A stretch of 64,000 bases of DNA from Patescibacteria group bacterium (lineage in GTDB: Bacteria; Patescibacteriota; Minisyncoccia; UBA6257; UBA9933), in the NCBI GenBank assembly GCA_038057075.1, contig JBBUDV010000006.1, positions 2,216 through 66,215 of the forward strand, in the 5' to 3' direction. Position 1 is the first letter of the stretch. Each line of letters starts with the position of its first letter. Positions 1-64,000 of the stretch are shown one piece after another. Under the pieces are notes generated by a model, which was given only the letters and a program-made list of their open reading frames with translations, was not told where the DNA came from and made no database searches. The position numbers were made by a program, and so were the translations under genes.

Positions 1-397
1 GATTTTGGCGGATGCCGAGTTCGGCTCCGATGCCGCCGAATTCGCCGCTGACTTCCTGGGCAAAACTTTTTGCCTCGGTTGGAGGCATAAAAACCGAATA
101 GGGGTCGCCTGTGGCGCCGAACATGCCGGAAATCGCGCCGTAAACGAGATTTTGATTGTCCAGTTTGTCCGCATCAACGTATTTTTCTTTTAATATATTC
201 CAGGCATCCCAAAATAATTTAAAATCAACGCTTTCTTCTTTGCCTTCTTTCAAATTGGCCAATCCTTTAACAATGGTGATTTTCGGATGTTCAATCCCCT
301 GTTTATATCCGATATAATAAAAGCCCCCGGAAATCGCCAGAATGACGATGAGAGTGATAAAGGAAGCAACGGCGCTGTTTTTAAAAAATTTTAACAT
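1..397 (-). CDS. C-terminal processing (tail-specific) peptidase S41, N-terminal part; 3' end runs off the window
   Basis: Minus-strand translation from ATG at 397 reads MLKFFKNSAVASFITLIVILAISGG...QEVSGEFGGIGAELGIRQN, with an S41/Ctp-type GGIG motif and a signal/TM anchor. It is absent from the ORF track only because no stop lies inside the window. Confidence 0.6.
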   Translation of the reverse strand, partial: MLKFFKNSAVASFITLIVILAISGGFYYIGYKQGIEHPKITIVKGLANLKEGKEESVDFKLFWDAWNILKEKYVDADKLDNQNLVYGAISGMFGATGDPYSVFMPPTEAKSFAQEVSGEFGGIGAELGIRQN

Positions 398-413
398 CTC
401 AAAATTTTATCAG

Positions 414-1199
414 CTATCTAATTTCGTATTTTAATGTCACGTTGATTGTTATTTCTTGAGAGCCGGGTTCAATTGACGGCGAAACCGCTCCTGCTTTAAT
501 TTCAGCCGCGCCCAATCCGTACGCCCGATAAATTCCCTGCGGAGTAAAACCGCTTTCATCAATGGAAAGTAATTGTCCTACTTTAAATCCCGCCGAATCG
601 GCAATCTCTTCAGCTTTTTCTTTCGCCTGTTTTATTGCCTCGGTTCTTGCTTGGTTTTTTATCTTTTCCAGGTCATCCACCTGAAACGAAAGCTGGGAAA
701 CGTTATTGGCTCCTTTTTGGACTACGCCGGAAAGAATATCTCCAATTTTGGAAAAATCCCTGATTTTAACTTGAACTGACTGACTAATGGTATAACCGAC
801 TATATCTGGAGGCAAACATGGCGTAACACTGCTTTCCGGATGCGGACAATTGTAATACTGATATCGCGGTTCTAAATTGTAATTTTGTGTCTTAATGTCT
901 TTTTTATCCACGTTTTGCGATTTTAAAAATTCAATCATCGCGTTTATTTTTTCCGAATTTTCATTTTGTATCGCGCCAATGTTTTTGCCGCCCTGGGTTA
1001 TAAGCCCAAAACTGATTTGCGCCACATCCGGAATCGAAATCACCTTACCTTCTCCTGAAACCGAAAAACTTCTAAACGTCGAAGGCGCGATTGATTTTGA
1101 ATATGAGACGACGTAGGAAACGGAAGTATACGCGGCCGCCATAATTCCCAAAATTATGGCAACATTTAAGATATTTTTTATTTTTTCATTCATATTCAC
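414..1199 (-). CDS. SIMPL/DUF541 (BP26/Omp28-like) periplasmic protein
   Basis: 261 aa with an N-terminal TM/signal and a composition typical of DUF541 proteins. Confidence 0.55.
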   Translation of the reverse strand: MNMNEKIKNILNVAIILGIMAAAYTSVSYVVSYSKSIAPSTFRSFSVSGEGKVISIPDVAQISFGLITQGGKNIGAIQNENSEKINAMIEFLKSQNVDKKDIKTQNYNLEPRYQYYNCPHPESSVTPCLPPDIVGYTISQSVQVKIRDFSKIGDILSGVVQKGANNVSQLSFQVDDLEKIKNQARTEAIKQAKEKAEEIADSAGFKVGQLLSIDESGFTPQGIYRAYGLGAAEIKAGAVSPSIEPGSQEITINVTLKYEIR

Positions 1200-1200
1200 A

Positions 1201-1743
1201 TTATATCACTTTTTTGGATTTTTTGCGAAGCAGCAAAAAAACAATGACAATCGCCGAATAATTTAAAATTATAAACCACGGCGCGCTCCAAGAAAATCCG
1301 TCAAATTCCCATTTTGAAATCGGCCATAAAAAGGGCGTGGGAAAAAATTTATAACTGTGGCTCGGAATGTCAATTAAAATATGGAACAGCCAGCCGCTTA
1401 TTTCCCAAATCGGTTTTTTTCGCCAAAACCAAATAACAAAGAAAATAATTAAAAAAATCGGAATGCTGTGGCTGAAATTGTAAAGAATATGCGTAAAAAG
1501 GAATATTGGGCTGGTATTATTGTTAATGGGCTGGTCGTTGGGAGGTCTGGGAAATAATCCTGACGGTGTTGGGTCGCCGGAGATAACCTTTAAAATTGCC
1601 CAAATAAATGGCACTGAAAACGAAAAAAGGTCGGGGAAAATTCCGTAAAAAGCGGTTAAGCCCACGCTGAGCGGCTTTTTAATTTTACGATTTGCCGTTT
1701 TCGCGGCGGCGTATGTCCAAAAAGCATGCGAAAAAATATCCAT
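1201..1743 (-). CDS. Membrane-bound metal-dependent hydrolase-like protein (DUF457/YdjM-like)
   Basis: 180 aa polytopic membrane protein with conserved His/Asp positions (HAFWTY...IDIPSHS). A paralog lies at 43119-43577. Confidence 0.4.
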   Translation of the reverse strand: MDIFSHAFWTYAAAKTANRKIKKPLSVGLTAFYGIFPDLFSFSVPFIWAILKVISGDPTPSGLFPRPPNDQPINNNTSPIFLFTHILYNFSHSIPIFLIIFFVIWFWRKKPIWEISGWLFHILIDIPSHSYKFFPTPFLWPISKWEFDGFSWSAPWFIILNYSAIVIVFLLLRKKSKKVI

Positions 1744-1839
1744 TTAATTTATTTTATCCATAAACCTTCAAAGCCGCAAGTAGATAATATTGAAATCAAC
1801 AGGTTTAATGTTATAATTTAATAAATAACCTGATTCGTT

Positions 1840-3084
1840 ATGGCTGATAAACTCCAAAAAATAAAAGTAGAAGAAGAACTTAAGCGCGGAGCAGAGGTCT
1901 CAATTATTAGTCTTGTTGATTCATTGATTGAAAACGGCTATCATAGCCGCGCTTCGGATATTCATATAGATCCCGAAGAAAAACGGGTAAGGGTAAGATT
2001 AAGAATAGACGGCATTTTAAATGATGCGTTTATTCTACCTAAAGACATTCAATCCGAGGTTATAACGAGAATTAAGGTGCTTTCCGGACTTAGAACCGAT
2101 GAGCATCAAGCGGCTCAAGACGGCCGTTTTAGAACCGAAATTGAAGGCGGCGGGCCTATTGATCTTCGTGTCTCCATAGCTCCCACTTATTACGGCGAAA
2201 ATGCGGTAATGCGCCTTCTTATGGAAAAAGAAGAAAAATTTACTTTGGAAACATTGGGATACAACGAAAGAGACAGAGGAATAATAATGAAAGCCATTAA
2301 AAATCCTTACGGGATGATTCTGGCAACCGGCCCCACCGGTTCCGGAAAAACAACCACGCTTTACACGATTCTGAAAATTTTAAACACCAAAGAGGTCTCA
2401 ATAATTACGATTGAAGACCCCATAGAATATTCCCTTGAAGGCATTGACCAGATTCAGGCTAATACCAGAACCGGACTGACTTTTGCCACGGGTTTGCGTT
2501 CCATTTTGCGGCAAGACCCCAATATAATTATGGTCGGAGAAATTAGAGACGAAGAAACCGCGAGAATAGCCGTGAATGCGGCTTTGACCGGACATCTTTT
2601 GCTTTCAACTCTGCATACGAACGACGCCCCCACTACCCTGCCTCGTTTACTTGATATGCAGATTGAACCGTTTTTGATTGCTTCCACGGTTAATATCGCC
2701 ATCGGACAACGTTTAGTAAGAAAAATTTGCGAGAATTGCAAAGTTAACAAAGCCATTTCCACGGATGAGTTAAAAACATTATCCGAGTCCGTATCAACTG
2801 AAATTCTTTCTAAATATGAAAAAATCACGAAAAGCAAAAATTTTTCCAAAGGAAGCGGCTGTGAAAAATGTAATGACACCGGTTATCAGGGAAGAATCGG
2901 AATTTATGAAGTTTTGGAAGTTGACGATGATATAAGAAAGGCGGTTATCAGAAAAGCGGATGCCGGCGAAATCAGGGATATCGCCATAAAAAATGGAATG
3001 ACTACAATGATAGGAGACGGATTTAAAAAGGCCTCGGAAGGAATAACAACCATTGAGGAAATATTAAGAGTTATACATGAATAA
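1840..3084 (+). CDS. pilB: Type IV pilus / type II secretion assembly ATPase (PilB/GspE family), short form
   Basis: Walker A GPTGSGKTTTL, Asp/His boxes, and the C-terminal CxxC...CxxC zinc motif of GspE ATPases. Confidence 0.9.
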   Translation: MADKLQKIKVEEELKRGAEVSIISLVDSLIENGYHSRASDIHIDPEEKRVRVRLRIDGILNDAFILPKDIQSEVITRIKVLSGLRTDEHQAAQDGRFRTEIEGGGPIDLRVSIAPTYYGENAVMRLLMEKEEKFTLETLGYNERDRGIIMKAIKNPYGMILATGPTGSGKTTTLYTILKILNTKEVSIITIEDPIEYSLEGIDQIQANTRTGLTFATGLRSILRQDPNIIMVGEIRDEETARIAVNAALTGHLLLSTLHTNDAPTTLPRLLDMQIEPFLIASTVNIAIGQRLVRKICENCKVNKAISTDELKTLSESVSTEILSKYEKITKSKNFSKGSGCEKCNDTGYQGRIGIYEVLEVDDDIRKAVIRKADAGEIRDIAIKNGMTTMIGDGFKKASEGITTIEEILRVIHE

Positions 3085-3126
3085 ATAACCAACAACTAAT
3101 GACTAATAAAAATTGTAAGTTAATTT

Positions 3127-4188
3127 ATGACTAATTTATTTTTAAGAGTTTCCATTCAAGAAAAAATTCTTTTTGTAAAACATCTTGCCATGATGATTAA
3201 GGCCGGAATGTCTATCGTGGACAGTTTGAAAATGCTTAAGAAACAGGCGCGTTCAAAATCAATGGAAAAAATTTATGACCATCTTATTGCCGAAGTTTCA
3301 AACGGACAATTTTTATCAACTGCCTTGGAAAAGTTCAAAAATATTTTCGGCGACTTTGCCATAAACATCATACGAGTCGGAGAAGCCAGCGGAATTCTTT
3401 ATGAAAATTTGAATTATTTGGCGACGGAATTGACGAAAAAGAAAGAATTGCGCAAAAAGGTCGTTGGCGCCATGATTTATCCGATTATCATCATTATCGC
3501 GACTTTCGGCATCACCGGACTTTTAACCGTCTATATTTTTCCAAAAATTTTGCCGATATTTAAAAGTTTAAACGTAAAACTTCCGTTAAGCACCAAAATT
3601 CTCATTTCAGCCAGCGAATTTTTGATAAATTACGGAATTTACGCCATTTTTGGCGTCTTAGGATTGATTATTTTATTCTTTCTGTTTTTAAGAATCAGAT
3701 TAGTCCATTATTTTTTTGACAGATTGCTTTTGATGATTCCCCTTTTCGGCCAAATGTCTATAAATTACAATATGTCCAATTTTTGCCGCACGCTTGGATT
3801 GCTTCTGAAAAGCGACATTAAAGTTGTTGAGGCGGTTTCCATTACTGGAGACACTTTGAAAAATCTTGTTTACAAAAATGAACTGAAAAAAATCGCCGCG
3901 GACGTTACGAAAGGAGAAGAAATTTCCTTGCGGTTGGAGGAAAAGAAAAAATTATTTCCGCCTATGGTTTCGCAAATGGTGTCCATCGGAGAAAATACGG
4001 GCAATTTGAGCGAAACGTTGATTTATATTTCGGAATTTTATGAAAAAGAAGTTGATGATACCGCTAAAAATCTTTCAACTATTTTAGAGCCGCTGCTTAT
4101 GATTTTAATGGGATTAATCGTCGCTTTTATCTCGATTTCCATTATTACGCCAATTTATGAAGTCACTCAAGGACTTAATGTTAAATAA
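3127..4188 (+). CDS. pilC: Type IV pilus platform protein PilC/GspF
   Basis: 353 aa with T2SS-F domain architecture and three TM segments, immediately downstream of pilB. Confidence 0.85.
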   Translation: MTNLFLRVSIQEKILFVKHLAMMIKAGMSIVDSLKMLKKQARSKSMEKIYDHLIAEVSNGQFLSTALEKFKNIFGDFAINIIRVGEASGILYENLNYLATELTKKKELRKKVVGAMIYPIIIIIATFGITGLLTVYIFPKILPIFKSLNVKLPLSTKILISASEFLINYGIYAIFGVLGLIILFFLFLRIRLVHYFFDRLLLMIPLFGQMSINYNMSNFCRTLGLLLKSDIKVVEAVSITGDTLKNLVYKNELKKIAADVTKGEEISLRLEEKKKLFPPMVSQMVSIGENTGNLSETLIYISEFYEKEVDDTAKNLSTILEPLLMILMGLIVAFISISIITPIYEVTQGLNVK

Positions 4189-4624
4189 AAAACTTAGACA
4201 AAAGGGGCTGACACTGATAGAAATATTGATAACGACAACGATTATTGCGGTGATTTTCTCGCTTGGCCTTGTTTTTGGGATAGATTTTTACAGAAACTAC
4301 GCGTTTCATTCCGAAAGAGACGTAATAGTGAGTATTTTGGAAAAAGCCAGAAGTCGGGCCTTAAACAATATCAATCAGGAAGCGCATGGCGTTTATTTTT
4401 CAGGCGCGAATCACGTTATTTTTCAAGGGAATTCTTATGCCGCAAGAAATTCTTTATTTGATTTAATTATTCCAAAATCTTACTCGGCGATTTTAAGCGG
4501 ATTAAATGAAGTCGTTTTTAGCCAACTATCCGGAGAATCCAACGCGTCGGGAACGATTACTATCAGCGAAGACGGCCGGATTTCAGATATTTCAATAAAT
4601 AATGAAGGACGAATTAACTGGTAA
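4178..4624 (+). CDS. Prepilin-type N-terminal cleavage/methylation domain protein (pseudopilin/minor pilin)
   Basis: Class III leader MLNKKLRQKG|LTLIEIL with Glu at +5. The start is chosen at M8 of the ORF-track ORF (4157), which otherwise overlaps pilC by 32 nt. Confidence 0.7.
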   Translation: MLNKKLRQKGLTLIEILITTTIIAVIFSLGLVFGIDFYRNYAFHSERDVIVSILEKARSRALNNINQEAHGVYFSGANHVIFQGNSYAARNSLFDLIIPKSYSAILSGLNEVVFSQLSGESNASGTITISEDGRISDISINNEGRINW

Positions 4625-4760
4625 TCCCTCACCCTTCAAATACCGAAAACCCGAACATTTTACTTAAAAAACAAAGATTTAAAAATAAATGTTGATTTTA
4701 ATTTTGAAACGCAGAACTTGTAAAAGGTTTTATAAAATGCCGTATTTGAAGGGTGAGGGA
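4625..4760. mobile_element. IR-D family element copy 1 (18-bp terminal inverted repeats around ~100 bp AT-rich core)
   Basis: tccctcacccttcaaata (4625-4642) and tatttgaagggtgaggga (4743-4760). The left arm starts right after the upstream pilin stop codon. The right arm encodes YLKGEG of the next gene's prepilin leader, and that gene's ATG (4737) lies inside the element. Confidence 0.55.
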
Positions 4761-6107
4761 GGGCAAAGTATGGTGGAAATTTTGGTTGCTTTGACGATTT
4801 TCGTTTTAACCATCACGGCGGTTATTTTTCTTTCATCAGGAGGTCAATCGGTTTCAATTGATACCGAACTTAATAATCAAACAATTTACAAAGCCAAGGA
4901 GCAATTGGAAAACGCCCGGGCAACGGCAAAAAATAATTTTAGTTCTTTAGTTTCCGCTTCAAGCGCGGATAACGGATTTTTAAAAGAACTTATTGTGGAA
5001 AACCTCGGCGCTTATGAAAAAAAAGTTACAAGCAAAGTAAGTTGGCAAATAACGCCTTCGCGGACTCTTAAAACTGAACTTGCGACTATTATTTCCGATT
5101 GGAAAGGCGCAGTTGCGGTTGGCGGAGACACCGGCGGCGGCGGAATTTCCGGCGATTGGAAAAACCCCAGAACTTTAGGTTCTATTGATTTGGGTCCGGG
5201 AAATTCGGCAACCGGATTGGACGTTATTAATAAAATCGTCTATTTGTCAGCCGAGGCGTCTGACTCTAAAAAGCCGGATTTTTACATCGTTGATGCCACC
5301 GATGGAGAACATCCTTTTATTAAATCCAGTCTTAATACCGGCCCGGGCTTAAAAGCGTTGGACGTTGCCGGACAATACGCTTATCTGGCTAATAATAATG
5401 GAAACGCTCAATTACAAATTGTCAACGTAAGCGATCTTAATAATCCAATTTTGATTAAATCATATAAATTGCCGAATGTTTCTGGCGATGATGGAATCGC
5501 TCTAAGTATTTTTTACGTTGACTCAAAAATTTATCTTGGCATGAAAAAAATTGATGGTCCGGAATTTAATATTATTGATGTTTCTAATCCGAATAATCCA
5601 GTTTTGCTTGGCTCATATGAAATTAATGATAATGTTAATGATATTTATATAAACAGCAATCGCGCCTATCTGGCAACTGATTTAGGAAATGCAGGATTGA
5701 TTATTTTAGATGTTTCTAATTCGGCAAGCGTCAATCTTTTAGGACAAGCTTACTCTACGGATACTAATAGTGTTTTTAGTAATAATCCTTCGCTAACTTT
5801 TTTGAATCCGGGACAGGAATTTCGTATTGCCGACACCACCAATCCCAATTCAATTATTGATATAGGGTCAATCAATGTCGGCGATATAATCAATGATATA
5901 ACAAGCCGCGATTATTTGGCGTTTCTGGCAACTTCAAACAGCAACCGCAATTTCCAGATCGTTAATGTTTCTGATTCCGCTAATCCAACTTTATGGAGTT
6001 TTTTCAAGTTTCCTCAGGTGGCAACCGGCATAGATTTTGAAGATAATATCGTTTACGTTTCCATAAGAAGTAATGACGCGTTAAGAATCATAACGTCTTC
6101 TCTATAA
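4737..6107 (+). CDS. Pilin-like protein with prepilin leader fused to an LVIVD-repeat beta-propeller
   Basis: Leader MPYLKGEGG|QSMVEILVALTIFVL (Glu +5) followed by more than 6 LVIVD-type repeats (IVDATDG..., LQIVNVSDLNNP..., FNIIDVSNPNNP..., LIILDVSNSASV..., FQIVNVSDSANP...). The true start (M17 of the track ORF) lies inside the IR-D element. Confidence 0.6.
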   Translation: MPYLKGEGGQSMVEILVALTIFVLTITAVIFLSSGGQSVSIDTELNNQTIYKAKEQLENARATAKNNFSSLVSASSADNGFLKELIVENLGAYEKKVTSKVSWQITPSRTLKTELATIISDWKGAVAVGGDTGGGGISGDWKNPRTLGSIDLGPGNSATGLDVINKIVYLSAEASDSKKPDFYIVDATDGEHPFIKSSLNTGPGLKALDVAGQYAYLANNNGNAQLQIVNVSDLNNPILIKSYKLPNVSGDDGIALSIFYVDSKIYLGMKKIDGPEFNIIDVSNPNNPVLLGSYEINDNVNDIYINSNRAYLATDLGNAGLIILDVSNSASVNLLGQAYSTDTNSVFSNNPSLTFLNPGQEFRIADTTNPNSIIDIGSINVGDIINDITSRDYLAFLATSNSNRNFQIVNVSDSANPTLWSFFKFPQVATGIDFEDNIVYVSIRSNDALRIITSSL

Positions 6108-6108
6108 T

Positions 6109-6579
6109 ATGAAACAAAATAAAGGATTTACTCTAATAGAAACAATGATTTATTCAGCGTTAATTTCAATGATAATCGGCATGATTTTGGTATCCGTTTA
6201 CCAACTGATTATTGGAAACGAAAGAATAGCCCAAAAAAATATTATTGAAGAAGAAGCTAATTTTCTGCTCAAAAAAATTGAATGGGGATTAAACGGGGTT
6301 TCTTCAATAAACTCCCCCGCCTCGGGCGCGTCAAGCTCCGCGCTTTCAATAAATAAATTAAATTATTCTTATAACCCGGTTGTCTTTGACGCGGATTCGG
6401 GAAATTTGCGCGTAAAAAAAGGAAGCGGCGATCCGGCAATTTTAAACAGCCAAAATGTCTCCATAAACAATGTGGAATTTCAAAGGATTGCCGCAGTCGG
6501 CAACGCGCCTGAAGCCGTAAAAATAATCATTAACGTCAATCAAAGGCCGTATCAAACAACTATTTATTTAAAAAAATGA
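6109..6579 (+). CDS. Minor pilin/pseudopilin
   Basis: Leader MKQNKG|FTLIETMIY, canonical GFTLIE class III signal. Confidence 0.7.
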   Translation: MKQNKGFTLIETMIYSALISMIIGMILVSVYQLIIGNERIAQKNIIEEEANFLLKKIEWGLNGVSSINSPASGASSSALSINKLNYSYNPVVFDADSGNLRVKKGSGDPAILNSQNVSINNVEFQRIAAVGNAPEAVKIIINVNQRPYQTTIYLKK

Positions 6580-6956
6580 GAAACGGTTATCTGGCTTTAA
6601 CTTCAATAATAATAATTTCAATTTTGGTTTTAACCATCTCATTATCGCTTGAATTTTCCGGTTTTTTCGCCAGATTTAACATATTGGATTCGGAATATAA
6701 AGAAAGAAGTTTGGCTTTGACCGATGCTTGCGCTGACAAAGCGCTTTTAAAAATTGTCCAAAATGCTTCTTATCTGGGCAACGAGACAATAATAATCGGC
6801 GATAATTCATGTAATATCTTGCCGATAGAAACACTCGGCAACCAAAAAACAATTAAAACCTCCGCCGTTTATCAAAATGCCGCCTCTAACATCAAAGTAA
6901 TTATAAATATGACTGATTTTTCAATAATTTCATGGGAAGAATTGCCGGAATTCTAA
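6576..6956 (+). CDS. Hypothetical membrane-anchored protein in the pilin operon
   Basis: 126 aa with an N-terminal TM and a 4-nt overlap with the upstream pilin gene. No canonical G/E+5 signal. Confidence 0.35.
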   Translation: MRNGYLALTSIIIISILVLTISLSLEFSGFFARFNILDSEYKERSLALTDACADKALLKIVQNASYLGNETIIIGDNSCNILPIETLGNQKTIKTSAVYQNAASNIKVIINMTDFSIISWEELPEF

Positions 6957-7041
6957 TGTGCCCGGTGTGGATAACTTTAATTATTTCCCGGAAGTTTATG
7001 TTATAATTAAAAAAATTAAAAGGTCGAGGGAAACGAAAAAA

Positions 7042-7075
7042 GGTTTACCCCGTTAGAAATTTTTAAAAACGGGTT
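7042..7075. repeat. IR-C family element, compact hairpin copy, upstream of the pilin gene
   Basis: ggtttaccccgttagaaattttt aaaaacgggttaatcc. Shares the CCCCGTTAGAAAT core with 12000-12086 and 14429-14488. Confidence 0.5.
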
Positions 7076-7123
7076 AATCCTTGATTAAAATCTATCAGTT
7101 AAATCAGGAATTAAATAAAAATT

Positions 7124-7591
7124 ATGATTACTAAAATTTCTAAGCGGGGTTTTACATTAATTGAACTTTTGGTTGTTATCGGAATTATCGCGATTTTAGC
7201 CGCAGTTGTTATTGTCGCTTTAAACCCCGCAAGACAATTCGCGCAAGCCAGAAACACTCAAAGATGGAGTAATGTTAACACTGTTTTAAACGCAGTTGGA
7301 CAAAGAATGGCGGACAATAAAGGCGTTTTTGAAACCGCGTGCGCCGCAGGCGTCATTCCGACAGCTTCAACCACCATGGCAAACGGCGTTGGCAATTACG
7401 ACATAGCTCCTTGCATTATTCCGACTTATGTTTCAACGATGCCGTTTGACCCCAGAGCGACTGGCGCTCATTACACGAGCAACGCAGATTACAACGCCGG
7501 CTATAAAATACAAAGGGATGCGACAACAGGAAGAATAACAATCAGCGCTCCGGAAGCGGAACTTGAAGAACCTATCTCGGTAACCAGATAA
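7124..7591 (+). CDS. Type IV pilin (major pilin candidate)
   Basis: MITKISKRG|FTLIELLVVIGIIAILAA, followed by a strong terminator. Confidence 0.75.
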   Translation: MITKISKRGFTLIELLVVIGIIAILAAVVIVALNPARQFAQARNTQRWSNVNTVLNAVGQRMADNKGVFETACAAGVIPTASTTMANGVGNYDIAPCIIPTYVSTMPFDPRATGAHYTSNADYNAGYKIQRDATTGRITISAPEAELEEPISVTR

Positions 7592-7627
7592 TAAAAAAAA
7601 GAAGCCCTTCAAGGGCTTCTTTTTTAG
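7592..7627 (+). terminator. Rho-independent terminator after the pilin gene
   Basis: Stem gaagccctt/aagggcttc followed by a T-run. Confidence 0.7.
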
Positions 7628-7643
7628 CATTCTAATTATTAAT

Positions 7644-8411
7644 TCATGATTTCTGACTCATAATCGCCGCGCCAAGCGCCGGGCCCAATTCCCCTAACCT
7701 ACTTTTAATAATAAGTGTTTTTTTGGCAAGCGGCGGCGCTATATATTTTTTAGCGACAGATCTTACGGTTTTTAAATCAACTTTTCCGGTTAAAATTCCT
7801 CCGCCGCCCAAAATCACAATATCGGGATTTAAAACGTTTATCAAATTGGCAACTCCAATGCCGATAATTTTGCTCCGGTCGCCGTATTTTTGAAACGCTT
7901 TTTTGGCGGCTGATTCTTCAAAAGTTTTATTGCCGTCAATTATAATATGTCCAACTTCGCCGGCGCTGTTGCTACTTCCTGAATAAATTTCACCGTCTAT
8001 CATTATTCCTGAACCTATGCCCGTGCCAATAGTTATAGCCAAAACATTTTTTTTGTTTTTAGCCGCTCCCAGTGTTGCCTCAGCCCGTAAAAAACAACGG
8101 CAATCGTTATCTATTTTAACTTTAGAATGGAATTTAGCGAAAAATTTTTTAGCATTCCATTTGCCCATAAACGGAAATTTTGATGTTTTTCCTAAAAATC
8201 CATATTCCCCGACCACGCTGGCCAACCCAACGCCAACACCGCTAATTTTATTTTTTCCGACAAGTTTTACGATTTCCGTATCCAAAGTTTTCAAAAAAGC
8301 CGTCTTGCTTTTAGGCGTTAAAACAATAAATTTTGACAAGATTTTTTTTGAGACGGCATCAACCAAAACTCCCCTGATTTTAGTGCCGCCTATATCAAGA
8401 CCGATATACAT
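7644..8411 (-). CDS. ROK family sugar kinase/regulator-like protein
   Basis: N-terminal LDIGGTKIR and the ROK glycine-rich signature GIGSGIMIDGEIYSGSSNSAGEVGH. Confidence 0.75.
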   Translation of the reverse strand: MYIGLDIGGTKIRGVLVDAVSKKILSKFIVLTPKSKTAFLKTLDTEIVKLVGKNKISGVGVGLASVVGEYGFLGKTSKFPFMGKWNAKKFFAKFHSKVKIDNDCRCFLRAEATLGAAKNKKNVLAITIGTGIGSGIMIDGEIYSGSSNSAGEVGHIIIDGNKTFEESAAKKAFQKYGDRSKIIGIGVANLINVLNPDIVILGGGGILTGKVDLKTVRSVAKKYIAPPLAKKTLIIKSRLGELGPALGAAIMSQKS

Positions 8412-8426
8412 AAATTTAACTTATAA

Positions 8427-9410
8427 CTAAAAAAGTTTTTTTGCTTCGTTCCAAAATTCAGGATGGTTTTGTTTAGTCTTCAGCCAATACCACCATTCAA
8501 CACCCCATAAATACGCCTCGGAAAAACCAACATCGCGCGCGTATTTAATATTATCATTAAATTGAACAAAATCCATTGATTTAAATTGGTCTTCAAGCGG
8601 AGTTTCATAAATCATTTTCGGACCCCAAGGTTCGGCTTGGAGTTCGGAAACGATTATCGGCTTTTGGGGATAAAACAATCTCACAATATTGGCTTTTAGC
8701 CAAAAAAATTTCGGCGGCAGCGGATATTTGAAATAACCCGTATATTTATTCCATACGATTTTATACATCGTGGTGCCGAAAACGTCGGCGCGCTTGGCGG
8801 CTCTGACCCAAACGCTCAATTCCCCGCTGTCGGTAATCATAATTTTATGGTTCGGGTCCAATTTCCTGACCAAACTGATTTCTTTATCTAAAAAATCAAC
8901 GTCTAATTTCGGGCACTCGCCAAAAACCAAAAACGGTTCGTTTTCAACCTGCCATAAATAAAGATTCGGAATGTTTTTATATTTTAAAACCGTTTTTTCA
9001 ATGTAGTTTAAAACGCGTTCGTCAACGGCTTTTTTGTCCAAACCATCCGTCCACTTCGGTTCGTTGCATTCGGGCCAGCGCGGAGATTTGCGTCCTATTG
9101 CCAAAATAAGTTTCACGTTTCTTTTGCCTGCTTCATTTATCATCCAATCGTAATCGTCAAAAACATTTTCATCTTCATTGGGCTGAATGTCTCGCCAATA
9201 AACCGGCAAACGCAAAGATTTCGGCTTTAATTCGTCCAGAATCGCCAGATATGCTTTTTTCCAATTCAGTCCCATATCAATGGCAAAAGGTTTTGAAAAA
9301 GCCACTCCCCATTCAATATCTTTTGTTATTTCCGACGGCTGTCGTGTTAAATAAACAAATCCGAAATACAAAACAGCGAACAAGATTATTAAAAATAAAA
9401 TTTTTTTCAT
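8427..9410 (-). CDS. Secreted clan GH-A-like glycoside hydrolase (TIM barrel)
   Basis: Signal/TM anchor; NEP acid/base motif (WQVENEPF); candidate nucleophile in VSELQAEPWG. Confidence 0.5.
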   Translation of the reverse strand: MKKILFLIILFAVLYFGFVYLTRQPSEITKDIEWGVAFSKPFAIDMGLNWKKAYLAILDELKPKSLRLPVYWRDIQPNEDENVFDDYDWMINEAGKRNVKLILAIGRKSPRWPECNEPKWTDGLDKKAVDERVLNYIEKTVLKYKNIPNLYLWQVENEPFLVFGECPKLDVDFLDKEISLVRKLDPNHKIMITDSGELSVWVRAAKRADVFGTTMYKIVWNKYTGYFKYPLPPKFFWLKANIVRLFYPQKPIIVSELQAEPWGPKMIYETPLEDQFKSMDFVQFNDNIKYARDVGFSEAYLWGVEWWYWLKTKQNHPEFWNEAKKLF

Positions 9411-10303
9411 AATTTAATGAATAAAACAACAAATCCCAAGCTTATCAATAAAATGGCGATAATTTTTTGGATTATTACCGGCGTTGATATTTTTTCTTCA
9501 AAAATAGCCGGATATTTTATTGAAAGCGCGGTGACAATTAAAAAAATAAAAGCGTATCGCGTTCCTTCCAGGGCGCTGACCAAAGCCACGCTTCCCAGAT
9601 AAATCGCGTAATTTACGAGAATAAAAGCGATGCCTCCGATAATTTTATTTATTATCACCAAAGCCCCCCATTTGAATTTAAGCCCTCGCGAAGTTTTAAA
9701 AATTAATTCGCGGTTTTTGAAAACAATAAGCAAAAATATCGCTCCTAAAAAGCTCCCCAATCGCTGCCAGATAAAACCGGAAATAAAAGGCTGATTTAAA
9801 AAAATGTATTTTGTCAAAATATAAAAAATGGCAAAAAGAAATGCGGCAAAAATTGATTTTTTAAAATGCCCAAATTTATAATTTTTATCGTTTTTTTCAG
9901 CGGAAATCAAAACGCCGCCGCATACCAATAATCCAAAAGCGATAAATTGAAACAAATTTAAATGCGCGCCGAGAATAAAATAACTTATTATTAAAACAAA
10001 AATCGGAGTAAAACCGCCTATAACCGGAATAATTCGCGATGTCTCCCCTTCTCTTAAAACGCTGTAAAAAACTATTAAAGCGGCAAGAAAAATAATTCCC
10101 GCTAAAATTGAAATTAAAAACTGGCTAAAACCGGGCCAGTTTAAACCGAAAGGCGCAAGAAATAAAACAAAAATGCTTAAAATCCCGCTGTAAAAACCGA
10201 GAACAATTGGATGTTGAATCGGTTTTTTTAAAATAAATTTATCTATTACCGAGCTAAAAGCATTTATAAAATAGGCAACGATTGAAATTAAAACCCAATT
10301 CAT
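9407..10303 (-). CDS. EamA/DMT-family transporter
   Basis: 298 aa with about 10 TM segments in a duplicated 5-TM arrangement. Confidence 0.55.
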   Translation of the reverse strand: MNWVLISIVAYFINAFSSVIDKFILKKPIQHPIVLGFYSGILSIFVLFLAPFGLNWPGFSQFLISILAGIIFLAALIVFYSVLREGETSRIIPVIGGFTPIFVLIISYFILGAHLNLFQFIAFGLLVCGGVLISAEKNDKNYKFGHFKKSIFAAFLFAIFYILTKYIFLNQPFISGFIWQRLGSFLGAIFLLIVFKNRELIFKTSRGLKFKWGALVIINKIIGGIAFILVNYAIYLGSVALVSALEGTRYAFIFLIVTALSIKYPAIFEEKISTPVIIQKIIAILLISLGFVVLFIKL

Positions 10304-10310
10304 AATTCAA

Positions 10311-10400
10311 TTACATTTGGCAGCGAGACCGCAAAAAAAACTTAGTTTTATTTGCGGCGAGCGAACCAAATGAAAAAAATGTTACGCTCCGTAACATTTA
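10311..10400. repeat. Repeat family A copy 1 (~90 bp, two-hairpin intergenic element)
   Basis: ttacatttggcagcgagaccgcaaa...tttgcggcgagcgaaccaaatgaaaaaaatgttacgctccgtaacattt. Lies 8 nt upstream of the DMT gene start. Confidence 0.8.
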
Positions 10401-10425
10401 TTATACCATTATCGCCATTACGCTA

Positions 10426-11685
10426 TTATAATGCTTCTTTTGTATAGATATTTGAAGCATTCCAAAGCATAAATCCGCTATATCTTTGTCCCAAAGAATC
10501 CGAAACTGCCTTTATTTGGGCTTTTACCATTTCAAGCGAGTAAATGGCTCCAAGGTTAAAATCCTGCAACCAAGGCCTTATTTTGGCTGTTATTCGAGGT
10601 TTTACAGCCCCAGAAGGCGTTTCTTTAGTGGAAGTTGCGTTTTTCAGATCTTCTTGAGTTTCAAAATTAATCAATCTTTTAACAGCTTCGTCAATGGAAT
10701 ATTTTACTATCTCGTAAGGATATTTAGCTGGATTGGAAAAATTTAAAGTCCCGGGATAATAATGTGATGGATAAACCATTGGACAGACAAAATCAAAATA
10801 TTTATAAGCGTCTTCCAATATCTGGCCTATGCCTAAATCGTCTTTTTGAATTGTCACCAATCCGAAAATATCCGCTGAAATTTTTGTTTCAGGCAACGAT
10901 TCACGAAGATATTTAAAAAATCCGTTGATTATTTTTTTCTTTGGAGTTTTTTGGTCCCAAAAAGAAAAATACATTGAACTCATGTCGCCGTCGGACGGAA
11001 ATCTGATGTAATCAAAATTTATTTCGTCAAAACCGCGGCTTGCGGCGTCTTTGGCAATGGCAATGTTATAATCCCAAACTTCTTTTGAAGTCGGGTCAGA
11101 CCATGCCAAACCTTTTTTGTCATACCAAGTCGGATACGGCGGCGTTGAAGAAGCGTTGGATTTTTTCTTTACCGCCAAATCGGGTCTGGCTTTAGCCAAA
11201 GCCGGGTCCTGAAAAACAGTGATTCTGGCAATGGCATAGATACCGTTATCGTGGAGTTTTTTGAGCAGAGCGTTTATTTTTTTGATTTTAACCTCTTTCG
11301 CCCCGTATTCGTCAATTTGAGGTAAATTTATTTCGTAAGAAACATAACCGGAATAATCTTTAATATCTATAACAACCGCGTTAAGGCCTGTTGTCTTTTT
11401 CAAATTAATTATTTCATTGATTTTCTTTTCACTGCCCCCTGACCACCCGGTCAGATAAACGGCTTTTATTATTTGCGGCGGGTCAATCAGAGGTTTTTGC
11501 GGCTCAATATCAATATTAAGCGGCTTTTTAATTTTTTCCTCCGCAACGGCATTTTTATCGGATTGTGCTATCTGGCTTGATTCTATTTGAAAATTTGTTT
11601 TCTTTGAAAAAACAAAAAAACCGATCCCGATAACCGGCAAAATTAAAGCAAATGAAATTAAATTTATTTTTTTTGAACGCTTCAA
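10426..11685 (-). CDS. DUF4015-type putative glycoside-hydrolase-like lipoprotein
   Basis: KAVYLTGWSGGSEKKINEIINLKKTTGLNAVVIDIKDYSGY resembles the PF13200 core. N-terminal signal/TM. Confidence 0.5.
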   Translation of the reverse strand: MKRSKKINLISFALILPVIGIGFFVFSKKTNFQIESSQIAQSDKNAVAEEKIKKPLNIDIEPQKPLIDPPQIIKAVYLTGWSGGSEKKINEIINLKKTTGLNAVVIDIKDYSGYVSYEINLPQIDEYGAKEVKIKKINALLKKLHDNGIYAIARITVFQDPALAKARPDLAVKKKSNASSTPPYPTWYDKKGLAWSDPTSKEVWDYNIAIAKDAASRGFDEINFDYIRFPSDGDMSSMYFSFWDQKTPKKKIINGFFKYLRESLPETKISADIFGLVTIQKDDLGIGQILEDAYKYFDFVCPMVYPSHYYPGTLNFSNPAKYPYEIVKYSIDEAVKRLINFETQEDLKNATSTKETPSGAVKPRITAKIRPWLQDFNLGAIYSLEMVKAQIKAVSDSLGQRYSGFMLWNASNIYTKEAL

Positions 11686-11686
11686 A

Positions 11687-12235
11687 TCAATTGATTTTTA
11701 ATAGTTCAACTTCAAAAACAAGCGTGGCGCCGGGCGGTATCGCTCCTGGAACGCCTCTTTCGCCATATCCCAATTCGGACGGAATAGTCAATTTGCGTTT
11801 TTCCCCGACTTTCATGCCCAACAATCCCTGTTCCCATCCTTGGATTACTTGTCCCGCGCCGAGAACAAAAGAAAACGGCTGTCCCCTGTCAATGGAAGAA
11901 TCAAATTTTTCCCCGTCTGTTAATGTACCAATGTAATGGGCAGTAATCTTATCGCCATTTTTGGCGCCTTCACCCTCGCCTTGCTTTAAAATTTCTACAT
12001 TTACCCCGTTAGAAATAATTTGTTTTATATTATTACCTTCGAGATTATTATTGTTGTTTGTATTTGAATTTCTAACGGGGTTTACCATAAGTTTGTTTTG
12101 ATTATTTTCGACTTTTTCAGAGTTAAAATCAATTTTCTTGCTGAAATAATAACCGCCTACAAATACGGCTATTACCAGAATCGCGGTTAAAAATAAATTT
12201 AAAAAATTTTTATTATTCATATAATTTATTGCCAT
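11687..12235 (-). CDS. FKBP-type peptidyl-prolyl cis-trans isomerase, membrane-anchored
   Basis: C-terminal FKBP domain ([15 protein letters not shown]...[20 protein letters not shown]...[11 protein letters not shown]). The N-rich linker carries the IR-C element in frame. Confidence 0.85.
12000..12086. mobile_element. IR-C family element inserted in frame in the FKBP gene
   Basis: Arms tttaccccgttagaaat / atttctaacggggttta flank 52 bp of AT-rich DNA. The element is 87 bp (29 codons) and encodes the low-complexity linker [28 protein letters not shown]. Confidence 0.55.
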
Positions 12236-12543
12236 TCACTGAACCCGTGTTCTAAATTATATACGTCTTGAAATCCCATAGGCGCCATAATTTTTTCCGC
12301 GCAAGCGCGGCTGCGGCCGCCTTTTTCGCAATAAACCAGATATTTTTTATTCTTATCCAATTTGTCAATTTTGTTCTGAAAATCCGGAGAATACATGTCT
12401 AAATTAACCGCATTTTCAAGATGTCCGCTGTCAAATTCTTCTTTCGCGCGTACGTCTAAAATTATAAAATCGGCGTTATTTTTATTTCCCTCAATAAGTT
12501 TTTTTGCCGCTTCAGAAGAAATATTTTTAATTTGTTGTTCCAT
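12226..12543 (-). CDS. Rhodanese-domain sulfurtransferase
   Basis: 105 aa with active-site Cys in YCEKGGRS. Confidence 0.8.
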
Positions 12544-12570
12544 CTCTGGAAAATTATAAATGATTTTCTA

Positions 12571-12610
12571 AAAAATAAAAAGCCCCGCCAGTCCATGAAC
12601 TGGCGGGGCG
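12571..12610 (-). terminator. Rho-independent terminator
   Basis: Stem gccccgccagt/actggcggggc with an A-run on plus, giving a U-run on minus. Confidence 0.5.
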
Positions 12611-12694
12611 AATACTACATCCTTCTTTGCAATAGGTAATTGCTCTCAAAAAATATCGCGGACGCATCATAAGCAATACCTCCTTTCATCTTAA

Positions 12695-12877
12695 TTATTT
12701 TTTCGGTTGGCATTGCAGGCAAACTACAGTTGGACATTTTAATATATTTTCTTCGCTTAAAATACCGATATTAGGTTCCCAAACATCATTAATTTTAATC
12801 GCATTGCAACCCGCGCATTTTATGATATTTTCTGCAATATTATTTATTACTTCAGGTCCGCCTTTTATGGTCCGCAT
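12695..12877 (-). CDS. Small Cys-rich protein (putative zinc ribbon), unknown function
   Basis: MRTIKGG... with CAGC...C...CxxC. A GGAGAGGGAG Shine-Dalgarno precedes the chosen ATG. The ORF-track start is 18 nt further upstream. Confidence 0.4.
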   Translation of the reverse strand: MRTIKGGPEVINNIAENIIKCAGCNAIKINDVWEPNIGILSEENILKCPTVVCLQCQPKK

Positions 12878-12935
12878 AATTTTCTCCCTCTCCAAATTAT
12901 AAATTTGCTAACATAAGAATATCATATTCTAATGT

Positions 12936-13757
12936 TTATGCAATAATTTTGACAAATCTCCACTTTTTATACTGATCTTTGTAAAATATCCATTTTTTAT
13001 ATTTTAATTGCTTTAAAATTTTCCCGATTAATGGTTTTTGAAATGAGTCAAATTCCATCCATATTTGACAGGTTGGTTTAATATATTGAACCGTTTGTTT
13101 TAAGAATTTTTTAATTATTTTAAGTCCGTCTTTTCCCGAGAATAATGCCTTTTTTGGTTCGTATTTTAAAACCTCCTTCTGAACCCTGTTTTTCCGTTTT
13201 AGAGCGACATACGGCGGATTTGCCAAAATAAAATCGTATTTATCTTTCAATAAATTTAAAGAGTGAACGGCTGTATCAATTATATTTTTACCGCTCGGGT
13301 TAACCCGAGCGGTAAAAATATCTGCCCGTATCACGCGATAACGAGATTTGTTGATTCTATTTATTTTCAAATTTAATTTTATCTGCTTTATCAAATTAGA
13401 ATCAATTTCATAAAAATCTACTTTTGAATTTTTTACATTTTTCAGGACAGAAATTCCCACACAGCCGGAACCGGCGAAAACATCCGCTATCTTTAAAGAT
13501 AGCGGCTTAGCATTCACGGAATAATCCAAAATTTTCGCAATTACTTTTTCAACCCAAAATTCCGTTTCCGGACGTGGAATCAACGGCTTAAAAGAAAGGT
13601 CTATTTCACAGTTTAAAAACGGTTTCCATCCTACGATATAATCAACCGGCTCGCCTTTTTTCAACCGTTTTATGTCATTTTCAATTTCCGGTCGGAGTTT
13701 GCCGCCATATTTATCTTTCAAAATCCAACCGATTTCTTTATAAAAATTTTTGGACAT
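12936..13757 (-). CDS. prmC: Release factor glutamine N5-methyltransferase PrmC/HemK
   Basis: SAM motif DVFAGSGCVGISV and the NPPY catalytic motif FILANPPYV. Confidence 0.8.
   Translation of the reverse strand: MSKNFYKEIGWILKDKYGGKLRPEIENDIKRLKKGEPVDYIVGWKPFLNCEIDLSFKPLIPRPETEFWVEKVIAKILDYSVNAKPLSLKIADVFAGSGCVGISVLKNVKNSKVDFYEIDSNLIKQIKLNLKINRINKSRYRVIRADIFTARVNPSGKNIIDTAVHSLNLLKDKYDFILANPPYVALKRKNRVQKEVLKYEPKKALFSGKDGLKIIKKFLKQTVQYIKPTCQIWMEFDSFQKPLIGKILKQLKYKKWIFYKDQYKKWRFVKIIA
13283..13320. mobile_element. Palindrome-B (38-bp perfect palindrome) inside the prmC coding sequence
   Basis: tatttttaccgctcgggttaacccgagcggtaaaaata encodes IFTARVNPSGKNI between the DIF and NPPY motifs, where PrmC normally has a much shorter spacer. 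An identical copy lies at 17863-17900. Confidence 0.6.
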
Positions 13758-13846
13758 TTTACATATTATAAATGCCTTAATGATAATTATTCAACGGCAA
13801 AATAAAAAGCGCCCCAACAAATAGCGGAACGCAGAATTTAAATTAA

Positions 13847-14344
13847 CTAGATAATCACGACGCATTTTTCATTTTTTCTTTTGCTGGCTCCAAATTCGCC
13901 CAAATACGCCATTGGACCGGCAAAATGAGGATAAGAAAATTTTTTGGCGATTTCTCTTAATTCTTCAATGTCGCAGTTATAAACAAACAACCTTAAACGC
14001 CTTAACATTTTTTCCGCGACATATTCCTCTCCGAAAAATCTAATATGGTCCTTTCCCCAATGTTCGCAATAATCGACGTTGTTTTTGTCCAAAGTCTTTA
14101 TTTCAATATCTACTAATTTCCCGTCGATTACCAGCTTATGCCTACATATCCACTGGATTAGATTGCCGTCAGAACCGACATGTTCATAATCGGTAATTCC
14201 GTATTTTTCGGGATTTTCCATCAATGTCTCAAAAAAATTAATAGCAATGGCTAAAATTATTGATTCATCATGGAGCCACTGAACCGTCAAATTTTTAATC
14301 ATTTCTTTCAAATCGCTTTCTTTGAATAAAAATAATTTTTTCAT
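13847..14344 (-). CDS. Hypothetical protein
   Basis: 165 aa ORF with no recognisable motif. Confidence 0.3.
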   Translation of the reverse strand: MKKLFLFKESDLKEMIKNLTVQWLHDESIILAIAINFFETLMENPEKYGITDYEHVGSDGNLIQWICRHKLVIDGKLVDIEIKTLDKNNVDYCEHWGKDHIRFFGEEYVAEKMLRRLRLFVYNCDIEELREIAKKFSYPHFAGPMAYLGEFGASKRKNEKCVVII

Positions 14345-14428
14345 TCTCCTCTCCTTTATAACTGATTTTTTATTTTCAAAGAACCAAACTATTTTAAAAT
14401 ATTAATTTAAAAAATTATAGCTTGTCAA

Positions 14429-14488
14429 TCCCGTTAGAAATACATACAAAATTTAATAAATTTTTACTGCCCTGGATTTCTAACGGGG
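14429..14488. repeat. IR-C family element, intergenic copy
   Basis: tcccgttagaaat - 34 bp - atttctaacgggg. Confidence 0.55.
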
Positions 14489-14492
14489 TTAA

Positions 14493-14532
14493 ATAAAAAA
14501 CAGCCCTTTGATAAACTCGGGGCTGTTTTTTA
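14493..14532 (-). terminator. Bidirectional rho-independent terminator downstream of the RRM gene
   Basis: aaaaaaaacagccc...ggggctgtttttt. Confidence 0.6.
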
Positions 14533-14549
14533 TTTGTTGGTCTATATCT

Positions 14550-14897
14550 TTACCATTCCGCTTTTCTGTGTCCGCCGCCAAATCCTCCTCTGCCTCCACT
14601 GCCTCCGCTACCTCCGCGGAAACCTCCTTCACCTCTCGGTGCTCTGGGTTCCATGGGGCGAGCTTCGTTGACGGTCCAAGTCCTTCCATCAACTTCTTTT
14701 CCGTTGAACATTTCAATAGCTTTATTCGCTTCATCGTCATTGGACATTTCCACAAAACCGAATCCTTTGGAACGGCCTGAAAATTTGTCTTTAATGACGG
14801 TCGCGGATTCAACCGCGCCTGCCTGCGAAAAAGTATTTTTCAAAATGTCTTCTGAAGTGTCATAAGACAAATTGCCAACGTACAATTTCTTTGCCAT
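14550..14897 (-). CDS. RRM-type RNA-binding protein with Gly/Arg-rich tail
   Basis: RNP-2 LYVGNL and RNP-1 KGFGFVEM, with a C-terminal RGG/GGS tail. Confidence 0.85.
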   Translation of the reverse strand: MAKKLYVGNLSYDTSEDILKNTFSQAGAVESATVIKDKFSGRSKGFGFVEMSNDDEANKAIEMFNGKEVDGRTWTVNEARPMEPRAPRGEGGFRGGSGGSGGRGGFGGGHRKAEW

Positions 14898-15065
14898 TTA
14901 TTTGATTATTTCAGTAGGGCGACCCTCTCTAGTTACCCCTTCAAAAGCGCTACTAAACGAGCCCTTGCTAAAAGAAACTAACCGAGAAACCTACCCTCCA
15001 ATTTTTCTTAAATTGGATAAAAATATTATAAATTAAATGTAAATGAAAAGCAACTCTAATGGGGT

Positions 15066-16700
15066 TTACTGACCGAGTAATGATTTAAATAAATTAATCA
15101 CTTTACCCAATAATGACTCGTTTGCCGAAGACGGAGGAGGCAACGTTTCCCCGCTTGGAGGTTGCGCGGGCAACATCATGCCTCCGGGATATTGCTGCGG
15201 CTGTATTTGTATTACTCGCTGTTGTATGTTTTTTAAACATTCCTCGGGATTTTCTGATTTAGAGCAAAATTCTTTACATTCCTCGGGACTACTACAAGGC
15301 GCTTCTGCCGTTCCTTGAGGAAACATTTGAGGCGTTTGCCCCTCTACCTCTACTCCGGGCATCATTATATTTTGAGGGATGCCGGGCATTTGAGGCGCTT
15401 GCATCATATTGCCGGGCTGTTTAGAACCGTATTGTTCAAAACAACTTTTGGCTTTCTGTATAAATTCGCCTTTCTCTTCATCTTTCATAACGCCAGATTG
15501 CAATCTGCCGACGGCATCCTCGCCTAAAGTTGTTCTCAAACATTCCTTCATTTCTTGCGACATTGATTCAAATGAAGGCATACCTGTCGGACGACCGTCG
15601 CCACCGGGGCCCATCTGGCCTCCACCAACGCCTGGCGCGCCCATTACGCTTTCAAAACATGCCCGCATTTTATCTCCAATATCTCTTGGAGGCATAATGG
15701 AACCGCTTTTAAGTTTTTCCATCATTTCCGCGCCGATTGTGGAATTAAGGCATTCAATCACTTTTGGCGGCGCCTGGTTCAATATTTCTTGAAATTTTTG
15801 TTTGCCTCCTTCCATTCTTTGAATATCTTCTTGTTTTATAAAGCCGTATTCTTTCGCAAAATTAAAACAGGATTCTTGGTTTTCGGGACTGCTGCAAAAT
15901 GCCTCGCATTGTTCTTTACCGCGGCAATTGCCCGGACCTTTGCCTCCGGTTTTACGCGCCATTTCAGCTTCTTCAGCAGACATAAATCCGGCCGCCTCGG
16001 CGAATTTCATACATTCTTCAAAATGACTTTCCTCGGAACAATAAACGTCGCATTCCTTCTTGCCGCGGCACTGCGGCGGCTTTGCGCCTTTCTTAATGGC
16101 TTCTAAAACCTTTTGCGATTCTTGCTTTTCGTTTTCATCCATTAATCCGGCCGCCTGCGCGAAAATTATACACTCTTCCATATGGTCAACGCTGCCGCAG
16201 TATAAGTCGCATGATTTTTTATTGCCGCAAGAAGGCGGTTTTACGCCTTGTTTTATAGCAGCTCTCACTTTTTTAGCTTCATCTAATTCTTTTGGAGGCA
16301 ATATGTTGTTTTTTTCGGCAAATGTCACACATTCGTCTATATGGGAAATTTCATCGCAATATTTTTCACAGGAATCCTTTGTCGCGCAATTTCCAGGCCC
16401 TTTGCCGGCTGCTAAAAACTTTCTGGCGACATTAATTTTTTCTTGGCTCATTAAATTGTTCTTTTGGGCGAAATCCAAACACTTTTCCCTGTTTGCCGGC
16501 TTATCGCAATAAGCCCTGCAAGCAATTTCATTTTGGCAATTGCCCAATTCCGTAATAGGATATTGGATATTCGCCGCGACGCTTATGCCTGCGCCGGAAT
16601 CGGTTTGCGCCAGCGCGTTGCCGATTAAAATAACCGAAAATATAATTCCAAAACTTAAAACAATTGCGCTAAGATATTTTGTATTCATAATATTATTCAA
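15066..16700 (-). CDS. Secreted cysteine-rich tandem-repeat protein with Gly/Pro/Met/Gln-rich region
   Basis: Signal peptide, then about 6 copies of a ~45-aa module C-x4-5-C-x3-C-x7-8-C (e.g. GNCATKDSCEKYCDEISHIDECVTFAEKNN). Confidence 0.5.
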   Translation of the reverse strand: MNNIMNTKYLSAIVLSFGIIFSVILIGNALAQTDSGAGISVAANIQYPITELGNCQNEIACRAYCDKPANREKCLDFAQKNNLMSQEKINVARKFLAAGKGPGNCATKDSCEKYCDEISHIDECVTFAEKNNILPPKELDEAKKVRAAIKQGVKPPSCGNKKSCDLYCGSVDHMEECIIFAQAAGLMDENEKQESQKVLEAIKKGAKPPQCRGKKECDVYCSEESHFEECMKFAEAAGFMSAEEAEMARKTGGKGPGNCRGKEQCEAFCSSPENQESCFNFAKEYGFIKQEDIQRMEGGKQKFQEILNQAPPKVIECLNSTIGAEMMEKLKSGSIMPPRDIGDKMRACFESVMGAPGVGGGQMGPGGDGRPTGMPSFESMSQEMKECLRTTLGEDAVGRLQSGVMKDEEKGEFIQKAKSCFEQYGSKQPGNMMQAPQMPGIPQNIMMPGVEVEGQTPQMFPQGTAEAPCSSPEECKEFCSKSENPEECLKNIQQRVIQIQPQQYPGGMMLPAQPPSGETLPPPSSANESLLGKVINLFKSLLGQ

Positions 16701-16977
16701 ATGGATTTGTTTTAATGTCTTTGAACGGATTTGTTTTAGAAATGGGATTTACGTCAGGATTATTAATTGACGGCAAAACGCCTTGCGCCGCGCTTTTTTC
16801 CAATATTTCCCCCGTTTCTCCGATTGTTTGTAAAATTTGTTCCTGCGACGTTGTTTTTGTTTTTTTCCAATAAAAATATCCGCCGACGCCCAACGCGATT
16901 ATAACAACAACGGCGATTATCATAAAAATCGTTTTTTTATTTATGCCGTCTTGATTTAATTTCAATTCGTTCTCCAT
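16693..16977 (-). CDS. Small single-TM protein
   Basis: MENELKLNQDGINKKTIFMIIAVVVIIALGVGGYFYW... overlaps the 544-aa gene's start by 8 nt. The upstream part of the track ORF looks like promoter sequence (tgttataata). Confidence 0.4.
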   Translation of the reverse strand: MENELKLNQDGINKKTIFMIIAVVVIIALGVGGYFYWKKTKTTSQEQILQTIGETGEILEKSAAQGVLPSINNPDVNPISKTNPFKDIKTNPFE

Positions 16978-17088
16978 AAGAAATTTACTTATATTTATTA
17001 TAACATATAGATAATTCGGCAAAATGTGGATAATCCAATTTCTAAAAAAATGCCCTTTGACGTTGCGTCAAAGGGCTCTTTTTTCATG

Positions 17089-17286
17089 TTATCCGACCAC
17101 ATATAAATATCCGGCAATTCTGTTGCGTCGCCTCTTGCCATTAAAACATTTAATAGACATAACAGGAATTTTTTGCCTCTGAAAATTGCCTTTTAGACAT
17201 CTGTATGTGATTGCGACAATAACTCTTTTGCGAACGTCATTTCTATTGCAACGCAAACTTTTACATCCAAAACAGAATAATTGCAT
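17089..17286 (-). CDS. Small basic Cys-rich ORF
   Basis: Strong SD AAAGGAGG 7 nt upstream of ATG, and a hairpin terminator right after the stop. Confidence 0.3.
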   Translation of the reverse strand: MQLFCFGCKSLRCNRNDVRKRVIVAITYRCLKGNFQRQKIPVMSIKCFNGKRRRNRIAGYLYVVG

Positions 17287-17321
17287 TTCATCGCCTCCTT
17301 TTATCCGATTCTTACATTTGG

Positions 17322-17404
17322 CAGCGAGTCCACAAAGGGAACTTTAATTTCATTTGCGGCGAGCGAACCAAATGAAAAAATGTTACGCTCTGTGGCATTT
17401 TTTA
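17322..17404. repeat. Repeat family A copy 2
   Basis: ttacatttggcagcgagtccacaaagg...tttgcggcgagcgaaccaaatgaaaaaatgttacgctctgtggcatttttt. Confidence 0.8.
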
Positions 17405-17547
17405 TTGAATTTTAATTATTGGAACTAAAAATAGAATATCACTTAAATACTATTTTGTAAAGTGTTTTACTTTTTGCGCAAAAAGTTCGGCGCAAAAAAA
17501 GGCCCCGACAAAATGTCAGAGCCAAAGCGTTAAAACCGAAGTCTGGA

Positions 17548-17661
17548 CTACTTGGAGGGACAGCCGTAGTGGCACAGTTCACCGCCTCTGGAGCAGCTAC
17601 CGCAGGAGCTGATTGTCACTGTCTTGTTTGCCGGCTCTTTCTTGCTGTCGCCTTTTTTCAT
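17548..17661 (-). CDS. Small Cys-rich 37-aa ORF (unknown peptide)
   Basis: MKKGDSKKEPANKTVTISSCGSCSRGGELCHYGCPSK. SD GGAGA sits 6 nt upstream; a sigma70-like promoter (TTGACA-17-TATTTT) and a ~90-nt 5' leader precede it. Too short to appear in the ORF track. Confidence 0.35.
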   Translation of the reverse strand: MKKGDSKKEPANKTVTISSCGSCSRGGELCHYGCPSK

Positions 17662-17750
17662 GCCAGATCTCCTTTTTGTCCGGATTCCTACTTATCCGAC
17701 ATCTAGCCGGCTTGTGGATTCCGAACCATCCTTGGTCATGTTCTGATTAA

Positions 17751-17779
17751 AAAATAGCATATTTATATCAGATTGTCAA
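17751..17779 (-). promoter_or_regulatory. Putative sigma70-like promoter for the 37-aa ORF
   Basis: Minus-strand TTGACA - 17 nt - TATTTT. Confidence 0.4.
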
Positions 17780-17862
17780 GTATTTTAAAACATCATTATT
17801 CGCTTTTATGGAACTTTAATAATTATAGCGCAATTTGTCGTTTTGTGAATAACCTTAAATGA

Positions 17863-17900
17863 TATTTTTACCGCTCGGGTTAACCCGAGCGGTAAAAATA
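17863..17900. repeat. Palindrome-B copy 2, intergenic, terminator-like
   Basis: Identical 38-bp palindrome tatttttaccgctcgggttaacccgagcggtaaaaata, 6 nt after the CAP gene stop. Confidence 0.7.
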
Positions 17901-17905
17901 GTTGA

Positions 17906-18787
17906 TTACTGAAGACATTGATTCAATAAAAACACTTGATTGTTATAAGTTTCAATTATTGTCTTTGTTTGATTAATAAGAGTGTTATACCTGTTTACCA
18001 GCTCATTATATTCTTCTATTTTTTGATTTAAGGAAGGATCGCCTCTTTCCATACTTTCAATCTCGGCCTTTTTCGTTTCAAGAATTGCCGCTAATTGTTC
18101 TATCTCTTTTTTATTAGTATTAATCGCTGATTTTAAATTCTGTTCAATTGCCGGACAATCGGAAGTCGGCCGGCCGAATTCCTGAACCGCAATCCAGACT
18201 TCTTTTCCCTGATAAATTCCTTTCAACGCCGCTACTCCTATTTCTTTATATTTAGAATTTAAGATATTAGCGCGATGCCCCGAAGAATTCATCCAACCTT
18301 CTACCACTGCTTTGTCATTTTCAAAATTTCCCAAAATTAAATTCTCGCCAACTTCCAAATAATCATAGCCCGCTTGTTTTGCCAACTCCGCCGGACCAAC
18401 GCCGTCAACGGGTGAGATATGCTCAAAATATTGATTTTTAAACATATCCCGCGCTTTAGCCAAAGCCGCCTTATTTAAATTTTCATTCTCTTTAAGCGTT
18501 GGAAGTACGGCCATTGCTCTTTCAGTATTAGTCCAAATAATTATTCCTAACGAAGTTAAATTTAATTTATGAACTTCAAAAATTTCTTTAACTATCTTAA
18601 GCGGCGGAGCGGAAATATTTTCAGCGGCTGATTGCGGCGCGGTCAAAAATTCGTTGAATTTTTGATTGGGTTTTAAAGGTTCGGAAAGCGGTTTAGTAGC
18701 CGGCAACTGAAAATTTTTTAAATCGTTTTGAAAAACAAACAGCCCGATTAAAATAAATAAAGCGACAATTAATAACCTAAAAGACAT
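17906..18787 (-). CDS. CAP/SCP/YkwD-like domain protein with C-terminal coiled coil
   Basis: SSGHRANILNSKYKEIGVA matches the CAP signature. Carries an N-terminal TM. Confidence 0.7.
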   Translation of the reverse strand: MSFRLLIVALFILIGLFVFQNDLKNFQLPATKPLSEPLKPNQKFNEFLTAPQSAAENISAPPLKIVKEIFEVHKLNLTSLGIIIWTNTERAMAVLPTLKENENLNKAALAKARDMFKNQYFEHISPVDGVGPAELAKQAGYDYLEVGENLILGNFENDKAVVEGWMNSSGHRANILNSKYKEIGVAALKGIYQGKEVWIAVQEFGRPTSDCPAIEQNLKSAINTNKKEIEQLAAILETKKAEIESMERGDPSLNQKIEEYNELVNRYNTLINQTKTIIETYNNQVFLLNQCLQ

Positions 18788-18804
18788 TTCTGTTTTTTAT
18801 TGCC

Positions 18805-20121
18805 TTAAAAACCTCTGCCAAAGCCCGATGATCTTGACGTGAAATGTTTCGTCCGTCCGCCAAATGCGGAACTCACCGCGCTGTCAGACGCTTTTTTGCC
18901 GACAAAAGTAAGCGCTATTCCTTTTTTGTCCGCTCTGCCGGTTCTTCCTATTCTATGAATATAATCCTCATAGGTTTTCGGAATATCGTAATTAATAACA
19001 TGGCTTACTTCCGGAATATCCAGTCCTCTGGCAGCCACATCGGTTGCCACCATTATCTGAATTTTATTTTCTTTAAATAATTTTAAAGCAAATTGACGGT
19101 TTGAATGAGTTTTATCTCCGTGTATTGAAACCGTTTTAAAACCGCGCGCGTTTAAAGAATTAGAAAGCCGCTCAACTCCCATTTTAGTTGTTCCAAAAAT
19201 CAAAACCTTTTTAAAATTTTCCTTAATCAGCAAATCATGCAATATCTCTGTTTTATCATCAGCCATCCCGATTCTTATCACGTCTTGGTCCACATTGGAT
19301 GAAGTGTCTCTGATTTTTGTTTCAATTTTTACCGGATTTTTCAAAAAACTTTGCGACAAATTTTCAATTTCTCGCGACAAAGTGGCGCAAAACAAAAGTG
19401 TCTGTTTTTCTTTGAACATTTGTCCCAATATTAATTTTATATCATTAATAAAACCCATATCAAGCATTCTGTCGGCCTCGTCCAAAACAACATTTTTACA
19501 TTCGTTCAAATTTATAATTTTTCTTTCAATCAAGTCCTTTAATCTTCCGGGAGTTCCTATTAAAACATTGCATCCGCGCCTTAATTGCATAATCTGTTCT
19601 CTCATACTCGCGCCTCCCACAATCGCGACGGAATAAATATTTAATCCTTTTGAAAAGTCCCTAAATTCGCCGTTTATTTGGAGAGCGAGCTCTCTGGTCG
19701 GAGCCATTATCAAGACCCTTTCCCTTTTATTTTTAATGATTTTATCAATAAGCGGAATCAAAAATGCCGCTGTTTTCCCTGTTCCAGTATCCGCCATGCC
19801 GATTATATCCTTCCCTTCTAAAATTTCCGAAATTGCTTTATCCTGAATCGCGGTTGGTTTAATATAACCTTTTTGAGTAATATTGTTTTTTAATTGCTCG
19901 TCAATTTTATAATCGCTGAATTTATTAGTTGAAACATAATCAACAATATTATTATTTACGCTTGCTTTATTGATAAATTTTGATTCATCAATTTTTGAGC
20001 CCGAAAAACCGCGCGCCTTTCCTCCGCCGCGCCCAAAACTGCGCCCGCCAAATCCATGGCCGCCGCCAAAACTGCCCCTTGATCCGCTTCCGGATCTTTT
20101 GTTATTAAAATTTCCTCTCAT
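18805..20121 (-). CDS. DEAD-box ATP-dependent RNA helicase with RGG-rich termini
   Basis: Q motif, AxTGTGKT, PTRELA, DEAD, SAT and HRIGRTGR motifs. Confidence 0.9.
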   Translation of the reverse strand: MRGNFNNKRSGSGSRGSFGGGHGFGGRSFGRGGGKARGFSGSKIDESKFINKASVNNNIVDYVSTNKFSDYKIDEQLKNNITQKGYIKPTAIQDKAISEILEGKDIIGMADTGTGKTAAFLIPLIDKIIKNKRERVLIMAPTRELALQINGEFRDFSKGLNIYSVAIVGGASMREQIMQLRRGCNVLIGTPGRLKDLIERKIINLNECKNVVLDEADRMLDMGFINDIKLILGQMFKEKQTLLFCATLSREIENLSQSFLKNPVKIETKIRDTSSNVDQDVIRIGMADDKTEILHDLLIKENFKKVLIFGTTKMGVERLSNSLNARGFKTVSIHGDKTHSNRQFALKLFKENKIQIMVATDVAARGLDIPEVSHVINYDIPKTYEDYIHRIGRTGRADKKGIALTFVGKKASDSAVSSAFGGRTKHFTSRSSGFGRGF

Positions 20122-20228
20122 CTCAACAAAAAATAGTAATCCGAGATTACTATTGAGAGATCGCTATTTGGAGATCGCCGAATACGAATTAATCTGAGAT
20201 TGCTAAGTATTTAATTTATTATATCAAT

Positions 20229-20255
20229 ATTATAATACTTATCTTTATTTGTCAA
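20229..20255 (-). promoter_or_regulatory. Putative promoter of the DEAD-box helicase gene
   Basis: Minus-strand TTGACA - 15 nt - TATAAT, then a ~120-nt repeat-rich 5' leader. Confidence 0.4.
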
Positions 20256-20305
20256 TAGCTCGCTTTGTCATTTCCGCGAAAACGGAAATCTAATCATAAT
20301 ATTCG

Positions 20306-20725
20306 CTATTTTACTCCGTGTTCATTAAAAAATGCCGAATACTTTTTATCCGCGACAAGTATGTGTTTTAACAGCCAATTACCGGCATATTCGGCAACTT
20401 CTTCGGATAATTTCTCAATATTTTGATCATCTTTCCTGATTCTGCTTATATAACCATTGGCCATTTCCCTGAACTGGTTATGCGCTTCCACATGAGGAAC
20501 CGCATCTGGATAATCTAATTTATCAAAAAGCTCTTCTTCGGTGCCCAAATGGTAAAACGCGTAATTTCCCATTTGGTTGACAATATCAAATAAAACTTCC
20601 TTTTCTGACGCTTTACTGTTTATAAAATCGGCGATTTTATTTACAATATCCAAAAAATGTCGATGTTGCTCGTCAATCATCTCAATACTCACGCTATAAT
20701 CTTTTGTCCAAATAAATTTTTTCAT
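20306..20725 (-). CDS. Hemerythrin-like (bacteriohemerythrin) protein
   Basis: His/Glu ligands spaced in the HHE pattern (H..HF...H...EE...H...H..D). Confidence 0.7.
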   Translation of the reverse strand: MKKFIWTKDYSVSIEMIDEQHRHFLDIVNKIADFINSKASEKEVLFDIVNQMGNYAFYHLGTEEELFDKLDYPDAVPHVEAHNQFREMANGYISRIRKDDQNIEKLSEEVAEYAGNWLLKHILVADKKYSAFFNEHGVK

Positions 20726-21795
20726 AAGTTGTCCTCTTTGTCTTTGTCGTTGTCAATATCACGAAGTTTTTCTTCCGCTCTGCGAGCCGCCTCTTCAATA
20801 TTTTCTCGCTCTTGTTCTAAACTATCGGCTTCTTTTTCAAATTTTTCTTTCGCTTGTTCTTCTTGTTCTTCTTTCAACTCATTTTCCTCTTCTTTTGCTT
20901 CATTCAAATCCTCAATTGCCTCCCCTACTTTATCCAAACTTTTTTCCGCCTGCTTAGCTAATTGTTTCGCGCCAACATAGTTCTCTTTAGCAAAAAGTTC
21001 TTTAGCTTGCGCAAGAAGCTTGTCAAATTTTTCAAACGCTCCGGCAGGAACACTCGCGCCCTCCTCAACGGCTTCGTCTAATACTTCTTGCCTTTCCTCT
21101 TCAGCTTCTTTTATGGCTTTTTCCGCGTCCTCTTTTTTCTCCATCTCTTTCTCAATCTTTTCTTCTTCCTGTTCTAATGCTTCTTCCTGCTCATCTTCTT
21201 TGAGCTCCAAAAGTTCTTTTTGAGCTTTTATTTCGCCGAGTTCCTTTATCAATGCCTCAACTTGGGCAATATCGTTGGCTCGTCTTGCCTCGCGAATTTT
21301 TGCTTTAAGCTCGTCCTCTTTTGCTTCAAGGGAACGCTTTTGATCTTTAAAGGCCTGTTTGAAAGCTTCTTTGTTCGCGTCAAAATCATCGCTAATGCTT
21401 TTTGCGAGCTCGCTCACATCTTTTCCTTTGGATTTTTCGTCTTCAATAATACCGGCGGCTTTGGCAATGTTTGCCTGAAGCCGAGATTGAGCCACTTCCA
21501 ATCCTTTGGCATTCACGCCTTTCGTTTCCAAAATAATTTTAATTTCAGCGATACGCTCGGCGGCAAAAGTAATTTGAAGACGAGCTTTCCCTTCGGGATT
21601 AAAAGTGAAAAATTCTTGCAACGCTTCTCCGAATCTGTCAAAAAAATAAAACGGGCTTTCCGGAGTTAAACCGGCATTCGGCAATACGGCTTGGTTTTGA
21701 GCAAATCCTTCGACTGGGCTCAAAATAAAAGCTAAAACGGGGACAAACAGGAACGAGATAAAAATAACTTTTATAGTTTTCATATATATCATCAT
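20722..21795 (-). CDS. Secreted DUF5667-like protein with long E/K-rich coiled coil
   Basis: Signal peptide, then a PESPFYFFDRFGEALQEFF-type N-domain, then about 200 aa of charged coiled coil. Confidence 0.5.
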   Translation of the reverse strand: MMIYMKTIKVIFISFLFVPVLAFILSPVEGFAQNQAVLPNAGLTPESPFYFFDRFGEALQEFFTFNPEGKARLQITFAAERIAEIKIILETKGVNAKGLEVAQSRLQANIAKAAGIIEDEKSKGKDVSELAKSISDDFDANKEAFKQAFKDQKRSLEAKEDELKAKIREARRANDIAQVEALIKELGEIKAQKELLELKEDEQEEALEQEEEKIEKEMEKKEDAEKAIKEAEEERQEVLDEAVEEGASVPAGAFEKFDKLLAQAKELFAKENYVGAKQLAKQAEKSLDKVGEAIEDLNEAKEEENELKEEQEEQAKEKFEKEADSLEQERENIEEAARRAEEKLRDIDNDKDKEDNL

Positions 21796-21857
21796 ACACC
21801 ATTTGTAGTCCCAATGTCTATACTCCGTGATAGCTAAAAATTATCAAACAGACCGCA

Positions 21858-22700
21858 TTATTTGAATGCTCTTACAAACCTCAACGGATCAACCGAGACG
21901 CTGTTGATTTTGACCGACAAATGCAGATGCGGGCCGCTGGCATAACCGGTCTGGCCGACAAAACCGATAATCTCCCCTTTTTTGACGTTTTTACCTTCGC
22001 TGGCCTTGATAGAATCCAGATGAAGATAGGTGGAAAATATTCCATGGCCATGGTCAATAATAACGGTATTGCCGTAAACCGAATCATTATAGGCCTTTCT
22101 TACAATCCCTTTGTTTATTGCAGCCACAGCCGCCTTCAGCGGCGCTTTCAAATCCATTCCAACATGCCTAATCTCATTTCCGCCAGTCACTCTTATTTCG
22201 CCGAACCGGCTGCCGATTTTCGTATTGTCTTTAAGCGGCAACCCAAACGGCTGGTTAAAAAATATGTCTTCTGATTTCAAATCAAAAACGCTTTCCAGAT
22301 TTTTCTTTTTTTCCTGAAGCTTATTAACCAACCCTTGAGGAGTTAAACCGACTTGTTTTGTAATATCCAAAGCAACCCTAACCGCTTTGCCGCCTTTTAC
22401 GACAAAATCTTTCTCAAACGTTTTGCCGTCTGCGAAAACAATTTTCAAAGGATATGTACCAGGTTTCTTGGCTGCCGCAATTCCGAAAACCGCAACGTAC
22501 TGATTTTTATATTTGAAAAAAGAAACCTGCTGGCCATTGAATTGGGCGGATTTAACGGATAAATTTTCGTCCTTGAAATAAATAATCGCGGTATCCCCTC
22601 TTCGCAAATCAAAACTTGAAACCTCAAAATCAGCCGCGCCTGCCGAAAACGCAAAAAAGACAACCGACAGAATAACTGAAAAACCCGCTATTTTTTTCAT
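21858..22700 (-). CDS. M23 family (LytM-like) metallopeptidase
   Basis: HVGMDL...D and HLHL motifs (GQTGYASGPHLHLSV). Confidence 0.85.
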   Translation of the reverse strand: MKKIAGFSVILSVVFFAFSAGAADFEVSSFDLRRGDTAIIYFKDENLSVKSAQFNGQQVSFFKYKNQYVAVFGIAAAKKPGTYPLKIVFADGKTFEKDFVVKGGKAVRVALDITKQVGLTPQGLVNKLQEKKKNLESVFDLKSEDIFFNQPFGLPLKDNTKIGSRFGEIRVTGGNEIRHVGMDLKAPLKAAVAAINKGIVRKAYNDSVYGNTVIIDHGHGIFSTYLHLDSIKASEGKNVKKGEIIGFVGQTGYASGPHLHLSVKINSVSVDPLRFVRAFK

Positions 22701-22732
22701 ATATTTATTTTATCAAATATTAAAAACCGATT

Positions 22733-23158
22733 CTATTTCAAATTAACTATATAGGTTTTGATAAATTTTTCTATTGCCAATACAGTTTCGGTTTTTAATT
22801 TTGGGTTTGATTCCGCCACCCATTTGGCAAAATTATAAAGTTCTTGATTATCAACTTCCAACCATTTTTTGTTTTTGTGTAAAAAATAAAAAAGTGTCAT
22901 CATGGCAATCCGTTTATTTCCATTTTTAAACGGATGGTTTTTAACCATTAAATAAAATAATACCGACACTTTCCCAATAAATCCTTTATATAACGGCTTG
23001 CCGCCGAAAGTTTGGAATGGCGCGATTAAACAACTTTCTAAAATATTAGGATAACGCGAACTAAAATCAGGAATTGGCTCATCCCATGCCATCATTTCTT
23101 TTGCCAACCAATAAGCGACATATTCAACTTGAATGATTGAAATTATTTTTATTTTCAT
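22733..23158 (-). CDS. Doc/Fic-family toxin, copy 1
   Basis: Doc-type motif HPFKNGNKR. Confidence 0.7.
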   Translation of the reverse strand: MKIKIISIIQVEYVAYWLAKEMMAWDEPIPDFSSRYPNILESCLIAPFQTFGGKPLYKGFIGKVSVLFYLMVKNHPFKNGNKRIAMMTLFYFLHKNKKWLEVDNQELYNFAKWVAESNPKLKTETVLAIEKFIKTYIVNLK

Positions 23159-23338
23159 TATTCTTTTCCTAATAATTTCAAAGTTTCGCCATATTCCTTG
23201 ATGGTTTTTTTAACGGCTTTTTCAATTTCTCGTTTTTTATCTTCAGTTAAAACCTCTCCCAAAACATCCGGCAAATTTTTTTTATTAATCATAAAATTGC
23301 GACCGATTTTTTGGGCCTTAATTTTACCGGACTTGATC
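22755..23338. repeat. Large direct repeat arm 1 (doc + 3' part of the HTH gene)
   Basis: About 584 bp near-identical to 26076-26659; the flanks have diverged. Confidence 0.85.
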
Positions 23339-23412
23339 TTTTTAAACACAGCTACCCGGCTGATACCCAAAAGCTTTGCCACCTCAATTGTGGAAAACAA
23401 TTTTTTATTCAT
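23158..23412 (-). CDS. Excisionase-family HTH DNA-binding protein (putative antitoxin/regulator), copy 1
   Basis: STIEVAKLLGISRVAVFKKIKSGKIKAQKIGRNFMI. Confidence 0.6.
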   Translation of the reverse strand: MNKKLFSTIEVAKLLGISRVAVFKKIKSGKIKAQKIGRNFMINKKNLPDVLGEVLTEDKKREIEKAVKKTIKEYGETLKLLGKE

Positions 23413-23428
23413 ATTTTACAATAATAAT

Positions 23429-23460
23429 CTATGTTAACTGACAAAGCAAGGTTAACATAG
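23429..23460. promoter_or_regulatory. Inverted-repeat operator upstream of HTH-doc copy 1
   Basis: ctatgttaac - N12 - gttaacatag, 17 bp from the HTH start. Confidence 0.4.
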
Positions 23461-23570
23461 CGCTATTAAATGCTTAATTTCAACAATAATATTAATCTAT
23501 TCGCCTATTCACGCTTGCCTTGCCGAAGTTTCAGCACAGGCAGGCAAATTAGACCAATAACAGGCGGCGT

Positions 23571-23903
23571 TTATTTTGAAGATTTGCGCCAACCGGCGGT
23601 CTTGGCTTCCACTTCCGAACAAAACCACTTCTCCCCTTTTGATGTGTTAATAACGGTTCTGTCGTAAAATTGTCCGCCCGGCATATGATAAATTTTCCCG
23701 CCACTGCTTATATTCCCCTTAATAAGGCAGTCCGTGTTTAGAGCTGAATTTTCGCCTGAATTTACAACAGATGGCAATTGGGCCGGCAATTGGGTCGGTT
23801 TGGGCCGCGACCCTACTAAATAAATACCCCCGGCTATAATTACCGCGCCGATAATAATAGCTAAAAATGTTTTATTTTTCTCAAAAAATTCTTTCAAATT
23901 CAT
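23571..23903 (-). CDS. Small secreted/TM-anchored protein with Ada-Zn-binding-like motif lacking most Cys ligands
   Basis: KIYHMPGGQFYDRT...WFCSEVEAKTAGWRKS. Confidence 0.35.
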   Translation of the reverse strand: MNLKEFFEKNKTFLAIIIGAVIIAGGIYLVGSRPKPTQLPAQLPSVVNSGENSALNTDCLIKGNISSGGKIYHMPGGQFYDRTVINTSKGEKWFCSEVEAKTAGWRKSSK

Positions 23904-23961
23904 AAATTTACTTGTAGTGAGTTTATCGAACTATTCTCCTAATTTTTTGCTGGGCAAAACA

Positions 23962-24342
23962 TTATTTTTTTAAAGCAAAGAAACTAATAACTAAAGCAAT
24001 AACGCTCACAATAATGGATAAAATGATAAATAAATTGTGTCTATCATACAAGATAAAACGCCACGCCTTTGTCCAGTAAGAATCAAACTCTTGATGTCCT
24101 CGGGGTGTAAGAATATAAAAAATATCAGGCAATTGGTCTTGTCGTATAACCTTATCTTCTTTCTGCAGCAGATCTAACTGATGTTTAATAATTGTATTAG
24201 ATTCCGCTGGTTGTTTGTTTCTTTCCCAGTAATTCAGTGTTGTTTTATTGACAATGTGTCGCCAAGTGGCGACACCGTTACTAATTTTGATAATTTGCAA
24301 AATCAATTTTTGAAGCTTTTTATCCATAATTTTATTTTTCAA
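23962..24342 (-). CDS. Hypothetical protein with C-terminal TM
   Basis: 126 aa ORF. Confidence 0.3.
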   Translation of the reverse strand: MKNKIMDKKLQKLILQIIKISNGVATWRHIVNKTTLNYWERNKQPAESNTIIKHQLDLLQKEDKVIRQDQLPDIFYILTPRGHQEFDSYWTKAWRFILYDRHNLFIILSIIVSVIALVISFFALKK

Positions 24343-24582
24343 TCATTTTTTGACCTTTTGCTTTTTTAACCATTCCTCCAAAATCTCCTTCGGGTCGCGG
24401 TGGGTTATTTATTCCATTATATCATCAATACCGAAAATTAACCGAAAGTTATCTTTGTGTATATTCTCCCCTATTTCCCGCTTCGGGTCAATTTACCCCC
24501 ACACCAAAAAACACCCTAAAATTTTAAAATAAAAAAGGCGGAAAATCATTTTAGAAATTCCACCCTTGTATTTATTGCTTGA

Positions 24583-24849
24583 CTATTTTTTCCTTCCAAC
24601 CTTAGAAAAAACATCTTTGTATGCCTCTTCAAAAGAAATCCCTGTTCCGACTATTTCGCTGCGTCCGCCAAGAACGTCATGGCTATAAGCTTCCATAAAT
24701 TCATTTAAAATAATTAACCAAAAATAACTCTTATCTTTTTCGGAGTAGGAAATCTTTAATTTAAATCCCATATATTGGGATAAACCGCCTTTTCTTTCCT
24801 CGTTTAAATCCCTTATCAATTGTTCTAATTTTAGCATTTCGGTTTTCAT
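24583..24849 (-). CDS. Hypothetical protein
   Basis: 88 aa ORF. Confidence 0.3.
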   Translation of the reverse strand: MKTEMLKLEQLIRDLNEERKGGLSQYMGFKLKISYSEKDKSYFWLIILNEFMEAYSHDVLGGRSEIVGTGISFEEAYKDVFSKVGRKK

Positions 24850-24989
24850 TTCAGTGCTCCTTTCTGATTTTTATTCCATAATTAGCGAATAATTTTGTTA
24901 ATGTAGCTAAAAATAGAATAACATATTTAAAGCTATTTTGTCAATTACAAAAAGCGCCCTTCTTTAAAAGGCGCTTTGGAGACGTAAAA

Positions 24990-25175
24990 TTACTTTTCAG
25001 GCACAATCATACAGACGATAAAATAAGCAATCAGGCCGGGCGCAATGCCTGTAAAGACAGAAAGAAAAACGTAGCCCACGCGCAAAATCACCGGATCAAC
25101 GCCAAAATACTCCCCAAACCCTCCAATCACTCCGCAAAAAACCTTATTATCCTTGTTTCTATATAAACGTTTCAT
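24990..25175 (-). CDS. PspC-domain small membrane protein
   Basis: MKRLYRNKDNKVFCGVIGGFGEYFGVDPVILRVGYVFL. Confidence 0.6.
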   Translation of the reverse strand: MKRLYRNKDNKVFCGVIGGFGEYFGVDPVILRVGYVFLSVFTGIAPGLIAYFIVCMIVPEK

Positions 25176-25311
25176 AGAGATATTATAACATAAATAATAA
25201 ACTTTACAAAAAACAAAGCCCCGCTTGATTTTGAGCTTTACTATTTATCCATAAATTGTGTATAATGTAATTATATAAAGGTCTAAACTAAATAAATTAA
25301 TAAACAATTTT

Positions 25312-25569
25312 ATGGAACAAAAAGGCAATTCTGCGTTTATGAAGCCGATGAATATCGGCGAGGAGCTGGCGGTAATAGTCGGCAAGGGTCCCATGCCCAG
25401 ATCAGAGGTCGTCAAAAACCTTTGGGTGTATATCAAAAAACACAATCTTCAGGACCCAAAAGATAAGCGGAATATCAACGCTGACGAAAGTTTGAAGAAA
25501 GTATTTGGCGGGAAAGAAGTTGTCAATATGTTTGAAATGACAAAACTTATTTCCAAGCATCTCTCCTAA
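25312..25569 (+). CDS. SWIB/MDM2-domain protein
   Basis: PMPRSEVVKNLWVYIKKHNLQDPKDKRNINADESLKKVFG...MFEMTKLISKHL. Confidence 0.7.
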   Translation: MEQKGNSAFMKPMNIGEELAVIVGKGPMPRSEVVKNLWVYIKKHNLQDPKDKRNINADESLKKVFGGKEVVNMFEMTKLISKHLS

Positions 25570-25582
25570 TAACTTTTAGATA

Positions 25583-25620
25583 AAATAAAACAACCCGCCT
25601 CGGCGGGTTGTTTTATTTTG
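25583..25620. terminator. Bidirectional terminator between convergent SWIB and cspA
   Basis: aaaataaaacaacccgcctcggcgggttgttttatttt. Confidence 0.7.
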
Positions 25621-25649
25621 CTTCGTCTGCAAAAAAACGACAACAATCC

Positions 25650-25847
25650 TTAAATGCGGGTTACGTTTGTTGCGTTTGGTCCTTTGTCAGAGCTGGCTTT
25701 TTCGAAAGATACTTTGTCGCCAACCTTTAGATCTTCAAAGCTTACGCCTTTGAGCTCATTGCCGTGAAAAAATAAATCTTTTTCTTCGCCTTCAACCGTA
25801 ATGAATCCAAATCCTTTATCTGTAAGGGTTTTTATTGTTCCTTCCAT
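25650..25847 (-). CDS. Cold-shock protein (CspA family)
   Basis: KGFGFI RNP-1 and FFHGNEL motifs. Confidence 0.85.
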   Translation of the reverse strand: MEGTIKTLTDKGFGFITVEGEEKDLFFHGNELKGVSFEDLKVGDKVSFEKASSDKGPNATNVTRI

Positions 25848-26056
25848 AGTTATAAAGTTAATTTAATTAATGTTTTAAGGTTTTATCCTAAAGTTTAGTT
25901 TTTTAAAAAACTCGACTAAATTTTATTTAAACAACTATCTTATAAACAATGCTAACATACAAAAACCAAATAGTCAATATAATTCATAAAATACTTTGCT
26001 CCCTCTGTACAACGAAATCCGAACGCATTTTGAAAGCGATTTCATTTGGCATATTT

Positions 26057-26479
26057 TTAAGATTTTACTATGTATGTTTTGATAAATTTTTCTATTGCCA
26101 ATACAGTTTCGGTTTTTAATTTTGGGTTTGATTCCGCCACCCATTTGGCAAAATTATAAAGTTCTTGATTATCAACTTCCAACCATTTTTTGTTTTTGTG
26201 TAAAAAATAAAAAAGTGTCATCATGGCAATCCGTTTATTTCCATTTTTAAACGGATGGTTTTTAACCATTAAATAAAATAATACCGACACTTTCCCAATA
26301 AATCCTTTATATAACGGCTTGCCGCCGAAAGTTTGGAATGGCGCGATTAAACAACTTTCTAAAATATTAGGATAACGCGAACTAAAATCAGGAATTGGCT
26401 CATCCCATGCCATCATTTCTTTTGCCAACCAATAAGCGACATATTCAACTTGAATGATTGAAATTATTTTTATTTTCAT
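26057..26479 (-). CDS. Doc/Fic-family toxin, copy 2
   Basis: Identical over most of its length to copy 1; the C-terminus differs (KTYIVKS). Confidence 0.7.
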   Translation of the reverse strand: MKIKIISIIQVEYVAYWLAKEMMAWDEPIPDFSSRYPNILESCLIAPFQTFGGKPLYKGFIGKVSVLFYLMVKNHPFKNGNKRIAMMTLFYFLHKNKKWLEVDNQELYNFAKWVAESNPKLKTETVLAIEKFIKTYIVKS

Positions 26480-26659
26480 TATTCTTTTCCTAATAATTTC
26501 AAAGTTTCGCCATATTCCTTGATGGTTTTTTTAACGGCTTTTTCAATTTCTCGTTTTTTATCTTCAGTTAAAACCTCTCCCAAAACATCCGGCAAATTTT
26601 TTTTATTAATCATAAAATTGCGACCGATTTTTTGGGCCTTAATTTTACCGGATTTAATA
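26076..26659. repeat. Large direct repeat arm 2
   Basis: Near-identical to 22755-23338, offset 3321 bp. Confidence 0.85.
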
Positions 26660-26736
26660 TTCTTAAATACCGCTACTCGACTAATACCTAACAATTTAGC
26701 GACTTCAATTGTAGATAAAAACTGTTTCCTTATCAT
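26479..26736 (-). CDS. Excisionase-family HTH protein, copy 2
   Basis: N-terminus diverged (MIRKQFLSTIEVAK...); the rest is identical to copy 1. Confidence 0.6.
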   Translation of the reverse strand: MIRKQFLSTIEVAKLLGISRVAVFKNIKSGKIKAQKIGRNFMINKKNLPDVLGEVLTEDKKREIEKAVKKTIKEYGETLKLLGKE

Positions 26737-26752
26737 ATTACCAATATAATTT

Positions 26753-26781
26753 ATGTTAACCTATGAGTCAATGGTTAACAT
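26753..26781. promoter_or_regulatory. Inverted-repeat operator upstream of HTH-doc copy 2
   Basis: atgttaacc - N11 - ggttaacat. Confidence 0.4.
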
Positions 26782-26910
26782 AAGTTAACAAAAAACAGAG
26801 GCATTAACCTCTGTTCGTACACACTGGCTCCGCATCGTGGACGACGTTAGAACTATTTTTGAGAAACAAAATGAGTATATTTATATACTTATTTTAAAAT
26901 AAAAAACCAG

Positions 26911-28212
26911 TTATTTTAAAAATTTAAATGATACGATAATTTGATCGAGAACATTCCCATAATCCTTTTTAGAACCCATGCCTATTAATATTTTATTCTG
27001 CCCAAATGGTAAAATAATTGCATCTGATATTAGATCACCAAATTCATATCTATATCTGATCCCTGGTACACCGGCAATAATCACAGTGGAAGTTGTTCTT
27101 CCAGCCCCAAGAAAAGATTTATCTGAAAATTCCAGAGAAACAACATCGATAACAAATGGATAACTATAATTGTTTTTATTTATAATAGGCCCAACTACAA
27201 GCTCAAACCTAACATCAGACCCTATCCCGCGAGATTTTTCTAAAACAATCCAATCTCTGGGATATTTGAACTCAAAACCATATTTATCATTTTTATAAGT
27301 TAGCCAGGTTAGAGCGGAGTATTGGATTGCTGCTTGATAATTCAAACAATACCAATTCGTATATGCCGCGTCAGCACCACAATTAAATGCTGATATTTGA
27401 GCATCATTGGTACAATTATAACCATAGGTATCGCCATGATAAGAATCTTTTAGAATTGAACTGGTATTAGTAGAAAGGCGAGATCCTAAAATATAACTTT
27501 GTTTATTGTCACTTAGACAATAAACATAACTTTCTCCCAATTTCGGATCACTAGGCATATTAAAATTATTTAAATTTAAATTATTAAATTTTGATTGCAA
27601 ATCACTCCATTTTTCAGCATCTGGATAAGCACTATTATTTACTTTATACATAACTTCTAAATTACTCTGAATTTTTTGCAAATCAGAAATTTTTCTTGAA
27701 TCATAAGCAACAACATATTTATTACTCCTAATAAAAAAAGAAACTCCAAAAATTAGCGCAATAAATGATATACCTAAAGTTATGAATATTAATACTTTGT
27801 ACGTCCAAATTCGATTTTTTAGAATAAAATATATAATCCATATCAAAATCAATGATATTAAAGAAAAAATGAGTGTATATAAGATTATTTGACCGCACCT
27901 TAAATCCTCAGGCACACATAAGCTCGATAAAGAAAATACTATCCCTATAGAATAAAAAAATGAAAATATAATCGCGGTGCTCAAAAGAGCAGTAATTTTC
28001 TTTTGCCGCAATATCATAAAGGAAAAACTGCTAAATAAAATCAGTCCAATTCCGCCCCAAAATAAAAGATTTGTATAGGGATCTGATGGAAAATTAAGGG
28101 CAAAATTTGCCACGCCGGGAATAAATAGAAGTAAAAATGGAAATATTGGTGCAAATGGCAATGCAATTATAAGAGAAAGAATAATCTTCTCGATAAGCTC
28201 TTTTTTAGTCAT
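26911..28212 (-). CDS. Polytopic membrane protein with large extracytoplasmic C-terminal domain
   Basis: 433 aa: about 6 N-terminal TM segments followed by a Cys/Tyr/Asn-rich domain. Confidence 0.4.
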   Translation of the reverse strand: MTKKELIEKIILSLIIALPFAPIFPFLLLFIPGVANFALNFPSDPYTNLLFWGGIGLILFSSFSFMILRQKKITALLSTAIIFSFFYSIGIVFSLSSLCVPEDLRCGQIILYTLIFSLISLILIWIIYFILKNRIWTYKVLIFITLGISFIALIFGVSFFIRSNKYVVAYDSRKISDLQKIQSNLEVMYKVNNSAYPDAEKWSDLQSKFNNLNLNNFNMPSDPKLGESYVYCLSDNKQSYILGSRLSTNTSSILKDSYHGDTYGYNCTNDAQISAFNCGADAAYTNWYCLNYQAAIQYSALTWLTYKNDKYGFEFKYPRDWIVLEKSRGIGSDVRFELVVGPIINKNNYSYPFVIDVVSLEFSDKSFLGAGRTTSTVIIAGVPGIRYRYEFGDLISDAIILPFGQNKILIGMGSKKDYGNVLDQIIVSFKFLK

Positions 28213-28335
28213 TAATTAAATTATAACACAAAAAGTTCAAGTCCAATTCCTCTGTCACTTTTGTAGCAAAATTCATCCAGCAATGATGTGATTTTAAAAG
28301 TTAAAAATCTTGGCTCCTCGGGTAGGTATCCTTCA

Positions 28336-28638
28336 CTAAAGTTTCGGAATACCATTTTCCCCTCTAGAAGAATCTTTCTTTAAAACTTCAGAATTTAATA
28401 ATCGTTTATAGGCAAAAGCTTTTCCTGAACCTGTTTTTAAATATCGCTCAAAATCCTTTGCTAATTTTTGATTCTCAAAAGCGCTATAAAATACTAAATT
28501 CCAAGGTCTATATGGCGAAGTAGATTTTACCAAACCTTTATTATGCTCCAAAAATCTTTTCCGCAAATCTTCAGTATATCCAAAATAAAAATTTTTGGAT
28601 TTTGAGCTCCATAAAATATATGTATAGTGCATAGCCAT
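28336..28638 (-). CDS. GIY-YIG nuclease-domain protein (UPF0213-like)
   Basis: YTYILWSSKSKNFYFGYTEDLRKRFLEHN. Confidence 0.7.
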   Translation of the reverse strand: MAMHYTYILWSSKSKNFYFGYTEDLRKRFLEHNKGLVKSTSPYRPWNLVFYSAFENQKLAKDFERYLKTGSGKAFAYKRLLNSEVLKKDSSRGENGIPKL

Positions 28639-28658
28639 TCTGAAGCTTTAGCGAAAGA

Positions 28659-28733
28659 TGGCTCCGCAGGTAGGATTCGAACCTACGACCAACCGCTTAA
28701 CAGGCGGCCGCTCTACCACTGAGCTACTGCGGA
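28659..28733 (-). tRNA. tRNA-Asn (GTT)
   Basis: Cloverleaf TCCGCAG/CTGCGGA, anticodon loop CTGTTAA, T-loop TTCGAAT, encoded CCA. Confidence 0.85.
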
Positions 28734-28816
28734 ATAGATTAAAATGTGTTCTATTAAATTTTACCAATTTAGTTTACCAGAAGTTTTTTAAATTTTCAAC
28801 TTAATTTATATAACTT

Positions 28817-28873
28817 TTACATTTGACAGCGAGTCCGTAAATAAAAAAAATGTCACGTTTCGTGACATTTTTT
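28817..28873. repeat. Repeat family A copy 3 (internally deleted)
   Basis: ttacatttgacagcgagtccgtaaat...aaaaaatgtcacgtttcgtgacatttttt. Confidence 0.7.
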
Positions 28874-28880
28874 AAGATAA

Positions 28881-29126
28881 TTATCGATTAACAAATCTGT
28901 TATAAAGTTTAGCGAAAATCACGCCAACAATAAACCCTCCGATTAAATGCTCAATAACGATAATTATCAAACCGCCGAAAGAATAACTGAAAAGTGGATG
29001 ATAAGAACCGAGAGCCATAACTGTTCTTTCACCCATGCCGGATAAAAGAGAAAACCCCATCATTAAGAACCAAACCCCTCCGGCAAGAACGCTCAAAGCC
29101 AAACCTAATGCTTTAGAATTTAACAT
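28881..29126 (-). CDS. Small 2-TM membrane protein
   Basis: 81 aa hydrophobic ORF. Confidence 0.35.
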   Translation of the reverse strand: MLNSKALGLALSVLAGGVWFLMMGFSLLSGMGERTVMALGSYHPLFSYSFGGLIIIVIEHLIGGFIVGVIFAKLYNRFVNR

Positions 29127-29177
29127 CGCGTTTTAAAACTATCCTTGCGACCTTTTTCTTTATTATAACTCATTTAA

Positions 29178-30527
29178 CTAACTCGCCAAGTCCGTATCTT
29201 TGCTTCTAACAAAGAAATTGTAAATGCCGTAACCCAAAGCCAACCCTAAAAGCAGGTCAAAAAACAAACTATTAACCAGCGAGCCGATAACGTCCAAAAG
29301 TGAAGCCGTGACACTCGCGCTTTCTTTGATAATCACGGCCAGATAAGAATCAACTGAACGCAAATTGCCGCTTGAATCATTATAATTCAGCGTTGAAGCA
29401 AACATCAGAGCGGAACCGCCTCTTGTCAGATTTTTAATTTTAATTTTAACGTTGATAGTCCCCTGTTCTTGCGGATTTATAGTCCCCAGATTAAAACTCA
29501 AATTATTGCCGATTGAAACGGATTTCAAATTGGAGCTTTGGTATTGAACTTCCCCCGGCAAAACGATTTTAAGCGACGCGTTTTTAACAGAACTTTTGCC
29601 GATATTTTTATAATTCAAAATATAAGTGATTTCCTGTCCTGCGGACGGATTTTGATTGTCAACTGACGGGTCCAAAAAAATAATTTCATTTGTTATTTTT
29701 GGAGCCGATTTTTTAACGGTTGAACCGATGTTAAAAATTGACGGCTGAGTCGGCAAAGTCGGTTGAACAGAAATTGATGCCGCAGGCGGAATTGACGGAA
29801 CTGTTCCTGACGGAATCAGTTGATTTGTAAAAGTTAAAATAGAACCGTATGACATGCCTTGAGAACTTTGAGCAATAATACGGTAATAATAAGTTACGTT
29901 TGGAGAAAGATTTTGCAAATAAGCGTAAACCTTCTGATTGTCTCCCCAGCTCCCGACTCCCTGATAGCCGACAAGATATTCAAGCTGATAACTCGTTCCG
30001 TATTCAAACCACGCGGTTGTGTAATTGTAATTCGGATTTACAGTGCCGCTTAACGTAACCGAATTATTGGTTATTAAAGAAACCGGGTTTGTAAAAACCA
30101 ACGGCGCCATACCCGAAGCCGAACTTTGCGTTTTAAACGACATCGCGCCTCCTTTAACTATCCTATTATCGCAATATGAATTTTGAGCCAATATCCGATA
30201 GTAATAAGTCGTGCTCGGCTGAAGATCTCTTAAATTAGCCGAAACAATTGAAATATTGCTGCGATGGGATTCGTAGCCGATTATTGAAGTGTTGGTAAAT
30301 TGGTCACTCGCGCTGTATTCAAACCAAGACCAATAATCCACAGGCGAATTGACGGAGCCGCTGAAAGTTACCGAATTTTTGGTGATATTCGTCGCGCCGC
30401 CGGTGTAAACCGTGGGAAATAAAGAAGGGTTGCAAACACTCTGGGCGTTTGCAAAATTAGGCGCTAAAAACGCCGACAATATTACGCCAAAATAAAAAAT
30501 CCAAATTGGTTGGATTATTTTTTTCAT
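29178..30527 (-). CDS. Cell-surface protein with two FN3-like domains, DUF11-like domain and C-terminal TM anchor
   Basis: Signal peptide; TTYYYRILAQ and VTYYYRIIAQ FN3 signatures. Confidence 0.55.
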   Translation of the reverse strand: MKKIIQPIWIFYFGVILSAFLAPNFANAQSVCNPSLFPTVYTGGATNITKNSVTFSGSVNSPVDYWSWFEYSASDQFTNTSIIGYESHRSNISIVSANLRDLQPSTTYYYRILAQNSYCDNRIVKGGAMSFKTQSSASGMAPLVFTNPVSLITNNSVTLSGTVNPNYNYTTAWFEYGTSYQLEYLVGYQGVGSWGDNQKVYAYLQNLSPNVTYYYRIIAQSSQGMSYGSILTFTNQLIPSGTVPSIPPAASISVQPTLPTQPSIFNIGSTVKKSAPKITNEIIFLDPSVDNQNPSAGQEITYILNYKNIGKSSVKNASLKIVLPGEVQYQSSNLKSVSIGNNLSFNLGTINPQEQGTINVKIKIKNLTRGGSALMFASTLNYNDSSGNLRSVDSYLAVIIKESASVTASLLDVIGSLVNSLFFDLLLGLALGYGIYNFFVRSKDTDLAS

Positions 30528-30609
30528 GACAAAATGATACGTTATTTACGTTATTTTGTCAAGATAATGTACTGGATGAATATATTAGTAACGCTATATA
30601 TGCACTAAA

Positions 30610-30876
30610 CCCCCGGCTTTTGTACAAAAACACGCGTCGTTTTTCCCAGCGTGAAAAGCGCGCTCGACCTCGTTCTCGCTCGTCCGAGACAATAGATTCT
30701 GAAGAATGTCTCGGAGGCGCAAAAAGATTGGTTCCGCTATTTGGCGGATTTTTGCGCCGAGAGGCAAACTCCCGGCTCTCCGCTGGAGAGAGCCGAGGGG
30801 TGATTCTAAAGAACCTATTGTCTCGGACACCTTGCCCGCTCGAACTCCGTACGGTTTCCTTTACAAAAGCCGGAGG
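30610..30876 (+). ncRNA. Candidate structured ncRNA of unknown class (strand tentative)
   Basis: Locally GC-rich. Two nested perfect long-range helices: 30613-30624 with 30862-30873 (12 bp) and 30682-30695 with 30815-30828 (14 bp), plus several internal hairpins. The overlapping ORFs on both strands look non-coding. Confidence 0.4.
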
Positions 30877-30890
30877 TTAGCAGATAAAAT

Positions 30891-31529
30891 TTATTCTTTT
30901 ATCAGAGGCACGAAGCTGAACCCAAAATAATCTTTTCTAACGTATTTATTTTTGGCAATTTTATCAATAACCACAATGCTGTTTTCAATTGGAGCGACTA
31001 TTCTGCCGTTGATTTTAAGCTGTCTTTTCCAGGCAACGGGTATCTCGTTGGATGCCGCGGCAACAATAATCCTGTCAAAAGGCGCTTCCTTTTTATAACC
31101 TTTGGAGCCGTCGCCTAAAATAATCTCAACGTTTCCTTTTTTTACAAAATCGCATTTTGAAATATTCTTCTCCGCCATATCTTTCAATTCTGCTATTCTC
31201 TCAATCGCAAAAACTTTCCCTGAAGATTCTTTACCGACTATATGCGCGAGCAAGGCGGTTTGCCAGCCGCTTCCCGCGCCGATTTCCAAAATTTTTTCGC
31301 CGCTTCTGGGACGAAGAAGTTCAAGCATAAAAGCAACCGTAAGCGGCTGTGAAATCGTCTGCTCAAAGCCAATCGAAAGCGGCTCATTAATATAAGCCCT
31401 TGTTTTATTTTCTTGCAAAACGAAATCTGCCCTGTCAACGGCCTTAAAGGCCTCAATTATCTCCGAAGTTTTAAGATAACCGTCGTTGATTAACAAATTT
31501 ATAAGATTTTCGTAGTCAGGATTATTCAT
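30891..31529 (-). CDS. pcm: Protein-L-isoaspartate O-methyltransferase
   Basis: SAM motif ILEIGAGSGWQTALLA. Confidence 0.85.
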   Translation of the reverse strand: MNNPDYENLINLLINDGYLKTSEIIEAFKAVDRADFVLQENKTRAYINEPLSIGFEQTISQPLTVAFMLELLRPRSGEKILEIGAGSGWQTALLAHIVGKESSGKVFAIERIAELKDMAEKNISKCDFVKKGNVEIILGDGSKGYKKEAPFDRIIVAAASNEIPVAWKRQLKINGRIVAPIENSIVVIDKIAKNKYVRKDYFGFSFVPLIKE

Positions 31530-31993
31530 TAATTAATTTTACCGAACTTTTTTTCTCCCCAATTTAATCGGGACAAAAAGAAAAATACGGCGCTGCCGAC
31601 AAATGAATTATATAAAACTTCTTGAATAAAAACTCGGGAAATAATCGTGTAAGGAAACAATAAAAGATAAAAGATAAAAGTATAAACAAATATCAAAACC
31701 AAGCAGTTTATAAGCGGCTGCCACGGCAAATATCTGGCAATAATAATCGTTAAAACGCCTATCCCGAAAAAAAGCAAAATGTCTTTATCGGGATGCGGGG
31801 AAAACTTTAAAAATAATGACGCGACTGATAAAAGGAAAACGCTTTCCCAAATCTCCTGAATAAAAAACAAAGCCGCCGCAAAAACCGCCAAAACAAAATT
31901 CGGCTTAACTCCAAAAAACGAAATATTAAGCGATTGAATGAGCGAGAAAAAAATAATGACGGAAATAAGAATTAAAAAATGCCTGATTTTCAT
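31529..31993 (-). CDS. Hypothetical 4-5 TM membrane protein
   Basis: 154 aa. Confidence 0.35.
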   Translation of the reverse strand: MKIRHFLILISVIIFFSLIQSLNISFFGVKPNFVLAVFAAALFFIQEIWESVFLLSVASLFLKFSPHPDKDILLFFGIGVLTIIIARYLPWQPLINCLVLIFVYTFIFYLLLFPYTIISRVFIQEVLYNSFVGSAVFFFLSRLNWGEKKFGKIN

Positions 31994-32023
31994 ATGTTTT
32001 TAAGATTACTTGCCGCTATTTAT

Positions 32024-32113
32024 TACATTTGGCAGCGAGTCCACAAAGAAAACTTTGTTTTATTTGTGGCGAGAGAACCAAATGAAAAAATGTTACGTTT
32101 CGTGACATTTTTT
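32024..32113. repeat. Repeat family A copy 4
   Basis: ttacatttggcagcgagtccacaaagaaaactttgttttatttgtggcgagagaaccaaatgaaaaaatgttacgtttcgtgacatttttt, between the dnaJ stop and the next gene's start. Confidence 0.8.
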
Positions 32114-33254
32114 ATTCTTCTTCTTTTTCCAAATCCTCTAAAAGTTTTTTAGCCGCGCCGCTGATTTTTTTAGGAGTTTTAACTTTAAGTTTAAGCAATA
32201 AATCGCCTCGGCCACTCCGGTTGAAATGAGGCATTCCTTCGCCGGAAATTCTGATAAACCGGTTAATCTCAAAATCCGCCGGTATTTTCACTTTTATTTT
32301 TCCGCCCGAAATAACGGGAATCTCAAATTCTCTGACGCCGGCAAAATAAAGTAAAAGCGCGATTAAACTGATTTCCTTTTCAATTATCAAATCGTCACTT
32401 TGTCTGGAAAAAATTTTATGAAACTTAATCCTGATAATAATAAATAAATCCCCTTCTTCCATTCCTCTTTCTCCGGCTTCTCCGCCGCCTTTGATTTTTA
32501 TTATCTGATTGTCGGACACGCCGGGCAGAATTTTGATTGTCGTTTCCTTTTCTCCTTTCACGGCTCCCCTGCCTTTGCAAGAATCGCAAATTTTATTGGG
32601 CGTCTGACCCGAGCCAAAACAGCCGGAACACATTTTAACCTGCGTAAAACTGCCGAAAAAAGTGTTCCGATTTTCTTTTATTTCGCCTCTGCCCCCGCAA
32701 ACCGAACACGTGGAAAATCCGGATTTCGGTTCATGGCCCAAGCCGCTGCATTTAACGCATCTGACATCAACTTTATATTTGATTTTTTCCTCCGTGCCGG
32801 AAAACGCCTCTTCCAAACTTATTTCTTGAATCAATTGGATATCGGAACCGTGCTTATAAGTCCGCCTTTGCTCCTTTACGCCCAAACCTTCAAAAAACGC
32901 GTCAAAAATATCACCGATATCCGCGGCTCCTCCTCCGCCAAAATCAAAATTAAAACCAGAAGACCCGCCTTGAGCGCCGCCGAAGGGCCCGCCTTGACCG
33001 AAATCCCAGCCGCCGAATGGACTGCCTTGAGCGCCGCCGGAAGACTGTTCCTCAAAGACCCTGCCGAATTGGTCGTACTGATTCCGTTTTTGAGGATTGG
33101 ATAAAATCTGATACGCTTCGCTTAATTCTTTAAATTTTTTCTCGTCGCCGCCCGGTTTGTCAGGATGATATTTATGCGCCAGCTTACGATACGCTTTTTT
33201 TATGTCGTCTTGCGTGGCGTTTTTTTCAATACCTAAAATTTTGTAATAATTCAT
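32112..33254 (-). CDS. dnaJ: Chaperone DnaJ
   Basis: J domain with HPD; G/F-rich region; four CxxCxGxG zinc-finger repeats. Confidence 0.9.
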
Positions 33255-33358
33255 GTTTCAAATTAAAAAGTAAAATATAAAAATTAAAAAGTATTTTGGG
33301 ATTTTCTTATTTTTAACTTTTAATTTTCGTTTTTCATTTTTAGTTTTCTGTTTTTCAT

Positions 33359-34351
33359 TTATACAATTATAGTTTCCTTACTCCGTTGTTCCAAAGAAAT
33401 TCTGGCAAAGCCGATTGCCAACAAAATCTCATAAATCACAAAAGTTAAAATAGATATCACCGATCTTAACGGCCAACTTATCGCTTCAATGGTCAAAAAA
33501 ATCAAAAGCCCAATTATTGCGAAAACAATTTGTTTGCCTCTCTCAGATAAGTTTAAAAATTTTTCTCTGGCAATCTGATAAAGTGAATCTGGAATATTCA
33601 TTTTTGGATTTATTTTAATTCCCAAAAAAGAAGACACTCTGTCGTAAAATTCGGAAGCGCTTTTACCGATTATTTGCTGTTTGGCGGTTTTAGACAAATT
33701 TTCCGCGCCGGGAAGCCGGTTTAAACTTTGTTCTGAAGTTTTTAACGCTATTTCTTCAAGAGTAGAAGATATAGTAAACCCGGGCAAAAATTTATTAATT
33801 ATAAAATCGCCGGACGACATAACTTCACGAAACAAAAAAGGCGAAACCGGAAATCTGTCTTGGTCGGCTACGGCCGAATAAAACGGCATCAGACCGCCGA
33901 ATAAAAGCGCGAAGGCCGCAACTGCTTTGGGCAAAACCGCCCGGCTGGTTTCCCAAAAATTTATTTTCATATTATTTTCAAGAACCTTTCTGCCGCTGTA
34001 GTTGCCCCAATATAAAACCGCAAAAATAATAACGGAAAAGGACAAAATAACCAGCGACTCGGTGATAAAAGTAATAACCATCGCCAAACTTTCAAGAACC
34101 AAAATGAAAGCCGAAGCGCTGTTTTGCCTTGTAAAAAACGTCTGGAGAAGAAAAATTATTGAAAATACCAAACCCAAAACGCTTGCCCAAAAAAGAGCGT
34201 TCCAATCGGTTGTTCTAAAAAAGTCCTTTAAAAACCAGCCGAACGCGAAAGCCGCCGCGATGCCCAAAATCCAAAGAACAATTATTTTAATTGATATAGA
34301 CCCAGGATGTTCAAGAGAAGTTTTTTTGTCAAGAAGCTGGATTTCCGTCAT
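33359..34351 (-). CDS. Hypothetical polytopic membrane protein
   Basis: 330 aa; overlaps the dnaK stop by 23 nt. Confidence 0.35.
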
Positions 34352-36167
34352 TATTTTTATTATACATTGATTGGCCGATTTTTTGAAGCTCGTTTGAAAG
34401 TTCCTGAAGTTTTGATTTTATCGCTTCAATATCTTCGCCGTCCTTCGGCAAGCTCAGGACGGATTTTAACGCTTCTATTTTCGCGTTGACGGATTCTTTT
34501 ATTTCTTGGGAAATTTTGTCTCCTGCGTCTTTTACCGCCTTTTCAGACATATAAATCGTTTGTTCCGCCTGATTTTTTGTTTCAACCAATTCTTTTTTTC
34601 TCTTATCTTCTTCAGAATGCGCCGTCGCCTCGTTTTTTAATTTTTCAATTTCCTCTTTTGAAAGTTGCGTTGACGCCTCAATTCTTATTGACTGACTTTT
34701 ACCGCTCGCTTTATCTTTCGCCGAAACATTCAAAATGCCGTTGGCATCAATGTCAAAAGAAACTTCTACTTGTGGAACCCCTCTCGGCGACGGCGGAATG
34801 CCGTCCAAAATAAATCTTGCCAAAGTCCTGTTATCTTTCGCTATAGGCCTTTCGCCTTGAAGAATATGAATTTCAACCGATGTCTGATTATCCGCGGCCG
34901 TTGAAAACACCTGTGACTTCGTCGCCGGAATAGTCATATTTTTTTCAATAATCGTGGTAAAAATTCCGCCTAATGTCTCAATGCCAAATGAAAGCGGAAT
35001 TACGTCCAAAAGCAAAACGTCTTTAACGTCTCCTTGAAAAATTCCGGCTTGGACGGCCGCGCCGACCGCGACAACCTCGTCGGGATTAATTCCTTTATGC
35101 GGCTCTTTGCCAAAAAGATTTTTTACCGCCTCGTTTATCAAAGGCATTCTTGTCTGACCGCCGACCAAAATCACTTCATCAATGTCAGAAATTTTAAATC
35201 CCGATTCGGAAACCACTTTTTTGACTATCTCTATTGAGCGGTCAACATATTCCCTAATCAAATCCTCCAATTTTGCTCTCGTCATTTTCATTAGAAAATG
35301 TTTCGGTCCCGAAGCGTCTGATGTGACGTAAGGCAAATTTATTTCCGTTTCAACCGCTGTTGAAAGCTCATGTTTGGCGCGCTCGCCCGCTTCTTTAAGC
35401 CGTTGTAAAGCCAACGGGTCCTTGGATAAATCAATACCTTCACGCTTTTTATATTCACTCACTAAAAATTCCATTATTTTTTTGTCAAAATCGTCGCCGC
35501 CCAAATGAGTGTCGCCTCCGGTTGATTTAACCTCAACTACGTCATCGCCAATTTCCAAAACCGAAACGTCAAAAGTACCGCCGCCAAAATCATAAACGGC
35601 TATTTTTTCGTTTTTTTGTTTGTTCAATCCGTAAGCCAAAGCCGCCGCGGTCGGTTCGTTGATTATTCTTTTTACTTTAAGCCCCGCGATTTCTCCGGCG
35701 TTTTTGGTGGCTTGCCTTTGCGAATCGTCAAAATAAGCGGGCACGGTGATTACCGCTTCTTCTATTTTTTCTCCGGTTTTTGCCTCCGCGTCCGCTTTAA
35801 GCTTCGCCAATATCATCGCGGAAATTTCCTCGGGCGTGTGCCACTTATCGCCCATTTTAACTTCAACGCCGCCGGTCGCCGATTTCTGAATATCGTAAGA
35901 AAGCCAGGCCTTGTCGCGCTGAACTTCGGGGTCGTCAAATTTTCTGCCGATTAATCTTTTGACTGAAAAAATCGTGTTTTTGGGATTGACGACGGATTGC
36001 CGCTTCGCCAAAACGCCAACCAATCTTTCATTGGCTTTAGAAATCGCCACGATTGACGGCGTAGTTCTCATTCCCTCGTGGTTTTCCAAAATTTTCGGCT
36101 CGCCTCCTTCAATAACCGCCATCGCCGAATTTGTTGTTCCCAAATCAATGCCTAATATTTTTGCCAT
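34329..36167 (-). CDS. dnaK: Chaperone DnaK (Hsp70)
   Basis: [16 protein letters not shown] and the remaining Hsp70 signatures. Confidence 0.95.
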
Positions 36168-36171
36168 AATT

Positions 36172-36675
36172 TTACTTCGCCACTTTAACCCTCGCGGGCC
36201 TTATTAATTTTCCTCCAAGCGTATATCCTCTTTCCACCTCTTCAATAATAGTATTGGACAATTTGTCGGATTCAATAGTCGCCACCGCTTCGTGAAACGC
36301 GGGGTCAAATACTTGCCCGACGGACACGATTAATTTTTCCAAACCGTAATTTTTGAGCGCGTCTTCAATCTGCGACTTTATCAAATACATCCCTTTTTCC
36401 GCCTTACCCTCTTTTTCCAATGCCACTATCGCAAGGTCAAAACTATCCAAAATCACAATCAAATCCCTGATAATCATTTCATTGGCGAAATTTCTGAATA
36501 TCTCAAACCTTTTCGCCTCGTCTTTTTTATAATTTATAAGCTCCGCCCGCGCTCTTTGCCAGCCGTCCAGATATTCGTCGCGTTCTTTTTTTATTTTGTC
36601 AAAATCCGTTGATTCCTCGGTTTTCCCGGGCTCAACCGGTTCATTTTGACTTGTATTTTTAATTTCATCGCTCAT
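36172..36675 (-). CDS. grpE: Nucleotide exchange factor GrpE
   Basis: 167 aa GrpE-like sequence immediately upstream of dnaK. Confidence 0.8.
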
Positions 36676-36734
36676 AACATATCAATTATATTGATAAAAA
36701 ATAGACAGTCAACCCCGTGCCTTTCAAAGAAAAT

Positions 36735-37424
36735 TTAACGAACCAAATAAACGTTTTCCAGTTCGTTTATATTATAAGACATTTTAATAACGGCTTCTTT
36801 AAAAACTCCTCCTGATTCTTCCCTAATCTGGCTTATATTCCCGATTTTCAGATGCAAAGGAAAATCTTTTGAGGACAAAAAAACGGCGTCTCCTTCCTTT
36901 ACCGGTTTTTCAATTAAGGCGATTTTAGGGTCGTTTCCGCCGTTGAAAAGGCCATTAATCTTGTTTTCGCCTATTTTTACCGGAATCTGCCAATCGGGGT
37001 CAAAAACGGTTCTAACTGAAGCGAAATTTTGCGAAACGTCAATTACCTTTCCAATAAACACTTCGCCGTTTAAAACAACCGGCATTTCTTTTTTAACGCC
37101 GTCTTTCAGACCCTTATCAATCGTTAAAATACTTTTAACGTTAAATGGGTATGTTGAAAAAACTTTTGTGGCTAAATATCTTCCTGTTAAATCATTTTGT
37201 AAATCCGTATTCCCCAATTTAAAAATATGTAACTTCTGCAATTGAGCTTTTAAATTCTCGTTTTCAATTTTTAAGGAGAGATTTTCTTTATATAAATCCG
37301 TTTTGAAATAATCAAACAGAAAATAAACCGTTGCGCTCAAATAATTTTTCTTGACGAAAAAACCGCTGAAAAAAGTCAGGAACAGAAATGCGGCGGCCAC
37401 TCCGATTAAAATCCATTTTTTCAT
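36735..37424 (-). CDS. mreC: Rod shape-determining protein MreC
   Basis: N-terminal TM plus coiled coil and beta domain, downstream of mreB. Confidence 0.65.
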   Translation of the reverse strand: MKKWILIGVAAAFLFLTFFSGFFVKKNYLSATVYFLFDYFKTDLYKENLSLKIENENLKAQLQKLHIFKLGNTDLQNDLTGRYLATKVFSTYPFNVKSILTIDKGLKDGVKKEMPVVLNGEVFIGKVIDVSQNFASVRTVFDPDWQIPVKIGENKINGLFNGGNDPKIALIEKPVKEGDAVFLSSKDFPLHLKIGNISQIREESGGVFKEAVIKMSYNINELENVYLVR

Positions 37425-37509
37425 GCTTCGCTGAATCTACTAATAACCAATCTTTTACTAATTTACGAATCTATTTGTATATTTATACAGATTTGTTATT
37501 TGTAGATTT

Positions 37510-38544
37510 TTAATTAATGTCCAACGGCTTCAATGGCAATGTGAATAAATGGGAATAATTATCAATGTTTTCCGCGATAATGCCCGTGCCCCGCACAACC
37601 GCGGTCAAAGGGTCGTCAACCACCGTCACAGACACCGCAATTTCTTTTTCAATCAACTCGTCAAGCCCCCTAAGCAAACTTCCGCCACCGCAAAGAAAAA
37701 TTCCCTTTTCAAGAATGTCGCCAACCAATTCGGGCGGCGTTTTTTCAATGATTTCCTTTATGGAATCAGTCACTAAACGCAATGATTTTGAAATCGCGGC
37801 TCTCACTTGAGTATTTTTTAAAATAATTTCCTTGGGCAAACCGGTGGTCATTTCCCTGCCTCTGACGGCGATTTCCAGTTTTTCATCAAGCGGAATGGCC
37901 GAACCCACCGCTTTTTTTACTTCTTCGGCGGTCGGTTCGCCAATAACAAGCTTGAATTCGTCTCTCATAAATTTAACGATATCGTCGTTAAATTTGTCGC
38001 CCGCGATTTTCAAACTCTTGGAGATAACGGTTCCGTTCATTGAAATGACGGCTATATCCGTTGTTCCGCCGCCGATGTCAACCAACATCGTCGCTGACGC
38101 TTCTTCAATCGGAAGCCGCGCGCCCAAAGCCGCTGCCAGCGGTTCTTCAATAAGATAGGCCCTGGTTGCTCCCGCGGTTATAACCGCATCCTCAACGGAT
38201 TTTCTTTCCACCTCGGTCAAATTCGGCGGAATGCCGATTACAGCGCGATAATAATTAAAAACGCCTCTGCTGTTTGTTTTTTTTAAAAAATAGCGTATCA
38301 ATTCCTGGGTCATCTCAAAATCCGAAATAACGCCATTGATAAGCGGCTTTATGACGGAAATATGAGCCGGGGTCCTGCCAATCATTTTTTTGGCTTCATG
38401 TCCGATAGCCACAATCTGACCGGTCTTATTATTGATAGCGACGACTGACGGCTCGTCCGCCATAATTCCTTTTTCCTTAATATATAAAAGAGAATTGGCC
38501 GTGCCCAAATCAAGTCCCACGTCTTTTTTGAAATAATTGAACAT
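37510..38544 (-). CDS. mreB: Rod shape-determining protein MreB
   Basis: Actin-fold motifs: VGLDLGTANS..., DIGGGTTD. Confidence 0.9.
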   Translation of the reverse strand: MFNYFKKDVGLDLGTANSLLYIKEKGIMADEPSVVAINNKTGQIVAIGHEAKKMIGRTPAHISVIKPLINGVISDFEMTQELIRYFLKKTNSRGVFNYYRAVIGIPPNLTEVERKSVEDAVITAGATRAYLIEEPLAAALGARLPIEEASATMLVDIGGGTTDIAVISMNGTVISKSLKIAGDKFNDDIVKFMRDEFKLVIGEPTAEEVKKAVGSAIPLDEKLEIAVRGREMTTGLPKEIILKNTQVRAAISKSLRLVTDSIKEIIEKTPPELVGDILEKGIFLCGGGSLLRGLDELIEKEIAVSVTVVDDPLTAVVRGTGIIAENIDNYSHLFTLPLKPLDIN

Positions 38545-38561
38545 AAAATGGTACTTGGTAA

Positions 38562-39809
38562 TTAGAAATTGGTAATTGTTTTAATTAATTCCTTTCCGCT
38601 CACTAATTTAATTTTTTCTTCGTTTCTCTTTTTAATTTCTATTTTCTCTCCGGTTTTTTCGCTGATTACCGCCCTTAACGGAATGCCGATTAAATCGCTG
38701 TCCGCGAATTTTTCGCCCGCGCTCGTTTCCTTTCTGTCATCATATAATACTTCAATTCCCGATTTTTTCAAATCAACATAAACTTCTTCGGCAAACCCCG
38801 AGACCTTTTCATTTTCCGGCTTAAGATTTATAAGATGAATATGAAACGGCGCCACGGACTCGGGCCAAATAACGCCTTTATCGTCATGATAAACCTCGGC
38901 GATGGTTCCCATAATTCGGTTAAGCCCGATGCCGTAACAGCCCATTATAACGTCCTGTTCTTTTCCATCCGCGTCTTTATAAACAAGATTAAACGGTTTT
39001 GAATATTTAGTTTTGAGTTTAAAAATGTTCCCGACTTCAATCGCCCGCTTTTCCTTTAAATTTTTATTGCCGCATTGCGGACAAACATTTTGTTCATTAA
39101 TAATTTCTTTATTAACCGCAACCCCGCATTTTTCGCAAAGATAAATCGTATCTTCTCCGGTTTCCGCCAATGTTTGAAATTCATGAGAATATTTTGAAAA
39201 ACTTCCTCCGGACGCATACGTTAAATGTGTCAAATCGCCCAAACCGAGTTTCTTAAAAATCCTTTCATACGCCTTGCTCGCTCTTTCATAATATTCTTCC
39301 ATATCCTTTTCGTCCCTGTGAAACGAATAAAGGTCTTTCATAAAAAACTCCCTGCCTCTTAAAAGGCCTGATTTTGCCCTTTTTTCGTCCCTAAATTTGT
39401 TCTGAATTTGAAAAACCGCGGTCGGCAAATCCTTATAGGAAAATATGAATTTTTTAAGCAATGGAGCCGCTATTTCTTCATGAGTCGGCCCGAGCGCGTA
39501 ATCAATTTTTGAATAAAAACTGGTGAATTTAAAAAGTGAATCATAGGTTTTCCACCTTTCGGTCTGTTCCCAATTGCTTTTTGGCTGAAGAGACGGCATC
39601 AAAATTTCCTGCGCGCCCAAGTCCGCCATTTCCTCGCGGATGATATTTTCTATTTTTTTAAAAACCCTGAAGCCAAGAGGTAAAAACGTGTAAACGCCGG
39701 CCATTAATTTATCCACAAATCCGCCGCGAATTAAAAGCTGGGCGTTTATTGCCTCCTCGTCTTTCGGCGCCTCGCGTCTGGTTTTAGTAAAAAGTTGTGA
39801 TTGACGCAT
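38562..39809 (-). CDS. proS: Proline--tRNA ligase, short bacterial form lacking the INS editing domain
   Basis: Class II aaRS motifs. 415 aa with a CxxC...CxxC zinc-ribbon insert. Confidence 0.8.
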   Translation of the reverse strand: MRQSQLFTKTRREAPKDEEAINAQLLIRGGFVDKLMAGVYTFLPLGFRVFKKIENIIREEMADLGAQEILMPSLQPKSNWEQTERWKTYDSLFKFTSFYSKIDYALGPTHEEIAAPLLKKFIFSYKDLPTAVFQIQNKFRDEKRAKSGLLRGREFFMKDLYSFHRDEKDMEEYYERASKAYERIFKKLGLGDLTHLTYASGGSFSKYSHEFQTLAETGEDTIYLCEKCGVAVNKEIINEQNVCPQCGNKNLKEKRAIEVGNIFKLKTKYSKPFNLVYKDADGKEQDVIMGCYGIGLNRIMGTIAEVYHDDKGVIWPESVAPFHIHLINLKPENEKVSGFAEEVYVDLKKSGIEVLYDDRKETSAGEKFADSDLIGIPLRAVISEKTGEKIEIKKRNEEKIKLVSGKELIKTITNF

Positions 39810-39833
39810 GTTTAAAAACTAATAATTTTTTTG

Positions 39834-39905
39834 TGCCTCAGAATGGAGTCGAACCATTGTTTGAGCGTTATGAGTGCTCTGTTCTAACCGTTGAACTACA
39901 GAGGC
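39834..39905 (-). tRNA. tRNA-Met (CAT), elongator or Ile2-type
   Basis: Anticodon loop CTCATAA, T-loop TTCGACT. One acceptor-stem mismatch; CCA not encoded. Confidence 0.65.
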
Positions 39906-40013
39906 AGCTACGCCGACTTTCATTTATTAAGTATAACCCAACCTGTTTTGATTTTTCAAGAAAATAAAAAATTAAACTCTTTACTAATAAGTGATTATCA
40001 TTTAATATATACC

Positions 40014-40085
40014 CGCGGGGTAGAGCATCGGTAGCTCGCAAGGCTCATAACCTTGAGGCAGTAGGTTCAATTCCTACCCCCGCAA
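40014..40085 (+). tRNA. Initiator tRNA-fMet (CAT)
   Basis: CGCGGGG...CCCCGCAA closely matches E. coli tRNAfMet, including the C1:A72 mismatch. Confidence 0.8.
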
Positions 40086-40087
40086 CA

Positions 40088-40543
40088 ATGGATAATAGAG
40101 AAAAAATCTCCAAACTCATAGAAATCGCAAAAGGTTTAATCGGAACTCCCTATAAATACGGCGCTTATCTGGAACAAAATAATGGGGCGTTGGCATTTGA
40201 TTGTTCCTCTTTTGTCCAACACGTTTTTAAGCAAATAGAAATTGAACTCCCCCGCTCTTCAGTTCTTCAAGCCGTTGCTCCAGGCCAAGAAATAAAAAAT
40301 TTGGAACTAGCCAAACCGGCTGATTTGATATTTTTTGAAGGAAATCGCGGCCATTACAGACATGATTTATTCCCAAATAGAAAAATTTATATTGGCCATC
40401 TGGGAATTTATCTCGGCAATGACGAAATAATACATGCCACTAATAACAGCAGCGCCTCCGGCGTGGTTATTCAAAAAATTTCAGAGCTTCAAAAAGAATT
40501 CCCCGAAGCGTATAAAATAGTGATGATAAAAAGATTTATATAG
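40088..40543 (+). CDS. NlpC/P60 (C40) family peptidase
   Basis: FDCSSFVQHVF with downstream His residues. The ATG starts 2 nt after the tRNA-fMet 3' end. Confidence 0.7.
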   Translation: MDNREKISKLIEIAKGLIGTPYKYGAYLEQNNGALAFDCSSFVQHVFKQIEIELPRSSVLQAVAPGQEIKNLELAKPADLIFFEGNRGHYRHDLFPNRKIYIGHLGIYLGNDEIIHATNNSSASGVVIQKISELQKEFPEAYKIVMIKRFI

Positions 40544-40548
40544 CAAGC

Positions 40549-40587
40549 AAAACACTGATATACTTAAGTATATCAGTGTTTTTTAAT
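40549..40587 (+). terminator. Rho-independent terminator
   Basis: acactgatatac ttaa gtatatcagtgt followed by tttttt. Confidence 0.7.
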
Positions 40588-40639
40588 ATTTCCCGCGCTA
40601 TCTTTAAAGATAGCAAAGATAATTTGATTCTTTATAAAA

Positions 40640-40966
40640 TAAAAGACCCCTGCCAAACTCCGTTGGCAGGGGTACGCCTTGTGTTCTTCGCGGCCACTGG
40701 CGCTGTAGTGGCCACGTATATCCCTGTTTCTCTATCCCCAAAACCGGGAATCGTTTATGAGGGGACAGCCAGCTGTTAACATACTGCTTCGTTTGGCCCG
40801 CTGTGACGACCATCCAAAATCTTAAAACAATTAATTTTTAAAGTGCTTTATTATCGTCCTGTACCCCGTAGGCTATGAAAGACGACAACCATCAACTCTA
40901 ACCCTTAAGTATCAAACGCTTCTTTTTAAGGGGGCGTTTTTAAGGACTTCATTAGGTGATGTTAAC
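40640..40966 (-). ncRNA. Candidate ~325-nt structured ncRNA of unknown class
   Basis: Minus-strand sigma70-like promoter (TTGACT-17-TATATT around 40970-40998) and a minus-strand intrinsic terminator at 40645-40672 (cccctgcc...ggcagggg + UCUUUUAUUUU) bracket a GC-rich hairpin-dense region. The only ORF here is a dubious 69 aa ORF that reads through the terminator. Confidence 0.35.
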
Positions 40967-41068
40967 AATAATATAACAAACTTCAAATTAAAAGTCAATA
41001 GCTGAAAAACAAGGTAAATTCAGCTTATTTTTCTTGATTTTAAAGGTCTTCTTTGATACCTTTACAAA

Positions 41069-42532
41069 ATGGCGCAAAATCAGGGAAAAAACTTAATAAC
41101 CCGCCCGCCGATTGTCGTTGTAATGGGCCATGTTGACCACGGAAAAACCACTTTATTGGACAACATTAAGAAAACAAATTTGGCCGCTAAAGAAGCCGGC
41201 GGAATTACGCAATCAATCGGAGCTTATGAAATTAAACACGAGGGTAAAAAAATTACCTTTATAGATACTCCCGGACACGAGGCGTTTTCAAAAATGCGAG
41301 CCCGCGGAGCCAAAATCGCGGACTTGGCAATTTTGGTCGTGGCCGCTGATGATAGCGTTCAACCGCAGACAAAAGAATCAATCAATATCTTAAACGAAAC
41401 AAAAACGCCGTTTATCGTTGCAATAAATAAAATAGACAAACCCAACGCCGATATTGAAAAAACCAAAAACGATTTGATGCAAAATAACGTTTTTTTGGAA
41501 GGCGCGGGCGGCAACGTGTCTTGGCATAAAATTTCCGCCAAAAGCGGAGAAGGCATTAACGAACTTTTAGATTTAATTTTATTGGCCGCGGAATTGGAAA
41601 ATTTGACTTACGACCCCGATGTTTCGGCAAAAGGAATTATTATTGAAGCCAAACTGGACAGCCGTAGAGGCATTACCGCCTCGGCGATAATTGAAAACGG
41701 CATTTTAAAAGTCGGAAACCACATTGCGACTAAAACCGCCTGCGGAAAGATAAAGTCCTTGGGAAACTTCATTGGAGAACCGGTAAGCCAGCTTGAACCC
41801 TCGGCTCCGGCCTTGATTTTGGGTTTTGAAACATTGCCCGAAATCGGCGAAGAATTCATGACGGGAGAAATCGCGCTTTCCAAAACTGAAACTAAAAAAG
41901 AAATCACAATCCGGCCCAAAGCCGAAATTAAAACAAAAGAAACCAGGCCTCAATTGAATCTCATTATTAAAGCGGACGTAAGCGGCTCTTTGGAAGCGTT
42001 AAGCGGAATCGTCAAAAACCTTAATCAAGAAAAAATCAAAATTAACGTTCTGGAAGAACAAGTCGGCGAAATCACCGATGGCGACGTAAAATCCGCCGGC
42101 GACAATAACTCCATAATAATCGGCTTTAACGTCAAAACAACCAAAGCCGCTGAAAATCTGGCTCGCGCCCGAGAAATAAAAATCGTCACCAGTAAAATCA
42201 TCTATGAAATTATTCAAATGATTGAAAAAGAAATGGAAGCGATTGAAAAACCGGCGCCTTTGGCCGAGATAGAAATTCTTTCAATTTTCAGCCAAAAAGA
42301 CAAAAAACAATTAGTTGGCGGAAAAGTCGCAAGCGGAACGCTTAAAAAGAACATATCAGTTAAAATTTTAAGGCAGAATGAAGAAATCGGCTCCGGCAAA
42401 ATAACCAGCTTAAAATCGTTTAAGCAGGAAGTTAATCAAATCCTTTCGCCTAACGAAGGCGGCATTATGATTGAATCGGTAACAATAATAATTGTCGGCG
42501 ACCGCTTAATTGTTGAAGCTCCTAAAAAATAA
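41069..42532 (+). CDS. infB: Translation initiation factor IF-2, short form
   Basis: [25 protein letters not shown]-domain motifs. Confidence 0.9.
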
Positions 42533-42535
42533 CCA

Positions 42536-42877
42536 ATGAAGCAACGCAAGGAACGCCTTAACAGTTTAATACGCGAGGAATTGGCGAAAATAATAATAAA
42601 AGAATTGGAATTCCCAAACGCGTTGGTAACCATAACAGAGGTTGAGACCTCAAATGATTTTGAAATCGCCATTGTAAATTTCAGCGTCATCCCCTTTGAA
42701 AAAAGCGAAGAAGTTTTAAAGGAGCTCAACGCCAAGCATAATTATCTTTATCACCTTTTAAGAAAAAAAATTAGAATTAATATGCTCCCGAATATAAGAT
42801 TTAAAATTGATACGGGAATAGCCCAGGCCGCCAAAATAGAAAAGATTTTAATAGAAGAAGAAAACAAACACAAATAA
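42536..42877 (+). CDS. rbfA: Ribosome-binding factor A
   Basis: 113 aa RbfA-like sequence immediately after infB. Confidence 0.75.
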   Translation: MKQRKERLNSLIREELAKIIIKELEFPNALVTITEVETSNDFEIAIVNFSVIPFEKSEEVLKELNAKHNYLYHLLRKKIRINMLPNIRFKIDTGIAQAAKIEKILIEEENKHK

Positions 42878-42908
42878 AAAACATCCTGAAAAGGATGTTT
42901 TTTATTTG
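42878..42908. terminator. Bidirectional terminator
   Basis: aaaaaacatcctgaaaaggatgttttttattt. Confidence 0.7.
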
Positions 42909-42910
42909 TG

Positions 42911-42998
42911 TGGTGCCCGGGGTGGGAGTCGAACCCACATGTCCTTGCGAACAAAGGATTTTAAGTCCTTCGCGTATAACCAGTTCCGCCACCCGGGC
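42911..42998 (-). tRNA. tRNA-Leu (TAA)
   Basis: GCCCGGG acceptor stem, anticodon loop CTTAAAA, long variable arm, encoded CCA. Confidence 0.85.
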
Positions 42999-43007
42999 AA
43001 AAATACG

Positions 43008-43079
43008 AGGCCTGGGGGAGAATCGAACTCCCGCATAAGGGTTTTGCAGACCCTCGCTTTACCACTTAGCAACCAGGCC
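43008..43079 (-). tRNA. tRNA-Cys (GCA)
   Basis: GGCCTGG acceptor stem, anticodon loop CTGCAAA, U73 discriminator. Confidence 0.8.
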
Positions 43080-43118
43080 GATTTAATAAAATATAATAAA
43101 AAATCAATAAAATCGCAA

Positions 43119-43577
43119 CTATTTTATCACCCAAATCGCGGCTAAAACAACCACAATCTGGCTGGCATATCCAATCCATTTATGAATACTCATCTTTCTG
43201 AAAAAATGAAGCGCGGTATGATATTTATAAAGCGTTTTTAAAAATCGGAAATTAAAAACAAAACCCAGAAAACTGAAAATGTCCGGCAAAATCCCAAAAA
43301 ACATTCCAGTCAAAATATAACTCACATCAGTATAATTTTTAGTTAAAAAAATAATCATTAAAAATCCAAGCGAAAAATCAACGCCGATCTTAGCCAAATC
43401 AAAAAACAACTTTCTCCTGCCTTTGATTTTACGCTTTAAAGCCGGAATATCGTATTCCGCGTGAGGAATAACGTCTAAAATAAAATGGCTTATCAAAGCC
43501 AAAACAGCCGCGAGCCAATAATTATCAGTTTGTGAGCCGATTGCGGCTCCGGCCAAAAGATGGGGGGTTATTATCAT
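43119..43577 (-). CDS. Membrane-bound metal-dependent hydrolase-like protein (DUF457-like), paralog of 1201-1743
   Basis: HFILDVIPHAEYD; polytopic. Confidence 0.4.
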   Translation of the reverse strand: MIITPHLLAGAAIGSQTDNYWLAAVLALISHFILDVIPHAEYDIPALKRKIKGRRKLFFDLAKIGVDFSLGFLMIIFLTKNYTDVSYILTGMFFGILPDIFSFLGFVFNFRFLKTLYKYHTALHFFRKMSIHKWIGYASQIVVVLAAIWVIK

Positions 43578-43580
43578 GCC

Positions 43581-43723
43581 AATGTTGTAATAATTTTATG
43601 AAGCTCAATGCTGAAATAAAATTATTTTACAACATTGAGCACCCAGCACCTATTTTATTTAAAATAGGTGCTGGGTTAAGGTTTTGTAGATGAATTTTCT
43701 GCGGCTGTCGCCTTGAAAATTCA
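43581..43723. other. Array of three consecutive hairpins between the pheT stop and the next gene
   Basis: Imperfect palindrome 43581-43637; perfect palindrome cccagcacctattttatttaaaataggtgctggg 43642-43675; atgaattttc...gaaaattcat 43690-43723. Confidence 0.5.
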
Positions 43724-43734
43724 TACAAAGCCCT

Positions 43735-45771
43735 TTATCTGATGTCCGCTCCAAATTCATTTCTCAAAACTGCTTCTATCTTTACCATTTCATTATTAAC
43801 TTCTTTATCCGTCAAAGTTTTGTCCGGCGCCTGAAAAACAATTCTGAAAGTCAAACTCCTTTTATCGTTGATTTTTTCCCCCTCGTATTCGTCCATCAAA
43901 TCAACGTCGTCAATATGTTTCAAATCGGCAGTTTGTATTGATTGAATTATATTCCCCACTTTAGCCGTTTTATCAACCAAAATTGAAATGTCGCGCATCA
44001 TTGAAGGATATTTTGAGAGAGGCAAATACTCATGTTCGCCTTCAACAAGTTTCAGCAACCCTTCCAAATCAAACTCCGCAACCGCGATTTTCCAATCAGC
44101 CAAATCCCCCGATGATTTTAACTTGCCCAAATATCCGATTTGTTTTTCTTTGGATTCAATCTTTAAAATCTCGCCCTGTTTCAAATATCCCTCCGTAAAA
44201 TCCTTTATCCAATCGGAATCACTTATTTCCAAAAAATCAAAATCAACCAAACCGACTCTTTTAAATAATTCCGCGAGAACGCCTTTTAATTCAAATAATT
44301 TTTCTTCCGTCTTTGAAGCCAAAACTATTCCCGCGGAAAAAAGTTCGTTTATCTTGTTTGATTCCCCTGATTTGAAAAATACTTTCCCCAATTCAAAAAT
44401 CCGGATTTCGCCAAAAAATCTGCCGTTATCATCAATGTTTTTAATAAGATTGACTGCCAGATTGGGCCTTAAATACTCATATTCCTTGCTTATCGGATTT
44501 TCCAATTCAACCAGACGATAATTTTTGGCCTTAAAAAAATTATTTGCGGGCGTAAAAGAATGATTATAAACTTCGTTTAATCCCAAACCGGCCAAAACTT
44601 TTCTTATCTTGTCTTTTAAAACAATTTTATCCTCAAAACCGGAAGAAACAATATGGAGGCGCGGCGCTCTGGCTTTTAATTTGTTATACCCGTAAAGACG
44701 GACAACTTCTTCAAATAAATCCTCCGGATTTTTAATATCAGTTCTTACGGCGGGCGCCTTGACCAAAAAATCGGAATTGGCCAATGTCTTAATTATTTTA
44801 AAATCCAAAAGTTCCAAATATTTTCGGATTGTTTTTAAACCAAAATCAGCGCCGATAAATTTGTTGAATTTTTCAACTTCAAATTTCAAAATTTTCGCCG
44901 GCTGTTTTTTGGAATAAACGTCTATTAAAACTCCTTCCGCGGCTCCGCATAATTCTTTAAGCAGTTCCCCTGCTCTGATAAGCCCATTTTTGGCGAGTTC
45001 AGGACTTATCCCTCTGGAAAATCTCATTGAGGCATCGGTTATAAGCCCTAATTTTCTTGAACCTGAATAGATATTGGCGGAATCAAAATTGGCCGATTCC
45101 ACCACAATTCTTTTTGTATTCATTCCGACTTCAGCCAGCTTGCCGCCTTTAATTCCCGCGATCGCCAACGATTTTTTCTCGTCAGCTATCACTAAAATAT
45201 CTTTATTTAGATTAATATGCTGATTGTCCAAAGTCGTGATTTTCTCCCCGCCTTTCGCCTTTCGCGCGACAATTTTCTTTATCCCCGACTTCTTATCTTT
45301 AACGCCTAATTTATCGTAGTCAAACGCGTGTATGGGCTGGCCAGTTTCAAGCATCGCATAATTCATAATATCCACTATCGTATTAATAGGCCGCATTCCG
45401 CAATTAATTAAAATGTTTTTCATCCACACGGGCGTCTTTTTCATCTTGCCCAAATCAAAATATTGAGCCATATATCTGGAACACAATTTTTTGTCTTTAA
45501 TCTCAACTCTGAAATTCGCTTTTGCCCTGGTTTTATGTTTCTGAATTTCCGATAAATTGTATTTGAATTTCCTGCCTAAAGCCGCGGAAATTTCCCGCGC
45601 AAGCCCGATATGGCCGGCGGCGTCATACCTGTTTGGCGGAAGTTTTATATCAATCGCATTGCCCTTAAAACTATCAATTTCAAAAGCGTAAAGAGCCAAC
45701 TTTTCAGAAAGCTCTTTTTTACCTTTTATCTGCGGAACTAATTTTTTTAATAATTTATAGCTGAATTTCAT
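43735..45771 (-). CDS. pheT: Phenylalanine--tRNA ligase beta subunit (short form)
   Basis: B3/B4 and B5 domains, C-terminal FDX-ACB-like region; sits downstream of pheS. Confidence 0.85.
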   Translation of the reverse strand: MKFSYKLLKKLVPQIKGKKELSEKLALYAFEIDSFKGNAIDIKLPPNRYDAAGHIGLAREISAALGRKFKYNLSEIQKHKTRAKANFRVEIKDKKLCSRYMAQYFDLGKMKKTPVWMKNILINCGMRPINTIVDIMNYAMLETGQPIHAFDYDKLGVKDKKSGIKKIVARKAKGGEKITTLDNQHINLNKDILVIADEKKSLAIAGIKGGKLAEVGMNTKRIVVESANFDSANIYSGSRKLGLITDASMRFSRGISPELAKNGLIRAGELLKELCGAAEGVLIDVYSKKQPAKILKFEVEKFNKFIGADFGLKTIRKYLELLDFKIIKTLANSDFLVKAPAVRTDIKNPEDLFEEVVRLYGYNKLKARAPRLHIVSSGFEDKIVLKDKIRKVLAGLGLNEVYNHSFTPANNFFKAKNYRLVELENPISKEYEYLRPNLAVNLIKNIDDNGRFFGEIRIFELGKVFFKSGESNKINELFSAGIVLASKTEEKLFELKGVLAELFKRVGLVDFDFLEISDSDWIKDFTEGYLKQGEILKIESKEKQIGYLGKLKSSGDLADWKIAVAEFDLEGLLKLVEGEHEYLPLSKYPSMMRDISILVDKTAKVGNIIQSIQTADLKHIDDVDLMDEYEGEKINDKRSLTFRIVFQAPDKTLTDKEVNNEMVKIEAVLRNEFGADIR

Positions 45772-45899
45772 CCCTCACCCTTCAAATATTTATTTTATAA
45801 ATTTATTAAAATTTATAAAATGGAATAATTGAAGTTTTAATTTATTATCATTTTTTACCCCCTGCCTTTTAAATTTTTTTATCTTTGAAGGGTGAGGGA
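45771..45899. mobile_element. IR-D family element copy 2, filling the pheS-pheT intergenic gap
   Basis: tccctcacccttcaaata (45771-45788) and tctttgaagggtgaggga (45882-45899), 17 of 18 complementary. The arms abut the pheT start codon and the pheS stop codon. Confidence 0.55.
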
Positions 45900-46895
45900 T
45901 TAAAATTGTTTGATAAATCTTAAATCACCCGAATAAAACAATCTGATGTCCGGAATTTTGTATTTAATCATCGCCAAACGGTCTATGCCCATCCCAAAGG
46001 CAAACCCCTGCCATTCGTTCGAATTGTATCTTACCGCGTCAAAAACGTTTCTATGCACCATGCCCGCTCCCATCACTTCCAGCCAACCGCCTTTATCCAG
46101 TTTAATATCAACCTCAACCCCCGGTTCAACGAATGGAAAATAACTCGGCCTAAACCGAAATTCTATTTTTTGCCCCTTAAAAAACTTTTTGAAAAATTCT
46201 TCAATGACAAATTTGAAATTTGCCAGCGAAACATCTTTGCCAACCATTAAACCCTCCAACTGATAAAAATTTATTTCATGGGAAGCATCAGTCGCTTCAT
46301 ATCTAAAAACCCTTCCCGGCGCGATTATCTGAAAAGGCGGATTATACTTTTCCATATATCTTATTTGAACCGGGCTGGTGTGAGTTCTTAAAAGCAGTCG
46401 GTTTTTGGTTTTCGCCTGCTTAAGCCAAAAAGTATCCCACATTTCCCGCGACGGATGATTTTGCGGAATATTTAACGCGTCAAAATTATATTGCTCATTC
46501 TCAACTTCCGGACCTTCAACAATGGAAAAATTCATTGAAGAAAATATCTGATTCATTTCATCTTCAACTTTCGCCAATATATGAATATGGCCTGATTCAA
46601 TTTTTTTAGCCGGCTTGGTGATATCCAAAACCGGCGCCATTAATGAACGCCTGTAATTAAGGTCGTCAATTTTTTCCTGAACCAAATCCTGAATTTCCTT
46701 TCTTATGGCATTTGCCTTGGCGCCGATTTCGCGGCGCTCTTCAACGGATAAATTCTTGAGCGAGCCCAAAATTTCGGTTAATTCGCTTTTCCTGCCCAGA
46801 TACTTAACGCGAATTTTTCCAAAATCCTTAAAATTTCTGATTTCGTCAATTTCTTTTATAAATTCCTGCCGGATTTTTTGAAGCTTTTCAATCAT
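45900..46895 (-). CDS. pheS: Phenylalanine--tRNA ligase alpha subunit
   Basis: Class II motifs 1-3 (FRYEATDASHE...GMGIDRLAM). Confidence 0.9.
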   Translation of the reverse strand: MIEKLQKIRQEFIKEIDEIRNFKDFGKIRVKYLGRKSELTEILGSLKNLSVEERREIGAKANAIRKEIQDLVQEKIDDLNYRRSLMAPVLDITKPAKKIESGHIHILAKVEDEMNQIFSSMNFSIVEGPEVENEQYNFDALNIPQNHPSREMWDTFWLKQAKTKNRLLLRTHTSPVQIRYMEKYNPPFQIIAPGRVFRYEATDASHEINFYQLEGLMVGKDVSLANFKFVIEEFFKKFFKGQKIEFRFRPSYFPFVEPGVEVDIKLDKGGWLEVMGAGMVHRNVFDAVRYNSNEWQGFAFGMGIDRLAMIKYKIPDIRLFYSGDLRFIKQF

Positions 46896-47017
46896 TAAAT
46901 AAAATTATAATCCATTTATTTTTAATGTTCAATCTTGATAAATTGCCGTAATGCGTTATATTTTAAGAAGTTGATTATAAATTATCTGTTATAGGTTATT
47001 AGTTATTAGTTTATCCT

Positions 47018-47105
47018 GGAGGGTTCGCATAGTGGTCTAGTGCGTCCGCTTGGAAAGCGGATATGCCGAAAGGCATCACAGGTTCAAATCCTGTACCCTC
47101 CGCCA
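47018..47105 (+). tRNA. tRNA-Ser (GGA)
   Basis: GGAGGGT acceptor stem, anticodon loop TTGGAAA, long variable arm, encoded CCA. Confidence 0.85.
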
Positions 47106-47134
47106 ATAAAATCCGCCCATAAGGCGGATTTTAC
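47106..47134. terminator. Terminator hairpin after tRNA-Ser
   Basis: aaatccgcc cataa ggcggatttt. Confidence 0.6.
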
Positions 47135-47144
47135 ATGTTGATTC

Positions 47145-47516
47145 TTAAGCAGCGCGTTTTTCGGGATGCCTCCTAAAATATTCTTCTTCAACCATTTTAT
47201 TTGAAATCATCGCTTCAAAATTGGAACGGGAGTCGTCTTGCGGCTTAAAATTATTGCCTTTTTGATTTTCCTGTTCATTTAAATAATTTTTTATGTGATT
47301 GCGGTATTCCTCAAATTCTTTATTGGTAAGATTATGCTTTTTTAATTTATCAAAAATCATCAAATCGCCGTCAGTTAATTTATCAACGTCAATAAAATCA
47401 AAATGAGGGTCTTTCCTTTTTTCTTTTTGTTCGTACAAAAAATCACGTAATTCTTCCAAATGTTTTACGTCAATTTCTTTTTGTTTTTCCGGTTGGAAAT
47501 TGATAATTTCGCCCAT
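47145..47516 (-). CDS. Hypothetical protein
   Basis: 123 aa charged ORF. Confidence 0.3.
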   Translation of the reverse strand: MGEIINFQPEKQKEIDVKHLEELRDFLYEQKEKRKDPHFDFIDVDKLTDGDLMIFDKLKKHNLTNKEFEEYRNHIKNYLNEQENQKGNNFKPQDDSRSNFEAMISNKMVEEEYFRRHPEKRAA

Positions 47517-47547
47517 ATTTTTTCATTTGGTTCGCTTCGTAATATTT

Positions 47548-48186
47548 TTACAGCGCCATTATAAAATTTTTACCCATGTTTTTCTTGGCTTGATACATCG
47601 CGATGTCCGCTCTTTCAATAAGTTCATATAAATTGAAAATTTCTTCCTTGCGTCTTTTACTAATAGCCGAAATCACGCCGAAACTCGCTGTAAATTTCCT
47701 TTTTTCCTTAACTTCGGGAATCCGCAATCTGGCCAATTTATCTTTCATTTTAGCCGCGACTTTATACGCTTCATTTTCGGAAGCATCCAATAAACCGATA
47801 ATAAATTCATCTCCTCCCCATCGGGCGACAACATCAAATTCCCTGACTGAATTGGAGAATATCTCGGCCGCCGATTTTAATAATTTATCACCCGATTTAT
47901 GGCCGTAAATGTCGTTGACTTTTTTCAGATCGTCTATGTCTATAAAAATCAAAGAAAAATTTTTAATATTAAACCCTTTTCTTTTTTCTTTTTTCGCGTG
48001 GACCGCATGCCCGGCTTCGTTTAAAAATTTCCACGCCTCCCTGACAAAACCCTGACGGTTATAAAGGCCTGTCAAAAAATCACGGTCAGCCGCCATTTGA
48101 AGACGCACAATTTCCTTATCTTTCTTTTCAGTTAAACTGACTAATCGCTTAATTTCGTTTTTTAATTGTTTAATACTTTCCGCCAT
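47548..48186 (-). CDS. GGDEF-domain diguanylate cyclase (coiled-coil N-terminus, no sensor domain)
   Basis: RDFLTGLYNRQGF and RWGGDEFIIGL. Confidence 0.8.
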   Translation of the reverse strand: MAESIKQLKNEIKRLVSLTEKKDKEIVRLQMAADRDFLTGLYNRQGFVREAWKFLNEAGHAVHAKKEKRKGFNIKNFSLIFIDIDDLKKVNDIYGHKSGDKLLKSAAEIFSNSVREFDVVARWGGDEFIIGLLDASENEAYKVAAKMKDKLARLRIPEVKEKRKFTASFGVISAISKRRKEEIFNLYELIERADIAMYQAKKNMGKNFIMAL

Positions 48187-48231
48187 CCGTAAATATTATA
48201 CCACAAAGGACGCGCAATAATGCGCGCTTTT

Positions 48232-49194
48232 TCAAAATTTCAATGCCTCCAAGGCCTTTATCCTTTCTTCAACCGGCGGATGAGTCATAAAAAGCTTGGC
48301 AATGCCGGAAAGTTTAGCCCCCTTAAAGGGGTTGTCCACCCATAGATGCGCGGTGGCGTTATTGGCTATTTTCATCGGAATCGCGCTTGCGGAAATTTTT
48401 TCCAAAGCCGAAGCAAGACCTGAAGGATTTTTGGTCAAAACCGCGCCCGAAGCATCGGCCAAAAATTCCCTTTTTCTTGATATCGCCAATTGGATAAGCA
48501 TGGCCGAAATCGGCGCGACAATCGCCAAAATAATTCCGACAACGGCAAAAATTTGATTGCCTCCCCTTTCATTATCTCTATTTCTAAAGCCGCCGAAAAA
48601 CGCGCTTCTTAAAAAGATATCCGAAACAATTGAAATAAAACCGACCAAAACCACGACAATTGTTGAAATTAGAATGTCGCGATTGGCAATATGAGACAAT
48701 TCATGCGCAAGCACGCCTTCTAATTCTTTTGCGTTCAATCTTTGAAGTAATCCCGTTGTAACCGCAATCGCGGCGTGTTTTGAATTTCTTCCGGTTGCGA
48801 AAGCGTTAGGTTGAGCTTCATCAATAATATAAATTTTAGGCGCGGGCAAAACGGCTTTTTTCGCCAATTCCCCTACAATTTTAAAAAGTTCGGGATAATT
48901 TTTCTTTTCAACCGGTTTGGCTTTTGTCATCGCCAAAACGATTTTATCCGAATACCAAAAAGAAATAACATTCATCAGCAAACTGAAAACAACCGCAAAA
49001 TATAAAATTGACGGATTGCCGTAAATTCTTGAAAAAAGCCAGCCAATTCCGATGACGCCGATTAAAAAAGCCGCAATTAAAATAAACGTCCTTCTAATAT
49101 TGGAATTTTTACATTTGGCAGCGAGACCGCAAAGAAAACTTTGTTTTATTTGCGGCGAGGGAACTAAATGAAAAAATGTTACGCGTTGTGACAT
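48232..49194 (-). CDS. htpX: HtpX-like M48 zinc metalloprotease (true start uncertain)
   Basis: HELSHIANRD HExxH motif and TM segments. The first ~31 codons of the track ORF are read from repeat-A copy 5. Confidence 0.75.
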   Translation of the reverse strand: MSQRVTFFHLVPSPQIKQSFLCGLAAKCKNSNIRRTFILIAAFLIGVIGIGWLFSRIYGNPSILYFAVVFSLLMNVISFWYSDKIVLAMTKAKPVEKKNYPELFKIVGELAKKAVLPAPKIYIIDEAQPNAFATGRNSKHAAIAVTTGLLQRLNAKELEGVLAHELSHIANRDILISTIVVVLVGFISIVSDIFLRSAFFGGFRNRDNERGGNQIFAVVGIILAIVAPISAMLIQLAISRKREFLADASGAVLTKNPSGLASALEKISASAIPMKIANNATAHLWVDNPFKGAKLSGIAKLFMTHPPVEERIKALEALKF

Positions 49195-49199
49195 TTTTT
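49109..49199. repeat. Repeat family A copy 5
   Basis: ttacatttggcagcgagaccgcaaagaaaactttgttttatttgcggcgagggaactaaatgaaaaaatgttacgcgttgtgacatttttt; overlaps the annotated htpX start. Confidence 0.8.
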
Positions 49200-49220
49200 A
49201 TACGAAATGAAATTCATTAT

Positions 49221-49424
49221 TTACCGCCTTACAAAAGGAAGCAGTCCTAAAAATCTGGCCCTTTTTATGGACTGAGCGAGCATTCTTTGATGTTTTGCGC
49301 AAGTGCTCGTGTGTTTCGGATCTATGATTTTCGCCTGCGATGAAACAAACCGTCTAAGCAAGTCGGCTTCTTTATAATCAATATATTTTAAATTTTGCGA
49401 GCAGAAAAAACACTGTTGTGTCAT
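49221..49424 (-). CDS. rpsR: 30S ribosomal protein S18
   Basis: 67 aa; CFFCSQNLKYIDYK...RRFVS pattern. Confidence 0.8.
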   Translation of the reverse strand: MTQQCFFCSQNLKYIDYKEADLLRRFVSSQAKIIDPKHTSTCAKHQRMLAQSIKRARFLGLLPFVRR

Positions 49425-49428
49425 ATTT

Positions 49429-49908
49429 TTAAAACGGCAAATCTTCGGATTTTATTTCTTCTTCGTTAATATCTATTTGCGGAAGGTCTGTTTGCGGCGC
49501 CGCGTCAACCCCCTGCCTGTCGGCAGAAAAACCTTCCTTTTGAGAAACCGGCTGCGCCGCGGCTCCTTTATTAAATCCCGCGCTTCTGGGACCCAATTGT
49601 AATCTGTCGGAAATCACCTCGGTGGTTTTTTGATTTTGGCCTTGCTGGTTCTGCCAAGTTCTGCTCTTGAGCCGTCCTTCAATCATTACCATACTTCCCT
49701 TTGAAAGAAATTGCGAAGCCACTTCTGCCTGCTTTCCCCAAACAACAATATTATGATATTCCACTTCTTCCTGTCTTGCTCCGGCCTTATCTTTCCAAAC
49801 CCGATTAGTCGCCACTGAAAAATTGGCAACCTGCTGGCCGTTCGGAATTGTTCGGAGCTGCGGGTCCGCAGTCAATCTTCCTATGATGAAAACTTTATTT
49901 AAATCCAT
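49429..49908 (-). CDS. ssb: Single-stranded DNA-binding protein
   Basis: OB fold NKVFIIGRLTADPQLR and acidic C-terminal tail EDLPF. Confidence 0.9.
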   Translation of the reverse strand: MDLNKVFIIGRLTADPQLRTIPNGQQVANFSVATNRVWKDKAGARQEEVEYHNIVVWGKQAEVASQFLSKGSMVMIEGRLKSRTWQNQQGQNQKTTEVISDRLQLGPRSAGFNKGAAAQPVSQKEGFSADRQGVDAAPQTDLPQIDINEEEIKSEDLPF

Positions 49909-49996
49909 AATAATTTAACTTACAACCCACAACTTACAACTTACAACAAATTTATTTTTAGTTATTATTTATTAGTTGTTTGTTGTTAGTTATTAG

Positions 49997-50437
49997 TTAT
50001 TTTAATATTTCTTCCAATTTTTTTTCCAATAATTCGTTGTTAATAAAAGCGTCGCTGGACTCCTTTCTTTCTTCTCTAATTTTAACTTTCGGCAAAGCCG
50101 CCTGCTCATTGAAAGACACGGGCTTCTCGGATTGTTCCATTTCCTGCTGTTTTAAAGCGGTATCCGGCAAAACAACCGCTAAAAACCTCAATATCTTTTG
50201 GTTAAATTTGAGTTTTTCCGTTAATGGCTTTATTGAAGCGGCATCAAGCGCGAATTGGACGTAACCGAAAAAAGCTCCTGTTTCTTTTTTAATCGCATAA
50301 GCCAGCCGAATTTTTTTCGGCTTTCCTTCTTTTAAAATATCGGCTTTATGGGCTTTTAGCGCTTTAATTACTTCTTCGGCATCCCCCTCTGAAACCGCCA
50401 AATATCCTATTTCGTAATTTTTTACCAAGTTTTCCAT
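49997..50437 (-). CDS. rpsF: 30S ribosomal protein S6 (extended C-terminus)
   Basis: YEIGYLAV start, and position in the rpsF-ssb-rpsR operon. Confidence 0.7.
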   Translation of the reverse strand: MENLVKNYEIGYLAVSEGDAEEVIKALKAHKADILKEGKPKKIRLAYAIKKETGAFFGYVQFALDAASIKPLTEKLKFNQKILRFLAVVLPDTALKQQEMEQSEKPVSFNEQAALPKVKIREERKESSDAFINNELLEKKLEEILK

Positions 50438-50477
50438 TACTTTAAAATACTAATAAATAATTTTTAATATGTCAAAA

Positions 50478-53400
50478 CTATTCCGCCTCTTTACTTTCTT
50501 TTTCAATAATCGGCTTTACGCGATAGCCGGTGCCTGCGGGAATCAATCTTCCAATAATGACGTTTTCTTTAAGACCCCTTAATTTGTCGGTTTTGCCTTC
50601 CGTCGCGGCTGCGACCAAAATTCTATTGGTTTCCTGGAACGATGCCGATGAAAGGAAGCTCTCGGTTGAAAGAGACGCTCTGGTGATGCCGACTAAAAGC
50701 TGTTTCGCTTTTGCCGGACTTTTACCTTTAGCTTTTATTTCTCGGTTAACCTCCAAAAATCTCGATTTTTCTACAATGTCGCCAAGAACGAATTCGGTAT
50801 CGCCCGGTTCTTTTATCATCACTCTTGAAAACATCTGTTTAACGATAATTTCAATGTGTTTGTCGTTTACCGCGTTTCCTTCCGGAACGTAAATCTTCTG
50901 AACTTCGTTTATGGCGTATCTTTCAACAGCGTCCTTATCCTTATGATTAAACAATTCTTTTAAATCCAAACTGCCTTCGCAAAGCTGGTCGCCTTTGGAA
51001 ATCTTGTCTTTGGCTTTAACGAAAACCTTAATGCTTCTCGGTATTAAATACTCGATAACTTTTGATTTTTTGTTTTTGGAAACCTTAAGCAATATCGCCT
51101 TCATGCTGTCGCGTTCTTCAATATCTTCAATCACCCCGTCGCTTTCCGCCAAAATCGCTTTGCCTTTTGGCAAACGAACCTCAAATATTTCTTCAACTCT
51201 CGGCAAACCGTGCGTGATGTCAACTCCGGCAATGCCACCCGTATGAAAAGTCCTTAGAGTAAGCTGGGTTCCCGGTTCGCCGATTGATTGAGCGGCGATA
51301 ACCCCCATCGCTTCGCCAATCTGCGCCAAACCTCCGCGTCCCAAATCAAGGCCGTAACACTTGGAACAAACGCCGTATAAAGTTTTACACCTGAGCGGAG
51401 AGCGCACTTTAACTGCGACAATTGACGATTCTTTTCCGATTTTTTCCGCTTTCTCTTTGTCAATTATTTCTCCCGCTCTGGCCAGAATTTTATTGCCGAC
51501 TTTGACGTCATTAAGCAAAGTTCTGCTGAAAATTCTTTGGCCGAAATTATAACCGTATTCATCTCCGTCAGCCCTGAAAAGTTCAATGCCTTCGGTTGTC
51601 CGACAGTCGTTCTCGCGAATAATTATGTCCTGCGCCACATCAACCAATCTTCTAGTAAGATAGCCGGCAGACGCCGTTTTAAGCGCGGTGTCGGTCAACC
51701 CTTTTCTGGAACCGTGAGTGTTGATAAAAAATTCCAAAACATTCAACCCTTCTTTATAAGACGACTTGACGGGCAATTCAATTGTTTCGCCTCTCGGATT
51801 TTGCACTAAGCCCTTCATACCAAGCATCTGCACCGCTTGAGCCCAGGAACCTCTGGCTCCAGAATCAACAATATAATGAACCGCGTTGAGTTTCTTGGTA
51901 GCGCTCAAAACTTTCGGCACGATGACCGCAATTTTATCCTTGGTTTTTTCCCAAACCGCGATAATTCTTTGGCGGCGTTCTGAATCGGTAAGCAAACCAT
52001 CGTCATATTGTTTTTCAACCACTAATATTTCTTTTTCCGCTTCTTCAATAATTTTGCCTTTTTCCGCGGGAACAAGCAGGTCTTCCATACCCCAGCTGAT
52101 TCCCGAAGCGGTGGCGTATCTAAACCCTATTGTTTTGATTTTATCTAATATCTTCCAAGTGTTTTCAATGCCGTATTTGGTAATAACCGCGGCGACAATT
52201 CTCTGTAATTCTTTTTTATTCATAATTTCATTTATAAATCCGAAGTCCTTCGGCAAAACGCCGTTAAAAATCACTCTCCCGACAGAGGTCTCCAAATACT
52301 TATTTTTAGCAACCCAAATTTTAACCAAAGCGTTGATGTCAACGTTGCCGAATTCGTAAGCTAAAACCGCTTCATCAAACGAAGAAAAAACTTTACCCGT
52401 TCCTTTGGCTCCTTCTATTATTTTAGTAAGATAATAACAACCTAAAATAATATCTTGAGAAGGCGAAGCTATCGGGTCTCCCGTTGACGGCTTTAAAATA
52501 TTTCTGCTTGAAAGCATTAATTTTTCGCATTCGTCCTGCGCCTCTTTTGAAAGCGGAACGTGAACGGCCATCTGGTCGCCGTCAAAGTCGGCGTTAAACG
52601 CGGAACAAACCATAGGCGGTATTTTAATCGCCAAATCCTCTACAAGAACCGGTTTAAACGCCTGAATGCCCAAACGATGTAAAGTAGGAGCGCGATTTAA
52701 AAGAACTTTTTTATCTTTAATCACTTCTTCTAAAATAGCCCAGACCTCGGCCGGCGCCTGTTCTATAAGACGCGTGGCGTTTTTAATGGTAAAAGCGAGA
52801 CCTTCTTTGATAATTTTTGAAATAACGAACGGCTTGAATAATTCCAAAGCCATTTTTTTCGGCAAACCGCAAGTATCAAGCGGCAATTCCGGACCGACAA
52901 CAATAACGGAACGGCCGGAATAGTCCACGCGTTTACCCAAAAGATTCTGCCTGAAACGGCCTTGCTTTCCTTTTAAAATGTCCGCCAAAGACCGAAGCGG
53001 CCTTCTTTGCGCCGACATCTGCGGCGAAGCCGTGCCCCTCGCGGTATTGTCAATCAAAGCGTCAACCGCTTCTTGAAGCATTCTTTTTTCGTTGATAATG
53101 ATTATTTCCGGCGCTTTTAATTCTATGAGTTTCTTTAATCGATTATTGCGATTGATGACACGCCTGTACAAATCGTTTAAATCCGAAGTGGCGTAACGGC
53201 CGCCGTCAAGCGGAACCATGGGCCGAAGTTCCGGAGGCAAAACCGGAAGTATGCTTATAATCAGCCATTCCGGCTTCATTTTATTTTTCATGAACGAATG
53301 CGCGAGTTTGAGCCGAGTCATAAGCTTTTTGACTCTTCCTTCTTCGCGGGTATACTCCAATTCTTTTTCGGTTTCTTGATACATCTTTTTTAAATCAATA

Positions 53401-54062
53401 TTCTCCAAAATTTTTCTGATGGCCTCCGCGCCGCTCTGCGACTGAAACACATCGCCGAATCTTCGCGACAAATTAAAATATTCCGTCTCGGAAAGAATCT
53501 GGCCGGCTTTAAGCGAAACCAATTGATCTTTGGTCTCTTCCATTTTCGCTTCCAACTCCTTTAACGCCGCTTTTGTCTCGGTTCCTTTTTTCTTTGATTT
53601 GAATTCTTCTCCAAGTTCTTTTAAAACCCTTTTTCTGGCGTCTTCATTGACCAAAGTCACGATATAAGCCATGTAATAAATAACTTTTTCAAGTTTCTGC
53701 ACCGGAATATCCAAGAATAAAGAAATTCTTGAGGGGATAACTTTCAAAAACCATATGTGCGAAACCGGAGCCGCAAGTTTAATATGCCCCATTCTTTCTC
53801 TCCTGACGCTTGAATGAGTCACTTCAACGCCGCATTTGTCGCAAATTATTCCCTTATAACGGATTCTTCTGTACTTGCCGCAATAACATTCATAATCCTT
53901 AGTGGGCCCGAAAATCCGCTCGGAAAACAGACCGTCTTTTTCCGGCCTTTGAGTCCTGTAATTTATGGTTTCCGGTTTAACCACCTCGCCATGGGACCAA
54001 CTCAATATTTCTTCGGGCGAAGCGACTTTAAGTTTTAATCCGCTAAAATCTTTATATTCCAT
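50478..54062 (-). CDS. rpoC: DNA-directed RNA polymerase subunit beta'
   Basis: Zn-finger Cxx[10 protein letters not shown] catalytic motif, and other conserved regions. Confidence 0.95.
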
Positions 54063-54111
54063 AATTTATGCTTCGGCTCTGCTCAGCATAACACTGAGCT
54101 TGCCGAATGTA

Positions 54112-57100
54112 TTATTTTTTCTCTTCCTCATTATTAACCACCTCAATGCTTAATCCCATTGCCTTTATTTCACTCACTAAAACGTTAAAAGCTGACGGGA
54201 TGTTCGGACTCTTAATGTCTTCTCCTCTGATTATATTTTCAAACGTTGCCGCCCTTCCGAAAATGTCATCGGATTTTATGGTGAGCATTTCCTGTAAAGT
54301 ATGCGCGGCGCCGTAACCTTCAAGAGCCCATACCTCCATTTCTCCAAACCTCTGGCCGCCAAATTGAGCTTTTCCGCCGAGCGGCTGTTGGGTAATAAGA
54401 GAATAAGGGCCGGTGGCTCTCATGTGGATTTTGTCTTCAACAAGATGGTTAAGCTTTAATATATATATGTATCCCACGGTGACCGGCTGCGGGAATTTTT
54501 TTCCCGTCCGTCCGTCATAAAGAGTTAATTTTCCGTTTTCGGGGTAGCCGGCTTTTTTAAGTTCTTCTTTTATCATTTCTTCGGTTGCTCCGACAAACAC
54601 GGGAGTAGCGGCTCGATAACCCAATTTCTTGGCGGCCAAGCCCAAATGGGTTTCCAAAATCTGCCCCAAATTCATACGTGAAGCCACACCCAAAGGATTT
54701 AAAATAATATCCACCGGCGTTCCGTCTTCAAGATACGGCATGTCTTCAGCCGGCCTGATTTGGGAGATAACGCCTTTATTTCCATGCCGTCCGGCAAGTT
54801 TGTCGCCGGCTCTTATTTTTCTCATTTGAGCAATATCAATCTGGATTCTTTTAATAACGCCTACTTCCAATTTATCTCCTCTTTCGCGCGAAAAAATCTT
54901 TACGCCGATGACGCGTCCTGTTTCACCGTGCGGCAAAATAAGCGAAGAATCCTTGATGTCTCTGGCTTTTTCCTCAAAAATCGCGCGGAGCAGTTTTTCT
55001 TCAGCGGTAAGTTCGGTTTCGCCCTTGGGAGAAACCTTGCCGACTAAAATATCGCCGGAACGAACCTCGGCGCCAATTCTAATAATTCCTTCCTCGTCCA
55101 AATTTCTGAGTTTTTCCTCGGAAACATTGGGAATGTCGTTTGTAGTTATCTCAGGCCCGAGTTTAGTTTCTCTCACATCGCAATAAAAATCTTTAATGTG
55201 AATTGACGAAAAAATATCTTCTTTAACGGCGCGCTCGGAAAGAATAATGGCGTCTTCAAAATTGGCTCCCTCCCAAGAAATAAACGCCACTAATAAGTTT
55301 TGCCCCAAAGCCAAAACGCCGTTATCCATAGAAGGACCATCGGCTAAAACATCTCCTTTTTTTATTTTGTCGCCTTTTCTCGCTAAAAGTTTATGGGAAA
55401 TGCAAGTATATTGATTGGAACGTTGAAATTTTTGAAGTGTATATTCTTTAAGTCCGGATTTGGTTTTTAAAACGACACGGTCCGCATCTGCTTCAATAAT
55501 TTCTCCGTCTTCGTCCGCGATAATGGCGCGCAAAGAATCTTTGGCAAGTTTTTCTTCAATACCCGTTCCCACCAAAGGCGCCTGCGGTTTAACGGTCGGT
55601 ACCGCCTGTCTTTGCATGTTTGAACCCATTAAAGCCCTATTGGCGTCATCGTGTTCCAAAAATGGAATAAGCGAAGTGGCGACGCTGATTGATTGATTGT
55701 TTGTAACGTCAATGAAGTCAACTTCTTCTCTCTCTATAGTTCTGGGTTCTCCCTTGATTCTCGCTTCAACAACTTTATCAATAATTTTTTTCTGGTCGTC
55801 CAATTTGACGCCTCCATGGGCGATTTTATATTTTTCTTCCTCAATCGCGTTCATCCACACGATTTCATTAATTACTTTTCCGTTTTTAACTTTAGCGTAC
55901 GGCGTTTCCAAAAAACCGAATTCATTGATACGAGTGTAACTTGCGAAATGATTGACTAAACCGATTGATTGGCCTTCCGGCGTTTCAATCGGACAAATTC
56001 TTCCATAATGCGAAGGATGGACATCGCGAACCTCAAAGCCGGCATGTTCGCGCGTGAGACCTCCGGGGCCTAAAAGAGACAGTCGCCTCTTGTTCTCAAT
56101 TTCCGACAACGGATTTGTTTGGTCCATAAATTGCGAAAGCTGGGAAGAAGATAAAAATTCCTTCATTACCGCCACGAGCGGCCGGCCGTTAATAAGCTGA
56201 ACCGGCGCCAAACCGGCGATGTCCGAAGTTGAAATTCTATCTTGAATATTTCTTCTCATTCGGGCAAAACCGACATAAAGCCGCGTCTGAAGCAATTCCC
56301 CCACGGCTCTCACCCTGCGATTACCCAGATGGTCAATATCATCGGGCTCGGCGGCTGGATTATTATTTAATGTGATAATTTCTTTCACTATTGAAACCAA
56401 ATCCTCTAAATCCAAAAGAGTGGAATTTTTATTCTTAAGTCCCAGACGCTGATTGAGTTTGAATCTGCCCACCGCCGACAAACTATAGCGGTCCGCTCTG
56501 CCGAACATGGCGTCAATCAAACTCTTGGCGTTTTCCGGAGTCGCCAAATCGCCGGGCCTGAGCCGCTTATAAATTTCAGAGTAGGATTCCATCGAAGTTT
56601 TTGCCGCGTCCTTTTTTAATGTTGCTTCAATATATTTAACACTGCTCGTGTCAACGTCGGCGAAAACCTTTTTTATTTTTTCAGCGGTATCTAAATTTCC
56701 GATGCCCTTTGCGGTGAAAATTCTTAAAAGGTCTGTAACCGGCGCTTTTCTATGACGGTCTATTTTGACCCCGATAAAGCCGTCTTGTTCAGTTTCAAAT
56801 TCCAACCAGCTCCCGCGATTGGGAATAATTTTTGCGCCGAAAAGTTTTTTGCCGCGGGAAACAGCCGCGTTGAAATAAACGCCGCTTGAACGAATAAGCT
56901 GAGACACCATCACGCGCTCCACTCCGTTTAAAATAAAAGTATAACAACTCGTTATTATCGGAAAATCGCCGAGATAAACTTCTTGTTCTTTTGTTTCTTT
57001 GGTTTTATGATTAACCAACTTGACTTTGACTCTAAGCGGCGCTTCGTAAGTGAGGCCTTTAAGCCGCGTTGTCTCTTCGTCATATCGGGGCTCGTCAAAA

Positions 57101-57294
57101 TAATAATCAAGGAAATAAATTTCAACTTCCGCTCCGGTATAATCCTTGATGGGAGAAATCTCGTCAAAAAGTTCTCTCAATCCTTTTTTCACGAACCAAT
57201 CCCAGGAATCTTTTTGAATTTCCGCCAAAAACGGCTGTTTGACGAAAGCGCCCGGATGAGATGAAAAAATTTTAACGGGGGTTTTTTTAACCAT
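54112..57294 (-). CDS. rpoB: DNA-directed RNA polymerase subunit beta
   Basis: Conserved beta-subunit blocks (GRHGNKGV, rifampicin cluster). Confidence 0.95.
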   Translation of the reverse strand: MVKKTPVKIFSSHPGAFVKQPFLAEIQKDSWDWFVKKGLRELFDEISPIKDYTGAEVEIYFLDYYFDEPRYDEETTRLKGLTYEAPLRVKVKLVNHKTKETKEQEVYLGDFPIITSCYTFILNGVERVMVSQLIRSSGVYFNAAVSRGKKLFGAKIIPNRGSWLEFETEQDGFIGVKIDRHRKAPVTDLLRIFTAKGIGNLDTAEKIKKVFADVDTSSVKYIEATLKKDAAKTSMESYSEIYKRLRPGDLATPENAKSLIDAMFGRADRYSLSAVGRFKLNQRLGLKNKNSTLLDLEDLVSIVKEIITLNNNPAAEPDDIDHLGNRRVRAVGELLQTRLYVGFARMRRNIQDRISTSDIAGLAPVQLINGRPLVAVMKEFLSSSQLSQFMDQTNPLSEIENKRRLSLLGPGGLTREHAGFEVRDVHPSHYGRICPIETPEGQSIGLVNHFASYTRINEFGFLETPYAKVKNGKVINEIVWMNAIEEEKYKIAHGGVKLDDQKKIIDKVVEARIKGEPRTIEREEVDFIDVTNNQSISVATSLIPFLEHDDANRALMGSNMQRQAVPTVKPQAPLVGTGIEEKLAKDSLRAIIADEDGEIIEADADRVVLKTKSGLKEYTLQKFQRSNQYTCISHKLLARKGDKIKKGDVLADGPSMDNGVLALGQNLLVAFISWEGANFEDAIILSERAVKEDIFSSIHIKDFYCDVRETKLGPEITTNDIPNVSEEKLRNLDEEGIIRIGAEVRSGDILVGKVSPKGETELTAEEKLLRAIFEEKARDIKDSSLILPHGETGRVIGVKIFSRERGDKLEVGVIKRIQIDIAQMRKIRAGDKLAGRHGNKGVISQIRPAEDMPYLEDGTPVDIILNPLGVASRMNLGQILETHLGLAAKKLGYRAATPVFVGATEEMIKEELKKAGYPENGKLTLYDGRTGKKFPQPVTVGYIYILKLNHLVEDKIHMRATGPYSLITQQPLGGKAQFGGQRFGEMEVWALEGYGAAHTLQEMLTIKSDDIFGRAATFENIIRGEDIKSPNIPSAFNVLVSEIKAMGLSIEVVNNEEEKK

Positions 57295-57416
57295 AAAATA
57301 ACCTTCCGCGATAAGCGGCTATTTATATTAGTTTGTATTTTAACAATTAACCGGATTAATAGGATTAATTATTATTATATTTAACACGATTTGATATGTG
57401 TTCGTCAAGTCCCCCC

Positions 57417-58415
57417 TTAATCTAACAGATATTTTTCTCTATTTTTGGCATGCTCGTCCAATGTTTTTGAAAATATCGTCTTTTTTGTTACAGGGTCTGA
57501 CAGATAATACCAGTATTCGGATTTTATCGGCTCTATCGCCGCTTTTATGGATTCTAAAGCGGGATTGCTTATCGGCATCGGCGGATATCCCAGATATATA
57601 TAGGTATTGAAAGTAGAATTAATTTTAAAATCCGCTTGGTTTAATCCGCAACCGGAAAATCTTCCGCCGCATTTCGCGTAAATCACAGTCGCGTCAATCT
57701 GGATAGGCATTCCGTTTCTTATTCTTTTTTCCAAAATTCCCGCGGCTATCTGACGTTCGCGATAATCGGGAATTTCTTTTTCCAAAAGAGAGGCCAGGAT
57801 TAATTTATTAAAAATATCATCATTTTCCAAAATACGCAAGTCCTTTCCGAAAACCAACGCCGTTTTCTCGCTAAAATTATCCAAAATTTTCTCCACAACA
57901 TCTTTGGGCTCGGAACCGACAAAAAATAAATAAGTGTCCGGAAATAAAAATCCTTCCAATGACTTTACTTTCGCCAAAAAAGAATACCGCTCTTTGAGCG
58001 TTTTGAAATCAAAATGGCTCAATTCTCCTTTTTTTAAAATTTTCAAATCGGCCATTTTGTCGTCAATCTCGTTGAGCGTCATTCCCGGAATCACTGTTAC
58101 GGAAACGATTTTAGGCCCGGCTGTCAAAATATCCACGATTTCCGGAATTGACTGCGAAAAATTAAGTTTATACGCCCCCGGTTTAAACCGAAACGATTTT
58201 CCGTTTAAAAAAGAAAAAAATTTAAAAACCCATTCCGATCTAATGAGATTTTTTGAATAAAGTTCGCCGGCTATTTCTTCCGCTCCCATACCTTGTTCAA
58301 TTTTTAAATCAATATGTTTTGCATTTCCCGTAATTGAAATTGGTTTTAATAATTGGATAAACACAATATTTACAATCACAAAAAATAAAATAACCCCTCC
58401 AAAAATAACCAACAT
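57417..58415 (-). CDS. mltG: Endolytic murein transglycosylase MltG/YceG-like
   Basis: YceG fold with N-terminal TM. The start is taken at M24 (MLVIFGG...) of the track ORF, because two stable hairpins sit in the upstream 69 nt. Confidence 0.65.
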   Translation of the reverse strand: MLVIFGGVILFFVIVNIVFIQLLKPISITGNAKHIDLKIEQGMGAEEIAGELYSKNLIRSEWVFKFFSFLNGKSFRFKPGAYKLNFSQSIPEIVDILTAGPKIVSVTVIPGMTLNEIDDKMADLKILKKGELSHFDFKTLKERYSFLAKVKSLEGFLFPDTYLFFVGSEPKDVVEKILDNFSEKTALVFGKDLRILENDDIFNKLILASLLEKEIPDYRERQIAAGILEKRIRNGMPIQIDATVIYAKCGGRFSGCGLNQADFKINSTFNTYIYLGYPPMPISNPALESIKAAIEPIKSEYWYYLSDPVTKKTIFSKTLDEHAKNREKYLLD

Positions 58416-58513
58416 TTTTTTATTCAATTGGAAATTGTCTCCCTGCGGGAGATGTCCCTTCGGGACAAAAATTGAAAAATTCATTGAAAATTAAAAATTT
58501 TAAATTAAAAATT

Positions 58514-59578
58514 CTATACTCTCCTAATCCTAATTGATTGAACCATCCCGATTAAAACAAATTCCGCTAAAATATGCGAACCGCCGTAGCTTAAAAACGG
58601 AAACGGCACTCCTATTACGGGCAGGAGACCTATATTTGAACCTGTATTAAAAATAAAATTAGCGAGAAAATAAATGGCTGCGCCCAAACATACAAACCTG
58701 TTAAAGTTATTTTTTTCGTCCATGCCGATAAAAACAATCCGAAAAACAGCGGCAATAAAAGCCGCTATTAAAAGAAAACCGGTTATTAAACCCCATTCTT
58801 CTATAACGGCGGCAAAAATAAAATCGGTCTGGGCTTCGGGCAAAAATCCAAGCTGAACCTGAGTCCCCTGCTTAAACCCTTTACCCAAAAACCCGGCTGA
58901 ACCAATCGCTATTTTTGACTGAATAACATTGTAGTTTATGCCCAAAACGTCGCGATTCGGGAAAAATAATCCCAAAATCCTTTCCTTTTGATAATTCTTC
59001 AAAACGCCATACCACATTGCCACGCCGAGAACCGCAAAAATAATCACGGCAATTGAAAGGTGACGCCAAGAAATTCCCGATACCAGCACAAATCCGAACC
59101 AGATAAAAAACAATAATAATATTGAACCCATATCCGGCTGAAGCGCGACAAGTCCGGCAGGGAGCGAGAAATAAACAAATGACTTCAATATCTTGGAAAC
59201 GCGCGCGATACTTTTATGTTCTTTCTTAAAAAAATTCGCCAAAATAATTATTAAAGCCAGGGCGGCGAATACCGATGTCTGAAAATGGAACGGCCCGATG
59301 GGAATCCAACTTTTGGCCCCCCTCACTTTCGGAGCCAAAATTAAAGTCAAAATCAAAAAGAAAATGGACAGCCAGTAAATTCCCCAAATTACCCATTTAT
59401 TATTAATGAACGAACGCCAGTCAAAATTAATAATCAAAGCCGCCAGAAAAATCCCCAAAACAAGCCAGATTAATTGTTTCCAAAACAAATCTATTCTCGC
59501 GCCCAGCAAACTTACCAGCCCAATCGCAACCAAAAATAAAACCGCAAAATTAAGTTTCCAATCGAGGTTACGAATCAT
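58514..59578 (-). CDS. SEDS-family peptidoglycan glycosyltransferase (FtsW/RodA)
   Basis: 354 aa with 10 TM segments and conserved SEDS loops. Confidence 0.85.
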   Translation of the reverse strand: MIRNLDWKLNFAVLFLVAIGLVSLLGARIDLFWKQLIWLVLGIFLAALIINFDWRSFINNKWVIWGIYWLSIFFLILTLILAPKVRGAKSWIPIGPFHFQTSVFAALALIIILANFFKKEHKSIARVSKILKSFVYFSLPAGLVALQPDMGSILLLFFIWFGFVLVSGISWRHLSIAVIIFAVLGVAMWYGVLKNYQKERILGLFFPNRDVLGINYNVIQSKIAIGSAGFLGKGFKQGTQVQLGFLPEAQTDFIFAAVIEEWGLITGFLLIAAFIAAVFRIVFIGMDEKNNFNRFVCLGAAIYFLANFIFNTGSNIGLLPVIGVPFPFLSYGGSHILAEFVLIGMVQSIRIRRV

Positions 59579-59604
59579 GAATTAAGAATAATGAATAATG
59601 AAGA

Positions 59605-59660
59605 TAAAATCAAAATACCCGCTGGTATAGCATACTATACCGGTGAAAAATTTTTATTAT
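59605..59660. terminator. Terminator hairpin(s) downstream of tsaD
   Basis: cccgctggtatag catac tataccggtg flanked by A/T runs; a second palindrome tgctatgtttaaacatagca at 59665-59682. Confidence 0.5.
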
Positions 59661-59712
59661 TTTTGCTATGTTTAAACATAGCAAAATGCCAAAACAAAAA
59701 CTTTTTTAAAAT

Positions 59713-60861
59713 TTATCCTATATTAAGATTTCCATTGGCAACTAATTTATATTTCTTCTTTCTCAAATGATTCACGTAAGCCGCAACGGCAATCATAGCG
59801 GCATTGTCTGTCGTAAATTTTTTTGACGGAGCAAAAAAATTAACTTTTAACTTTTCACTTTTAACTTTTAACTTAAAATAATTCCTCAAAGAATTATTTG
59901 AGGCTACTCCGCCGGAAATCATAATTGATTTTGCTTTATATTGTTCCGCGGCTCGCAATGTCTTTTTAATCAAAACATCAAAAGCCGCTCTCTGAAAACT
60001 GGCAGCGATATCAGCTCGCAACCGATCCGAAACTACAAATTTATCCGAATGCCCCAAATTTTCATTTAGAGTATTATGATATATTCGTAATTTAGAATCA
60101 CGTATATAATACAGAACCGATGTTTTTAATCCGGAAAAACTGAAATCAAAATTTTTCTGGTCCAGCATTGGGCGCGGAAATTTTATCGCGTCGGGATTGC
60201 CAAGCTTAGCAAGTTTTTCAATTTCCGGCCCTCCGGGATACGGCAAATTCAGAAGCCGCGCGACTTTATCAAATGCTTCGCCGACAGCGTCATCACGCGT
60301 TTCCCCGATTTTTTTTATTTTAGTCAGCGAATCCATTTTAACTAAAATCGTATGACCGCCGGAAATAATTAAGGCAATAGCAGGAAAATAATTGGTAATT
60401 TTATTTTTTTGATTAAGGAAAAAGGAATATAGGTGTCCGTCAAGGTGACTAACGCCTTGTAATTTAACTTTTAACTTTTCATTTTTAACTTTTAACTTTT
60501 TGCAAAGTTCCTTTGCAAAGCCGATTCCTGTCCAAAGAGCTGGCTCTAAACCAGGTCCAACGGTAACGGCGATTACGTCTGGAATTATGAATTTTGAATT
60601 ATGAATTATGGTTTTTTTATTCTTAATTTTTAATTCATGATTCATGATTCTTTTAAGAAGAATTGGTAAATTCTTTAGATGCTCTCGTTTGGCCAAATTA
60701 GGAACCACGCCGCCAAAAGGCGCATGAATCTTAATCTGCGACGCCACAAAATTCTTTAAAATTTTGAATTGTGGATTTCTCAAACCGCCTTTTGCTTCAA
60801 CTAACGCTATTGCCGTTTCGTCGCAACTCGTTTCAATAGCCAAAATTTTCATATTCTTCAT
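59713..60861 (-). CDS. tsaD: tRNA N6-adenosine threonylcarbamoyltransferase TsaD, with in-frame low-complexity insertions
   Basis: Kae1/TsaD motifs (ILAIETSCDETA, His-His metal site). Two extra LKVKxEKLKV segments. Confidence 0.85.
   Translation of the reverse strand: MKNMKILAIETSCDETAIALVEAKGGLRNPQFKILKNFVASQIKIHAPFGGVVPNLAKREHLKNLPILLKRIMNHELKIKNKKTIIHNSKFIIPDVIAVTVGPGLEPALWTGIGFAKELCKKLKVKNEKLKVKLQGVSHLDGHLYSFFLNQKNKITNYFPAIALIISGGHTILVKMDSLTKIKKIGETRDDAVGEAFDKVARLLNLPYPGGPEIEKLAKLGNPDAIKFPRPMLDQKNFDFSFSGLKTSVLYYIRDSKLRIYHNTLNENLGHSDKFVVSDRLRADIAASFQRAAFDVLIKKTLRAAEQYKAKSIMISGGVASNNSLRNYFKLKVKSEKLKVNFFAPSKKFTTDNAAMIAVAAYVNHLRKKKYKLVANGNLNIG
59842..59874. repeat. 33-bp repeat inside tsaD (copy 1)
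   Basis: aacttttaacttttcacttttaacttttaactt. Confidence 0.7.
60466..60498. repeat. 33-bp repeat inside tsaD (copy 2)
   Basis: aacttttaacttttcatttttaacttttaactt, 32 of 33 identical to copy 1. Confidence 0.7.
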
Positions 60862-60915
60862 TTTAAAATCTTACAGATAATTTTAATTTTTAAAAAGCCC
60901 ATTTTTTATTACATT

Positions 60916-61677
60916 TTAATTTTCGGCATTCTCCATCCCTTCTTCTTTTACTTTATTATTTTTTCTGTTTTCAAAACCATTTATACTCTTTGAATTTTCA
61001 TCAAAATTTTCTTTGTTTTCTTCCCTGTTTTCAACGCCTTTGATTTGTTTTTCTTTAATAACGTCACATTCTTTCTTAAATTCCGCTAACTTTTTTGAAC
61101 GTTTCCAAAACGTTTCCCCATCGCCGTTTGCTACGCTTCCCAATTCCAATTTACACAAACCGGAATAAACCTCTCCGTCTTCCATCTTTTCAATTTTATC
61201 CCTGAAATCTTCTTTTAATTTATCTTTTATTTTTTCCGCTTCTTCTTTTTCTCTGTCGGACTTTCCAACCGCCGATATCTTAATTTTCTCAATTTCCTTC
61301 ACCCGCCTTTCCGCGAATTTTTCATATAAAACAACCTTATTTTCATCAGAAGACAACGTTAATCTGACATTCTCGCTCAGTTTTTTAAACGGATACAGCG
61401 CGCTTTCCGGACCGACATTGTTTTGGTCGGCGTAAGCGGCGACTCCGCTTGTCGCAAACATCAAAGACGCGACAACGCCGCCCGCATATCTCAAAATCGG
61501 CCGATAAAACCCAATTTTAACTGCTTCTTTGGCCGGTGCCGTTTGAGCCCGCTCCACAACCGCGCTTAAAAACACGCCGCGGCTTTTATTCAAAAATTCT
61601 TTCTTCGGATTAAAAAATTTCCTTAGAAATTTTTTATAACCTCTATCTATTAATTTTTGTTTTATAAAATTAATCAT
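60916..61677 (-). CDS. Putative anti-sigma-factor-like membrane protein with DUF5667-like domain
   Basis: Single TM (GGVVASLMFATSGVAAYA), a GPESALYPFKKLSE motif shared with the 20722-21795 protein, and start/stop overlap with the ECF sigma gene. Confidence 0.45.
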   Translation of the reverse strand: MINFIKQKLIDRGYKKFLRKFFNPKKEFLNKSRGVFLSAVVERAQTAPAKEAVKIGFYRPILRYAGGVVASLMFATSGVAAYADQNNVGPESALYPFKKLSENVRLTLSSDENKVVLYEKFAERRVKEIEKIKISAVGKSDREKEEAEKIKDKLKEDFRDKIEKMEDGEVYSGLCKLELGSVANGDGETFWKRSKKLAEFKKECDVIKEKQIKGVENREENKENFDENSKSINGFENRKNNKVKEEGMENAEN

Positions 61678-62272
61678 GAATAGTGCTTCTGATTTTTTTA
61701 TTTAATCTATGGACGGCTACTCTTAAAGCTCCTTCGGATTTCCCCGCAATTTTACTCATTTCTTTATAGGATAAATCCGAAAGGTAATGAAGCGCGAAAA
61801 CCTCCTGTTCGTCTTCTCTAAAATTTTTAACCACTTCAAAAATTTCTTTCGCCGCCATTTTCACATGCGTTATATCTTTCGCTTTATGCAAATTTTCAAA
61901 TCCTTCGGGCATATCCGCGAAAACAACTTCTTTTTTATCTCTGTAATAATCAATCAAAGAATTTCTGGCAACCTGCCAAATCCATCCCGAAAAATTTCCC
62001 AATCCCTCGTCAAAAGTGTCAATTCTGGCCACGACTTTTAAAAAAACACCTTGAACCAAATCTTCGGCGCACGCCCGATTAAGAATTCTCGCCATAAAAA
62101 ATCTATATATCAAAGGACTGAAATAATTGAAAATTTTCTCTCCGGCTTTCTTGTCGCCTCTTTTCAATAAATCAGCCAGTTTGTTAAATTTATCTTTTTC
62201 AATATTTTTTTCTTTCATAAATAAATACGCAATAAAGATAAATATGTTACCAAAAAAGTCAACGCGCCGCAA
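61670..62272 (-). CDS. ECF-type RNA polymerase sigma factor (start possibly at M19, about 62218)
   Basis: Region 2 EDLVQGVFLKV...WIWQVARNSLIDYYR and region 4 HTH SYKEMSKIAGKSEGALRVAVHRL. Confidence 0.7.
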   Translation of the reverse strand: MRRVDFFGNIFIFIAYLFMKEKNIEKDKFNKLADLLKRGDKKAGEKIFNYFSPLIYRFFMARILNRACAEDLVQGVFLKVVARIDTFDEGLGNFSGWIWQVARNSLIDYYRDKKEVVFADMPEGFENLHKAKDITHVKMAAKEIFEVVKNFREDEQEVFALHYLSDLSYKEMSKIAGKSEGALRVAVHRLNKKIRSTIHD

Positions 62273-62280
62273 AAAATGAG

Positions 62281-62916
62281 CTAAATAATCTTATTTTTTA
62301 ACAAGGAATTCTTGATAATTTCAAAAATTTTTTGATGCCCGTTAGAATTTGGATGAAGTCCGTCTCCATCCAATAATTTTTTATGATTCCCCTTCTTAAA
62401 CTCGTTTAAAACGTCAATAAAAATCAAATCATTCTTTTCACAAACTGATTTAATTATTTTGTCATATTCTTCTATATATTCATTTTTATAACAAACAACT
62501 CCTTCTTTTGAATTGGTAATTTTTTCATCAACAGGCGTAAGCCCTATAAAAACAATTCTTTCGGAATATTTTTTCGCCAAAGTGATTATATATTGAAGAT
62601 TTTCCTTAAATTGGATTCTGGGAATAAAATTCTCGTCTTGATTCTTTAAAAATGCCGAGTCATTAACGCCAATGGCAATCAAGAAAATATCGCATTGTTC
62701 CGGAATTGTCCTTTGATATGTCTCAAATTCAAATCTGTTTAATAAGTTTTCCGAAGTATCGCCGTCAACGCCAAGATTATAAACTTCAATAAAATTATTA
62801 TCGCTTAAAAAATTCTGTTTCAAATAAACATCTAATCTATTGACCCACCCGCCCATCTCATCATCCCAAATTCCGTGTACAACACTATCTCCAAAAACAA
62901 ATAATTTTTTAGACAT
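62281..62916 (-). CDS. SGNH/GDSL-family hydrolase
   Basis: FGDSVVHG block I and DGLHPN block V. Confidence 0.7.
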   Translation of the reverse strand: MSKKLFVFGDSVVHGIWDDEMGGWVNRLDVYLKQNFLSDNNFIEVYNLGVDGDTSENLLNRFEFETYQRTIPEQCDIFLIAIGVNDSAFLKNQDENFIPRIQFKENLQYIITLAKKYSERIVFIGLTPVDEKITNSKEGVVCYKNEYIEEYDKIIKSVCEKNDLIFIDVLNEFKKGNHKKLLDGDGLHPNSNGHQKIFEIIKNSLLKNKII

Positions 62917-62935
62917 TGATTTATCCCGAATTCAT

Positions 62936-64000
62936 TTATTTGAGTTCTTTTTCCTTTTCAACAACCACCAAAGTAGTTTTTACGATAGTGTCCGGGTTTA
63001 AAGACATACTCTCAATTCCCTGTTCCACCAAAAACTCGGCGAATTCCGGATAATCCGAAGGCGCCTGACCGCAAATTCCGATATATTTTCCGCGAGATTT
63101 ACAAACTTTAATGACACTGGAAACCAAATCTTTAACCGATTGGTCTTTTTCATTGGCGATGCTTCTGATTTTTTCATTGCCATCCCTGTCTATGCCAACG
63201 GTTAATTGAGTCAAATCATTGGAACCGATGCTCATGCCGTCAAAAACATCCAAAAATTTATCCGCCAAAATTATATTTGAAGGGATTTCACACATAACCA
63301 TAATTTTCAAAGGATTTAATTTTTTATCGTTTTTTCGCAACCCGAATTTATCAATGATTTCAACAACTTTTTTCCCTTCTTCCGTTGTTCTACAAAACGG
63401 CACCATTACTTCAATATTATCAATTCCCATTTCTTCGCGGACTTTTTGAATTGCCCATAATTCCAAAATAAAAGCGTCTTTAAAATCGGGATGATAGTAT
63501 CTTGACGCGCCGCGCCAGCCGATCATCGGATTTTCTTCCTGTGGCTCATAAAGTTCCCCTCCAATCAAAGTTCTGTATTCATTTGTTTTAAAATCGGAAA
63601 ATCTTACAATTACCGGGTTTGGATAAAATGCCGCGCCGATTTTAGCGATTCCATAAGCAAGCTTATCAATATAAAATTGAATCTTGTCCGGATAACCGGC
63701 TGTTTTTTTATCTATTTCAGAAACAATATGTTTTTCTATTTTTGAATTTTTAGCTTTTAGCTTTTTATAGTTAATAAGCGCGTTCGGATGAATTCCGATA
63801 TTTCCGGCAATAATAAATTCCTCTCTCGCCAAACCGACTCCGTCATTTGGCAAAAATGATTTCTCAAATGCAGTGTCAGGCGTGGCGATATTCATCATTA
63901 TTTTTGTCTTTGGTTTGCCGATTTTTTTAATGTCATGTTCAATAACTTTAAACGATAAGGAATTTTCATAAATAATTCCCTCCGCTCCCGTAGTGTCAAC
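62936..64000 (-). CDS. ppsA: Phosphoenolpyruvate synthase / PEP-utilizing enzyme, C-terminal part; 5' end beyond window
   Basis: PEP-utilizers TIM-barrel motifs (DGVGLAREEF...). The reading frame stays open to the window edge (...VDTTGAEGIIYENS...). Confidence 0.65.
   Translation of the reverse strand, partial: VDTTGAEGIIYENSLSFKVIEHDIKKIGKPKTKIMMNIATPDTAFEKSFLPNDGVGLAREEFIIAGNIGIHPNALINYKKLKAKNSKIEKHIVSEIDKKTAGYPDKIQFYIDKLAYGIAKIGAAFYPNPVIVRFSDFKTNEYRTLIGGELYEPQEENPMIGWRGASRYYHPDFKDAFILELWAIQKVREEMGIDNIEVMVPFCRTTEEGKKVVEIIDKFGLRKNDKKLNPLKIMVMCEIPSNIILADKFLDVFDGMSIGSNDLTQLTVGIDRDGNEKIRSIANEKDQSVKDLVSSVIKVCKSRGKYIGICGQAPSDYPEFAEFLVEQGIESMSLNPDTIVKTTLVVVEKEKELK

Follow-up and report, generated by a model that had tools for sequence, protein, structure and literature searches.

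The element at the pheS-pheT junction

Patescibacteria (the candidate phyla radiation, CPR) account for a large share of bacterial diversity and have for the most part not been cultured; their genomes are tiny, few of their regulators are known, and their expression signals are poorly understood. In one such genome, an inverted repeat lies between pheS and pheT, which raises the question of whether it serves this operon alone or belongs to a dispersed family, and what it does there. In the stretch analyzed here (the window, 64,000 nt, to which all coordinates refer), the repeat bounds a 129-nt element on the minus strand (45771 to 45899) that spans the whole gap from the pheS stop codon to the pheT start codon.

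Pfam assignments of the flanking open reading frames (ORFs) bear out the label of pheS-pheT junction given in the original prediction and place the operon on the minus strand. The upstream gene in the ORF list, pheS (45900 to 46895, minus strand; 331 aa), matches tRNA-synt_2d (6e-99) and Phe_tRNA-synt_N, and pheT (43735 to 45771, minus strand; 678 aa) matches B3_4, B5, tRNA_synthFbeta, and FDX-ACB. The TAA stop codon of pheS (45900 to 45902) abuts the element without a gap, and the first base of the 5′ arm lies directly 3′ of it. In mRNA sense, this arm, located by the inverted-repeat and arm searches, reads UCCCUCACCCUUCAAAGAU (45881 to 45899, minus strand); it is the anti-Shine-Dalgarno-like strand, and its 19-mer is identical in nearly all members of the family described below. 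It is followed on the same strand by an interior that is rich in A, variable, and not significantly structured, delimited by sequence and family alignment (45822 to 45880), and by an inner hairpin with a perfect 13-bp stem and a 4-nt loop, seen both as an inverted repeat and in the MFE structure (45792 to 45821). Two bases further downstream, the 3′ arm, AUAUUUGAAGGGUGAGGGA in mRNA sense (45771 to 45789, minus strand), was recognized from the sequence and the inverted repeat. It contains the Shine-Dalgarno (SD)-like GGGUGA (45775 to 45780), three bases ahead of the AUG, and it overlaps the pheT AUG by its final A. The pheT ATG (45769 to 45771) thus directly abuts GGGTGAGGG, and this start position is kept in orthologues.

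The inverted arms are 19 to 24 nt long, depending on how the repeat is delimited. The 24-nt repeat pairs 45766 to 45789 with 45881 to 45904 (92% complementary, spacing of 91 nt), and the 18-nt arms originally proposed (45771 to 45788 and 45882 to 45899) are indeed complementary at 17 of 18 positions, as read straight from the sequence. Folded in mRNA sense, the element reaches −45.7 kcal/mol (z = −7.0), and none of 200 shuffled sequences was equally stable; the arm-arm stem is a predicted duplex of about 20 bp and −31.6 kcal/mol. The short reading frame noted earlier in the interior, ATG-GAA-TAA (45822 to 45830), is present, but on the plus strand only, antisense to the operon. It is not conserved, being missing from the closest subfamily members in the alignment, and was given no weight.

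A dispersed family with fixed position and polarity

The arm pair recurs at the pilin locus of the window, as had been predicted, and does so above shuffle expectation. This sister copy (4625 to 4760, plus strand) is a 19-nt inverted repeat with 100% complementarity and a predicted arm duplex of −34.5 kcal/mol. Its 5′ arm (4625 to 4643) directly follows the TAA (4622 to 4624) of a prepilin-type gene; its 3′ arm occupies 4742 to 4760, and the ATG of the next gene is at 4770, behind a GGGAGGG spacer of its own. Allowing one mismatch at most, the 18-mer arm has four sites in the window (4623 to 4640 and 45769 to 45786 on the plus strand; 4745 to 4762 and 45884 to 45901 on the minus strand), compared with 0.04 expected from shuffles, and four occurrences were reached in 0 of 100 shuffles. 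The 9-mer core CCCTCACCC is restricted, within the window, to those same four arm sites. Likeness between the two copies ends at the arms: their interiors are unrelated, and that of the pilin-locus copy clusters with no other interior at a local score of ≥40. Membership of the family rests on arms, architecture, and position, not on homology over the full length.

In wider searches, 11 Patescibacteria genomes of the Parcubacteria group yielded 21 loci with the arm pair, and at least 119 contigs from groundwater metagenomes carry it as well. A collection of 145 sequences (1.04 Mb) yielded 153 paired copies, 120 to 174 nt from core to core, in which the arms enclose about 100 variable bases, for an element length of about 125 to 175 nt. 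The arms read TCCCTCACCCTTCAAAGAT and ATCTTTGAAGGGTGAGGGA across the family, a near-invariance that is partly due to the exact-match searches used for collecting copies, and the arm sequence is not self-complementary. There are 12 compensated double changes in the arms, although ascertainment works against them, and a base pair between the A ahead of the 5′ arm and the U of the AUG is present in 50 of 53 distinct arm pairs; arm pairing is, as far as such sequence comparison can indicate, under selection. The interior has neither tandem structure nor a conserved ORF, its lengths differ by non-multiples of 3, and its sense strand is 44% A. Lineage-specific subfamilies are present, and some copies hold nested mini-hairpins with the same core.

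The position of the element is tightly fixed at its 3′ end. An ATG follows directly in 104 of 109 nonredundant copies, a long ORF opens at 101 of these 104, and start-codon offsets of 1 to 9 nt do not occur among the 109. At the 5′ end, the element is directly preceded by TAAT in 69 and by TGAT in 6 of the 109 copies, and an upstream ORF on the same strand ends within 3 nt of the element in 58 copies. Orientation is equally strict: the 286 pairs with similar interiors are co-oriented relative to the downstream gene, and no reverse-oriented similar interior was found, apart from one mis-oriented duplicate (the apparent reverse copy L105 was rejected, being locus L066 on the other strand). A random sample of 20 downstream genes included those for L2, S19, L29, L17, S5, RpoD, GreA, ClpP, SecF, and one aminoacyl-tRNA synthetase; the element is tolerated ahead of essential, highly expressed genes.

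A second hairpin just 5′ of the 3′ arm is conserved in position across the family, while its stem sequences differ between subfamilies. In per-sequence folding, by which this hairpin was judged, 90 of 99 copies place it 0 to 5 nt ahead of the SD arm, and the median folding z score is −2.9 for the 3′-proximal 45 nt versus +0.26 for the 5′-proximal 45 nt, which served as the internal control. From the 3′ halves aligned with MAFFT, RNAalifold derived no consensus structure; this result is uninformative on the hairpin because the differing stems and loop lengths are out of register.

Turnover at orthologous junctions

In the nearest relatives, the element is absent from the orthologous pheS|pheT junction, and it is likewise absent from at least 11 other orthologous junctions with flanks of 70 to 96% identity, including L23|L2, L2|S19, and S13|S11. 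These other junctions hold TT, AT, AAAT, TTTTTT, GTTG, A, C, or unrelated spacers of 62 to 76 nt in its place. Since relatives have unrelated spacers at the same junctions, the element replaces the entire spacer, and by this comparison the pheS-pheT copy has apparently displaced an earlier spacer in this lineage. Together with the occurrence at many loci and in many contigs, the empty junctions support the original view that the element is dispersed rather than private to pheST. The opposition then drawn between a dispersed and a regulatory element does not hold, as the two are not alternatives: each copy should affect translation locally because, in the predicted fold, it buries the SD and the start codon of the gene behind it.

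Neither target-site duplications nor a larger relative of the element was found. The sole repeated flank, AT, is palindromic and part of the stem; arm pairs 300 to 2,500 nt apart, which might mark an autonomous parent, are absent from the 1.04 Mb (145 sequences), and the arm was not found in viral contigs. The arrangement TAAT|CCC...GGG|ATG in 69 of 109 copies had prompted a model of AT duplication, or of IS200/IS605-style insertion 3′ of TAAT into a TAATG overlap. This is insufficient, as none of the at least 11 empty sites is TAATG, and deleting the element does not regenerate the empty orthologous sites. An excision footprint would fit TAAT+T+ATG and TAAT+TTTTT+ATG but fails for TAA-AAAT-ATG, TAA-AT-ATG, and TAA-C-ATG and was also rejected. 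Spacer replacement without target duplication, combined with strict polarity, points to an insertion mechanism of an undescribed kind.

A putative ribosome-binding site and its proposed gating by the upstream gene

The anatomy suggests that the element is a polar, mobile intercistronic cassette that both supplies and hides a ribosome-binding site (RBS), tying the translation of pheT to termination on pheS. We give this interpretation, which leans on predicted structure, about an even chance of being correct. In vivo, the two arms of the pheST mRNA would pair into a stem closed at its foot by a pair between the final A of the pheS UAA and the U of the pheT AUG. The 3′ arm would be the pheT RBS, with GGGUGA, GGG, and AUG in order, and the 5′ arm its complement, so that in free mRNA the SD and AUG would be wholly paired and shut to new ribosomes. 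A ribosome at the pheS stop codon would cover and unwind the first 10 to 12 nt of the 5′ arm, the very bases that hold the SD and AUG. Initiation on pheT could then be by a new 30S subunit or by the same ribosome, for which the stop and start codons would be adjacent at the stem foot. The element would thus act as a strong RBS usable only when the upstream gene is translated, that is, as translational coupling by RNA unfolding.

Several calculations are consistent with this scheme. Pairing of the 3′ arm with the 16S tail GAUCACCUCCUUUCU is predicted at −10.1 kcal/mol (median for random 19-mers, −2.0), which makes an SD function of the arm plausible. Many other genes of the window have no SD and carry TATAAT about 10 nt ahead of the ATG. 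Re-calling starts by the best SD over-picked internal TTG codons, and its use here is confined to the energy of the arm, the background of random 19-mers, and the starts that are visibly of leaderless type. In the free RNA, the in silico probability of being unpaired is ≤0.02 for the SD and AUG, except for the G that ends the AUG (0.10), and the downstream SD and start codon pair in silico with the segment that a terminating upstream ribosome would occupy. With the stop codon plus 12 nt forced single-stranded, GGGAUG becomes unpaired (0.92 to 0.96 in silico). With the 5′ arm forced open, the GGUGAG core is still mostly paired elsewhere (unpaired probability of 0.08 to 0.13 in silico); opening the 5′ arm is predicted to clearly free only the AUG and the adjacent GGG.

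Coupling is excluded as a role for the roughly 40% of copies in which no co-directional ORF ends at the 5′ arm, some of which lie behind a tRNA gene or a divergent gene. The model also gives the conserved inner hairpin no part, which counts against it. A perfect 20-bp RNA duplex is also a classic RNase III substrate, and cleavage by this enzyme might open the stem in place of unwinding.

Alternative explanations

RNase III is central to a reading that is compatible with coupling, in which the element is a processing module (“operon punctuation”). The stem would be cut as in rRNA precursors, separating the cistrons and freeing the SD; the inner hairpin would remain on the downstream mRNA as a protective 5′ cap, and the 5′ arm would form a 3′ barrier on the upstream one. 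The placement of the inner hairpin 0 to 5 nt 5′ of the SD arm (90 of 99 copies), the perfect predicted duplexes of about 20 bp (−31.6 and −34.5 kcal/mol), the long-range stem around about 100 nt, and the A-rich, unstructured interior all agree with such processing. RNase III cuts the Correia elements of Neisseria when they are folded in mRNA, and it exposes the RBS of E. coli adhE by cleavage. After a double-strand cut, however, the halves of the 20-bp duplex must still dissociate, and we regard this reading as rather improbable. The copies without a co-directional upstream gene, behind a tRNA or beside divergent genes, would be accommodated by a portable cassette of promoter and 5′ untranslated region (UTR), whose AT-rich interior starts a transcript near the inner hairpin with the SD free; the 5′ arm would merely silence read-through transcripts. 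A hairpin with an SD behind it is what a stable 5′ UTR typically looks like. Promoter-like hexamer pairs at the two window copies are nonetheless at chance level (4 versus 2.4 ± 1.5 and 1 versus 0.9 ± 1.1), −10-like hexamers do not peak at any position and are equally frequent on the antisense strand, and the subfamilies share no sequence block at a set distance from the ATG, all of which make a promoter cassette very unlikely.

A selfish miniature element (MITE), mobilized in trans by a transposase encoded elsewhere, would have no role in expression and would owe its position to target preference and purifying selection. The element is a small noncoding unit with perfect terminal inverted repeats, dispersed in many copies per genome and polymorphic for presence or absence at orthologous sites, and its lineage-specific subfamilies and the mini-hairpins with the same core nested in some copies would also be expected of a MITE. 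It lacks the direct target-site duplication, the AT on both sides being stem, and the empty sites are never the predicted TAATG. Spacers are replaced rather than interrupted, no copy is reversed, the 3′ end meets a start codon directly in 104 of 109 copies and never at an offset of 1 to 9 nt, the 1.04 Mb contain no autonomous parent with the arm pair 300 to 2,500 nt apart, and the sites lie ahead of ribosomal-protein, rpoD, and aminoacyl-tRNA synthetase genes. A purely selfish MITE is, in our judgment, unlikely. Control specific to pheST, by an attenuator, a T-box-like element, or a leader-type structure acting on pheT, is suggested by the location within the pheST operon, and E. coli pheST is under leader attenuator control. 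It is refuted by dispersal and by absence from orthologous junctions: the same arms stand ahead of unrelated genes in many genomes, and the nearest relatives have no such element between pheS and pheT. There are, moreover, no terminator-like sites and no Rfam match even at an E value of ≤10, and a chance inverted repeat is excluded by the shuffles, leaving this pair of explanations with a negligible probability.

Comparison with known elements

Searches of Rfam 15 at the gathering threshold found six tRNAs only in the window; the element region gave noise only at an E value of ≤10 (8.7 to 17 bits), and 15 related loci gave no matches. A G+C-rich hairpin with a T run, as in an intrinsic terminator or attenuator, is absent from both window copies. 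No description of the element was found in the literature on Patescibacteria, CPR, or Parcubacteria repeats, and the 12-mer matches from a literature search with the arm sequence were primers and eukaryotic sequences. A one-directional repeat family of Patescibacteria has apparently been undescribed so far.

Correia/NEMIS (Neisseria), ERIC/IRU (enterobacteria), and RUP and BOX (pneumococcus) are bacterial MITEs that are cotranscribed in operons. Correia, ERIC, RUP, and BOX elements have tens of copies per genome, form long mRNA hairpins affecting processing or stability, insert in either orientation, duplicate their target sites (TA in the case of Correia), and break up spacers at varying distances from the neighboring genes. 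The element resembles them in being small, noncoding, bounded by inverted repeats, located between genes, and variable between relatives. Unlike them, it is polar, lacks a duplication, and overwrites the full stop-to-start spacer; in about 95% of copies it ends at the start codon, and one of its arms would serve as the RBS. MIRU (mycobacterial interspersed repetitive units) are 46- to 101-bp direct tandem units with small ORFs bridging two genes. Said to have been described by Supply and colleagues in 1997, they are reportedly repeats dispersed between the cistrons of operons and oriented with transcription, ending at the flanking stop and start codons and read as preserving translational coupling. 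The element is likewise intercistronic, oriented with transcription, and bounded by stop and start codons (ATG in 104 of 109 copies; TAAT or TGAT in 75 of 109). It is, however, a single inverted-repeat unit without a conserved ORF that would work, if at all, through a long-range stem, whereas MIRU are not known to be inverted repeats or to carry a sequestered SD.

REP, REPIN, and BIME sequences are mobilized by RAYT transposases; REPs are imperfect palindromes of about 20 to 35 nt with a conserved GTAG-type head, and a REPIN consists of two units. REPs located near a stop codon can influence translation of the preceding gene, and doublets form long hairpins. Like REP and REPIN, the element is extragenic and often lies directly after stop codons in operons; unlike those of REP, its arms are nonpalindromic and lie about 100 nt apart, with the 3′ arm directly against the start codon of the next gene. 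Integron attC sites are imperfect inverted repeats of 57 to 141 nt between co-directional ORFs, with core sites RYYYAAC...GTTRRRY, in cassette arrays next to intI/attI. The element shares with them conserved ends, a variable middle, and a fixed orientation relative to ORFs. An attC identity was rejected, as both the RYYYAAC and GTTRRRY core sites and the cassette-array context are absent; the cores are instead CCCTCACCC and GGGTGAGGG, and the neighbors are housekeeping operons (pheST, ribosomal proteins) and rpoD.

A review (PMC12548453) covers coupling by RNA unfolding in E. coli rpmI-rplT (+52 nt), MS2 coat-lysis/replicase, and f1 genes VII-IX; in the cases described there, the downstream RBS is locked in structure and translation of the upstream gene opens it. 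The element is similar in that the other strand of its stem lies, in silico, where the upstream ribosome terminates. Those cases are unique, locus specific, and evolved in place, whereas the element is a repeated, exchangeable module of SD, anti-SD, and spacer that is found ahead of dozens of unrelated genes.

Possible significance of a proposed mobile ribosome-binding site

A broader proposal, which we hold to be less likely than not, is that such elements represent a new kind of mobile DNA carrying a translation-initiation region: start-anchored, polar RBS cassettes that overwrite entire spacers, spread by means other than classical cut-and-paste transposition, and are kept as gated RBSs. 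If so, they might spread by microhomology or template-switch copying between AT-rich ...AAATAA / ATGAAA... junctions or by an unknown targeted enzyme, and they would be retained as strong, upstream-gated RBSs for core operons in SD-poor, largely leaderless genomes. An RBS could then be carried and exchanged as a mobile module, and translational coupling would be enforced genome-wide, in modular form, for ribosomal-protein, aminoacyl-tRNA synthetase, sigma-factor, and secretion genes.

The very fast turnover of intergenic sequence, at flank identities of 90 to 96%, bears on comparative genomics. For gene calling, the arm marks the start codon, and a call at the first in-frame ATG within an element, such as that at 4689 in this window, is wrong.

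The pheS-pheT element and its sister copy

The genes flanking the element at 45771-45899 were identified with Pfam as pheS (ORF 45900-46895, minus strand) and pheT (ORF 43735-45771, minus strand), and the gap from the pheS stop to the pheT start is exactly the extent of the element. In mRNA sense, the order is pheS-UAA, UCCCUCACCCUUCAAAGAU, 91 nt, AUAUUUGAAGGGUGAGGG, and AUG-pheT. The original prediction described 18-nt arms that were complementary at 17 of 18 positions and recurred at the pilin locus, and both points are borne out by the sequence. Pairing extends over 24 nt (45766-45789 with 45881-45904; 92% complementary; separation, 91 nt), and the window contains four occurrences of the 18-mer, arranged in two inverted pairs. 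Chance likeness of the arms, which would have undermined the prediction, is countered by the shuffled controls (0.04 occurrences expected; none of 100 shuffles reached four), and the 9-mer core CCCTCACCC is restricted to the four arm sites within the window. The mRNA-sense strand has a predicted folding energy of -45.7 kcal/mol (z = -7.0); the predicted structure combines a long stem with an inner hairpin of 13 bp, which lies two bases 5' of the 3' arm. The interior ATG-GAA-TAA noted earlier is present, but it lies antisense and is absent from the copies most closely related to this one.

On the plus strand, the sister copy (4625-4760) directly follows the TAA stop of a prepilin-type gene and ends 9 nt upstream of an ATG (4770) of a gene for an LVIVD-repeat protein. 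A mechanical ORF list starts the latter gene at ATG 4689, within the element; the true start is likely ATG 4770, behind the 3' arm and a GGGAGGG Shine-Dalgarno (SD) sequence. Automatic annotation may similarly over-extend other genes behind such elements. The window matches a Hainich groundwater contig with 99.8% identity across 5.6 kb, while the next closest PheT proteins share only 57-65% identity, followed by those of “Candidatus Wolfebacteria” (~54%). The source is an uncultured member of the Patescibacteria (Parcubacteria group).

Family size and host range

When 185,579 species, each represented by a single genome, were searched for exact matches to the two 13-nt arm cores at 85-115 nt spacing, 21 loci were recovered from 11 genomes, every one belonging to Patescibacteria, consistent with the proposal that the element is dispersed. 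Jorgensenbacteria, Liptonbacteria, Brennerbacteria, and Minisyncoccia are among the hosts, which the NCBI taxonomy assigns to three candidate phyla of the Parcubacteria group. When metagenomes were scanned with a single 19-nt arm, at least 119 contigs matched, with groundwater predominating among the matches listed; eight or more copies lie on one contig of 635 kb. No arm was found in the viral contigs scanned. Because all copies were gathered through exact arm matches, both the apparent arm invariance and this host range are biased, lower-bound estimates.

The collected sequence (1.04 Mb, with host genomes represented by pieces of ≤15 kb around copies and ORF-based gene calls) contains 153 paired copies, with core-to-core distances of 120-174 nt and two of ~290 nt. 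The few unpaired arms lie at contig ends or have a partner with at least two mismatches. No arm pairs spaced 300-2500 nt apart were found in the 1.04 Mb, and thus no candidate autonomous parent was seen.

Position, polarity, and shared anatomy

After removal of duplicates by their flanks, 109 copies remained. An ATG immediately follows 104 of these and opens a long ORF in 101 cases; in the remaining copies the start is at least 10 nt distant, and offsets of 1-9 nt are absent. The upstream flank is TAAT in 69 copies and TGAT in six, and a co-directional ORF ends ≤3 nt away in 58, the others lying behind tRNA genes, divergent genes, or longer gaps. These flanks were not forced by the searches: the pattern used for genomes stopped within the arm, and that used for metagenomes stopped at the first base of the ATG. 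Interiors cluster into lineage-specific subfamilies. Among interior pairs aligned with a local score of ≥40, 286 are co-oriented relative to the downstream gene, and no reverse-oriented match between distinct loci was found in the same comparison. On the chromosome, the two copies in the window face in opposite directions, each along its own operon, so polarity tracks transcription and not replication. Core functions dominate 20 randomly chosen downstream genes, which encode ribosomal proteins (L2 [twice], S19, L29, L17, and S5), a class II aminoacyl-tRNA synthetase, RpoD, GreA, ClpP, SecF, RecO, and MraY-type and other glycosyltransferases.

The predicted outer stem comprises 20 bp: the 19-nt arms are lengthened by one pair in which an A, usually the last base of the stop codon, faces the U of AUG (in 50 of the 53 different arm pairs). 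Selection on arm pairing is shown by 12 compensated double substitutions (arm positions 9, 13, 16, 17, and 19), which were found despite searches demanding that one or both arms be canonical. The 5' half of the interior is A-rich and without predicted structure (first 45 nt, median z of +0.26), whereas the last 45 nt (median z of -2.9) hold a predicted inner hairpin with a median of 12 pairs; in 90 of 99 copies, this hairpin ends 0-5 nt upstream of the 3' arm. Its stems are wholly different across subfamilies (e.g., TTGTAAATTT/AAATTTACAA, TTTTTCATTT/AAATGAAAAA, CTTGCTATCA/TGATAGCAAG, and CGCTTC/GAAGCG). Some elements also contain nested mini-hairpins of 30-50 nt with the same core (CCCTCACCC, T/A loop, GGGTGAGGG), either directly after the 5' arm or replacing the inner hairpin (collected sequences L003, 2004-2035; L033, ~1118-1150; and L040, ~2575-2605); the core hairpin itself seems to be copyable or insertable.

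The 3' arm reads ...GAAGGGUGAGGG and is followed by AUG. Its GGGUGA has a predicted pairing energy of -10.1 kcal/mol with the universal 16S tail, versus a median of -2.0 kcal/mol for random 19-mers, and the spacing is equivalent to the canonical one, since three bases after GGUGA equal six after the GGAGG position. Many other window genes have no SD and carry TATAAT 9-11 nt upstream of the ATG (e.g., minus-strand ATGs at 46895 [pheS], 28212, 36675, and 12543), suggesting that leaderless or near-leaderless mRNAs are widespread in this genome. An SD-bearing leader is therefore unusual here.

Turnover at orthologous junctions

In the nearest relatives, the pheS-pheT junction is occupied by either a 43-nt spacer of unrelated sequence or an additional ORF of 129-134 aa. 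Comparison of occupied with orthologous junctions was informative at 11 or more sites, most of them with flanks 86-96% identical and a few with flanks 70-80% identical. Counterparts of TAA-[TCCC...GGG]-ATG were TAA-TT-ATG, TAA-AT-ATG, TAA-AAAT-ATG, TAA-TTTTTT-ATG, TAA-GTTG-ATG, TAA-A-ATG, and TAA-C-ATG, and these comparisons indicate that the unit takes the place of the entire intercistronic spacer. Models of AT duplication or of insertion 3' of TAAT were rejected, as the TAATG they require is absent from every empty site. Two of the compared pairs show a further difference in the occupied allele, in the final bases preceding the arm, where ...ATAA accompanies the element. A single junction, e.g., L2-S19 or S13-S11, can carry different interior subfamilies in different genomes.

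Spread could occur by copying between junctions via short AT-rich homologies (AAATAA gene ends and ATGAAA starts) or by targeted activity of another kind, and it is plausible that existing copies exchange interiors by way of their identical 20-bp arms. Other element-free junctions contain unrelated fillers of 62-76 nt with tandem heptamers just before the ATG, e.g., (ATGTTCC)x3 and (AAATGTT)n (L018, 1700-1762; L144, ~3033-3118; L040, ~4790-4875; and L109, ~11686-11771), which may be another intercistronic filler family.

Proposed function and alternatives

The element is most likely, in our moderately confident reading, an RNA-unfolding coupling device that ties pheT translation to pheS termination. 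In free mRNA, the predicted unpaired probability of the pheT SD and AUG is ≤0.02 (0.10 at the last base, G, of AUG) and a duplex energy of -31.6 kcal/mol is predicted for the arms, so that the start would be locked in the stem. The strand pairing with the SD and AUG starts at the first nucleotide past the pheS stop codon. A terminating ribosome has a footprint reaching ~12 nt past the A-site codon, and the RNA it covers is unwound; keeping the stop codon and 12 nt single-stranded in silico raises GGGAUG accessibility to 0.92-0.96. A ribosome terminating at the pheS stop would thus unwind the 5' arm and expose GGGAUG, with GGGUGA serving as the putative pheT SD, and the stem, by bringing the stop codon next to the start codon, would favor re-initiation by the same ribosome. 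Enforced 1:1 translation would be sensible for heterotetrameric PheST and for ribosomal-protein operons. Coupling by RNA unfolding has been reviewed, with examples including rpmI-rplT and MS2 (PMC12548453).

Processing of the 20-bp stem by RNase III agrees fully with the anatomy, is compatible with unfolding, and would give the inner hairpin a role in capping the 5' end of the downstream fragment; we rate it as rather unlikely. A purely selfish MITE is comparably improbable: it accounts for copy number and inverted repeats but leaves unexplained the absent duplication, strict polarity, exact abutment to the start codon, and spacer replacement. More doubtful still is an internal promoter, which would help to explain copies without a co-directional upstream gene but gains no support from consensus scans. 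A pheST-specific attenuator and a chance inverted repeat are both regarded as excluded.

No Rfam family matches the element, and literature searches found no such element described for Patescibacteria. It shares its general nature with the co-transcribed bacterial MITEs Correia, ERIC, and RUP, which, unlike it, have free orientation, target duplications, and variable position. MIRUs resemble it in their polar intercistronic position abutting stop and start codons; they differ in consisting of direct tandem units that contain bridging ORFs. The mechanism proposed here is that of locus-specific coupling hairpins, which differ in not being repeated modules. The element is filed here as a dispersed intergenic inverted-repeat element; it would deserve a separate category if insertion proves to be start-codon anchored and transposase independent.

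Other repeats in the window

A G+C-rich noncoding region of ~330 nt (30560-30890), between two minus-strand ORFs, contains nested long-range inverted repeats (30608-30624/30862-30878 and 30682-30707/30803-30828, the latter with 26-nt arms). It has no Rfam match, even at an E value of ≤0.1, and looks like a structured RNA gene. A second dispersed intergenic repeat of ~96 nt has four or five copies between co-directional genes (10308-10403, 17310-17405, 32020-32115, and 49106-49201; partial, 28845-28874). On the gene strand, it consists of a terminator-like hairpin (AAAAAATGTnACG...CGTnACATTTTTT) and then an imperfect hairpin of ~65 nt (CATTTGG...CCAAATG), with no meaningful match in Rfam. A perfect 40-nt palindrome (ATATTTTTACCGCTCGGGTT followed by AACCCGAGCGGTAAAAATAT) occurs twice, 4.6 kb apart (13282-13321 and 17863-17900). 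A 300-nt direct duplicate with 99% identity (22743-23042 and 26064-26363) spans most of two ORFs of 140-141 aa (22733-23158 and 26057-26479) and is a recent gene duplication.
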